From positions 2,418,001 through 2,482,000 of the forward strand of contig NC_042997.1 in assembly GCF_006345805.1 (NCBI RefSeq): DNA of 64,000 nt. Reading direction: 5' to 3'. The notes below the pieces were generated by a model, which was given only the letters and a program-made list of their open reading frames with translations, ran no database searches and was not told where the DNA came from. Positions 1-64,000 of this stretch are shown one piece after another. Origin of the DNA: Octopus sinensis (lineage: Eukaryota). Each line of letters begins with the position of its first letter. Position 1 is the first letter of the stretch. Both the position numbers and the translations under genes were made by a program.

Positions 1-36
<36 letters not shown>

Positions 37-76
37 ATGTGTGTGCGTGCGTGTGTGTGTGTGTGTGTGTGTGTGT
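1..76. repeat. (GT)n microsatellite
   Basis: Direct reading. One of dozens of (TA)n/(CA)n tracts; only representative ones are listed. Confidence 0.98.
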
Positions 77-477
77 ACATACACACATAAAGATACTGAT
101 TTATGAGAAGTTTTGGTATCCAGGAGCCGCAAAATGGCAGAAAGACTATGTAAGTCCTACGGAAGAACCGTAGTTAGACTCCCAGTTCAATAATAGTATG
201 AGTGAGGAGTCTAATGCGGCTTGCGCGTGACCATCTTTATGTTACATAAAACGAGATGACAAAGCCAAAGCAGTGGGGAATTTCTAAGACATTTATAAAG
301 AGAAAGATAATCTTGCAGCTGTTTCATGGATATGAGTGATATCTTTTCAACAGAGACGATATCAGATAGCTAGATAGAGGACAATAGTATAGTTGAATAT
401 AAGAAGTTATTTAGGAAAGGGCGAGATAAAAGAATTATAAAAGGAAATAAGAGAATAAAAGTCCATATTCATATGCC

Positions 478-1871
478 CTGGCTTATTTCCCATTTTTAAG
501 AGGGATTAGCCACAGCAAGACACACCAGGTATTCCATTCGTTTCCTAGATCAAAGTGATGAGACCTTCCTATTCTCGCGTCATGACATAGAATGCAACTC
601 CGAATATCAGCAGCGTGACCGGTTGGCATATGTTGGTTTACACCCGCCGCATCATGCTGGTTCCGTACCCCTTAAAACAACATGAAATTCACTCATCTGT
701 CCACAAACACTCTGCAAGCTTTCCTATCATTTATAAACTCATTTGCCTCTCTCACTCCAACACCTCTAACCACCAATCCTTTCCTCACTCCCTCCATCTA
801 TACAAACCGAATTCTACCTCTGGCTCTGCTGCCTACTACGTCAGCCTTCATCACCCGCCTTACCATCCGCTCCTTATATATCCTCTCCATGTGGCCAAAC
901 CACTTCAACATCCGTCTATCCAATTTGGTAGTAAGTTTTTCTCTCATACCTGTTCCCTTACGCACTTCTTCATTCTTCTTCCTGACCATCCGTGTCACAC
1001 CAACCATAGCCCTCAGGAATCTCATCTCAAACACATCTAGTCGCCTTCTTTCAGCCTCTCTCTGTTCCCAAGTCTCTGCACCATAGAACACTGTCTGCAC
1101 AATACCGCCCTGATATACATCTCTTTTCTTTTCCCTTTCATACTCAACCTTTTATCTCTCAGCATACCTTTCACAACACCAACTATCTTACTCCTCTTTC
1201 CAAACGTTGAATACCACATCCTCAGCCAACACTATCCGCTGACACATGTGATCCCAGATACTTAAAATCACTCACCTCCTCTAACATCTCACCATTTATG
1301 CTCACATCCATCCTACCAACCATTCTATCTCTCGAATGTAGCTTACTCTTAGCTACATTCACTTTCATTTTCCTTCTCTCACACAACCTTCCAAACTCTA
1401 CCAGAGTCCCCTCAGTTGTTCTTCCGAACCCCCCCCCCAGTACTCTATCATCAGCAAACAACAGCTGACTCACCTTCCATTCCTCTCCATTTTCTCCCAC
1501 CATTTCAGCTCCCCTACCAAGGATTCTAGCATTTATATCATTCACAACACCAGCCATATATTTAATTTAACAACCAGGGAAACATTACACAATCCTGTCT
1601 TAAATCCACCTTCAAATCAAACTACTCACTTACTTCACCACACACCCTAACGCATGCGCAAATTTCTCTATAAAAACTTTGAACAGCTCTAAACAATCTA
1701 CCACCTTCCCTATACAACGCAAATCCTCCCACATTGCGTCCCTATCCACCCGGTCATATGCCTTCTCTAGGTCCACAAAGCCCCAATACACCTCCCTCCC
1801 TTTTGCCAAAAACTTCTCTGCCTTACTACAAATATTTGATCTGCATACCCCCTTCCGCCCCTTCCACGCCT
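478..1871 (-). mobile_element. RTE-clade LINE, 5'-truncated and frameshifted (RT C-terminal half plus 3'UTR)
   Basis: Minus-strand fragments read FVDLEKAYDRVDR (~1740-1780), LLFADD and FKYLGS (ORF 1222-1557), and YGAETW...FEMRFLR...LKWFGHMER (ORF 798-1100). The 3'UTR matches the copy at 27.6-28.1 kb. Confidence 0.9.
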
Positions 1872-1920
1872 AAATCCAACTTGCGCCTCTTGTTCCTCTA
1901 TTTCTCTCTCTTCTCCCCCT

Positions 1921-2000
1921 CCTTAGTACCTTTGTTCCTCTTTTCTCTCTCTTCTCCCCTCCTTAGTACCTTTGTTCCTCTTTTCTCTCTCTTCTCCCCT
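1921..2000. repeat. Exact 40-bp tandem duplication (pyrimidine-rich)
   Basis: ccttagtacctttgttcctcttttctctctcttctcccct occurs twice in tandem. Confidence 0.95.
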
Positions 2001-2188
2001 CTTTAATTCCATTGCCCCTCTTTTCCTCTCTCTTCTTTTCTCACGTGACCGCTGGCCAACTATAGCCCTTTCGCTTCCGACCACCGTCACGATAACACCG
2101 CATTCTTCGTCTGCCGGAAGGCCTAATTCTGAAATACGCTAGCTGAGTTCAAAACGTCTCTGGTCGAAAGACGCCTGTTGTTATGTCC

Positions 2189-2190
<2 letters not shown>

Positions 2191-2281
<91 letters not shown>
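2191..2281. repeat. (TTA)n microsatellite
   Basis: Direct reading. Confidence 0.98.
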
Positions 2282-2592
2282 GATTTTGTATATATATTCG
2301 TATTATTTTTTTTTATATTTATATTCGTGTAACATCGTCCGTTTTTCTGTCCTTGTTTCGTATACATTCGATCCTTTTTCCAAGAAATCTAATGATCGTA
2401 GCTTAGTTTTTCCTTGGGACTGGCGAGATTGGAGCAACCTCAAGATTAATCAGCCGAAATTGCAAGGATGATCCGGTTCTTGACGGAAGATTAGAGGCTT
2501 CGAATGACCCGTCCGTGTTTTTTGTATCGTCTATTTGAATGCTTTGCGTTCTTGTCCCATTTTGTATACATACACTACACACACACACACAC

Positions 2593-2644
<52 letters not shown>

Positions 2645-2781
2645 GGAGCTGTACTCTCATAGAAAGTAATTTGATCTGAGATCGTGTGCTGAAACGAAAA
2701 CAATTGCAGCGTGGAAGGTGTTTATAAGCCATTTAAGAAACACACAAAAGCCGTTCGATTCACTTCAACATTTAAGTTTTA

Positions 2782-2831
2782 TTTGTCAATATATTTTAGT
2801 CGCTAAAATCCGCGACCTGTTCACTGACAAA
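2782..2831 (-). ncRNA. Degenerate minimal hammerhead-like motif with a G3:C8 core variant
   Basis: Minus strand reads UUUGUCA-GUGAACA-G-GUCGC-GGAUUUUA-GCGAC-UAAA-AUAUAU-UGACAAA, giving a 7-bp stem I and 5-bp stem II. G12 and U16.1 are non-consensus in this copy. Confidence 0.5.
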
Positions 2832-3576
2832 GTCCGTGCTGCATCTAAGAAAGTAACAATTAGTTCGTCATATATATGTACGTATGTATGTGTGTATGTA
2901 TGCATACATGTGTGTATGTATGTACGTATGCATGTACGTACATACGCCTGTGTATGCATGTATGTATGTATGTATGTATGTATATATGTATGTGTGTGTA
3001 TATGCACGCACATACACTCTATAAAACATAAAGCTATAAACCTGTAGCGATGGATGGATGTAGAGTGACCACTCATCACAAAGCTATCAAATTTCAAGTT
3101 CCTACGGCCGAAGCTCGAAAGTGATTTATGACGCTTACTCCCAAAACTATACCCTAAAATCTATTATCAGATCTTTATCTCTATATCACAGAACTATTGT
3201 TTTACTATTGTGCGTATGTATGTATGTATGTATATATGTATGTATGTATGTGTGTATGTATGTGTGTATGTACATACGTACGCATGTGCGTATGTATGTA
3301 TACGCGCTCGTATGCATGTGCCCATGTATGCGTGTGCGTACATGTACGTGCGTATGTACGTGTGTATGCCCATACGTAGGTATGTATGTATGTTTGTATT
3401 CATGTGCTACGTATGTATGTGAGTGTCTAGGAGAATGGGCAGACGTGTCAGTGTGTACATGTGTATGTGCATGTGAACGTATGTCCGTGTACTGGCATGT
3501 GTCCGTCCAAGTTGTGTACATGACTGTTACTTTGCTGAAGGTTGTATACATATTCACATATATGTTTGTATAGACG

Positions 3577-3612
<36 letters not shown>

Positions 3613-3724
3613 GGTGTGTGTTTGTTCCTCTCATCATCGTCTAACCGTGAAAGGATACAACGCCTAAGTGCAACTGTACGTATCAAACAACGTCCGCTCA
3701 TACCGTTGTATATAACTGCACATA

Positions 3725-3795
<71 letters not shown>

Positions 3796-3989
3796 TATAT
3801 ACACGTATATGTTTCTATATGTGTTATGAAACAACTAAAAATATTACTATTTAAAATTGAAAAGTTAAAAGTTAAGACGTTGCAAAGTCAAATTAGATTC
3901 TTCGGGATTATCCAAGGTGTGTTCGCTATATGTACTGTGTTGTGATTTAGCTTTCATTTAGAACTGTGGTAAAATTTGAAAAAAGATTT

Positions 3990-4370
3990 TAATTTGTAGA
4001 AAGCTTAGGCCCTCATTATATTTATATAACAGTATTTTAAAATTGTGCTTAAAGTCTGAGCGCTGATTCTGGTATGGAAAGCCTGAATCTATTAAGAACC
4101 ATCTTATGTTTTATGGAACATTCCTCTATTTCAGATGATGTATGTGGCTGGCGAGTGTTGTGTATTTACTGTGATTCTTATATCTAAAAGAATTGAGAGT
4201 GCAACTTATCGTAGTTTAAAACCTATCGTTGATCCTATATACATATGATTGTAGAATTGTTTAGCGTATTGAGAACGGTGCATTTGTAAATTAGGTTGAC
4301 CTTCTGCAACGGGTTTGTGGGGGGTAAATTTGTCTCAGGGCGGCAGTAGAAAGTAGTGCATTGTGGGGAT
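3990..4370 (-). pseudogene. Penelope-like element GIY-YIG endonuclease remnant
   Basis: Minus strand, with frameshifts and stops: KVNLIYKCTV.../HMYIGSTIGFKLR*/NSFRYKNHSKYTTLASHIHHLK*RNVP*NIRWFLIDSGFPY. This is the PLE-type IY...YIG-T...FK-R pattern. Confidence 0.75.
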
Positions 4371-4448
4371 TATTGTTAAGAATGGAGCAATACTGTCTAG
4401 TGAGAAGTTAGAGACGGGGTATATTAGCCTATGTTGTTTATTATTATA

Positions 4449-4511
<63 letters not shown>

Positions 4512-4531
4512 GTTATTATTATTATTATTAT

Positions 4532-4960
4532 CACAAATATCTTCGCATAGCTTCTAACGCTGTAGATGTACTACGTAGTCAGCTGTTCACTACAAGTGAA
4601 CTAAGGTAACATCCTTTATTTTTCGAGCACCTTCCGGCGTATTGAAGCGGTTCCAAGCAGTGCTATTTTCTGCAAGTCTTGCACCCTCATTGCAGCCCCT
4701 ATTTGTTCCACGTACTTCTCAAGATTTTTACTCACTGTTCCTAGGGCTCCGACAGTTATTTGTACAACGACCACCGTTTTCATCGACAACAACTGCTTAA
4801 CCCCATAAGGTCACCTGTCATATCTATCGATTTTTCTTTCTTCCTTATCGCATACCTTGTCAGCTGAGCATGTTATACCTATGATCCAGCATAGTTTGCT
4901 TTGTTTCTCACTTCAGACTATGTCTGGCTTCCTATTTTCTATCTCATGGTCGCACTGCAT
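4532..4960 (-). mobile_element. R4/Dong-like non-LTR retrotransposon 3' end (restriction-like endonuclease) ending in (TAA)n
   Basis: Reads QCDHEIENRKPDIV...CWIIGI...VGALGTVSKNLEKY...LQKIALLGTASIRRKVL*, then a short UTR and the (TAA)n tract at 4437-4531. Confidence 0.85.
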
Positions 4961-5093
4961 CGTTGTCATCTGCTGGTATTGATACATCAATTAGAAAATA
5001 TTTTTTACTTCATGATATCTGACAACTCTATCTGGCATATTAGCCTTAATTTCTCAATCCGTGTATATTGACATATACCAGAGTATGGGATAT
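4961..5093 (-). mobile_element. Second RLE-LINE fragment, same family as 58.2-58.7 kb
   Basis: Reverse complement matches gagaaattaaggc..ccaga.atagttgtcaga.atcatgaag..ctaattgatgtatcaatacc.gcagatgac at 58.28-58.37 kb. Confidence 0.75.
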
Positions 5094-5229
5094 CATCATC
5101 ATCATCATCATCATCATCATCGTTGTTGTTGTTGTTGTTGTATGGGCTACGATATTAGGGAAATATAGAATGCATAATATCAATAATGAATGAAAAAATA
5201 CGAGGGTGAAAATACAATTAAGGAACAGT

Positions 5230-5690
5230 CACACGAAGAACTGCACGGTGAATATTTTAAACACCTGAATGAGGAAGCGGTCTCAAAAAGAGAGTCATTG
5301 AAATTTATAGAACAATTCATAAAAATTCTCAATGATGGATAAAATATTATACGGTATTTACAAGACAGATGAAAAAAGCCATGCAGATATTGTAATTTAA
5401 CTAAGGAGATATCGAACGTATGGCAATACAATGTGGAAAAATATCACTAACGAAATATAAAAAGAGACACGATGAGATAACCAAGATAATTTTTGCAAAC
5501 CTACAAGAGCAATATAACAACAAAAACCAGAAAATCAGAGACTTGCAAATAGAAAAGTTATCAAGTGAAAAGTTTAAGATTTTAGTAGATAGCCCAATAA
5601 TAACACCAAACCATATAGAAAAGGAAAACCTGATATTGCAATATTTGACCACGAAAGAAACGAAACAATAATAATCAAACTTGGAATAAC
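5230..5690 (+). mobile_element. Degraded RLE-LINE fragment (zinc-knuckle region)
   Basis: LHGEYF...PCRYC...QCGKISLTKYKKRHDEITKII fits the CxxC...C...YxxRHD pattern of R4/Dong-type ORFs. Confidence 0.65.
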
Positions 5691-6722
5691 ATCGAGAAGG
5701 TGCAGTTTTTATTCCTCTACACCGAGTAAAGCGGTTTTCTCGACAGTTCCGTCATGGCTTCTACATGTAATTATATGTTAAGCTAATTCTATGTTAATGT
5801 ACAAAAGTGGTGATCCAGCATGGCCACAGTGAAATGACTGAAACAAGTAAAAGAATAAAAGAATGAAAGTACTGAATTTATTATAAATATAGAGTGTAAA
5901 CGTTTCAATTGTGATATTTTCATCAACATTGACCGTATAATTACCATTTTCCAGATATTTTTCAAATTAAAAGTGAAGAGAAACATAAATCATAACACAT
6001 TCAAAACGATCTAGATGACTATTCATTCTTATTCCTTAATCTACAAATTCTCCGAAACATTCTTAATGAAGGGATCGAATACTCATTTGACGAACTAAAG
6101 TGGCCAACATTTTGTTGACTGCTGAAAAAGATATAATTTGCTTATATTGAAATGAAACTTTATCGAGGCTGGAATGCATAAAGAAATAATACAAATATTT
6201 TATTTGGTACCCATTTTGGGTCCTGATATATAGAAATAAACAAACATATTTAGCCCATTTAAAGAATGATTAGAAAGTGGTAAAATAAATTCACGATTCT
6301 CTATAGAACACTGATATTCTAGAACAAAATCTAGTGCCAATTTACCACTGAACAGTTTTAATAGTAGCGCAGTGGGACACATGCAATGAAACACACACAC
6401 ACAAACACACATATATACTTACACACACAAACACACATATATACATACACACATACACACATATACACATACATATATCTATAATGTATATATATGTGTG
6501 TATGTAGATAAAGTAAGAGAGAAAGACAGATACTTGGAGAGAATGAGAGAGAGGTATCAAAAGCTAAATATTTAATCAGATAATGTTTTTTTATCATATT
6601 TTATTTTATACGTTGTTATATATATTTATCTATATGTATAGATATATAGATGCCTACACTAATATATATGTGTATAAATTAGTGTGGATTTTTATTTTTA
6701 TACATATATGTATGCGTTTATG

Positions 6723-6795
<73 letters not shown>

Positions 6796-7709
6796 ATATA
6801 AATATATAAGCACATATACAAATATACGTATACGCACATACATATGCAAGTTTATGATTATCTATATATATATAATTATATATGTGTATGTGTGTGTATA
6901 TATACACACACGCATATATATACACATAGAAACATATATACATACATACAAACATGCATACATATGCTCGCTTATATGCAACTTAATACACAAAATTGCT
7001 TGTAAGGAAGGTTTTAATGGAAATAATATGGTCACACCAGCATATATTTGATGGTATATGGTTATATATGTAAGCTTTTATGTATAGAATCTGTTTTTCT
7101 ATACAGTGGGTGACAAAATGAAAAACGCGAAAATAATCTTTAATGGCCAAGATAAGCTATACACACATTAATGTACATCGATAAAACAATATAATTATTT
7201 ATAGGCAATCAATAATTTCATCACAAAGTGCAGCGTTACTCATCCGATCGCAAGGGAGAAATGAATAGGATTTGGCTAAATAAAATGGCTTGGATTGGAA
7301 AGCAAGGAAGGTGACAATCTCTACTGAGTGCTATACAAAGCAAACATCGATTTTAGCTATACATTGCTAATTGAGTCATGAATACACACCGATTTAATTG
7401 CAAAGTGTAATGTCAGAAAGTTAAATTAAATTGAATCAATACAAATGGAAAATATAAAATAACTTTAAAACAAATCTCGTGCAGCAGCATCTGCTGCTTC
7501 TAATAATACCTCTCATGCTACATCCACAAAAAAACTAATACATCTACTATTTCTACTACCATTGCCACTAATAACAACGACGATAATAATTGCAAATATT
7601 AAATATCACTTAACCGAATGCTGTAAGCTAGTACAAAAGAGTGTACTCGCAGGCATGATTGTGTCGGTAAGGGAGTGCATTCCGTTGTTGGCAGAATGTA
7701 TGGATTCAA

Positions 7710-7845
7710 AGTGACAGAAAAGTGATCAGAACACGAGCTACAGGCTGTCCTATTGAATGATAATTACAGGATTTCATGGCATTTCTCCATAAAACCTGTC
7801 CTTGCTATTGAAGCAAGTAGACCAGATATGACTGTAGGAGACAAA
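7710..7845 (+). mobile_element. RLE-LINE fragment
   Basis: VLLNDNYRISWHFSIKPVLAIEASRPDMTV, a W-F-I...RPD motif, next to (AAC/AAT)n. Confidence 0.55.
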
Positions 7846-8134
7846 ACAACAACAATAACAACAACAAACAACAATAATAATAATAATAATAATAATATTA
7901 ACGTTTGCAATATATTATGTTAATAGAGTGGATAACAAAGCAATTAGTTATCAATTTATTCACCTCCCAAGACTTCGCTAGAGAACTGAAGATTTTGTGT
8001 AAATATAGGTGACAAGTATCACTCTATTAATTCTACATTTTGCACAAAATCCAAATGCTGCCTGCATAAGAGACTGAAATACAATGGAATTGTCGCATGC
8101 ATTCACTTAGTATTATTATTGTTGCTGTTGCTGT

Positions 8135-8188
<54 letters not shown>

Positions 8189-8282
8189 TACCACCACCAC
8201 CACCACCACTACCACCACTACTACCACCACCACCACCAACACCACCGCCACCACAACCAACACCACCGCCACTACTACTACT
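8135..8282. repeat. Compound (ACT)n/(ACC)n microsatellite
   Basis: Direct reading; explains the poly-T and poly-V ORFs. Confidence 0.95.
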
Positions 8283-8781
8283 GTAATCAATCGTGTTTTG
8301 TCTATCTTTTTGATTGCAAAATTACTGATTACTGTAAAAAAAGGCTAAAATGATTTTCACAACATTTGACAGAAATACATATCGAGCAAGAGGCTCGAAA
8401 TGATGAATATATGGTTTGATTGCCTTAATAACAAATCCTCATAAGCAAGTGATCATATTATTTTATTGACTTTTTTTCATGTGGGTACATGATTGTCTGA
8501 GTGCGTATAGATCACCTATGCGCGTAGACACGTGTGGGCACATATATACATATATACATACATACGTACATAGATATGTTACTGTGTGTGTGTGTGTGCG
8601 TGTGCACATTGATGGATTTCAGGCTTTCTTGATTTCACCGAAGTGAAAATAGCTGAAATGATGATACTTAAAAAAAAATTAAAATCAAAATTAATTCAGT
8701 TCAATGGAAAAACATGGGTAGCCAACGCATTGTAAGCTATACAATAATTTGCAGAATACGCACACACACACACACACACAC

Positions 8782-8838
<57 letters not shown>

Positions 8839-9019
8839 ATATATATATATGTAAGTATGTGTCTGCACGCAGGGTATGCATAATCCTCTTGAAGCCTTTC
8901 TTTTTGCACTATTATTATTTTCAGAAATAGCAATTTGAAATTAGAAGTACTTGGTATGATCAGTAGGTTGAAAGGGTGCTTACGTCTGAGGAATGCAAGA
9001 TTTCACGGGATTTTCTCAG

Positions 9020-9846
9020 TTATACTACAAGATAACAATAACAAGCCGGACATAATAATAGACAAGGTAAACAGAAGATGCTTAGTAATTAATCCTTCAT
9101 GTGCATTTGATTACACGATTCTGAAGAAGATGGGAAATTAATAAGTTTTATCTCCGAAAATTGAAAATTGTGAGAATTTAGAGTATGAAAACTGTAAAAG
9201 ATATGTCTGTAGTAATTGGTGATTATAGAACTGTGAGTTATAATATAGACAAATGATTGTAGGAGGTTGGTATAGAAAGTTCTGTATAGATTCTAGGGAA
9301 TGATAAAGGAAAGATTACCAAAAGGGATTTGAGCACTTGCAACCTCGTGGATATTTAAGGTTACAAGTAGTAAGGCGTTACCGGCATGGATTCTATCAGG
9401 AGTGAGAATAAGCCTAAATAAAATCAAACAATATTATAATAATAAACGAACCAGAAATTAGAAAAAAACAAATACACCAGATATTACAATCATAGAAAAG
9501 GAAAAGCGAAATAGCAGATTTATCGACACATCACTCCACTTTAATTTCAGGATCGTAAAGAAAGAAGAAGAGAAACAAAGAAAATACAACCCCTTACAAT
9601 TTGAAATAAGAAGAATGTGGAGCATGGTTCAGCTAAAAGGCGGTGCTCCAGCATGGCCGGAGTCAAATGACTGAAACGAGTAAAAGAGTAATGGTCGTGC
9701 CTGTAATAATTGGTGTGTTGGGAACAATAAGCCACGATGTAAATAAATGTCTAAAGGAGGCTGGAATGGTATGCCCGGTAGAGCTCCTGTAGAAACTTTG
9801 CCTTTTAGGGACACGAAGGGATATCAGGCGGGTTCTAAGCACTTGA
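9020..9846 (+). mobile_element. Two degraded RLE-LINE 3' fragments (9020-9340 and 9690-9846) separated by a SINE tail
   Basis: NKPDIIIDKVNRRCLVINPSCAFD, then VVPVIIGVLGTISHDVNKCLKE...KLCLLGTRRDIRRVLST*. Confidence 0.65.
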
Positions 9847-9965
9847 AAGATTGCTGAAAACTTGTGGATACAAAAGGTTACAGTAAGAAAACCATTGTCC
9901 ACATAAATCCTACGACGAATAAGACTAAAACTGAAACGAATTAATAATAATAAAAAAATATCACA

Positions 9966-10014
<49 letters not shown>

Positions 10015-10119
10015 ATGTTGCTGCTGCTGCTGCTAGTACTGCTGGAGTGGCTGATGATACTACTACTACTACTAGAGCTATTACTGATAATGATGAAGAT
10101 GATGCTGATGAAAATAATG

Positions 10120-10158
<39 letters not shown>

Positions 10159-10337
10159 GCCCTGGTGCAGTACCAAGCAGTGACCCTCATGGCTTCTGTT
10201 CTTAACTGATTGGAGGTGTTATCAGGTACATTGCTTCCACTTGGTGTAAAAGACGGACTACGTTAAATATCCTGCTCAATACCAAAGATTTGCTTATCAG
10301 TTGTTTGACATTAAACAGTTTAGCATGTCCGTTTGTC

Positions 10338-10630
10338 CTTACGTTCTGATTTCAATTTCCGCTGAGATCGACATTGATTTTCATCCTCTCGGATACGATG
10401 AAATAAGTACCATTTGAGCACTGGAGTCAATGCAAATGAGTAGCCCTCTCCTCTTAAATTTGAGACCTCATGCTTATAGTAGAAAGGTTTACTATCATTG
10501 TTGTTGTTGTTGATGCTGCTGTTATTGCTGTTCCATACGGCGAGCTGTTATCGTTAGCACGCTGGGCGAAATGCTTAGCGGCATCTTGTCCCTCTTTACG
10601 TTCGGATTTCAGTGGACTTATCAACCTTCA
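10338..10630 (+). mobile_element. Two degraded fragments of SINE family A
   Basis: ttacgttctgatttcaatttccgctgagatcgac...tttcatcc...aaataagtacc and ggcgagctg..atcgttagcacgctgggcgaaatgcttagcgg match the reverse complement of the 30.7 and 35.4 kb copies. Confidence 0.75.
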
Positions 10631-11527
10631 CCAACATTTCATGCTTCATTTTTGTTCCGAATAAAGGCATGGGATTTGAAAAGTAAGCTTGAAATCTTGG
10701 GAGAACATCTAATAAGCAACCAAAAGTTATTATACTCAATTTATGATACTGCATCTGCTGCATGTGGCTATGCAGCTACCGGTCAGGCGTACTGAGTCAT
10801 ACGCTTCAAATGTGATTATATTAGATAGATTATCGGAGAAGTAGACAAGAGATGAAGGTACATACGCTTCAGTCTGACTAGAGAAAGACTGTGTAATCTA
10901 TAATACAACACCAATATCAACAAATGGATGTTATGTACGCATTACCCTCATGAATATCAAAGATTTGAAGTACGCATACGAAATTTCAGAGATAGCTTCT
11001 TATCAAAACATTTTATCTATTCTTCTTGAAATAGTTTCTACATATAACCCATCAGTATAATTTTTATCATCAGCACACATCTCAGAAAATGTCTACCCAT
11101 TGCAGGGAATATTATCTTTAAGAAATAGTGACGGCATTTTCTTTAAACTAGATATCACAAAATTTCTAATTTCGGATCAATTTTCTCATGTATTATATCT
11201 TTATGGAGAAAAAACAAATTAAAAATCTACATGTTAAATATTGCATAAAATTCCAGTATTTGTAGTCTGTGGAAAACAATAAAAACACAAAGTATATTAT
11301 TCATATTTGTTTTTAATGCTAGCACTAACAATACATAAAAAGTAAAAATCATTCATACAAAATAAAACTTAAACAATTCCATCAATAAAAGAAAAGCAGT
11401 CAGAATCGTATTCTTTTTTGTTTCTTAGCTCAAAGACAAGGTTGCATAAATGAATAAAAAAATCAATAGAGATCAATCTATTAGTAACTGCTAGCGCGTT
11501 TCATACAAAAGAATATGTATATGTAAA

Positions 11528-11577
<50 letters not shown>

Positions 11578-13401
11578 TATATATGATATTTCCTTATTAC
11601 ATGCCTGATTCGAGTATTGTTTGTCTCTGTATAAAATACGTATTTATGTGTATTTGTGAGGATGAATATATGTGTGTGTGCGTGCGTGCGTATGTATGTG
11701 TATAAATCGTTATACAATCTAACCTGGAGCGTAGAATATTTTATTCTGAGACCATGAACGTGCACATATTATTTAATTATTTAAATTTTTTTAGCTCATT
11801 ACTCTTTTTAGTCTTATATGCACTGACGTCAAAAATGTTTCATTATTTATTTGTAGATCAAGTGTCGTTTTCTGAAAGGACTGATAGTACTTCTTGTTGA
11901 GACTTTCTATTGATATACGTTGAAAAGTTTGAAGAAAACACTCAATGTTACAGGCAATATATTAATTGAAATATGTTTTTTTCATATTTCATTGCAAATA
12001 TCTCAGATGTTGTAAAACCTCAAGTAATTTCCTTATCTAATTAACATACATCCAAGTCTCCCAAGTCTGCGAAATTTTATATATTATTGTCAATTGATTT
12101 TCTGTTTTGTAATTTAATTGTCACATACTGAATTTTCCTTTATGAAGTAACGACGACTACTTAAAACTTTGTCTATGCATCAAAAATTATAGTACGTACA
12201 TAAAATAAAGAAAATGATGCAAAATCGCGAGGAAGCAAATATTTGTCCAGTAATATTTCAGGAAAATTTTAATATATCAAGTAGCTCACGAGTAATAAAT
12301 CTACATGTAACTTGAATTTCCAGGTATGTATACATCAAATAATTTCATAATTATATTTACATACATTTCACGTTTCAAATGTGTCATTGGTCAACGATAT
12401 CTTTCAGTATCAATTTATTATTCACAAACAAATTACAAAAGTACAGTGATGAAATATGACTCTTAGTTTGTATTCTAAATTAGTTGCTCCCTACGCTATT
12501 TTTCCAGAGGTGACTAATAGGAAACAAAATACCTAATCAGGAAGCATTTATTAATATGTGTTTAAACGTAATGTTGTCTTAATGGAAATTTGCAGCATCG
12601 TATCTAGAATACAGACATGACGTCTCTCAAATTCATACGATAGCAAATGCAAATGCGCCATGTTTGATTTATTTCGCATCTTCCAAACAAATAGTCATAT
12701 AAGAATTTTAGGACTCGGAGAAATAAATGCCTTTTGCAGTCCAAGCGACTATAATAGCAGCTGCAAAATGTCTCTTGAGACTACACTACAGCGATTTAAC
12801 AAACAAGAAAGTAAGAGTAAATAGGTCTGTCAATGGCTGTTTCTCTTGAGCAGAGTTGGAGAGATATTTGCACAGTTCTGATGCCTCTAAAGTTCTACAG
12901 TTTTAGTGTTTCAAAAATATATATTTATAACAAAATTCTGTAACTTGAATATAACAGTATACATTGTGTGCAATCATTTTGTACTACATTTTCAAACGTA
13001 TGGTTCTAATCTATACTTATCTATATTTGACATTAAAATCCAAAGGGATAGACGCATTATGTAAAATAATGATGATATATTAATGTAGGGGAAAATATCA
13101 ATAATTATATAGATTTCCATGATTATGTCCTTCACACGTTCATATTGGTCTTCAAATAGATTTCGTGATGTCGATGAGTCATCCCTTGAGTAAATAATTA
13201 AATTTAATTATTCCTTTATTTCGTTTAACATTGACGTTGATGGATAAAATAAGAGAATTAAATAAAGTACAGGAAAGACAGGTAATAATGACAATCAACG
13301 TAACGATTGATACGATAAGCATGCTATTGACTGATGGAAGAAACATTAAGCAGCAGAGTAAATATAAATCCTTTACGGAATAGTGACAGTTATCTTTCTA
13401 T

Positions 13402-13433
<32 letters not shown>

Positions 13434-13615
13434 AAATTATATATAGGGAATTACTAAGCATAATTGCTGATATCATTCCTCATAAGCAGTACGTGTATAT
13501 CATGGTTAAACTTCTATTGGGAACACAATCAATTTACACTAGCGTATATAGCTGCGTACAGGCGCGCGCGCATGTATATATACATATATATATATACATA
13601 TATATATATACACAC

Positions 13616-15140
13616 ACGAGGATCGACTAAAATGTTCAAGAGCTGACCAAGATACTCACATGGAATGTGTTCAAATAAGGTTTATTTTTTTAATATAATA
13701 CCCCTTACTGTCCACAGAGGTCCATCGGTGGTGCAGTGCTTGAATCTCATTGTTGAAGAAGCTTTCATCCTGCTGATCAGAAAAAAGTCACCACCATGAG
13801 GTATGCCTTCATCATCCCAGCGCTACTGGTTCCCTGCCAAGTGACTTTTGTCATGTTAGGGAACGCATGATACTCATTGTGAACTAAGGAACTAAGGACG
13901 TGCGTACTGGAGTATTGTCCTGATGAAATAGGAATAATTTCAGTAGTTTTCTTAGGTGTTTGTTCTTAATAGCCTTTCGTAACTGTCTCAGTATTATGAC
14001 ATAGTACTCTCTGTTAGTTGTGTTGCCCTTTTAAAGATAGTAAGTAAATACCATACCCTGTGTATAAAAAAAAGTAATGGTGTCAGTTTCTTTGCTGATG
14101 AAACATTCTTGAGCAAATGGGGAGGGATGTTCTAACCCATGTATTGTTTCTTTCTCTCTGGGTGTAAGTCCTGAAAACGACATTCATTCAGGTTCGGGAA
14201 ACTTTTAACGAATACAGCTGGATTTGCCTCACACTGTGGCAGATTTTCCCGTGATGTGTTCAGCTGTCAGAAAATGTAACACCCACCGAGCAGAAACCTT
14301 CGTCACGTCAAGTTCATTGTCCAAAATATTCCCAACTATCTCACGGAATATATTAATGCCATTGGTTTTGTTGCCATCCTTTCTGTCTCGGGAGACAATG
14401 GAGTTGCGCATAGAGTAGTCTAGTCCGGCTTTTATATTTCATATCCTGATACATTTCCTACTGTGGCTGTGTAGTCCTATCCTGGACAAACACTCCCTCT
14501 GGCAGGTACCGCAAATGTAGCGAAGACTGTTCCTGGCTGGTTGTAATGCCATAGTTTCTTGTTGACGTCTTTTCTTGTCTTTCCATTTCTCCTCTCTCTC
14601 TCTCTCTGTCACTCCTTTGTATTCCCTCTTTTACGGTACGTCGCCATTCTCCACGGTTGCCGTCAACTGCCTCCCAACCGCTAATATTGATGTTGCAGGC
14701 CTTCATGTCCCTTTTGCCATTGGTTATTTGACTGATAAACAGTCGTCTGTCATCCGTCACCATGTGAGGAACGTGATCAATATTTTCCTTCATTGTGTCA
14801 TTTGCAGTCCTCTAGATCGTGATTATTCTTCTAGTTTCTGCTTTTTCCTCCTAAATTCAGCTGCCCAAGATTGCACTCGTGATAAAACTGGAATTTCATC
14901 ACCTAATGCAGCAACCATGTCAGCATGAATGTCCTTGCGGGCTAAGCCCTTTTTTCTGGAGGCTCTTGATTGAAGGCAGATGCCAATTGTTTTCCATTTC
15001 CAAGAAACATCTCTACTAGTTACATTTGAAGTCTACGTTCAGCAGTTAGACGCCAGTATACCTGGAAAGAAGCAATGCAGTTATTAATAAGAGCTGTTGA
15101 AAATAATACGTAAAATATTTCACAGCTATAATATCACTCC
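13616..15140 (-). mobile_element. Degraded mariner transposon interrupted by an RTE insertion
   Basis: ENIDHVPHMVTDDRRLFISQI joins across the insertion to EIVGNILDNELDVTKVSARWVLH (WVPH-like motif). The left end is acgagg..taaaatgttca, beside (TA)n. Confidence 0.75.
14368..14714 (-). mobile_element. RTE (BovB-like) 3' fragment with an 11-bp target-site duplication
   Basis: KRDMKACNINISGWEAVDGNRGEWRRTVKEG; terminal stem ccattgtctcccgagacag; TSD tgccattggtt at 14357-14367 and 14715-14725. Confidence 0.85.
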
Positions 15141-15224
15141 TATATATACATTGTAGAGTTCCGTAATGGTAAGATCAACAAATAAACAAATAATAACATT
15201 TCATCTTGTGAGAGATAAATATCA

Positions 15225-15802
15225 TTTAATAAACATAATATATGTTTTTTTTATGTGCTACTATTAGTTCTTCTTTTGCTGAGAACATGTCCAAAAAATT
15301 TATAACACGTCTGATGTCCTAGCACAGTCATCAGGCATTAACCATATGGCACAACGAGCTAGAAATGGAGGGAAGAAGGGATAAAAGGTGAATAGGAAGT
15401 ATATATAAAAAGTAGAAGGTTGAAACGCTGGAAGCAAAAGGGTAAATAGTTATTTCCCTAAGACCATAATTTATAAGGCTGAAATATAGCGGCCTAGAGC
15501 TAAGGCAGTGTTATAAATACGGTAAAGGGCGTACTTACAACGGCTGAAATAACTCTTTTACCGCTTTTGCTCGTTTTTGGTTATATTTTCGGTTTTCGCT
15601 TTTGTAGCCTTCCACTATTTATATATACTTGCTTCTCAACTTTCCTCGCTCCTTCTCTAACCCGAATTCTAGTTCGTTATGTAATGTGGGTAGTGCTTGA
15701 TGGTTGTGCTGGGACATCATATTATTATAAAAGAATGTTTCGCATGTTCTCAGCACATGAAACAAATATAGCTCATAAAAATAAACTTTGTGTTTATTAA
15801 GT
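15225..15802. mobile_element. Inverted (tail-out) Penelope-like repeat pair, each arm with a degenerate hammerhead
   Basis: Arms ~15225-15458 and ~15547-15802 are diverged reverse complements. HHR remnants lie at 15255-15337(-) and 15693-15774(+). Confidence 0.7.
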
Positions 15803-15833
15803 ACCACGCACAAACATACACACACACACACAT

Positions 15834-15885
<52 letters not shown>

Positions 15886-16622
15886 ATTCCATTTTATAAT
15901 TATTATATGCCACATCTGCAGCATTTTCTTCAACAATAAGTGGTGATAATTGAAAGAATTAGACAACTATATTTAAATCCTCACTCATTGCCTATAGAGT
16001 CTGAGATAATTACCCACAGAATGCTTTTTTGTTTCAAACCAACCTTATTAACATTAATATAATGTGTGGTAATAAATAATGTATAGCACATAAGAAGGGA
16101 AAAGCCCGAAGTACGGCGCGTGGATAAAAGGCTATAGGAACTACGAGAAGAATTGTTAAAATGGAGTTACATTCCCTTTTGAAAAAATAAGAATAGAATG
16201 AATTGTATAACATTCAACACATTGTCGAATTTAAAAGCAGGGATGGAAAATAATGTTATTGAACATGGTTGATAACCTCCACATTCTGGTAAATGATACG
16301 ACCAAATTAAAGACAAGCATGTGTTGATGATCTAATAGCGCTAAACAGGCAATGTTGGTGATTGGATTTTAGATAAATGTGCAGTTTAAATTTACCCAGA
16401 ATTTCCCCTTGATACCAACTACAGAGCCAGAAATGCTGCATCTGGGAAGGTAACAAGGGATAACACTGGGCAGACATGTTTTTTTTTACACCTTTTTAAC
16501 ATAGAAGAGATTCTTGTTCACGGTAACTTTAGTGAATAGGCAATTTTCATTTCAAATATCACAAACATGTTAACTAAACTAATATTCGTGTAATATGTTT
16601 ATATAAGGCAAACACACACACA

Positions 16623-16656
<34 letters not shown>

Positions 16657-17203
16657 TTTACCAAGTCATATATTCTTATGTCGAAGATATCAAGTAGAAT
16701 GTAAATATCTATTCCTGTTGAAGGCAATGTTAAAATATTTTCAAAATGAAAAAGTGAAATAATTACCAAAAACCTCAATGATACAGAGATAACGGTGCTC
16801 TGGAGAAATGATTACTTCTAGGAGAAAAATTAAAGGAACAAAGCGAGAGAGCACGCCAGAATAAAAGGAAGACAATAATTTGATAACTATTTGGTTGGAT
16901 TATGAAGCGAATCCATGAAATAAAATAGTGTTGATCAAACACGATAAAGAAAATAAATGGGAATGGTGAACTTAATGCGAAATAAATTAGATGAAATAAA
17001 TAAACGAAATTTCAATGTATGTTCAAAGAATTTGATTTCCAAAACACATATGTAAAGAGAATAGAATAGAAAGTATAATGAATTTGTAGGATTTGTGTAG
17101 GTTTTGCAATTACTATATTTAATCTAATCGAAATTGTTAGGGAGTAAACAAATGTAAGTATGCACACACAAGCAAGTACGCCCCTCCACATACACACATA
17201 TGT

Positions 17204-17235
<32 letters not shown>

Positions 17236-17239
<4 letters not shown>

Positions 17240-18449
17240 TTAATACAAAAAAAAATCGAAGAAAAACACAAGAAAATACAACGCGAGGACGTGGTACATG
17301 CAAAGTATAAGCACACGTTCAGGGAACGAAGGAAAAGTAGTAATACGTTTCGAGCAAAATTCTTCTTCAGAAACAGGAGACAGAGGATAGTCCAAGACAA
17401 AAGGAAGACGGAGGTGAGGATTCGCCAACGACCCACATATGGTTACATGTTGAATTGACCGGAAGAGAATGGGTAAAGAAAAAGTTCTTTCTAAGGCAGG
17501 AGAGTGTAAAAAAAGGAGACATCAATGTGTATGTGTGTGAGTATGTGTGCGCACGCAGGTGTATGTATGTGTGTGTGCTGTATGTGTGTGGTGTTGGCTG
17601 TTTATATGTGTATGTGTGAGTGAATTTTGCGTCTGTTAAGGTAGGAAGAATACAGCTGCATGGTAAGAAGAGCGGTCTTTTGTGTAGTTGAATTTTCTTC
17701 TTTGTGCGCGCCCATATACACACATACACACATGTGTATGTGTGTGTATGTGCGGTGTGTATGCGCGCACGTGTGTGTATGGGTGTGCATGTATGTGCAT
17801 GATGTGTGTGGGATGAGTACGTGATGTATGGGAAATATATGTGCGTTCATGTGTGTGGGCGTGCGTGTGCGTGTATATATATATATACGTGTGTGTATGT
17901 AAAATAAAAGTTTTTAAAAATTGATAAAATATAGGGGAAACGGGGAAAGGTAAAAAATGAAAAAAACAAAATTAATTAATAAAAAATTACAAAACTACTG
18001 ATAAAAGATAAAAAATAAAAAGAATAACAGAAGTTAGCACAATTATAAAAAATATAAAATTTTAATACAATTAAACATTTTATGTTTGAATTAAAAAATT
18101 CGACGGAACAAACGATAACAAATCGAAAAAAAAAAGGGAATAACAGCGTAAAAAAAACTGTGTGGATATAAGATAGGATAAAATAAAGATTGTTTACTAA
18201 GGAGGTTGCAGAGACGGTCTGCAGACTGAATACGTAACCTGTTTCTGACGGAATCGAGAGTGTGAGGATCCATGGTGTAGGGCGAGTCCAAAAGCGGAGA
18301 TACTATAGGTGGTTTTGGTTGGCCAAGCGGGAATGACGGGCGACGCGAGCGTTCGTACATAGCCGAAAATCTCGTAGATGTTCGGTGAAGCGGTCAGCCA
18401 GCCGGCGGCCCGTCTGAACAACGTAGAGTTTGTTGCTTCTAAAAAAAGA
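17236..18449 (-). mobile_element. Probable non-autonomous Penelope-like element bounded by (TA)n
   Basis: GC-rich 5' part at 18190-18440, an internal simple-repeat body, and a 3' minimal HHR; both ends abut (TA)n. Confidence 0.55.
17340..17374 (-). ncRNA. Minimal Penelope-type hammerhead motif (stems decayed)
   Basis: Minus strand: GUUU-CUGAAGA-A-GAAUUUUGCUC-GAAAC-GUA. Both core boxes and the palindromic ACGU helix III are intact. Confidence 0.7.
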
Positions 18450-18586
18450 TATATATATATATTACAGTTGGCAATGAGGAGAAACCATCTGCAATGCGAT
18501 TGCCAACAAGTAGATAAGTTGATTCGAGCAGACAAAAGATATGCAAATATAGGATAGTGATTGCTGAAATCAACAAATTAGAGGGG

Positions 18587-18715
18587 CTTGTTTCTGTTGC
18601 CTTTACCAAATCAACTCACAAGGCTTTAGTCGGCCCAAGGCTATAGTAGAGGACACTTGCCGACGATGCCTCACTGTGGTTTAGAAGCAAGCTTCGTACG
18701 CCTCAGCCACGCGTG
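18587..18715 (-). mobile_element. SINE family B, 5' half, degraded
   Basis: Reverse complement matches ..caagtgtc.tctactatagcc.tgggccgac.aaagccttgtgagt.gatttggta of the 60.1 kb copy. Confidence 0.8.
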
Positions 18716-18837
18716 ACGCTACACACATAGAGAAATGTAGATAGATATATGCATGCCTATATATTTATGTATGTATATATATATATATATATATATACAT
18801 ATATACATATATACATATTCATTTATATATATAAATG

Positions 18838-18960
18838 AGGGTAGCTATATCAAACTCAATTCTTCATCAAGTGCCACATATTAGAGGAGGCTCTTAGTAA
18901 TAACAGTGTAGCGCAAAACGGCGGTGCATCAGCATGGTCGCAGCTCTGAGCTGAAACTTA
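18838..18960 (+). mobile_element. CR1-type LINE extreme 3' end with tail stem-loop
   Basis: RVAISNSILHQVPHIRGGS*, followed by ggcggtgcatcagcatggtcgcagctctgagctgaaac; homologous to 37985-38215. Confidence 0.7.
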
Positions 18961-18969
18961 AATATATAT

Positions 18970-19003
<34 letters not shown>

Positions 19004-19037
19004 CATACATACACAAACACACACACACACACACACG

Positions 19038-19109
<72 letters not shown>

Positions 19110-19849
19110 CATACATACACACACACACATATATATATGCATACTCTTTCCCTCCGCCCCCACCTCTCTCTCACACACATACACGTATTCTGCCTGTGGA
19201 ATGTTTAATTTGTACGCACTAAATAACCATAGCGAAAATAAATTATTTAATGCATATTTAGATGGGTTTTATGTAATGTAATTAGAATTGCCTAACGTTT
19301 ACTTTCCGCCGCATGGAAATGTTAATTTATTGGGAATAAATAATGGTCAGTTTGGAAAGAAAATAACGCAAAGAGAACATTGACGAGTGAATCTCCAAGG
19401 GGTGGGTTGGATGAGAGATGAATACATATCTTTTACATTCTCTTTGGATGCACAAGAAAATGAATGAAATCAATAAATTTGCTTAAGTAGAATTTCTTTC
19501 TTATAAATTCTCATATAGTATAATTATGTATTTATATAGAGAATAAGTTAAAGTTTGAATGATGTGAAGTTACTTAGTACGTTATTAAATGAAGATCGTT
19601 AAGCTTTCATGAAATGAAAAAATATGAAGCTAAATTGAAGAAATATGAAGCTAAATTAAAGTGAAAAAAATAGCGATGCATTTATTAACCACAAGCGTGT
19701 TGCATTTGGACGCCTTCAGTATGAATAGACGAACAAAATATTTGGTGTCACAATACTGTATATTTCTAATCGTTTATTGTTAGTTAAGGGAAGAAAATCT
19801 AACAATTATTAGTTTTACCACATAAATTTTCTCACCATGAATATATGTA

Positions 19850-20560
19850 TAGGTTTAAAGCGCAGTATACTATTGTTAAAATGAAAGTAAGGTGAAAGCA
19901 GGTATAGCGTTTTTTTTTTTTTGTAACTGATCTTTGTTTTCCAATTGCACATAATTGAGTAAGTCTGCTATAAAAAGGTACACTTCAAAATAATCTCCAA
20001 CCAAGTGTTGTTAATTGCAGGAGAAAATCTAACGGAGGAACTTGCTTGTAATCTCACAAGTCATGCATTAGATACTTGTTTGGAAAGAGTTTTAACGTCA
20101 TATAATGGACTGAGTATTGACTGGGAGATCATAGAGTTACGTCCAAGTTTAATCAGAAAAGAAACGTGTTTTTGTTGGTTTCAAATGCTTCCAGTAGGTC
20201 AGGGACAACTTTTAACCTTTTCTCCTTTAGATGCTGTGTGAGTTGCTGAGACACTCATTGTGCACTTTATTTCTGATATCCCAGACCTTTAGGTATCATT
20301 TGTAACGTTTTGTGATCGCAGTCCTTCTGTGCAGTAAGCTCACAGATTGTGAATCTTTTGTCTTCTCGAATCAACTTGTCTACTTGTTGGCAATTCGTAT
20401 TGCAGCTGGTTTCTCCTACGTGAAGTTCCAGAAATTCTAGAAGTTCCTTCATCCATCTCTGAACATAGTTGTTTTTCAATTGCTTGGGCTCCGGAAACAA
20501 CCTATAACTCTCAGTGAATGTCGCCAGACTGCATTCTTGTTTATTAATGGTAGAATGTTG
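19850..20560 (-). mobile_element. Degraded mariner transposase remnant
   Basis: QVDKLIREDKRFTICELTAQ...TLQMIPKGLGYQK (mariner second HTH). A small fragment of the same family lies at 18460-18580(+). Confidence 0.6.
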
Positions 20561-20589
20561 CTTTTGCTTGGGACCTATTAATCCCCTGG

Positions 20590-21020
20590 AATGCTGACAA
20601 GAAGATTATATATCTAGCCTTATATCTAGTACAACATACCGCAGAACGATGCAGAACGAGGCCCAAAAACCGCTTCAGAAATCATTCCCATACCATTAAA
20701 CCTCCACCTCTAAATTCACTGATATCTTCATGCATTTAGGTAGCAATATTTCTTTTTTACGGCGTTTGAAGTAGTTTCTACCACCGGAGCTAACTAAATT
20801 GAACTTAATTTCATTACCGACGAACACATGCGACCTGTTGTCATCCGTCCAAATTAAGGGTACATTGACAAACCTAACTTTACTCTTCGGTTCTTCTCAC
20901 TGGTGAGGGGTTTAGTGGCGAGGGAATAGGCATGAAGTGTGATTTCATTCAAATGATAAGCCACAGTCTTCAGAGACAGTCACTCCATAATCACGATTTA
21001 CTTAGGAAAATCCCTACAAC
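20590..21020 (-). mobile_element. Degraded Tc1-like transposase remnant
   Basis: WTDDNRSHVFVGNEIKFNLVSSGGRNYFKRR...GGGLMVW, matching the Tc1 W..V.FSDE.KFNL...GGG.MVWG pattern. Confidence 0.7.
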
Positions 21021-21232
21021 TGTACATGCTATAAATATTTAGACCTGTAGTTCTCAAAGGGGGGAAATTCTGCTCCCTTGGGGCGGTGGAAATCACATAG
21101 TGATTCGGCAATAGAAACCGATAGAATAAGTACGTGGCTTACAAGGAATAAGTCTCGGGGTCGGTTTGTTCGTCTAAAATTGTGCTCCATCATGCCCACA
21201 ACAAATGACTGAAACAAGTAAAACAATTAAAG

Positions 21233-21239
<7 letters not shown>

Positions 21240-21300
<61 letters not shown>

Positions 21301-22327
21301 GACGGTCGTCTTTCAGTTTCCGTCTACACAATCCACTCAGAAAGTTTGGTTGACCTCAGGCTACAGTAGAAGGCACTTGCCGAAGGTACGAAGCTGTGGG
21401 ACTGAAGCCGGAACCATGTGATTGAGAAGCAAGCTTCTTACAACACAGACACTTGTTGATACATAGATAAATAGATATAGATATATAGATAGATATACAC
21501 ATGGACTCCTGTATATATGTATATATGTTTGTATATATATTTGTAAATATATATATATATCGACAAATATCATATTTATTTATTATGAATGAATAAATAA
21601 ATAAACAAATATATGTATATGTATATATACACACACACGCACACATGATATACATGCAGGCATAGAATCATAAAACTACAAATGGGCGTGGGTTGTTTTT
21701 TACGTTTTTGTTTTTGTATCGTAAGCTTTGTATCAAATTATCGAAATATTGTTACTGTTCAAGTGTGATTTACTAATGACTTCCATTAACGAACATAATA
21801 CGATTGACTGATGTTTTATAATTCGATATAGTCCAACTGAAATCATTGTCTCACATCGCAAGTTTAGTATGTACCCATGTGTTAAACCATTAAATTATAT
21901 ATATGAGTTAAGCAATATTTTATGGTACTACAAGCGTATTAGAACTCTTACCACATTAACCTTATTAAATGCATTCACATCATCTGCTTTCAATGATTTG
22001 GATGCACCCCTCCTTCGTAATTGATGTTTAAGTAAAAAAAATCTGAAATCCAAGGAAATGTCTAAGCGTTGTTTTAGCAGCAACATTTATATTTATAGGC
22101 CAAATTTACTTGAGTAATTGGTACAAGCCCTACAACAGAGTTGCCAAGTACGCAAGAACAATTAATGAATGACAATTAGTTGATTTTTCCAATCGGCAAA
22201 TATATTTTAATCTATTCCCTGAATTTACAGACCACATTTTTTCAACATATGGGTTCTTCTCATTATCTAATTATGCATACATACATATATACATACATAA
22301 ATACATCAATATATTATTCATACACAC

Positions 22328-22376
<49 letters not shown>

Positions 22377-23413
22377 ATATACGACGGTCGTCTTTCAGTT
22401 TCCGTCTACACAATCCACTCAGAAAGTTTGGTTGACCTCAGGCTACAGTAGAAGGCACTTGCCGAAGGTACGAAGCTGTGGGACTGAAGCCGGAACCATG
22501 TGATTGAGAAGCAAGCTTCTTACAACACAGACACTTGTTGATACATAGATAAATAGATATAGATATATAGATAGATATACACATGGACTCCTGTATATAT
22601 GTATATATGTTTGTATATATATTTGTAAATATATATATATATATATCGACAAATATCATATTTATTTATTATGAATGAATAAATAAATAAACAAATATAT
22701 GTATATGTATATATACACACACACGCACACATGATATACATGCAGGCATAGAATCATAAAACTACAAATGGGCGTGGTTGTTTTTTACGTTTTTGTTTTT
22801 GTATCGTAAGCTTTGTATCAAATTATCGAAATATTGTTACTGTTCAAGTGTGATTTACTAATGACTTCCATTAACGAACATAATACGATTGACTGATGTT
22901 TTATAATTCGATATAGTCCAACTGAAATCATTGTCTCACATCGCAAGTTTAGTATGTACCCATGTGTTAAACCATTAAATTATATATATGAGTTAAGCAA
23001 TATTTTATGGTACTACAAGCGTATTAGAACTCTTACCACATTAACCTTATTAAATGCATTCACATCATCTGCTTTCAATGATTTGGATGCACCCCTCCTT
23101 CGTAATTGATGTTTAAGTAAAAAAAATCTGAAATCCAAGGAAATGTCTAAGCGTTGTTTTAGCAGCAACATTTATATTTATAGGCCAAATTTACTTGAGT
23201 AATTGGTACAAGCCCTACAACAGAGTTGCCAAGTACGCAAGAACAATTAATGAATGACAATTAGTTGATTTTTCCAATCGGCAAATATATTTTAATCTAT
23301 TCCCTGAATTTACAGACCACATTTTTTCAACATATTGGGTTCTTCTCATTATCTAATTATGCATACATACATATATACATACATAAATACATCAATATAT
23401 TATTCATACACAC

Positions 23414-23455
<42 letters not shown>
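21240..23455. repeat. Near-identical tandem duplication, period ~1082 bp, with (TA)n at the junctions
   Basis: acgacggtcgtctttcagtttcc at 21299 and 22381. The copies differ only by small indels, and each includes a SINE B 5' half on the minus strand. Confidence 0.95.
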
Positions 23456-23457
<2 letters not shown>

Positions 23458-23790
23458 GGTTGGCAACTCAATTACCGCCGTTTTTTTAAACTTTTGCTAT
23501 CTATTTTTTTCCGGAAATTCTATTTTTGAATGGTTGTTTTTTTTTCTTCTAGTTAATTTTAATTAAATTTTGTTTATTTTCAGATCATTAAAATAGAATG
23601 TCAAATTAACAAAAACGAGCATTTTCGACGCATTCTTTTACTTCTAATCAAGGTTTAAGACCACATAATCTGCTCGTCACATTTGCGCTGTGTGTGGTGA
23701 AGGTGCCATAACTGAAAGAACCGCTCGTTGTTGGTATGCCAAGTTCATAAATGGAAATTTTGAGCTCAAAGACGTACCTCGTTCTGGCCG
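23454..23790 (+). mobile_element. Mariner 5' fragment (TIR plus N-terminal HTH)
   Basis: ta|tcgggttggcaac TIR; NEHFRRILL...ICAVCGEGAITERTARCWYAKFINGNFELKDVPRSGR, truncated at (TA)n. Confidence 0.85.
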
Positions 23791-23895
23791 TATATATATA
23801 TATATATATATAAATATAAATATATATATATATACACTCACACACACACGCACACACAAACATGTATGTATGTATATACAAACATACATACATAT

Positions 23896-24690
23896 GTAAC
23901 AAAGCTAAAGCTCGTAGAGAAAAGCTACTTAGAGACTGAACTTTGCTGTGCATGCGCACTAAGTTTTGGTATTCTACCTCACTCTTGCTGTTTACAGCTG
24001 TGGTGGGAAGGATTGTGTGTAGCGAGTGATCGTCATGTTAAACATGACAAAGATGAACAGAGAATTTGCATGAAATTTTTGTCTAAAGCTTGGCGATACA
24101 TGCTCAGAGGCAGAAGCACAGTTTTCAAAAAGTTTTCATTGTTCTAGACACATCAAAGAAACCTTGTGCGACTGAAATCCGAGTGTCGTTTTGGTCAGCT
24201 GAAAGCAGTTTTGCTACAAACTAGGCTGGGACCCGTCTGATACACCAACTATCAATGATTATCGACGGAACTGAACCGTATCTAATCAGCACATCTGATA
24301 ATTCACGGATGGTGATTCGACGGTTTCTGTCAGAGCTGTACGCACATCTGCGATGTTTTAATAATTTCTGCTTGTTGCAGGTCTCACACCCTTCGTGAAT
24401 ATTGACATGTTTTCAGCCAGCTCGAAACACCTGAACAACTCGTACACTTGTGTGCGGCTTATACACTCCTTTCCATACACTCCTTCGTTGTCATGGTCAA
24501 TGCGACGATCACATGCTATACATCTTCATGCCAAGCACTGCTGTAAACAGCAGAAGTGAGCTAGAATGCTATAACTTAGAGCGCATGCACAACGAAGGTC
24601 ATGGCCAATATTTGCCTAGAGGTTTCACTCTGCGTGCTTTAGTTTCGTTACTATGGGAAGACTCTGGATACTTATTGATCACACCTCGTA
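23896..24690 (-). mobile_element. Rearranged mariner remnant
   Basis: The right end read on the minus strand is tacgaggtgtgatcaataagtatcc (mariner TIR). Minus strand gives QVYELFRCF..RPATSRN..NIADVR..NRRITIRELSD; a plus-strand EQRICMKF fragment at ~24050 suggests an internal inversion. Confidence 0.7.
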
Positions 24691-24742
24691 TATAGATATA
24701 CATAATATATATATATACATGCATATATACATACATGCATAC

Positions 24743-24856
<114 letters not shown>

Positions 24857-25947
24857 CATACATGAATATATAGAAACCTCATGCGCGTATTGACAATCAT
24901 ATAGCTATGTGGTTAAACGAGACTTGCAATTGTGTAGCTTTCAAATAGTGCTTCTCTATATTTGTTTCATGTTTTTCATCATGCCATACTGTCAAAAATT
25001 ACGTGATTAATATGAAAGTTAGATATATAAATAGTTTACAGGAACGAAATTATACTCCATCGTCACAACATATGACCAATAGTATCCTTATTTAGATATA
25101 TCGAACTTTTTAATCATTGTTTGCCCACAATTCCCACGGTAATAGGAACAATATGATTTTTATGTAAGAAATATTGTCATCGGAGCTGAATTGAAATATC
25201 TACTGCAAAATGATTTTCCATGCATCGTATACAGACGAAATATATGCAGATACATTTAGATGTGTTCATAGAAACTTTGCAAAATTTCCTGAAGCATTAT
25301 GCTTCCAAATCTGAAGTGATTTCGAGGTAAGTGTTTGAATGTGCGGAAACTTAAATAACGTCAAAATATTTTTGTATAATTTCAATTTCTAGTGTGAGAC
25401 TAACGTTAATGTGTAACATCATTTACTGTGGTCGAATATTTTTATTAACAGCATTATGCTCACTTAAAAGATTTACTGTCTGCATGAAAATAGAATATTC
25501 TCTCACAAATTCTGATGATGTTTACAAAATTCAGTAATTGATTTTCTATCTAGTGTTGTTAATTACATATTACTTAGGCATATATCTTGTGTATTCATGT
25601 CTATTACGTTATTTTGGAAGATATATGCAATAACTAATGATTTAGAAGGCTATAATAGTTTATACCTATAAATTTCTTTCATGTGTAACAGGGATATTGT
25701 GTCAAGTCCATTGTTTAATTATTCTGCGTATTTAATGTTATTGTTTAATGGCATTCGCATATACACGGCAAAATATCACTCTAAAGTCTATCTTACTAAC
25801 ATTATTTCATGTCTATACCCGCAATTATGACGGATCTCAACGAAGCATTATTACTTTAGGAAATGTCATTTGCTGAACTGTTGGTATAGTTTCGCTTAAA
25901 ATGTAATCGTCTGGTCATTCAGTTTATATATATATATATATATATAT

Positions 25948-27170
<1,223 letters not shown>

Positions 27171-27599
27171 TATATATATATATGCATATGTGTATGTGTA
27201 TATATGTATATGTATGTATATATATATATATGGTTTTTATGCTTGAAACCTACCATATGTTGCGATAATCGTCGATCATTACAAGATTAAATTATTATTA
27301 AGATTAAATATTTCTGACGTGGAATATTCCAAACGTTAAATTATAGTAACACTAGGAATAATGTCGTTAAATTATGTATATTTATGTATGCGTAAAAAGT
27401 TTTCAATAATTTCCAAGAACTGTAAATGCTACATATTTCTCCATATGCATTTTTATTCTCAGTAATTAAGTTTTAGTTGGATGCTCGTTTGCCATACAAG
27501 TACAAGTGAACAATCCTCATTTACCACGTTAGTATATGATTCAAAACTCCGTATGTCTCCAGTGAAAACATTGATATGGTTACTTTTCATTTTGAAGTA

Positions 27600-28122
27600 T
27601 AGAGGACCTTTTTTATTTGAGATATGCATACTCATGAGGAATGAGGAGGTGCAAAAACGAGCGGGAATGAGAGAAAACTAACAACCAAATTGGACAGTCG
27701 GTGCTTAGTCCACATGGAGAGGACGGATGATGAACGGGTGGTGAGTGATGAAGGATGAATTGTTAGGCAGCACAACCATAGGTAGACCTCAGTTTGTGTA
27801 GATGGATGGAGTGGGGAAAGCTTCGCTGGCTAGAGGTGTTGGAGTGAGAGGCAAGAGAGTTGATAAATAATAGGAAAGCTTGGAGAATGTTTGTGGACGG
27901 ATGAGGGAGTTCGATGTTTCTCAAAGGGGTGCGGAACTAGTATGATGCGGCGGGAGTAAACCGCCATATGCTGACGGGCCTCGCTGCTGATATTGGAGGA
28001 GCGTTCTATGCTTTGACCCAAGTACAGAACGGGCATCGCCCTTTTGAAAAGGGAAATGAAGTGAATGCTTGGTGTATGTCTTGCTCTGGCTAACCGCTCC
28101 TAAAACAAATTGGTAAGATGGC
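27600..28122 (+). mobile_element. RTE LINE 3' fragment, same family as 478-1871
   Basis: MRNEEVQKRAGMRE; the 3'UTR (atgatgcggcgggagtaaac..catatgc..cgctgctgatatt) matches the reverse complement of 590-800; ends in (TA/TATC)n. Confidence 0.85.
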
Positions 28123-28162
28123 TGTGTATATATATCTATATCTATCTATCTATCTATCTATC

Positions 28163-28226
<64 letters not shown>

Positions 28227-28273
28227 CTAGATATATATATATATACACGTGTATGTGTGTGTGTGTGTGTGTG

Positions 28274-28304
<31 letters not shown>

Positions 28305-30130
28305 AATATTAAAGCTTACTATTTCGATTGTCATGAATAAGTAAAAATATAGAGTAATACTGACAATATAACAACATTATATTTTCGAAACTTAACAGTC
28401 AGAAGAAATAATCGCTTTTCATTTTACCATCATTTAGAGCTGCGTAAGAAAGTTTGCATACTAAAACATTTTGCATTATGAGATTTTCAGAAAGGGAATA
28501 GAGATACCGATGCTTTAGGCAGAGCTGCTTCTAACATTTGTACTACGCGTGTTAGGTATATTCTCCTTTTAGAAATTGGTTTTCTAAAAGGAGAATGCTG
28601 GTTGCTTTTAGGATTTGATTTATAAGCGAAAATATTATCAATACTTCCATTAGTTTCAACTGTGAATTTTAGATACATAGATACTGTCACAGTTTTTTTC
28701 GGGTGCGGCTACACTGAAAAATGGAACATCATATGTATACATCAATGTCAGAGGGACAACCTCTCTTTTGTAATATCGATCTTCTTAGTTCAGCAACTTG
28801 ATTTCTATTAAACATCGAAGGACGTTTTCATTTTTGACTTCGAAAATCAGAGTGGTTTCTTTCGCATATGTAATCATCCTAGCATCAATATCAACACTCA
28901 TTGCATTTGTCTTATCAATTATGAATATTTTAATCCTTCTTTCTCAAAATTCTTTCATATTACTATACCATTTATAATGTCTTCTATTTATTGCAACTAC
29001 TTCATTTTGCCATTTCTTTTATCTTTTATCGCCAATAAGTTTTTAACATTTGTCTAAAGTGGTGTTCCATATTTGTTTGTAGACTGTTTTACAGCTTGCT
29101 ATATAAATCATCTGAATAAAGTCATCAATATAAGTGTATGGTTGTCAGTTTTCATACGGATCTGAGGGGTGAAATAAGTTATGAGATTTGTAAATCTTTC
29201 CCTTCAAATTATATTCACACATTTATCCCTGTGTCTATGAGTATATGTATCTGCGAGTTTGGCTGTATGTATCAATGTCTTTGTCTAAGAATTTATGAAA
29301 AGAATCGTCAAAATATGATCTTTCCTGAAACCGTTAGAGTATTCCCTATCAATAATTTGAGCGTTTTAAGACCAATGTATACCGAGAAAATATTCACCTC
29401 AAAATATTAACCGAGTAGACGTTCATTCTATTTAATAATAAAATGCATAGGTTATGGAGAAAAAAGAAATTGAAATCACCAGTGAAAAGAATTAAAAATA
29501 ATGAGAAGGTGCAAACGATATGAACTATAGTGCAACGTCCTATTACACCTCAATATATTTTGACATAAACGAATCGCTTTTATAGAGAAAACTGTTATTT
29601 TGTCGCAGTGATCTCAAATGACACTTGTAATGGCATGCTTTCGGAGATTTACAGATACAAATTTTGCTGTTACTAACACAGATACAAGTGCATGTAAACT
29701 TATGCATACTCACACACAAACATACATGTATGCATACAGACATATGAATCTGTGTATCATATGTGCATTTGTATGTATATAAATGCACCAAAACACACTA
29801 TATACGAAATATATATATTTAACACCATTCTGCATGTATGAATTTTATATAGTGATCTCTTCATTTTGTAATTATACCATTACTATTAAACTTACAAGTA
29901 TCTATAATGACTCTTTTCTATTAATCTATAATACCTTTCTCACGATTAAATAGGATACACATAACTACCATTAAACAACCTCCAATATATATCATTTGTG
30001 ATGGAACCCCTATTTTTACATAAATGATGTTAACTGAATATTTTATCTTCTATTTTATAAATTCTTATAATCCAGCATTAATGATTGTTGGTACTTTTTA
30101 TCTATATGCATATCAAACTTAAAATTATAC

Positions 30131-30214
<84 letters not shown>

Positions 30215-30572
30215 ATATTATCGTGAACCTTTTAAACATATTTATCTATTAAAACATATTTTAGCATTATAATAAAAACTGACATGCTTAAACATATGAA
30301 AAACGCGAGATTACTAGTTACTCATATTTTGACTCAAAGAAAATAAAAAACTGCCACACCGCTTTTCAACTCTTCCCGTATCTTCTATGTGAAAACAAAA
30401 TACTCCTTTCATAAAACTAATGTTTTTTACATACCTAATATTTCCTCTTAGAAGAGATCACAGGATGTGTGACAAAAAACTCAGACAAAGGACATTAAAA
30501 TAACAATAGCAACCAAGTGTACAGTGCGTGTAGTTAATTGTTAAAATAATATTTCCATTCCCAAATATATCA

Positions 30573-30651
<79 letters not shown>

Positions 30652-30652
<1 letters not shown>

Positions 30653-30876
30653 TTACTACTCATAAGGGGCTAAACACAGAGAGGACAAACAAGGACAGAC
30701 AAAGGGATTAAGTCGATTACATCGACCCCAGTGCGTAACTGGTACTTAATTTATCGGCCCCGAAAGTATGAAAGGCAAAGTCGACGTCGGCGGAATTTGA
30801 ACGCAGAATGTAAGGACAGACGAAATACCGCTAAGCATTTCGCCCGGCGCGCTAACGTTTCTGCCAGCTCACCGCC
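30652..30876 (-). mobile_element. tRNA-derived SINE family A, full length
   Basis: Minus strand: ggcggtgagctggcagaaacgttagc (A-box-like), gcgttcaaattcc (B-box), and core gcctttcatactttcggggccgataaattaagtaccag resembling the MetaSINE-type central domain. Confidence 0.9.
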
Positions 30877-31135
30877 TTCATATATATATATATATTCACT
30901 TTTGAGCCATATATATATATATGTGTGTGAGTATCTATATATGCATATGCGTAAGTACATAATTGTCTATATATGAAGGCGCGTGGCCTATTGGAAATAG
31001 CCTTACAGTTAGGGCGAATCCTGACCTACTCGCCAAACCAGCCTAGTGACATTATTCGAATGCTAATCCCCAGTGCGAAGCGTTTTCTGATCAGCGATGT
31101 ATAACAACATGCGATAGTGCATTCGAATCAGTGAG

Positions 31136-31176
<41 letters not shown>

Positions 31177-32109
31177 CAGTACATTTACTCAAGGAGATAG
31201 TGACATAGAATATAAGAGAAAATAATACAATCGAATTTATATCAACAGAGAAATCTTTATTCATATCAAACTAGGTTAGATAATATGAATAATCAAGTTC
31301 ATGTAGATGCAAATGTCACAATGTAACAAGGTGTAAAAAAAGACTTTAGCAGAGAGCTTTATATTGAAGTATATATTTATATATACTTCATATATTTATA
31401 TTCAATATAGATTATTTTTTCAATTTATTCTTTTCTTTATCAGTTTATAATATGACTCTTGACTTTAAAATAAACCTCCTGCCTTCGACAAAGCAAGTGT
31501 AGATATTAGATAAGACTACCCGACAATCTATGCGATTTCATGGCGGTGTTTTCTTTCTTTCGCTAAAGTATGGCTTCTTTAATTTCCATTAGAAATCTAA
31601 GTTGGTTTTGTATTACATCATATAATAAAAAGCAGGTGATTTGCAGCAGACATTGGGAAAATATATCTTGTATCTAGAATTTATTAAGTAATCATAAGCT
31701 ATTATATTCAGTTACTGTTCAATGGTATTTCGGTGTGTATATAATTTCTTATAGCAAGTAAGGTACACGAAGGAAAATATAATTGTGTCATCGATTATTT
31801 TCGCAGTAAAACTGTTAGGTTGTTAATAACTATATTCATGTTAATCAATTTCATATCCTGTTATTTCAAGGCATAACAGTAATAAATTCGGAACACAAAA
31901 TAAGGTTACAATAATATAAGGATACGTGTATACATTCGTATGTGCATGTTTTATATACAGAGACTTATGCCTGTGTGTGTGTCTGTAGTCGGGTATAGAT
32001 CCATGCATATATATTTACAGATAATGATATTACATTTATTCCAGTATGAATATCGTTTCAAATATACATGCGTCAAACGCAATGAAAATAAATTATGATT
32101 AGGTAATAT

Positions 32110-32288
32110 TCGTTCCTACTATAGGTATGTGGCCTGAAAGTTTAGGTGATTAGGACAGTCGATTACATCAGCCTCAACGCTCAAGAGTTAATTGTTTTAT
32201 CGATTCCGAAATTATGAAATGCAAAGTCGACCACGTCAGATTTTGAACTCAGAACGTTAAGACGGACGAAATGCCGTTAAGCATTTCC
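32110..32288 (-). mobile_element. SINE family A, degraded
   Basis: gtcgattacatc..atcgattccgaaattatgaaatgcaaagtcgacc..tttgaactcagaacg aligns to the 35.4 kb copy. Confidence 0.75.
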
Positions 32289-32289
32289 A

Positions 32290-33040
32290 ACATATCACTG
32301 ACATTTTTACACATCAGACAACATTGCAGCAATAAATGAAATCAAGTATTAAACTACTATGGGTCGTGATAGAATCACTACTGGTATCTTAAAGAATGAA
32401 TATACCAACTTGCATACGCTCTAACTGAACCTTGGAGAAATTCTTTACACTCAAGTTTTATACCGAAACATTTTTTTTATCCCAATGTGTATATCATCCC
32501 GGCCTTCAGCAGGTCTCTTGCAATTAAAGATAGGCCAGTCTCACTCAACCCCCATATCATCGAAGTATTTGAAAGGGTGGTGAGATCAAAGTCAACTGGT
32601 TTCCTGGAGAGTAACAATTTTCTAAATTCCAACCAGCAGAGCTTTCGTTGCGCCAGGGACTGTTCAACACAGATTTTACATCAAATCAATGATGTCCTTA
32701 AAACTTTGAGATCAGGTTCGATCTCTGGTGTCATACTTTCTAGCCTCGGAAACGCTTTCTGTAAAGTCGATCACACATCCTCCTGTCAAAATTGTCCCAT
32801 ACTAGAGTCCGTGTTAAACTAATATTTCCTGCTGAACAATGCACATGTGCTCCAAGAATCACAAGTATCCCTAAACACACGACATGTAAATACACTAACG
32901 AAATTTCTTTTTCTCAATAAGCCCCACTTAATATTATATCAAAACAAGCCAAAGAAGAAAAACCCCATCATATTGAAACTATAAATAGACAACTTTCGTC
33001 AGGGATACCGGATGAGCCATCTATACTGGCTTATTTGGTA
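32290..33040 (+). mobile_element. Degraded CR1-type LINE RT fragment, related to 52.5-55.2 kb
   Basis: DRPVSLNPHIIEVFERVVRS..FLESNNFLNSNQQSFRCARDC..AFCKVDH aligns to YRPISLTSHIIKVVER..HGFRCGRDC..AFDRVDH. Confidence 0.8.
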
Positions 33041-33966
33041 TCCCGCAACGAGGTTTATTTCCCTGATTTACTCACGAGTGTCATTATGTTAAGAACGAAT
33101 ACAATCATTCCATCATTATTTGTCAACTAGTTAATAATTAAGTCAATTAATCCATTGTTTAATTAATCGTTCACTTAATCAGTCAGTAAGTGAAGTTCGT
33201 CAGAATCCTTTCGTCAACATTCGTGATTTCATCAACGACATCCGTTGTCTATTCCAGTTTTGATTGAGGACGGTTTGTCTCGTAGTTTCTTGATTGTATA
33301 ATATACCTATAAGGATGTACGTGATGAATCTATATTCGATAGATATGCAAGAACACAGAGCAATGTAATTTATACTGAAGAGCGTTATATAGATTCTGTC
33401 AAACATATATTCATGCGCTTGCCTAATATCTATGTCTGGTCATCAAATTAAGCCTGATTCTTTACATGGAAGGTAGAGATTGGTTCAGAATATATGCTGA
33501 AAGCAGTGAGCCTGTTCGATTGATTTCGAATGTAGTGACATGCCTAAAAGGCCCTAAGTAATACGTTGTACTGATAAACATGTACAGTTTATCACATACA
33601 GAAGACAGGTAGTTTTGAGCATAGAAGACAAAAACTTTGAGCAGATAAGCAAAAGCATCCAATCTGGTGCAGTTACGATACTTTCGACTCTAGTTCAACC
33701 TTTTTTTCTTATTTAGCCTAGAAGGAAATGTGAAGGTGAAGTGTGGAAAGATCTGAACTCAGCACAAATGAAGCAGAAATTTAGGTTTACAAATTTTACT
33801 GGTACTGCTGGACATTTCGTCTGCTTCTGATATTCTTAATTTTTATCACTATACGTTTATACTCTCTTGAGGCGCACAAATACTGAAATTGCGTCGTGTC
33901 TTTCTACAACAAATCCACATTAAATAGGATATACAGAACGCTCTCTCTCTCTATCTATCTCTCTCT

Positions 33967-34031
<65 letters not shown>

Positions 34032-34089
34032 CACACACACATATATATATGTGTTTGTGTGTGTATGATGGATTTTAAATATTTCCTAC

Positions 34090-35155
34090 AACTGTTTTTG
34101 GTAGGAATTATAGTTGCGTTCATAGCTCTGTTCATTAAGTCAGTCGACTGAGGGATTAAAACATTTAAACGAATTTAACAAATACTATCACCTCGGAGTC
34201 TCTGCACGAGTGTAAATTACACGAAAAGAAAGAAATATAAGAGGAATGAAAGAAAGAAGAAAGAAGAAAGAGAAAGAGAGTGAGAGAAGAACCCAAGAAA
34301 CGGAATCAACCTTTGTTATTTTGCGGTGTGCGAGTTCAAGCTCTTTATCTCATCGTATTGTAATTCAATGTGTCTAAATAAGTCTTATGACCAATTTTAA
34401 CCACATTGTTTATTTAACTTCATTGTATCCTATCTATTTATTTGTTTACCACATGTCATATATCCTTGCCATTGCTTGTTTTGGTTTTTGGTTTTTCTTT
34501 CCCATCTCATTATTTAACCTTCTATTTGACATTATTGCATTGAGGTTTAATTTTCTTAATTTCTAATCGTTTTATATTTTGCGATTATATATTTTTAAAA
34601 AAATCCTATGTAAATTCCCGCACTACTCACTTCGAATAACTAGGGAAATGCACTTACCTGAGATAAATACTTCCTACACAACATATACCTGTAAAACAAA
34701 TATAATGTTGTAGTAATCCATATACCCTAAATATAAAATTCAACTAAAAACTGACCATCTGAGTAGGTGAAGGGCTACAAATTTCAATACTCTATGTTGA
34801 TGATACTGATAAATCCTGGTAGCAGAAAACAGTGGTTTGAGGGGATGAACAAGTTCCCCTATAGATACAGCTATCACCAGCTTCTATTTAGTCTCCTTCC
34901 TTCATTATCTCTTTTCTTTTCATGCTCTCTTACTCTCTCTTCTCCTCTCTTCTCCTGTCTTCTTCTATTTTCCTTCTTCCATTTTTGTTTCTTTTCTCCT
35001 TGCTCATTTTCCGTGTTTTACTGCTTTTGTTTTTATGAATATTATATTGTCTTTATGAATATTATAGAGATTATTAAGATTTTCTTTTCAATCGATCAAC
35101 CGACCGATTGAGTAAACGGAACTATGAACGCACCTACAATGCCAATTAGAAACAA
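34090..35155. repeat. Old inverted repeat pair (~200-bp arms, ~600-bp spacer)
   Basis: tgcgttcatagctctgttcattaagtcagtcgactga (~34115) is the inverse of tcaaccgaccgattgagtaaacggaactatgaacgca (~35100); the purine and pyrimidine tracts also mirror. Confidence 0.65.
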
Positions 35156-35375
35156 ACGTAAGTCTGGAAAGCAAAAATAATAAAATATTTAAAGTCAATT
35201 AGTTATGCGATTTCTTCTATAAGATGGGAAAAAAACATATTAACAATGGAATGCAACCATGGTTTTACGAAATCGAGTGGTGATATCGTTCAACTTTGGA
35301 TATTAGCTTCGGATTATCTGGAGATCTATATCAATCAGGAAACGCTTGAAAAGTTCATTGTACTGAATAAATCTT

Positions 35376-35609
35376 TCTATTTCTTTACTGCTCACAGGGG
35401 GCTAAACACAGAGAGGACAAACAAGGACAGAGAAACGGATTAAGTCGATAACATCGACCCCAGTGCGTAACTGGTACTTAACTTATCAACCCCGAAAGAA
35501 TGAAAGGCAAAGTTGACCTCGGCGGAATTTGAACTCAGAACGTAACGGCTGACGAAATACGGCTACGCATTTCGCCCGGGGTGCTAACGTTTCTGCCAGC
35601 TCACCGCCT
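35376..35609 (-). mobile_element. tRNA-derived SINE family A, full length, with a 15-bp TSD
   Basis: Same family as 30652-30876; flanked by tactgaataaatctt (35361-35375) and tactgcataaatctt (35610-35624). Confidence 0.92.
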
Positions 35610-36120
35610 TACTGCATAAATCTTCCACTACACTGGAATAATTTAGAATTCAATCAACCTGCACCGATGATTTATTTACGTGCATCCATCAAAGAAAGTG
35701 CGCTACCCCGACTGATGCCCGGTAGCTGCAAGCGGCGAACATGCTCTGCACGCACATTATAAAGAATATGCCCGTAACAACGTTTGGATACTATACCTTA
35801 AAGTACACTCTCTAAACTTTAATTTTAAATAAAACTTATACACACAAAGACGCACACATACATATACATATAAGTGTGTGTGTGTATACATATAAGTGTG
35901 TGTAGTTACCTGAATATTTTCTACGAAAAATATTTTTTCCCTTCATTTAACGTTTATATTGTAATAATTTTTTTTGTCGTTACTACAAATATAACATTTT
36001 GCGTTCTGTTTGGCGAATAGAATAAAAACAAAAATTACTATGGTGGAATCATACAAGCTCGACTTCATATATTTGTGTATATCAATTCATGTATGTACAG
36101 GTAACTGTTTTGCCGTCAAG

Positions 36121-36860
36121 TACAAGGTGATTCAGAGAGGACGGACGTTTTTGAAAAATCCACAAAATCCTTAATATTGGCAGCAAACAAATTTTATTGA
36201 CACCAATGTGTTCGTATTGAAAGCGCTCTTATCAAAATCAAGCGTAGAAAACATCCATCATGTGGTGGCAGATTCCATTGATGCATTTCTGAAGGCATTC
36301 TTGGAAGTTGGTTTCCACTCTCCCCAGCATTTCTCTGTGTATAGTCAACAGTTGCCCAATAACCAATTTGATCAGGTGGAAATGCAGGTCTTCATGCAAA
36401 ATACGCCTTACCGATCAATTACAGATGCCAAATTCAGTAGAATGCCTCCGAGCAGAACTATTCAGACTCATTATCAAAGCTTGCCTGACGTGTTCTACAA
36501 TTTCCGGAGTCCGTACTGTTCGTGGCGACCTCATTGTTCACCTATTCACTAGTGTACCTCTTGTACGAAGGGCATTCACCCAACGTAAGACTGTGTTACG
36601 TGTCAGAACAGCCTGATTGCGGTGAATGTTGAAGTGGCGCCGAAACTCACACTGAAATGCTGTGACAGACTAGTTATTCTTCCCATAACTGTCGAAGGAA
36701 ACGTGATAATCTATCGACCTCATCGACACGGGTTCACTTGAAAAAAATATAAATAAATAAAAGAAAATGAAAAGCCACCACAGACCGAATTGTACCGTCA
36801 GCAACTGCAGCTGACTAATAGCCATTTCATATATGTCCGTCCTCTCTGCGCAATTCTATA
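36121..36860 (-). mobile_element. Internally deleted Tc1/mariner-superfamily DNA transposon
   Basis: The TIRs share cagagaggacggac / gtccgtcctctctg and are TA-flanked. Minus strand reads RSPRTVRTPEIVEHVRQAL..SSARRHSTEFGI..SVRRILHEDLHFH. Confidence 0.75.
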
Positions 36861-36892
36861 TATGCGTGTCGCTGAGTGGAATTATATATATA

Positions 36893-37116
36893 TACAGGGT
36901 GAGTCAAAAGTAACAATCGGTCTCTGGGACGTCCTGCATTTCTTCGTCGTTTTGAAACTCATTTCTCAAAGGCTAAAAATCTGGATCTTGTATTATGTTA
37001 TAAATAATCTTCGATGTCCCAACCAGCAAAACAAGAATTAGGAATCAAAAGTATCTCCCAATTCGAAGTCATAAATACCAACACTAAATTTGGGTGCTAC
37101 TTTAGACTTACCCTAT
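36893..37116. mobile_element. Tc1/mariner-type MITE
   Basis: TIRs ta|cagggtgagtcaaaagtaac and gctactttagacttaccct|ata; no coding sequence. Confidence 0.75.
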
Positions 37117-37205
37117 ATATATATACATATAGGGTGAGTCTAAAGTAGCGCCTTATATATATATATACATATATTGATATGAAAAAAAATATATATACAT
37201 ATATA

Positions 37206-37950
37206 TAAACATAGTAAATAGGGTAATAAAAATAAATTCTTATTACCAGTGACCTAGCACAAAATACGAATTAGTCATTAGACTATGCGTTATTCATATA
37301 TAAATACATTAAAATGGTTCCAAATAAAGAAGCGAGTGATAGATACACAAAATACACACAAATTCTATTCATTTGCTAAAAAGAAGATGAAACTGCAGTA
37401 CAGGATTAGCTGAGATGGTAAACGTTTTTGATTTTCATTCCATTTCATGAATTTATCCCCTTTTTGTGTATCTAGCACTCGCTTCTTTATTTGGAGGCCT
37501 TTTAATCTATTTATATATGAATAACGCATAGTTTAATGACTAATTCGTCTTTTGTGCTAGGTCACTGGTAATAAGAATTTATTTTTATTACCCTATTTAC
37601 TATGTTTAAATATTGCTCGATAAATTTGCACGTAAATTTTTACCGGCATCCTCTCTGTTCGCCGGGTATAATGTGCGTCTGCGCACTGGTTTGAAAAGTT
37701 AGGGTATACAGATCGTTGGATTTGCACGTGCTTCCAACGGTATGTACAGCTCGGATTGCAAAGGCTTCCTGCTGACGATTCTGGCCTTGGCAGATAAATT
37801 CTATTCATTTGCTAAAAAGAAGATGAAACTGCAGTACAGGATTAGCTGAGATGGTAAACGTTTTTGATTTTCATTCCATTTCATGAAATTATCCCCTTTT
37901 TGTGTATCTAGCACTCGCTTCTTTATTTGGAGGCCTTTTAATGTATTTAT
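37206..37950. mobile_element. (TA)n-embedded inverted plus 1.3x tandem element carrying the CTAG/RCTGG motif (family 2)
   Basis: 37206-37352 is the inverse of ~37461-37608; 37361-37515 recurs at 37798-37950 (period ~437). Motif at 37469-37595(+). Confidence 0.8.
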
Positions 37951-37984
37951 ATACATATATATATATATAAATCCTTAAATCCTT

Positions 37985-38215
37985 AAAAATGATTCAGCTT
38001 GAAAGCTGTGGCCATGCTGGGGCACCACCATTGATTGTGCTGCATTAGTATGTGAAACCCCATCTGATACTTGGCACTTGGTCAACAAGGGACTTCGACG
38101 CCGCTGTCCGCATCTGTGTTTCCTGCCGAGAGGGAAGTTCATCTGGAACCCCTGACAAGAAGAGATCGAGTTTAGCTTTACAGAAGCTCACATCCACGCC
38201 ATGCAGGTCTCATTT
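37985..38215 (-). mobile_element. CR1-type LINE 3' end with tail stem-loop
   Basis: DLHGVDVSFCKAKLDLF/LSGVPDELP..AASKSLVDQVPSIRWGFTY*, similar to FKRSLDRFLQGIPDKP of the 55 kb LINE, then ggtggtgccccagcatggccacagctttcaagctgaa. Confidence 0.75.
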
Positions 38216-38266
38216 AGGAAGGAATTTATGTGTAAATATAATATGTGATAATTATTCGGTAGCCAT

Positions 38267-38327
38267 GATAAAACTCCGAGTTTCGGTTGTCGGGTTGAAA
38301 ATCCAGGCCGCCATCTCTTCAGTTATC
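38267..38327 (-). ncRNA. Type I hammerhead ribozyme motif with intact core
   Basis: GAUAA-CUGAAGA-GAUGGCGG...CCGACAACC-GAAAC-UCGGA-GUU|UUAUC: 5-bp stem I, 3-bp helix III, GUU triplet; stem II is imperfect. Confidence 0.8.
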
Positions 38328-38394
38328 TGGCCCTCGGAAAAATGCCCAGCGGAATTCGAATAGGACCTAGTAAAGCTCATTTTTCCGATGGCCG

Positions 38395-38455
38395 GATAAC
38401 TGAAGAGATGGCGACGTGGATTTCCACCCCAACATCTGAAAATCGGAGATTTATG
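38395..38455 (+). ncRNA. Inverted sister copy of the hammerhead motif (helix III mutated)
   Basis: GATAA-CTGAAGA-GATGGCGACGTGGATTTCCACCCCAACATCT-GAAA-ATCGGAGATT-TATG. Confidence 0.7.
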
Positions 38456-38464
38456 ATGATGATG

Positions 38465-38535
<71 letters not shown>

Positions 38536-39299
38536 GGTTCTAGATGATGTAGAATACTTCCTATGAACTCTTGTGCATTTAATCCGTTTTCTCTTAGGAA
38601 AATGAATGTTGCAACACCTGTAACCATGTAAAGCGCAAAATAAATTTTTGAACCTATTTCGCACTTAAAATCTTCCATTTAAAGGACATATATATCACTA
38701 TTCATTAACATAGAATCCATTCATCCAAAAGGATCATAGAGAAAATGTAGTGGACTTTACATTAATCAATCAAATAAATGGAAATATTGTTGAACCAGCA
38801 GATTCGGTATTATTTAGAAACTTACAGTAATTTATTAATATAGATAATGAAATTAATTTCTACGAGCATGTTCAATCCATGTTATTAGCTTCAATTTTTT
38901 TTTATGGATTTACTATATCATCATATTAACGTTTCTGCTTTCATGAAAATGCTCTATAAAGGTGACACTACACAAATGTGTGTATAAAAAGAAACATCCG
39001 TGATAAAATCAAATCTACAATCTCGTATTATTTTCTTACTTCTCTCATATTTAAGTCTTCGTCACTAAGCAAACGTTTCTCCTTCATTGATTTTATATTA
39101 CAGATATGCAAGTCAGTAACACAGGGAGATGCAAATTACGAATATGAGAATTGCAACTGCACGCACGATGCGAAACAAATTGTATAATTCCCCAATTATT
39201 TCTCAGTTTACAGATATTGATTTATATATATATATATGTATAGGTATATATATGTATGTATGTATGTATATAGGTATATGCGTGCGTGTGTATGCATGC

Positions 39300-39348
<49 letters not shown>

Positions 39349-39959
39349 TTGTATCCTAAAAATGCCCGTGGCAATGTAGTAAACAATATGTATCATTAAT
39401 GTATTTGACACCTTTTAATTTAATTTCCCTTATTAACATTTTTCAATGTTTAATATCGGCACGGCGACACTACGTAGCGACACACTGCGTCAGGCGTATA
39501 TTTACAAGGAAAACGAGTAAGAAAGATATTAAAGGTTATTTCTAGACTGAGAAAAAGTTGACTTCTTCGGTTTTTTTAGTATTTCATTCCATTTATTAAA
39601 AGTCATTAACGTAGAATATCAGAATTGGAAAATCTGTTTTTACACATTAGCTCCTTAATATATTAAGAATGTAAACTAGAAAAATATTTTTATTTTTATT
39701 AGGATTTGATCTTTTATTTTCTTTTTCTCTATGTAGCAATCCGGTTACTTAAATATGTAAATATGTATTTAAACTAATTTATTATCGAATCAGGTAATCG
39801 TTCTTCATCTGCCATTGAAAATTTCGTCGGCTGAAATCATAAACAACTAAAAATGTCACTTATTTCAATCTATCGTCTCTTGTTCTAAACTTAATAAAGC
39901 CTTATTCTCTTCTATCATTCTTCATTTTTTATTTTAATCTCTTTCCTACCTTTTACCTC

Positions 39960-40900
39960 TCACATAATCCCCAAAGTTGATAGATGCAATCATTGTCGCA
40001 TTCGTTTAAGGAAAACCTTGGAAAGAATTAAATCAATCGAAACTGGAAGATAAAATACTCCCTTTGAACTTATCAGTTGAAAATTATATGAAGGCGCTGC
40101 ACGCATCAAGTTAACTGTAGGTGCAATAACAATATTTGTCTTCTATAGATCAAGTTCACAAACAGAAAGGAAACAAAGAATTCATACAATTTTAGGCTCT
40201 TGTAAAGCTATATACGAATCTTTTAGACATTCTTAAAGAAGCATATGAAATAGAAAAGTACTGAGATAAACACCAAGGTTTCTCTTGTGTATATATTTTC
40301 AGTGTCACTCAGGAAACTCTACTGCTACACATATTGTATATAGCGATACGTTTAGACAGCAACTTTCTCAAGGTACGTTGATGATACAGAAGTATCACAA
40401 GCAACATAGAACATCTGGTGATAAAAAAAAATCCAAAAAAACCTGAACGCACAGCATTCAAGTGGATACAAGTAACATCATATACTTCAAAACGAAAAAT
40501 GTTCAAATACTCCGTTATCAACTAACAAATTGAATGAACTCAGAATACACAAGACAATGGAAAGTTCCAACCTTTGAATCACAATGCATGATTCGGAGAT
40601 ATATGTATAATGATGCTTCATGCCCTGTTCATATTAGTAAGATGGCAACGGTGTGAATTTTATTATCAGAGGATCTCCCGAGACTATCTAGAAGAAGAAA
40701 AAAGAAACGATGGTTTGTGGAAAGAATTGTTCTTAGACATATTGACTACTATTCACAGTTACGGACGCCATATTCGCGTTTATATCTAAGAGAACTTGCT
40801 TGGGGATAGTGCTGTATCGGGCTCGATGTCTTTTTAATTATATCTCAGGTAGATTTAGTAACATTGTAACTGCTCTCTACTTGACAGAGATATCGTTATT
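39960..40900 (+). mobile_element. Highly degraded LINE RT remnant
   Basis: SVTQETLL..LYI (like GVPQG..LF..YI), followed by YVDDT at ~40373; boundaries are approximate. Confidence 0.4.
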
Positions 40901-41099
40901 TTTTGCCGTAAGTAAAAGTCGTATTGCGGATCAGTTTTGCGTTTTCCATGAGTATAGTTAAACTTAAACGCGCCTTCTAATGCGTATTCGCAGGTTAAAA
41001 TGGTTAAAAAAGAAAAGATACATCATAGATTTAATAATCACAGCAGTGAGTGCTTATAAAAAATGCATATTTACCTGGTGGTCATTAACAAAATTCCGC

Positions 41100-41815
41100 A
41101 AATTAATTCCTTACTGAATTGATATCTGGAGTAGATTAAATACACATAACGAGGAGATCAGATATAGACTTTGTAAACCCTTGATGCATTTCGAAAGCTT
41201 CTGTCGAGGCTCTGGTTGCAATCAGATATAAAAGCAATAATTAAGTTCAGGTCAAACAGTATGTGTCTCAACAGCGCTACTGTATGGAGAAGAGACCCGG
41301 ATAACCGACCAGCGTTTCGAACAATTCCTGGAGCGATGCTTACGTAATACCTTGAATATCTGATGATGATCTCATGTACTGATATGAGAGTACCACATCT
41401 GATAAAAGTGATAAGCATCGAGTTTCTGATAATGAAAGTCCAACTTGGTGTGATCATCATGACCGTATAGAGGACAACTGCTTGGCGAAACAGGTGTCCT
41501 ATGGCGATAAGAAGCAATGAAAACGTCCCCAGTGGCAATCTTAAAGACACACTTCAAAATATATATACTGAGACTAACAAATCTTAAGATTCTGCATCAA
41601 ATAGGGAGATACGAGGGAATCTGATTGCTTCTGGCGTTGAAAAATCCCGAAATAACAGGTAAGCAAAATGGTTAGTTTGAATGTGCTGGTGAATGTACTC
41701 ATCTCGAGCAGAGCATATGTGACCACTGTGGATGTATCTGCTATTCAAAGCAGGCCCCTTCCGCTACAAATTTGGCTAGAAAAACATCCCAGTCAACTAA
41801 TATGATGCCTACCAC
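41100..41815 (+). mobile_element. Degraded RTE LINE 3' fragment
   Basis: FEQFLERCLRNTLNI; SIEFLIMKVQL; LAKQVSYG; C-terminal CDHCGCIC zinc-like motif. Confidence 0.65.
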
Positions 41816-42077
41816 GATCTCTCATGTGTAATTCTCTCAGTGCACCCATTCGGCATTATAAATCTCAGCATCTAGATTGGCAGGTTGAAAAACAAAATTT
41901 TAATCAATGTGAAATGATTTCAGGAGATCCCTGTATACTTTAAAAATCGGATGAGACTTCACCAGTAATGGGGAAAGCAAAGGTACTTTGTTTCTTCGAA
42001 TGGAATGAGCTTAAGTAGTCTTCCTACTCGGTCGCAAATACGTACGTCTATAGAAGAAGAAATATATGTGATTGTAA

Positions 42078-42114
<37 letters not shown>

Positions 42115-42810
42115 CGTGCGTTTGTGTGTATGCGTGTGTGTGTATGTGAGAGAGAGAAAAGTACTGTATAAAACCTCAGAGAGGAAAGAAAAGTAGGCTT
42201 GACATGAAAAAATGACACGTTTTCTGTGCTTCATAATATCAACATGCAAATTTCATTCTGTTTACTCCTGCTCTTAAATATAGGCAAATGAGACATTGGT
42301 TTTATTGATGCTGTTTGTATGTATGCGCAGAAATAATTCCGATAAACACAGCATGTATTTAAAAACAACAGAAAAACGAGTATGCAACTTTATAATTAGG
42401 TAATAATACAATAAGGAACTTGAACAATCTTCAGAAGCGAGCACGAAGATATTGATCAAATATAAATAGGCATTTCTTCTCAGCATTTAATGACACTTAA
42501 AACACTTGAACAGCCAATACAAAATACACTGAAGTTCTATGCATCTCTTATCAACTCAAGACCTACGCATTGCACTCTACAAGTGGTTTGATCTGCATTT
42601 CAACAAGTATTTATTGTCTCTATATTTTTATATATACAAACTCATAGGCACACGTACACTCACGAATACACACACATTCAAACACATATGCATAACCAAA
42701 GAGACACATGTGCATATGCATACATACATGTGTGTGTGTCTACGTGTGTGCATGTAAGTACTTATGTATAAACCAATAATATATATGTATGTATATATGC
42801 ATGTCAGCAT

Positions 42811-42841
<31 letters not shown>

Positions 42842-42904
42842 TACATATACACACACACGCACAGACATATATATATATATGTATGTGTGTGTATATGTTT
42901 GTGT

Positions 42905-43110
42905 ATATGTTTGTGTGTCTTTGTTTGTCCCTAGCATTGTTTGACAACCGATGCTGGTGTGTTTACGTCCCCGTCACATAGCGGTTCGGCAAAAGAGACT
43001 GATAGAATAAGTACTGGGCTTACAAAGAATAATTCCTGGGGTCGATTTGCTCAACTAAAGGCGGTGCTCCAGCACGGCCGCAGTCAAATGACTGAAACAA
43101 GTAAAAGAGT
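42905..43110 (+). mobile_element. SINE family B, 3' half
   Basis: ttgacaaccgatgctggtgtgtttacgtcc..gcggttcggcaaaagagac..ggcggtgctccagcacggccgcagtcaaatgactgaaacaag matches 60300-60480. Confidence 0.9.
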
Positions 43111-43174
43111 ATATATATACGTATATATATATACATATATATATATATACACACATATACATATATATATACAC

Positions 43175-43246
<72 letters not shown>

Positions 43247-44268
43247 CTATCTATTAATATATATAAATGGCGGTGCCCCAGCATGGACACAGCTCATGAG
43301 CTGAAACTGGAAAAATCAAGATCGAAATCAAAATCATATATATACACACATAAATAGCGTGTAAGGCAAGGAGCTGGCAGTATCGTTCACACGCTGACCA
43401 AGATACTCTACGAGAATTCGACAATTTTTGCTTTCTGAATTCAAATTCCGACATTGACATTATTATTCCCCTTTTTCGCGCAGCGAGAACAAGTACCTGT
43501 TGAGCAACAGTTCGATATAATCTACTTCAACCACCTGCTGGCATTGCCCTCAAAACAAACAAAGAATATTTATGAATATTGTTAAGGACACATATACAGA
43601 CTTACATACGAAGAATGTACGAGTGGTTGACAGATTAGTGTAAACACTTCATGCTATACAAAAGCACAGATATCCATAGCAATTCATACATCATTAAATA
43701 AACTTCGGGTAATATACTGAATGCGTCAACTAGATTGAGATTTCGAAAATCCGTGAATGAAAATGTTTGCAGCGATAATTCCTAATCGTTTAAAACTGAT
43801 AGAGTTACTTCATCAATTCGTAAATTGTTGCAACGAAATATAATATTCCACTAACCATTTGACAATCACTTATAATATCTAGTGAATATCTGATATTGAT
43901 TTCTAACATAGTTTACGCTTGGATGCAGTAGACTGCATTTAGCTAGTATATAATTTGTATTTATTTTATGAGCTTCAATTGAAAATATAATGTTCATTCG
44001 TTGGATGTTTGTCTAGGACACAGAAAGAGAAATAGCAATACATATCAAGCAGTTTTGCCTTCCCATCTAATACATTTCCTATTTTGAGTAAACATTTATG
44101 CCGTATCTCTCCTTATGTACTGCCAGAAATTTAATGCAACACACTATGGAAAGAACCGCCTTAGGAAGCATGTAAGAGAAATAGGAAGATGAAGTATATT
44201 AATGACTTTAAGCAAGGAAACTGTGCATTATATGAATCTTGATTAGGTGCATGAAATGTATGTAGATG

Positions 44269-44310
<42 letters not shown>

Positions 44311-44315
<5 letters not shown>

Positions 44316-45983
44316 TCATATAGGGTGGTAAAAAATTTCGTAGAATTCTTTTGCCACCAGCGGCCTAGTGGGAAAAAATTAAATAGTCATAGACCATTTA
44401 TAAATTCAACAGCAAAATCAAGGAACGGCCATAATAGGCCATTCACCCACTAGAAATAACAGCCAAGGCTTCAACCGCAAAACAACATTAATTCCGCAAA
44501 CCAGGAGAAAATTAAAAAAACATTTACCCTGTAGTTCTTTATACGATGCACCGTTTCATCTCTTGTTTAATGGTAAACTAACCTGGTGGCAAAAGAATTC
44601 TACGAAATTTTTTGCCACCCTATATTGATTAATTATGAATTTTCTGGTTAATTCCGTAATGGAATCGGCGGCTTATATTTGCTGCCGATGAATTTGGCGC
44701 GAGTGCGATGATTTGAAAATTTTAGGTCAGATATTGCCGAGACAGTGATGGAAGTGCCTCGTGTAAATATCTGCTCCGATCTGGCCGTTCTTTACTGATG
44801 AATCTATCGGCCTATGGAAGACTAGCTTGATTTAATTTAATCAGGTTAGTTTACCATTAAACAAGAGATGAAACGGTGCATCGTATAAAGAACTACAGGG
44901 TAAATGTTTTTTTAATTTTCTCCCGGTTTGCGGAATTAATGTTGTTTTGCGGTTGAAGCCTTGGCTGTTATTTCTAGAGGGTAAATGGCCTATTATGGCC
45001 GTTCCTTGATTTTGCTGTTGAATTTATAAATGGTCTATGACTATTTAATTTTTTCCCACTAGGCCGCTGGTGGCAAAAGAATTCTACGAAATTTTTTGTC
45101 ACCCTATATTGATTAATTATGACTTTTCTGGTTAATTCCGTAATGGAATCGGCGGCTTATATTTGCTGCCGATGAATTTGGCGCGAGTGCGATGATTTGA
45201 AAAATTTTAGGTCAGATATTGCCGAGACAGTGATGGAAGTGCATCGTGTAAATATCTGCTCCGATCTGGCCGTTCTTTACTGATGAATCTATCGGCCTAT
45301 GGAAGACTAGCTTGATTTAATTTAATCAGGTTAGTTTACCATTAAACAAGAGATGAAACGGTGCATCGTATAAAGAACTACAGGGTAAATGTTTTTTTAA
45401 TTTTCTCCCGGTTTGCGGAATTAATGTTGTTTTGCGGTTGAAGCCTTGGCTGTTATTTCTAGAGGGTAAATGGCCTATTATGGCCGTTCCTTGATTTTGC
45501 TGTTGAATTTATAAATGGTCTATGACTATTTAATTTTTTCCCACTAGGCCGCTGGTGGCAAAAGAATTCTACGAAATTTTTTGTCACCCTATATTGATTA
45601 ATTATGACTTTTCTGGTTAATTCCGTAATGGAATCGGCGGCTTATATTTGCTGCCGATGAATTTGGCGCGAGTGCGATGATTTGAAAAATTTAGGTCAGA
45701 TATTGCCGAGACAGTGATGGAAGTGCATCGTGTAAATATCTGCTCCGATCTGGCCGTTCTTTACTGATGAATCTATCGGCCTATGGAAGACTAGCTTGAT
45801 TTAATTTAATCAGGTTAGTTTACCATTAAACAAGAGATGAAACGGTGCATCGTATAAAGAACTACAGGGTAAATGTTTTTTTAATTTTCTCCTGGTTTGC
45901 GGAATTAATGTTGTTTTGCGGTTGAAGCCTTGGCTGTTATTTCTAGTGGGTGAATGGCCTATTATGGCCGTTCCTTGATTTTG

Positions 45984-45984
<1 letters not shown>
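44311..45984. mobile_element. (TA)n-embedded young element: 275-bp inverted arm plus 2.9 tandem copies of a ~485-bp unit carrying the CTAG/RCTGG motif (family 1)
   Basis: ctggtggcaaaagaattc at 44583, 45067 and 45552; 44311-44585 is the reverse complement of unit sequence; pure (TA)n lies on both sides. Confidence 0.92.
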
Positions 45985-46055
<71 letters not shown>

Positions 46056-48426
46056 AGTATTTAATACATTATTCATTATACATTTGTAGTATTTGATACA
46101 ACATTCATTTACATAATTACATCTTATAATTTTGGACATCACTTTTACTTTCCTGGAAATAAAGTGAAGTTTTACTTTCAATATAAATTATTTGGAGACA
46201 ATTGCTAATTTTATTCACATTATAATTATGTTAAAAAAAATTCATATATTTATAAAATCCTACAATAGGCAAAAGTTTATGTTTCTTACCTCCTACGATT
46301 ACCACAAGGACAACAATTTTAAGAGTATTCTGTGTTTGGTCAAAGGGCAAACATTGACACAAAGACAGACACATATATAGAGATAAGTAAATAAATAAAT
46401 GTATATATATATATTTATCTCTATAAATGTGTCTGTCTTTGTGCCTATGTTTGTCCCTTCACTACCTTAGAGGTGCTACAGAAGGGTTCGGTAGAAGTAA
46501 CAGGCTAGAAATATACTAGAGCCAATTTCACTTGACTAAAATTTCTCTCACATGGTGCCCCAACATGGCCGCAGCTAAATGGTTGGAAATAGTAAAAGGT
46601 AAAATACAAAAAATATATTCGTGTGGTAACCAAACTACCATTGGTTTCATTTGGAGAGAGATATACCTCAACAATTGTTGAATTCTGCGACATGAGACGT
46701 TGGTTCTTGTCTTCATCTTGCGTAAAAGCACAATAGAATCACATGAGATCACGCGAGAATTTAGAATAAACAAATATATTTCTCAAAAGGGAACAGCTCC
46801 CAAATTTCTATTTTCTTTGTATAATATTTTAATTTTATAAATAAAATATTAAGCAAGTAATATGTGCATACGTACACATAAGCATAACTCCATTATGCAT
46901 ATTTGATGCAGATTTAGTGTGTGTACTTTGTAGTTCGTATTTACATATTTTGTGCACCTGATTATAGAGTTTCACATATTTTGAATTCATAAGATTACAT
47001 ATATAAAATTTTGATTGAAAATTTTGTGTATATGCTTATATAACAAGTTTATGCAGTTTGTGTGTAAAGTCATTCACTGAAGCATTTGGTGTCATATACA
47101 TATAAACACATGCACATGTATGTGTACGAACGCACACGCATACACACCCATAAGCACACATAGATATGCGCCTATGTCTATATGTATGCAAAATGCACAC
47201 ACATACACACATACTCATATACATATATACACACACATGCATATATCTTTGCATCTGTATTCTTTGTGTTTGTATGTACACTCATAATTGTGTAGTTTCA
47301 CATTTTTTTCACACACTTTGTCGTTTAGCTAGAGCCTAGGATTACTCCAAGTGTCTGAAGCTCTGTGTTAATAAATTTATGTACACCGAGTGATATCATG
47401 CATGTGTGTGGTACGTGATTTTAGTGTGTTTTATCCAAGATGTTGAACACCGATGTTTTATGTAGCAGTCTTGAATCATTGTTTGTGATATCTCTCTCAG
47501 CACGAAGGCAATGGTTTTTTGGTTATCGTATAAATAAAGGATACATATCCACCAATGTTGTGTTGGACACTCATTTCCATTGTTCGATATTACCATACAC
47601 ACACACACACACATTTATTCAAAGTATACATCACATGTATTTAAGATTTACAAACTTCTTTTATGTTCTAGGATTGTAAGCGTTATTCCCACAAAATTCG
47701 CAATAACTAAAACTAGCTACTTTACCTCCATCCGTCTCGTCGTAAACTACATCCTCCCTGGGAAACTTTCAGATGTAGAATTTTCAGCTATCTTCTCCAT
47801 CTCCATAGAGTCCTCCCCGAGACAAAAATCATGACAATTGTTGGCCGGATTCACAATTGTCATTAACTGAATCTATGAAAATTATCCAATCATCATATTT
47901 TTAGTGTATCCATAGACGTCGTGATGGATGGCACGGTTTCGTAACCATTTACGGTTGTTAGCTGCTAGATCTGTTTCAAGGTCCCTGTAAACGCAATTTA
48001 TGTTCTCCCAATCACCTCCGAGAACAATTTGCAATTATATTGCTGATTGTAATGGCATTCAGTATAGACTACAATATATTTTTCGAACGAACTCCTCTAC
48101 CTAATATCCGAACTCGTCCCTTGATTATGCACGCCACAGACGATGTGACATGGTTATTCTTTCAAACCATTTTCATATTGTAGCACGTTTTGGTTTTATT
48201 CAACCCCTTCACCAAACTGGTATTTGCATTCTGGGATTATCTCAAAATATAAGACTTAAGATAGTCATGATGATCATATATCTGAAATACAATAAAGTTC
48301 AAAGACTACTATCAATTCGCCAGTAAATTGCTCTTTGAGTACGGGTCAATTACTCGTTATATACATGTACATTTATCTTTGCCTTGAGGAACAATGAAGA
48401 AAATTGTGCCTTGTTAATTTGTAATA

Positions 48427-48466
<40 letters not shown>

Positions 48467-48499
48467 CAATATTTTTGAAGCTTAAAAATAATGAAATGG

Positions 48500-49900
48500 C
48501 TTTTTAATGCAAGAAGCATAGCCTTTTTTGTAAGGCTATTTGAATAATTTGATATATAGAAGTAATCCCTTAAGACTGATATGCAATCTATACGCATCGT
48601 GAAATACATAAGTGACCTTATAAAGCATTTTCTGTAAGAGCTAACAAAATATGGAGCACCACTAAAACATTTATGTTTCCAGCAGCGATGAAAACGAATT
48701 TTCTCTTGGAAACTAATCGGTAAATTAAATAAAGGAAGTTCATCTGTTATATAATACACTTGATGTTCGTTCAGGAATATAACTATGATGAGTTTCAACG
48801 GAGATCTCTCGATCCTAAGACAGATGCTTTCCAATAAAAAATATTTTTCGAAATAGAGATTGTTTTCCAAAGAAGCAGCCTTTGAATCGAGTATTGTATG
48901 TAGTAACAATAGGGGAGTTAAGATAGGGAGAGAGTTTGGATTTCGATTTAAATATAAGCAACAATTTTATTACTTTTATTCATTGCATCATTAACCAAGT
49001 GTCGGCAATATCTTAGAAAGTTGTCTCACAATTGACTGCAATGTTATGAAATGGAGGCGAAGTTATTTATTTTATTATAATTCGTACGCACGCTAGGTGC
49101 CTCTTCGCAAATTTCTGTAATGAAATGAAATCTAATTCCAGTTAATATTATTGAGAATAAACTTGCGACTGCTTGCATAAAATGAGTGATGAAAGGGATA
49201 TTAAAATCAAAAATGGATTCCTAATATTTCTGTTCGGTAAAATTTCTTATTTGCCCAATTTATTTCCCATTGAATATTGATTATATGTTTTATGCTATTT
49301 GGGGTATGTCTTGGGGAATATTAATAAGCTTAATATGTATCTGGAAGAAGATAATGCGTATAAATTACTGGTTAAATCTAAAATGCCATTTTCGATGAAA
49401 AGAATGAGACATAGATACGCAAAAGAGAAAGTTATGTACTAGAAATATTTTCATACAAAATTACTAATTTAGAAAATGCATGGAATTTCTTTTTATTTCA
49501 AGCAGTTACTAACTAAAAAACAGGGAAGTCTAGAAAGAGTTTCGAGAAATTGTTCTACCTGAATTATACAATAGCTGGATTGTACCGAAAAAATTTTCAC
49601 AGTTAAATTTATAGCCCCTAAATCATCTGATTTAATAAGGAAACGTATGTATACCTTTCAAATATTTCAACTGTTAGGTTTAAATTTCCTTTGAATAGTT
49701 TTAATGGATTTTAACTTGGTGTCTGTGGTAAATTTCTGATGTTATCCAAATCAGTGCATAAGTCCCTTCTACCGTTTATAATAAATTATTTCTGCAAATC
49801 TTTTTTGGTGTCGACTTAGAATACAATGAAATATCACTCCTCTACTAAGAACATTACATTTTCCTTCATACTAGCATTCACAAATATCAAACCAAGATTT
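48500..49900 (+). mobile_element. Ancient hAT (Buster/Charlie-type) transposase remnant
   Basis: ITFIHCIINQVSAIS*K..EVIYFI..RCLFANFCNEM (CxxH region); LCYLGYVLGNINKLNMYLE; C-terminal LLPFIINYFCKSF (like LLPFxTTYLCE). Boundaries are approximate. Confidence 0.7.
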
Positions 49901-51555
49901 GGTTTCTTATGCATTTATCTAATTTAGTATTTATAACTAATACTTATTTACAATTCAGAATTGTTAATATTTGCTAAAGTTCTAAAAAAACACGATGAGA
50001 AATGCAACGAGTTACGGAAATTTGCTCCGGGCTAGTGTCGATTGCTAGCGGATGGGGGTGTGATTAATTACTGCAGAATTTCATTGCTAAGTGTTTCTAA
50101 GTAAATCCCTTTATAATATTCATTGTGTACATAAAACATTTTAAACATATTTACATACTCTCTTCGTAGATATACAACTGAATGGCTAACGGATGTTGCT
50201 CTATTGTGTACCAGGCCTGGAGTGCAAATCCTGATGCACCATTAATAGTAACAGCAAACGAAAAGGCAACAAAGATAGATTTTCGTGGATCACCGTGACA
50301 AGATGGATGCCATATTTCGTTTTTATTGTATATGTCTGTGTGTGTGTATGTGCGGGGAGGGAAAGAGAGAGAGAAAGAGAGGGACAGACAAGACAGACTA
50401 GATATCTGGGATAATTCAGCGAAAGGACGAACTAATTCCATCTCTTAAATTTCGTTCGCGAATTCTCAAGGTGTCGGCGCTTAGAAAACGGTAGAGTTAG
50501 AACAATGGCAAAAGAGCTGTGTGGAACACCAGTAAAAGCAGATAGCATGTAACAGAGATAGGGATGAGTGCAAGAGAACTATAATGGGGGAGAGAAAGGC
50601 ACAAAAGAGTGGCAGAAAAAATCCTAAGACAGAGCAGCAAAATGAGGTGAAATAAAGCTAGTGAAAATGTACAACACAAAACAGAGGAAGAGTGTGAAGA
50701 AGACATACAAAAGCAAAAGACCATCGTGAGCGAGGGGGAATGAGAGAGCGACAAAAAGATAGTAAAGGAGAAAGTATGGTAGATATAGCTACCTAGCTAG
50801 CAAGCTCGAGTGATGCATACATAGACAGGCAGACAAATGAAGAATAGAGAAAGAAATGGGTTCACCTCATGAATAAGCAAGACGTCCTTTGAGTTTATGT
50901 TGGATTAAATTTTCTAGGGTAGAATATACTGAATATATTATGATAACGACATAGATAAGTTATATCAGCATGAAAACCACGATAACATAGTGTTAAATAT
51001 ATTTGATTTTACCATTGGCATAATTCATTATATTTCAATAATATAAACAGCAATATTGTCATATATATTGCTATCAAGAAAGCATACAACTGAGGAATGA
51101 CAGGTTTAATTTACGCACCTTTAAATAAGTAACATATACAGCAAAATAAATGCTAAGTAAAATAGATTATAAAGTTACTCAATGTTGTTTGCGTTTCCGC
51201 GTAAACTGAAATTCGACAATTTTGATTAAACAATATGATGGAAAGCATTTGAAACACGAATGCACATATGTTGCGATATTTAAGTTATATAACAGTGTTC
51301 GATGCATTGTCAAAAAAGTGAGTAAACCGAAACTGAAATATCGGGGTTTGTGGCACTCGCATTTAATTTCTCTCTCTATCTCCAATTTTGCATACACATT
51401 AGTACACAATTACACACACACACAAATAAGTGCCAGTAAATTATTTTGTTGTTTTTTGCCTTTATTATTTAGGATATATTTTCATTAAATTTTGACCATA
51501 GTGGGAAATTGTTTAATATATACATATATGCATATATATATATATATATATATAT

Positions 51556-51556
<1 letters not shown>

Positions 51557-51650
<94 letters not shown>

Positions 51651-51695
51651 GATACATAAATACATACATACATACATACATACATACATACTACA

Positions 51696-51722
<27 letters not shown>
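51557..51722. repeat. (GATA)n/(TACA)n compound microsatellite
   Basis: Direct reading. Confidence 0.97.
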
Positions 51723-51730
<8 letters not shown>

Positions 51731-51739
51731 GTATATAAA

Positions 51740-52325
51740 GCTATTTTAGGTCTGCAACCACCTATATTAATGTTGCTCTTATTATTCACTGTTTATAATG
51801 CCTTCGACAATGATACGATATTAATATCTATATAGATATTCAATCCTGAATATTTGCCGCTGATTAGTATTTTTCACACTGAGGCTGCCTTGAGCGAAAC
51901 AATTCAGGACGCCAGCAAATTTCAAGGTGGCGGATTGGGAATATTTTTCAAATGGTCATAATGTGCTGATGAAGGCAAGACAGTTGTATCAAACGAGAAA
52001 CCAGTCCACTTGAATACTAATACCGAAAAATATAGCTTTATATATGAACGTATGTGAGCGATTTTTTCGAAACTATTCACTCGAGAACTGTTCATTCAGT
52101 GATATTTTTTAGTTCAAACGTGGGCTAGAGCTCTCATATCTATTAGGCAGAAGTAGGCGTGCGCCCTTATGATTAATATGATTCTAATTCTATAGCCATA
52201 TGATGGTATTTTCGGCCACCTATATTAAAGTTGGTGTTATCAACTATTTATAATGCTTTCAATAATGATAGCAATATTAATATCTTTATTGATATTCATT
52301 CCTGAATATTTGCTCCTGATTTATA
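51740..52325 (+). mobile_element. Direct-repeat (pLTR-like) element with an internal hammerhead remnant
   Basis: ~110-bp diverged direct repeats (ccacctatattaa..gatattca.tcctgaatatttgc) ~460 bp apart; GTG-CTGATGA..GAAAC-CA-GTC|CAC at 51963-52009. Confidence 0.6.
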
Positions 52326-52327
52326 TA

Positions 52328-52378
<51 letters not shown>

Positions 52379-52442
52379 TTTATATGTACATATAAATATA
52401 TGTACACACACATACACACACATATATATATATATATATACT

Positions 52443-52486
<44 letters not shown>

Positions 52487-52496
52487 AGTATATATC

Positions 52497-55232
52497 TGTA
52501 TCACTATTCAGCAAGACCAATGACATAATCATTGTTGGTCTTTACAGGCCTCCCCAAGCACCTCTAAAGTGCTTTGAAGAGTGTCTTAGCAAATTTAAGT
52601 CCTTCCGTCGGAAGTACAACTCCAGGAACATACTAGTGATTGGTGATTTTAACCTCCCTCGTGTGAACTGGCCCACAAATACTCTGAAGTTAGGCAAATG
52701 CTCTACATCAGACAGAGCAGCAGCAGAACTGCTCTTTAATCTAATGGATGAATACTTCCTGACTCAGCTAGTGCTCGAAACAACGAGACAGAAGAAAACG
52801 ATCTTGGATCTGGTATTGACCAATCACTCTAGCTTCGTTCACTGTATTTCAGTTGAAAGAACTCTCCTCTGAGACCACGACATGGTACTCTGCAATTTTA
52901 ATTCTCGACATATAAAAACCAAACCAGCCAATCCCACTCCATGGCACTCATTTGACAACATAAACTTCCACAAAGCGGACTGGGGAGCAATCACAAAGGA
53001 TCTGTCTGTCATCGACTGGTCTTTTACTTTCAATTCCACCCATATTGAGACCACATGGCAGCACTTTGAAAACATTGTCACCTATACATGCTCTAAACAC
53101 GCTCCCATAAAATCTACTAAAACAAAGAGAAACCGGCTCCCAAAAAAGAAAAAAACACTCATCAGGCGCATCAAAAGACTCAACACAAAAATCAACCAAT
53201 TAGAATATTCCCACATACAACATCCACATTCAACAACAATGAAAAGGCTAGAGCTGGAAAAACTTCATCTGCAGAACGACATGAAAACCTCCATTGAAAA
53301 TCAAAGAGATGTGGAGAAACAGTGGGTAATCAAAAACAGCAAACAGAACCCAAAATTGTTCTATTCTTATACAAATAAGCATAGAGCCACTGTCTCACCC
53401 ATTGGGCCATTGATTGATGATAACGGCATTCCCCAATACGATGCTAAAGAAATGGTGGAAATACTGCAGAAACAATACTGCTCTGTCTTTAATGTACCCA
53501 CTGATATTGACGTAAGAGAAGCGAACGAAGTTGACTCTCAACATAAAATCTCAGACATAACCTTCACTGCCACTGACATCATAGCAGCAATAAATGCGGT
53601 CAAATACTACTCTGCTGTAGGCCCTGATAGATTCCCTGCTAGTCTCCTGAAGGAATGTAGACACCATCTTGCAGTCCCTCTGACCAACCTCTGGAGAAAT
53701 TCGTTAGACGCAGTTTATATACCGAAACAGTTTCTATCCCAGTCAGTCATCCCGGTTTTCCAACAGGGAAACAGATCCCTCGCACTCAACTATCGCCCAA
53801 TCTCACTCACATCCCACATCATCAAAGTGGTTGAAAGATTGTTAAGATCAAGGATAGCTGACTTCCTGGAGACCCACAAACTCCTAAATGCAAATAAGCA
53901 TGGCTTTCGCTGTGGCAGGGACTGTCTAACACAGCTCTTACACCACATTGAAGATGTACTCAAAGCTTGCGAACAGGTTCGAACTCTAATGTCATATATC
54001 TTGACTTCAGTAAAGCGTTCGACAGGGTAGACCATAATATCCTACTCTCAAAATTGGCAAATGTTGGAATCCGTGGAAAAGTTCTACACTGGATCAAGTA
54101 TTTCCTGGCGAATAGAACACAACATGTTGTAGTTGATGGAGTCCATTCAAGCCCAGCAAAAGTCACCACTGGTGTCCCCCAGGGGACTGTCTTGCGTCCG
54201 CTACTCTTCATAATCTACATAAACGACCTTTCCAGTGTCGTACATTACTGCAAAGTGAAAATATTTGCTGATCACACTGAGAAACAGAAAATCGTCAATG
54301 AAGAACCAGACCGAACTCAACTCCAGTCCGATCTATATGCTGTGAGTCAATGGGCAGACAGAAACAAAATGCAACTGAAAGAGGGAAAATTTGAGCCGAT
54401 GCATTTTGGAAGAATTCCTCACTAAAACAGCCATACTCTCTTCCTTCAGGGGAACCGCTCACAGCCTCTAGCAATATCAGAGACCTGGGTGTAATTGTTG
54501 ACCTGGGTGTAATCAGTTGGAGAGCACACATCAAGAAGGTCGATATAGCTCGTAGGATGAGATCCTGGATCTTAAGAACTTTCCGGTCCAGAGAACAAGG
54601 TGTCATCATACCACTTTTCTCCTCCTTTGTACGGCCACACATCGAATACCGCTGCCCACCGTGGTCTCCCCATACAAGACAAAACATCTCGAGGATTGAA
54701 TCACCACAGAGAGAACTCACTAAGCGAATTGAAAGCATGGCTGCTCTCGATTATTGGGATAGCCTTAAAGCCTTGAAACTCTACTCTCTCCAGCGTTGCC
54801 GTGAGCGATTCATCATTCGTACGATGTGGAGAATATATCGCCAACTTTGCTCAAACGACCTGAACATTAGCTTCAAGGTTCATCCAAGACTGGGACCACG
54901 GGCCATACGTCCCCTGCCCAATTCAAAATCACAGCATACATGTACACTGCAACATAATTTATTTTCCTCAACAGGCCCTGCCTTATTTAACATTGTCCCG
55001 AAAGAGATCAAAGAGGAACAAGATTCCATCAACTTTAAACGGAGTCTGGATAGATTCCTTCAAGGAATACCAGATAAGCCACCCATAATCGGATACAACT
55101 CACCCAACAAAAACTCACTACTTGAATGGACCATATACAAAACTTGACTTAAACGGAATTCAAATAATCCTATCAGGTGGTGCTCTTAAGTTAGACATGG
55201 TCTGGACCAATCATTGGTCGAAACATATCTAA

Positions 55233-55235
<3 letters not shown>
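52497..55235 (+). mobile_element. CR1-clade LINE ORF2 (APE endonuclease plus RT), 5'-truncated and disrupted
   Basis: GLYRPP, GDFN and ILDLVLTN (APE); YRPISLTS, HGFR, YLDFSKAFDRVDH, GVPQG and FADH (YADD-like, mutated); VRPHIEY..WSP. A stop at 52870-52872 and several frameshifts; 3' stem-loop then (TA)n. Confidence 0.95.
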
Positions 55236-55271
<36 letters not shown>

Positions 55272-55273
55272 TA

Positions 55274-55311
<38 letters not shown>

Positions 55312-56656
55312 GTACGTATATTTATATATACATATATAGGATATTTAGCCACCATAGTGATTAAACAGCCAAACATTTGAAGTCCGATAAGGTTTGCACG
55401 CTAGCGCAACGATTCCCTTATATGATCCAGTGACATATTAGGTGTGATTTGTGTAGTGGACTCTGGGATATGGATACGTCATGGGCTGAATTGCAACCAA
55501 ATGGTTTCCATCTTATTCAGTAATATTCCTTCCATATTCATCTCTATAACAGACTGATCACCCCCTAATGACATGCTTTATTCCCAGATCTTGTTTTCAG
55601 CGTCGCTAGTTTTCTAGGAACTCTCCTCAAGATACAAGACTAGTGATGGTGTTGGTTTTGTTATTGATTATTCAGGTTGTACTGGATTCCATGAGAAAAG
55701 AAGCACCCATGAGTAACATATATACACATGCATACATACGTACATATATACATATATAGTCACATATGAAAATATACTATATTTATGTGTGTGTGTAGAG
55801 AGAGAGAGAGGTAGAGAAGTACACATTTATACATACTTATACGTGTATATTGAAATGCATTTGTATGGTATGTGATACTGTCTCACTTATCAATCCTTAG
55901 TGTTATTCTCTAGAAAATCGCTTTTGTATACACGATATTCTTCAAATATAATACCTTTTTGTATGAAGAAATATATATAATATCATCATTCTGTTTTCTA
56001 TCGAAAATTATTAAATGAATACAGACATATATCGAGATTACATAATTATGACCAATAATCCACTATCGAGTAAAACGTGAACAATACGTATAGCATCAAC
56101 ACAAAAATATTTCATTTTCCTACAAGATAATCTGACTAACATTTTTCTACTCGTTTAAATCCTACTCGAATATTTATCCGCTAACAGAATAATTTAATCA
56201 GTTGTGTAACAATCTCACTTCATTTCGCCCTTTACTCTCTCTCTCTCCTGTTCCCTCTCCCCCTCTCTCTCCATAATATATATATATATATATATACGAG
56301 AAAGAAGCAACAAGAATGGATAGGTTTTTAGTACAATCGTTTCATACAAGGACAGGCTTTATTAAATGTTGCAAAAATTACAGCATATAAACGTGTCCCG
56401 TACTCATCAGCTAAAATACATGTGAGTTCTCTAGACATCCTAGTGGTTGAGGCTATACTCATGAAGTAATGTAGATAATTAAGTAACATAAACAGATTTC
56501 CAAAGTTCATTAAAGTTCTTTAAAGGTGATGTACAGTCTTATCACAGAATTTTTAAAAAGTTTTAATAGCATCACAGAGATGGTGACCTAATCCATAGTG
56601 CACATATGAATTTCCAAGTAAATTCATTTAAATTAACTTGAATCTTTATTGCTTTT

Positions 56657-56708
<52 letters not shown>

Positions 56709-56733
56709 ATATATATCTATATATGTATATATC

Positions 56734-56800
<67 letters not shown>

Positions 56801-57885
56801 GTGTGTGCGTAGGTGTATGTCTGTTTTTACGTATATATCTACGCATAGAAAGTAAAGCTGGATTTACGTTTTTAATTTGGTCATATCTATTGTCTAAATG
56901 CGTATATTGGTAGATCGTTTCTTTCTCTATATGAATTCTTTTCCATTGCAGTAATAGTCTTTTCTAGTATAGCAACAGTCCCTGAATATTTTGAGAAGGA
57001 GATAGTAAACTACATCGATCCCGGGTGCCCGATTGAAATTTATTTAATCTGACATAAATGGATGGAAGAAAAAGTCATCTCCATTACCATTTGAACTGAA
57101 GATGTATACTCAGGAAATGCCACTTAGCATTTTTTTTTTTCCGGTGTTGTAACGATTTTCCCCTTTCCATGCCAGCGATGTGAGCAATGGTAACGTGCCG
57201 TCATTGAATTCTTGAAGACAGCATTCGTGCAGGAGGCTGTTCAGAAATTACAGAGATTTTCAGGTTTCTTAGGTATGTGATATATACTATATCGACCGGC
57301 TCATCTAAACCGGCACTAAAGTGAAATCACACTGCGGGCATATATCAACTGCGTCACTGAAACGAAACTGCAGAAAATTTGTGATTTTATTCTCGTTGAC
57401 AGACGATGTAAATTTATTGAAATTTCCGTGAAAGAGTGCCGTGGTCACGATGCATTACCAAAATAGTTTAAAACATACGGTTTTGGAGGGTGTGTTTAAA
57501 GGGGGCAACTTGGGATCATACCGATTTCCACACGATAAGCACGATAGTTTCTTCTGACATGCTTGAAACAAGTGAAACCTGACGCTTTCATTGTTCCTAT
57601 CTTTTGGTATTAAACCAAAAAGAACGTAAATTTACGGTCCGAAACGAAAGAGTCCTGTCCAGTCGGCTTAAGACCGGCCCTCTATATTCTTGTGTGATAC
57701 CCTGGGAACTCAACCACGAGTCAATAAAAATACGAACTTAAAGGTACTTTAGCATAGCTTTTAAACTAACATAACTGATAAACTGTCTAAAAAGACATGA
57801 TATGCCTGCTATACTTTTACACCTTGTGTGCAAATATCGATGTTTACGTATGTTCAGAAACGTAAACTTACAATGCAGCTATATT

Positions 57886-57922
57886 AATAATAATAATAAT
57901 TATAATAATAATAATAATAATA

Positions 57923-57985
<63 letters not shown>

Positions 57986-58108
57986 GCAACAACAACAACA
58001 ACAGCAACAACACCAACAACACCTACTACAACAACTACAACAACAGCAACAACAACAACAATAATAATAATAATGATAATAATAATAATAATATTAATAA
58101 TAATAATA

Positions 58109-58172
<64 letters not shown>

Positions 58173-58182
58173 TAATAATAAT
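57886..58182. repeat. (AAT)n/(AAC)n microsatellite
   Basis: Direct reading; explains the poly-N and poly-I ORFs. Confidence 0.98.
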
Positions 58183-58707
58183 CACAGAGTTAACAACAGA
58201 AAAATGATGGTATAGGCACACACCAGAAAAGATCACAGAAAACGAGAAAGCAACCATACTCTGGGATATGCACATATAGAGAAATTAAGGCCAACAGACC
58301 AGATATAGTTGTCAGAGATCATGAAGAAAAAAATGCTTTCTAATTGATGTATCAATACCGGCAGATGACGTGTCTCTAAAATAAATGGAGAAATTCTCAA
58401 AATACAAAGACCTGGAAATAGAGGTAACTAGAATGTGGAATCTGAAAACAGAAACAATTCCTATCATATTAGGTGCATTAGGCATGATAAAAAATTATTC
58501 AGACAAATACATAACAAAAACACCAGGACTTACAAACACATATAACGTACAGAAAATTGCACTACTAGGCACTGTATACATCCTACGCAGAACACTTTCC
58601 ATACAATAACCATCAGAGCCTCACAGCAAATCACAGCACATACCCAAGGCACACAGAGCTGCGCTCGGTAGTGAAGTGAAAGCACGCTATAAAAATAAAA
58701 CTACTGA
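58183..58707 (+). mobile_element. R4/Dong-like LINE 3' end inserted in (AAT)n
   Basis: WYRHTPEKITENEKATILWD..IKANRPDIVV..FLIDVSIP..EKFSKYKDLEIEVTRMW..PIILGALG..QKIALLGT (PD..D endonuclease); (AAT)n on both sides. Confidence 0.9.
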
Positions 58708-58724
58708 ATAATAATATTAATAAA

Positions 58725-58779
<55 letters not shown>

Positions 58780-58809
58780 TTAACAATAGCATTTACCAAC
58801 AAATAGTTA

Positions 58810-59060
58810 CTGCATTTCTATATTTAAGAGAGAAGGAATTATGTACATTATTTCCATTATTTACAATTGACGGATATTTGTCCTCATCTTGTTTGTTGTT
58901 TAAACAACCTTTCGGCTGATATACCATCCAGCATTCATCAGGTGTCTTGGAGAAACTTCGAACCTGGGTTCTCATTTCTAAGATGTTTTTCGATGTTGAT
59001 ATTAGCATTACATTACGAGTTCGATTCCAGACAGTGACCTGAATAATAATAATAATGATA

Positions 59061-59127
<67 letters not shown>

Positions 59128-59292
59128 TAATAATAACACCATCAAAAAATACCTTAGGAATGAGGACCCAGGTTCGAAATTTCCCCTAAGCCTCCCGATG
59201 AAGGTTTGGAAGGTATATCAACCAAAACGTTTTGTTAACAACAAGATGGGGACAAATACCTGTCAACTGTAAATAATGTAAATAATGTAAAT
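58810..59292. mobile_element. Inverted (tail-out) pair of hammerhead-bearing repeats with a tRNA B-box at the centre
   Basis: 58850-58997 is the inverse of 59135-59290. HHRs: GACAC-CUGAUGA-A-UGCUG..CAGCC-GAAA-G-GUU at 58901-58946(-) and a degenerate copy at 59190-59237(+). GAGTTCGATTCC at 59017-59028. Confidence 0.75.
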
Positions 59293-59519
59293 AGTTATTG
59301 GTTGTAGTGATCCGTAGCTCTAATTGGGTCGCCAGAAGATGTATGTGTGCAAGTATATGTGTGCGAGGAAGCCAGTGTGGATGTACGTATACATGTGTGT
59401 GTTCAGTGAGTAGAGCGGGCTGGGTATGTATGCGTATTTGCATACGCGCATGTATCTGCATGTATGTGGATCGCACAAACTAATGTGTGTGAGTGTATAT
59501 ATGCATATCTTTGGGTGTT

Positions 59520-59552
<33 letters not shown>

Positions 59553-59659
59553 ATGTGTGAGTGTGTGTGTGTGCGTGTAGATACATATATGAATACATGT
59601 GGGTATCTGTGTATATGTGTGTGAGTGTATGTATGCAAGTGTTATATATATATATATAA

Positions 59660-60068
59660 ATTTTAATTTAAAATGAGGATGAGAAATTAGATATTAATTT
59701 AATTAACATCGATTTCACACCAGTGGTCTAGCATATAATAAAACTGAAGTTTCAGTAAAATTGTCTTATATACATGTTAGAGGGAAACCACTATGTGGAC
59801 ACCCATATGCTAGAAATAGATCCGCTATGGTCTTACCAATAAGAAATGTTCTCAACAAAAATTTAGCAAAACAACCAAAACGTAATCGAGCAAGACTCGT
59901 GATGGTAATAGTGAAATATGTATGCGAATAATCCATATTTTTATTGCTTTTTCTTTTGTCTTGCTCGATTACGTTTTGGTTGTTTTGCTAAATTTTTGGT
60001 GAGAACATTTCTTAGTGGTGAGACCATAGCAGATCTATTTCTTGCATAAGTATGTCCACATAGTGGTT
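59660..60068. mobile_element. Inverted element carrying the CTAG/RCTGG motif (family 4)
   Basis: 59786-59896 is the inverse of 59958-60068; full motif at 59675-59818(-); left end at (TA)n. Confidence 0.78.
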
Positions 60069-60215
60069 GTGTAGTAAGTAGATTGCTAACCAACCACATG
60101 GTTCCGGATCCAGTCCCACTGCGTGGCATCTTGGGCAAATGTCTTCTGCTATAGCCCCGGGCCGACCAATGCCTTGTGAGTGGATTTGGTAGACGGAAAC
60201 TGAAAGAAACCTGTC

Positions 60216-60259
<44 letters not shown>

Positions 60260-60505
60260 TATATATATATTGTGTGTGTGTGTGTGTTGTGTGTCTGTGT
60301 TTGTCTCACTAGCTTTGCTTGACAACCGATGCTGGTGTGTTTACGTCCCTGTCACCTAGCGGTTCGGCAAAAGAGACCGATAAAGTAAGTACTGGGCTTG
60401 CAAAGAATAAGTCCCGGGGTCGATTTGCTCGACTAAAGGCGGTGTTCCAGCATGGCCACAGTCAAATGACTGAAACAAGAAAAAGAGTAAAAAAGTAAAA
60501 GAGAG
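60062..60505 (+). mobile_element. tRNA-derived SINE family B, near full length, with internal (TA)n(TG)n
   Basis: tRNA-like head (gtggttgtgtagtaag..ggttccggatccagtccc), body, and LINE-like tail ggcggtgttccagcatggccacagtcaaatgactgaaacaag; partial copies occur throughout the window. Confidence 0.9.
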
Positions 60506-61028
60506 ATATGGATGTAAGGGTGATATGGAAGTCAGATTTTCTGCGAACTACTCCAGTATCGAGGGGAGAGTAACGATACACTACTCGTGTTATTACCTTC
60601 TAAATATAAATTATACGAACAACGTCCCAAGACTGACCGTATGGGCGGATGGACAACGCAACCGGTGTGTGTGCATGTTCGAGCGAAAGTTTGTGTGCAT
60701 ATGTGTGTATACGCATCCTGATCAAAGCTCGCTACCAAAATCACCTTTCGACTCCTAGATATTTCAGACTTCGTATATATATCTCCCTTTCTTCTTCCCG
60801 CAACAAACCTCTCTCTTACACCTAATGTAATTCAATTCATCACTATCCATACTTTAACTTCCCCTACTGACACATTTTTAGCTTTATCGTTAGCGAGCCC
60901 CCCAAAAAAGTATAAATGCACTGATTTGACCCAGACTGCAAAATTGATGCAAACCAACGTTTCAAAGAAGTCATTTCTTTTATATACATACATACATATA
61001 CATATACATATACATATGCATATACATA

Positions 61029-61079
<51 letters not shown>

Positions 61080-61609
61080 ACATAATTTAGCTCTTAGGCA
61101 AAACACTCCATTATAATAAGAACTTGTGTTACAAAGAAAATATCCTAGGATCAATCTCTTCTACTAAATGCGGTGCTCCAGGATGATCGCAGTCACATTA
61201 CCGAAACAAGTAAAGCCATAAAAATCTATGCCATATAATATTATATAATATTATATATTCCTTGTGATATTCTGTTATACCTTATCGTATAATATTATAA
61301 CTTTCCCATTCAGTAAATTTCAGCAGCATATTCTTATTGAAATCTAAAAATATTATCCAATATAGAAGACTTAGTTGAAAATAAGATTTTTGTCTCCATA
61401 TAATCTGTCGCTAGCGATTTGCAGACCACGATTTCAAGTGGGTGGAATGAATCTGTAGTTTATTGAAGATTAGAAAATGATATGACCTTTCTAGTTTTGT
61501 ATAATAAGTCTAAATATGATTGTTACTGACAATGCATCTTTTAAAATGTTGGGAAGAAAGTGAATCTCTGCAAGAAAAATGTAAAATAACAGTAGAGCTC
61601 TGATTAAGA

Positions 61610-61810
61610 CTGCGTGCTGGCAGAATCGTTAGCACGACGGCCGTAGTGCTTGCCGGTATTTCATCCATCCTCACGTTGTGATTTTAAAGGTCTGCTCTAC
61701 CTTTCATCCTTTCAAGTTAATTCTGGGAGATGCAAGATTAGTCCTGCGGTTGATAAAATCGACTCCTCCCGTCCCTCGAAATTGTTGTCTTTGTGCAAAA
61801 ATTTAAATAA
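61610..61810 (+). mobile_element. SINE family A, degraded
   Basis: gctggcagaatcgttagcacg..ggtatttc..cctttcatcctttc..aatcgact. Other degraded copies lie at ~43365-43560(+) and ~56960-57175(-). Confidence 0.7.
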
Positions 61811-63286
61811 TTATTAGGGATGTGTATGAAAATAAATATTGCTTTATTTTATGTTTAGATTGCGTGAATGTATATATGTGTTTATGTATGTATAGAGGTA
61901 TATTCATGTATGTATGTACGAACGTATGTATGTAATTATTCAGTGTATTCAGTTTTATTTCAAATCCCGTCTTCTAATATAGGTCTGAGGCTCCTTGATT
62001 GAAATTTCAACAGCATCAACATGGTAGTTTTGTAGATATGTATACGTGCAGATATTTATGTTTTCTTTTATATATGCCTACTGATGCATATATTTGCATA
62101 TCTAGACATACTAAATAATAAACTTTTAGAAAGTTTTACAGAATTTTACATTTCCATTGATGCCTTGGATCTGTCGTCCTTTAATCAGCATTCTCTTCTC
62201 GGGTTTTGAGAAGCCTAATATCTCTAGATTGATATTTAGGCAGTATGTTACATATCCCAGTGCCTCAATAATTACAGGTATACACATGAACTTGCATTCT
62301 TGATAGAGTAACTGCAGATATATTTATGTGTGTATTTATGTATAAGTACATGTAAGTATTGATTATGATGGGTTATATTATAAGAGATAATTTTCATTTG
62401 GTCAATTGGAACAATTGTAATGCAATAAAATAGACTTGATTCGGAATATATCTCTGTATATCTTCGTTGAGAAAATAGCTAATTTCTATTATGTCCACGT
62501 TGACCTATAGGGGAAAATAGTTAGTGTCTATGCAGACATCTTTTCCTAAAATTGTTTCTGAAAAATCAAACACTGTTTTATAGTGTAACACAAATGTTTA
62601 ATTATAAAAATGTATATTCATATAAAAGATATAAAATTTTAGTTTAGTGAAACAGCATCCGATTTAAAAATTAGCGGTGTATTGAGATAAAACATATCTA
62701 CATTATTACCTTTACAAAAGCCGCTTCCGTTTTATAGAATTTACCTACATATTTCATGCTGAGCTAATTTTATTATTCTATTCAGTATCACTTTGAAATT
62801 AAAATAATACTTATGATCTATTTGTACAAACAATGTTTTCAACACTTTATTAAATACATCGAGATGCGCTGCTATTATTATGATAGATGCAAGTCGCTAT
62901 TACGCATTGGCATTTTCTGTGTCACAGTAATGAAAATGGTATATATTTCGATCCTAATGCCTTCATCCGATTAGTATAATTGTGATACTTACTAGATATT
63001 TTGTTTACAGCATAAGTATGTGCATGTATATAAAGATATTTGTGTCTGTGTATATCTATTGTACTTACATATATATATGTTAACGTCGGTGACTATATCC
63101 GCATTGAAAGGTCTTCTCACGTTCCAGTGCAGAAGAATAGGTCAAATACCTTTGGACACGCATATATTTTATTCAATAAAAATAATGATAATAGTAATGC
63201 TGATAATGATAATGATAACAAATTGAAGGAGTAGTAGTACGACGACGGCCAACACGATGATGGTTGTGGAGGTGTTGTTGTTGTTG

Positions 63287-63333
<47 letters not shown>

Positions 63334-63344
63334 TTGACGGTGAT

Positions 63345-64000
63345 ACAAAAGGACAATATCGGTTTCAGAGCAGTCGCACATCTTTGTCGAACAGCAAAAA
63401 TATATCAGGCACTGCGAAATAAAACAATTAGAAGTAAACATGACACAAGATATGCTTTATTCATTCCTCCAGGGCGTGATGTTCATAACCCGTAATCACA
63501 TGTCTCCTCGGGCATTCTGAGAAGTGAAAGTGACGCAGATTCAAAATGTTTTCTGAGAATATGCATTTTCAAGTCTTTCTTTCAAAATTGCAGCCGTTTG
63601 AAATGAAATGTACAGCAAGTTCTGTCGAAGTATTATTGTGCGTGACGTCGAGACTGTGCCCATTAAATAATTCTTTGTTCTGTTTGTACAGCCAAAATAA
63701 ATCTAGTTGTGTTTCGTGCATTCTGATGCATACACCAAATGGGAATCTCCACATCTCCAACATTCTGTATAAATCATAACATTTCTCTTATTATACATGA
63801 TAAAATTCACTTGCACAATGAACAGAGCTTACCTCTCTTGCGGCTGTTTTTCAAGTTACAGCGTGCCGACACTCCCGTGTTCGTTTCCTTGGAGTCAGAA
63901 ATAGAGGTCAATAATATTCTTATAATCTTATTCCGTCTAAAGGATAGAATTGGCGGTTGAGGAAATACCTGTTTGAAGCGAGGATATTTTTTCACCGCAT
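63345..64000 (-). mobile_element. Penelope-like element ORF C-terminus (linker, Cys motif, GIY-YIG) and 3' repeat; continues past the window end
   Basis: FKQVFPQPPILSFRRNKIIRILL..RCN..LCSLCK; LVYASECTKHN*IYFGCT; FNGHSLDVTHNNTSTELAVHF; HHR-like remnant gacaa..GAAACCGATA|ttgtc at 63352-63388. Confidence 0.8.

Follow-up and report, generated by a model that had tools for sequence, protein, structure and literature searches.

A covarying RNA fold downstream of the hammerhead in octopus retrozymes, a candidate start-site signal for a Penelope-type reverse transcriptase

Non-LTR retrozymes are described as non-coding tandem units of low GC content that carry one type I hammerhead each, occur as dispersed copies and are proposed to be mobilised by Penelope-like elements, PLEs (PMC7229834; bioRxiv 10.64898/2026.07.22.740005). 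PLEs are recognised by incomplete tandem arrays, by copies in inverted orientation and by a tail on one side only (PMC8557442). Hammerheads of animals and of PLEs typically have a short, palindromic helix III and act in dimeric form (PMC4209133). For Poseidon PAc, the purified protein nicks both strands of AT-rich DNA, two internal RNA start sites match the genomic ends, and the RNA region around these start sites is required; the protein is a predicted dimer and hammerhead cleavage is not needed (PMC11167929). That PLEs mobilise animal retrozymes is so far a hypothesis.

The window, a 64,000-nucleotide stretch of the Octopus sinensis genome, contains four insertions that share a structured RNA motif and represent four repeat families. 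Their features are given below, where P0 and P1 are helices of the predicted fold, sites 1 and 2 are the two places at which insertions end, and R1 is a covariance model built from relatives of the four families.

44310..45985: family 1 retrozyme insertion, an inverted left arm and 2.9 tandem 485-nt units, flanked by (TA)n runs
44318..44485, (-) strand: predicted structured domain of the family 1 left arm (model R1, 122 bits)
44535..44557, (-) strand: hammerhead 3' half (GAAA, stem III, GUA and stem I strand) on the 5'-truncated family 1 left arm
44583..44585: family 1 inversion junction, a 3-nt overlap between both arms
44788..44892, (+) strand: type I hammerhead of family 1 unit 1, predicted cut after 44885
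44942..45109, (+) strand: predicted structured domain of family 1 unit 1, with P0 at 44948-44953/45064-45068, P1 at 44973-44981/45055-45063 and the GG..CC hairpin at 45069-45103
45273..45377, (+) strand: type I hammerhead of family 1 unit 2, predicted cut after 45370
45427..45594, (+) strand: predicted structured domain of family 1 unit 2 (model R1)
45757..45861, (+) strand: type I hammerhead of family 1 unit 3, predicted cut after 45854
45911..45985, (+) strand: 5' part of the domain in the family 1 right arm, which ends at site 2, in the multiloop, 44 nt ahead of the core
25948..26413: family 2 two-armed insertion, with the domain at 25965-26159 (-) and a decayed hammerhead at 26243-26317 (+)
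37206..37950: family 3 insertion with a 436-nt unit and domains at 37440-37598 (+) and 37216-37372 (-)
37767-37841, (+) strand: complete family 3 hammerhead, predicted cut after 37836
59660..60068: family 4 two-armed insertion, with the domain at 59672-59846 (-)
59913-59926, (+) strand: decayed family 4 hammerhead, 3' half alone, complete in other genomic copies

The family 1 insertion is the inverted array that an earlier note on this DNA had reported, with a 485-bp tandem of 2.9 units at 44583-45985 and an inverted left arm at 44318-44585; the CTG microhomology is present at the inversion junction, and the motif strand points outward on both arms, as claimed. The left-arm domain comprises P0, a small hairpin, P1, the multiloop and the GG..CC hairpin, and the arm terminates at site 1, ~13 nt beyond CCCT. 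Units 1 and 2 have private changes that are absent from unit 3 and the left arm (44973-44990, 45458-45475, 45942-45959), a pattern better explained by a local duplication at a later time, or by copying from a multimer, than by one circle being copied again and again.

Comparison with metazoan non-LTR retrozymes shows the same non-coding tandem units, one type I hammerhead each, low GC content and dispersed copies, with units that are longer here than the 330-390 nt quoted for axolotl and mussel retrozymes. Further differences are the long stem II region of the hammerheads and a second predicted fold common to the families, which these sources, as far as accessible, do not describe. The likeness to the PLE pLTR and tail extends to partial tandems, an adjacent inverted 5'-truncated copy and (TA)n targets (PMC8557442, PMC4209133), as well as to a hammerhead with short palindromic helix III and one arm that is longer at the 3' end. 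The elements in the window differ in that they have no ORF and that their ends lie ~100 nt apart, compared with 30-40 nt for the described tails. As in Poseidon PAc, there are two internal sites downstream of the hammerhead and an AT-rich target; as far as descriptions can be compared, a single AC-rich stem-loop within the ORF contains both sites in PAc, whereas the sites here bracket part of a 165-nt non-coding multi-helix fold. Taken as a whole, the elements are very probably PLE-mobilised hammerhead retrozymes. Structured cis elements near the point at which a reverse transcriptase (RT) starts include the 3' stem-loop recognition signals of LINEs and SINEs and the TERT-binding junction of telomerase RNA, and Penelope-type RTs are the closest relatives of telomerase. 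The likeness of the present fold to these elements is one of role only, and no Rfam model matched.

The core of the motif, CTAG-RYC-RCT-GG, is present seven times in the window, all inside the four elements named earlier and 0 times elsewhere, and the sole blastn match among the four elements is one 13-nt stretch of this core. The 2.72-Gb genome was searched with a 3' core pattern made up of the core, 18-45 nt and CCCT. Exact matches numbered 9,919 (9,161 with T as the next base and 758 with another base) and carry many different hairpin sequences; the reversed-pattern control gave 27 (13 and 14). All four families are dispersed and multi-copy, with 1,045-2,727 first-look candidates each, and for family 1, with 1,733 candidates, the full-unit matches listed share 92-99% identity. 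Within the motif as first described, the pairs formed by the two strands X and X' and the GG..CC hairpins are present, but TATA(T/A)A does not hold as a conserved word, its position being just an AT-rich stretch that contains the second end site. X and X' are complementary, but some of the pairs quoted are private to the window copies, with CGAG/CTCG as the majority in family 2 and CATA/TATG in family 4.

The description of the four elements as unrelated was not sustained. Families 1, 2 and 3 are joined outside the motif via intermediate families, and family 4 is a separate group; among 20 representatives compared outside the motif, no connection joins the others to family 4 or to a third group, and shuffled controls gave 0 matches. 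Judged by their sequences, the families are one old superfamily and not four unrelated elements. Unit lengths across the families are 434-534 nt, which agrees with the retrozyme-sized monomers predicted earlier, and the units contain no conserved ORF; a short ORF after site 1 was dismissed, as the codon-like conservation seen between two families fails across families.

All four families have a type I hammerhead upstream of the fold and on the same strand, with the predicted cut ~155-216 nt before the core. The motif therefore does not take the place of a hammerhead, as the earlier note had proposed, and the processing of tandem transcripts that had been assigned to it is accounted for by one hammerhead per unit. 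Three complete hammerheads of family 1 lie 485 nt apart inside 44311-45984. Their stem I has 7 bp and shows covariation from one subfamily to another; CUGAUGA is followed by a branched stem II of 68 nt, by GAAA and by a stem III that is nearly a palindrome, and the predicted cut is at GUA. For family 4, the hammerhead is present in the family majority sequence. A type I hammerhead is defined by CUGANGA and GAAA cores, an NUH site and three stems, with stem I open. By descriptor search, 15 of the 26 representatives gave a complete motif with compensatory stem I, a single core variant being present in some, and the motif in the remaining 11 is truncated, decayed or missed. The stem II region of the 15 complete motifs is 33-81 nt long, a length that explains why the hammerheads were overlooked before, and the Rfam hammerhead models give no score on these long-stem-II hammerheads. 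As tandem non-coding units of this size with a type I hammerhead, the elements fall within the sequence definition of non-LTR retrozymes. A pseudoknot between the stem II loop and the GGTAAA word was considered and dropped, as the partner pairs locally in stem II.

Long stem II regions are common in the genome. Other repeats have a type I hammerhead with a stem II region of 50-58 nt and are without the CTAG fold (L161:6290-6420 (-), L174:6480-6590 (-) and L175:1880-1960 (+) among the fetched loci). Inspection by eye of the window also showed hammerhead-like cores in two other two-armed repeats, at 38250-38460 and at 58800-59290, the second of which lies in (AAT)n.

The predicted fold spans ~165 nt and consists of P0 (GYGG with YCRC), a small side hairpin, P1 (YUAG-X with X'-CUAG), which encloses a multiloop with between two and four hairpins, and then the GG..CC hairpin; P0 and the small hairpin beside it are additions to the motif first described. 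One real copy per family or subfamily among the fetched loci (n = 26) was aligned by sequence alone. On single-sequence folding, the common layout is found in most of the 26 representatives, with a pairing probability of the CUAG of at least 0.75 in 21 and at most 0.2 in the other 5. P1 is paired in 98.0% of cells, and 5 of its 8 pairs are changed on both sides. The last (GG..CC) hairpin is 79.9% paired and P0 is 76.7% paired as aligned, the one double change in P0 being probably a single event. The covariation score of the whole structure is 0.329, compared with 0.179 for shuffled (0/500) and at most 0.159 for slid controls. Unaided, RNAalifold predicts P1 and no other helix. Under a tree-simulated null, E<0.05 is reached by 5 of 21 proposed pairs, four of them in P1 and one in P0, a count that is optimistic because the proposed pairs were picked from the same data; the best of all 11,935 column pairs is a P1 pair with E=0.075. 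The 5' strands of the helices lie outside the search pattern; the 3' core itself served as that pattern, so part of its invariance follows from the search. P0, P1 (as TTAG with CTAA), the last hairpin, the hammerhead and both end sites are all present in a family that was detected independently of the pattern.

In 15 of the 26 representatives the outermost pair of P1 is a U-G wobble, and a C(UUCG)G loop occurs in one group. Both features favor an RNA on the hammerhead strand, which is also the strand of the earlier note, and together with the pairing of P1 they bear out its covarying structure on the outward-pointing strand. Single-sequence z-scores fail to separate the strands, and the opposite strand often folds about equally well, as would be expected if the motif acted as DNA, either as a terminal hairpin of the Helitron/Helentron type or as a promoter. 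The CTAG beside a hairpin is also reminiscent of Helitron ends. Such an element ends at CTRR adjoining a hairpin. The insertions here end either 27-47 nt ahead of the core CTAG or 51-83 nt beyond it, and a Helitron/Helentron terminus was rejected on this count. A DNA function is very improbable given that the motif is internal to the unit, with ends at two surrounding sites and not at CTAG, that the wobbles and the UUCG loop point to RNA, and that variable 5' truncation, inversion and hammerheads are features of retroelements.

No Rfam match better than E=4.3 was found over 44583-45560, in line with the earlier judgement by eye that the motif fits none of the hammerhead, hairpin, twister, pistol or HDV cores, and the search over the whole window gave only simple-repeat miRNA noise among the 150 of 199 rows listed. 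The missing match and the predicted multi-helix architecture with a three-way junction, kept across three groups with unalignable flanks, are what could be expected of a second catalytic RNA of a new class, which would either cleave itself or ligate the hammerhead-cut monomer into a circle. With a hammerhead already present in every family, processing does not call for a new ribozyme. Where a column is conserved in 23 or more of the 26 representatives, its purines lie in predicted helices, except for one A, only partly paired, at the foot of the last hairpin; unpaired columns of this kind are mostly U, and no conserved unpaired purine core was seen. Furthermore, the arms continue across the entire domain over several units, and RT starts explain the insertion ends. 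A second catalytic RNA is accordingly very unlikely, and on present evidence the fold is not a new ribozyme class, contrary to the candidate status that it had been given. If the reading were true, thousands of animal retroelement copies would carry a new class beside the hammerhead. An HDV-like fold, which has a similar order of P1 and GG hairpin, was rejected on account of the 80-108-nt multiloop, which does not fit, and the lack of an Rfam match.

The word ACCCU(A/C) at the base of the last hairpin (45100-45106 for example) occurs in every family, even in those that were detected independently of the pattern, and resembles the telomerase template core. Telomere priming at this word was considered and discarded, as a join to telomeric repeats was seen in 1 match among ~9,900.

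The pyrimidine tracts that precede both CTAG sites, one of them with a CTAAT-like word upstream, and the GGTAAA just after the hammerhead in one group raise the question of whether a spliceosomal intron has been retained here with the motif as its 3' end, its branch point, pyrimidine tract and YAG being folded against splicing. PLE 5' regions contain introns, and in D. virilis the end of the Penelope intron overlaps the hammerhead (PMC4209133). In two families, however, TTAG is paired with CTAA, so that the AG is lost and the helix kept; another family has CTGG at the first site, and the donor-like word is absent from two groups. The genomic copies of family 1 include 0 that are spliced from the donor to the second site, and no splice-type joints of families 1 and 3 were found in contigs of six putative RNA runs, though contigs drop variants. 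A retained intron is therefore very unlikely.

The ends of the insertions were determined in 109 loci of the four families, which gave 87 distinct sense-strand 3' ends running into (TA)n, with ends lacking TA runs excluded. Site 1 lies 51-83 nt beyond the core C, where the last hairpin has just closed, and accounts for 49 of the 87 ends; site 2, in the multiloop 27-47 nt before the core C and ~95-110 nt upstream of site 1, accounts for 33, and the other 5 lie outside both. For families 2-4, ends near the motif are favored by the motif-containing queries with which their loci were fetched. For family 1, which was fetched with the whole unit, 27 of 29 ends lie in the two sites; its site 2 is not among the 22 TAT/ATA positions of the unit, and other U-rich stretches of the unit are unused as ends. 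Among two-armed insertions with both ends resolved (n = 20), site 1 is combined with site 2 in 15 and with some other place in 5, and one site is never used twice; this use of one site per arm suggests coordinated placement. The 5' ends are spread, and of 45 a single one comes as close as 5 nt to the hammerhead cut, indicating that copying passes through the cut site, as it would on a circle or an uncut multimer. The anatomy is that of non-autonomous PLE-type elements, namely a partial tandem with an inverted 5'-truncated arm, two 3' end sites and a microsatellite target, in agreement with the Penelope-type geometry recognized in the earlier note.

Because the insertions end at two fixed points around the fold, the fold likely directs the start of reverse transcription, and 82 of 87 ends at the two sites lend weight to the retroposition signal that had been offered as a fallback reading. 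We put at about 0.6 the probability that the predicted fold is a docking and start-site signal for a borrowed Penelope-type RT and sets the two internal start sites. On this model, the hammerhead, probably as a dimer, would cut the tandem transcripts, and the monomers could potentially be ligated into circles. A GIY-YIG/RT protein would bind the fold, nick both strands of (TA)n DNA and prime one arm per site; copying would pass the hammerhead cut site and extend over one or several units, and microhomology would join the two cDNAs.

The main rival assigns the fold to the life of the RNA, in circle stability, host-protein binding, localisation or hammerhead control, with RT starts falling passively in unpaired U-rich stretches. 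Accessibility alone may set the end sites, given that both are U-rich and in predicted single-stranded regions, and the autonomous PLE ends seen here are without the fold. In addition, it has been argued that self-pairing cannot be what blocks the hammerhead in circles and that some other factor must do so (PMC7229834). The regular assignment of one arm to each site and the disuse of the other U-rich stretches argue against a passive choice, which makes this rival somewhat unlikely.

A partner that would supply the start-site signal reading with its enzyme was sought among GIY-YIG loci, where 150 of 5,029 candidates were scored and 50 loci examined; these were mostly of the Neptune type, with a CxxxxCxxC motif and a C-terminal nuclease. 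The search brought up no autonomous element that carries the fold: across 51 GIY-YIG/Naiad loci, model R1 matched only an independent retrozyme, and no PLE ORF adjoins 60 pattern-hit loci (3-5 kb flanks) save for one chimera. The association of the motif with PLE RT/GIY-YIG ORFs, envisaged earlier, was thus not found in either sample, that chimera excepted. In the dominant Neptune-type family the hammerhead is short, the two 3' ends lie ~30 nt apart and the fold is absent, so the fold is not generally required for two-site priming. The same family also has a TATA box and an intron donor, and many intact-looking Neptune-type frames of 775-781 aa are present, e.g. at C6:82.40 Mb, C8:18.82 Mb and C1:207.48 Mb. 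In the chimera (L207:2320-5953, G000:C1:29427719-29431352), a retrozyme site-1 end is joined to a 5'-truncated Neptune copy without a TA run, as could result from a template jump or, equally, from insertion at the edge of a TA run. A retrozyme-Neptune chimera as a family was rejected, the junction occurring once among 40 scored matches. Two links to Naiad were also rejected: identity with Naiad, since a canonical type I hammerhead is present and R1 misses the one Naiad remnant fetched, and a link through CTAG..CTAG-ACC-GCT at the 5' end of the published Naiad consensus, of which R1 does not match the single genomic remnant. From the anatomy of the insertions we infer that the mobilising enzyme is of the Penelope type.

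In the accessible open full-text literature on PLEs, retrozymes and octopus hammerheads, no description of the fold was found. With a covarying fold that can be mutated and both start sites mapped in four families, template recognition and two-site priming become directly testable. Model R1 and the long-stem-II hammerhead provide a means to find repeats that the Rfam hammerhead models do not score here.

The window also contains broken LINE-type endonuclease/RT frames at 52396-55147 and 591-1650, which are unrelated to the retrozymes. Contigs of three putative RNA runs (X1, X3 and X10) span the head-to-tail unit boundary, which is expected from circles, tandem transcripts or DNA alike. In contigs of runs X1, X3 and X13, also putative RNA, runs of A-to-G differences from the family sequence were seen by eye on the hammerhead strand (window 44720-45190 and 37366-37790), and these look like ADAR hyper-editing of inverted-repeat RNA. 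Finally, a TGCGC-N-TGCGC...GATTTGAAAA block ~100 nt past site 1 (window ~44675-44720 and relatives) is kept across families; it resembles an NRF1/Ewg binding site and may be part of an internal promoter.
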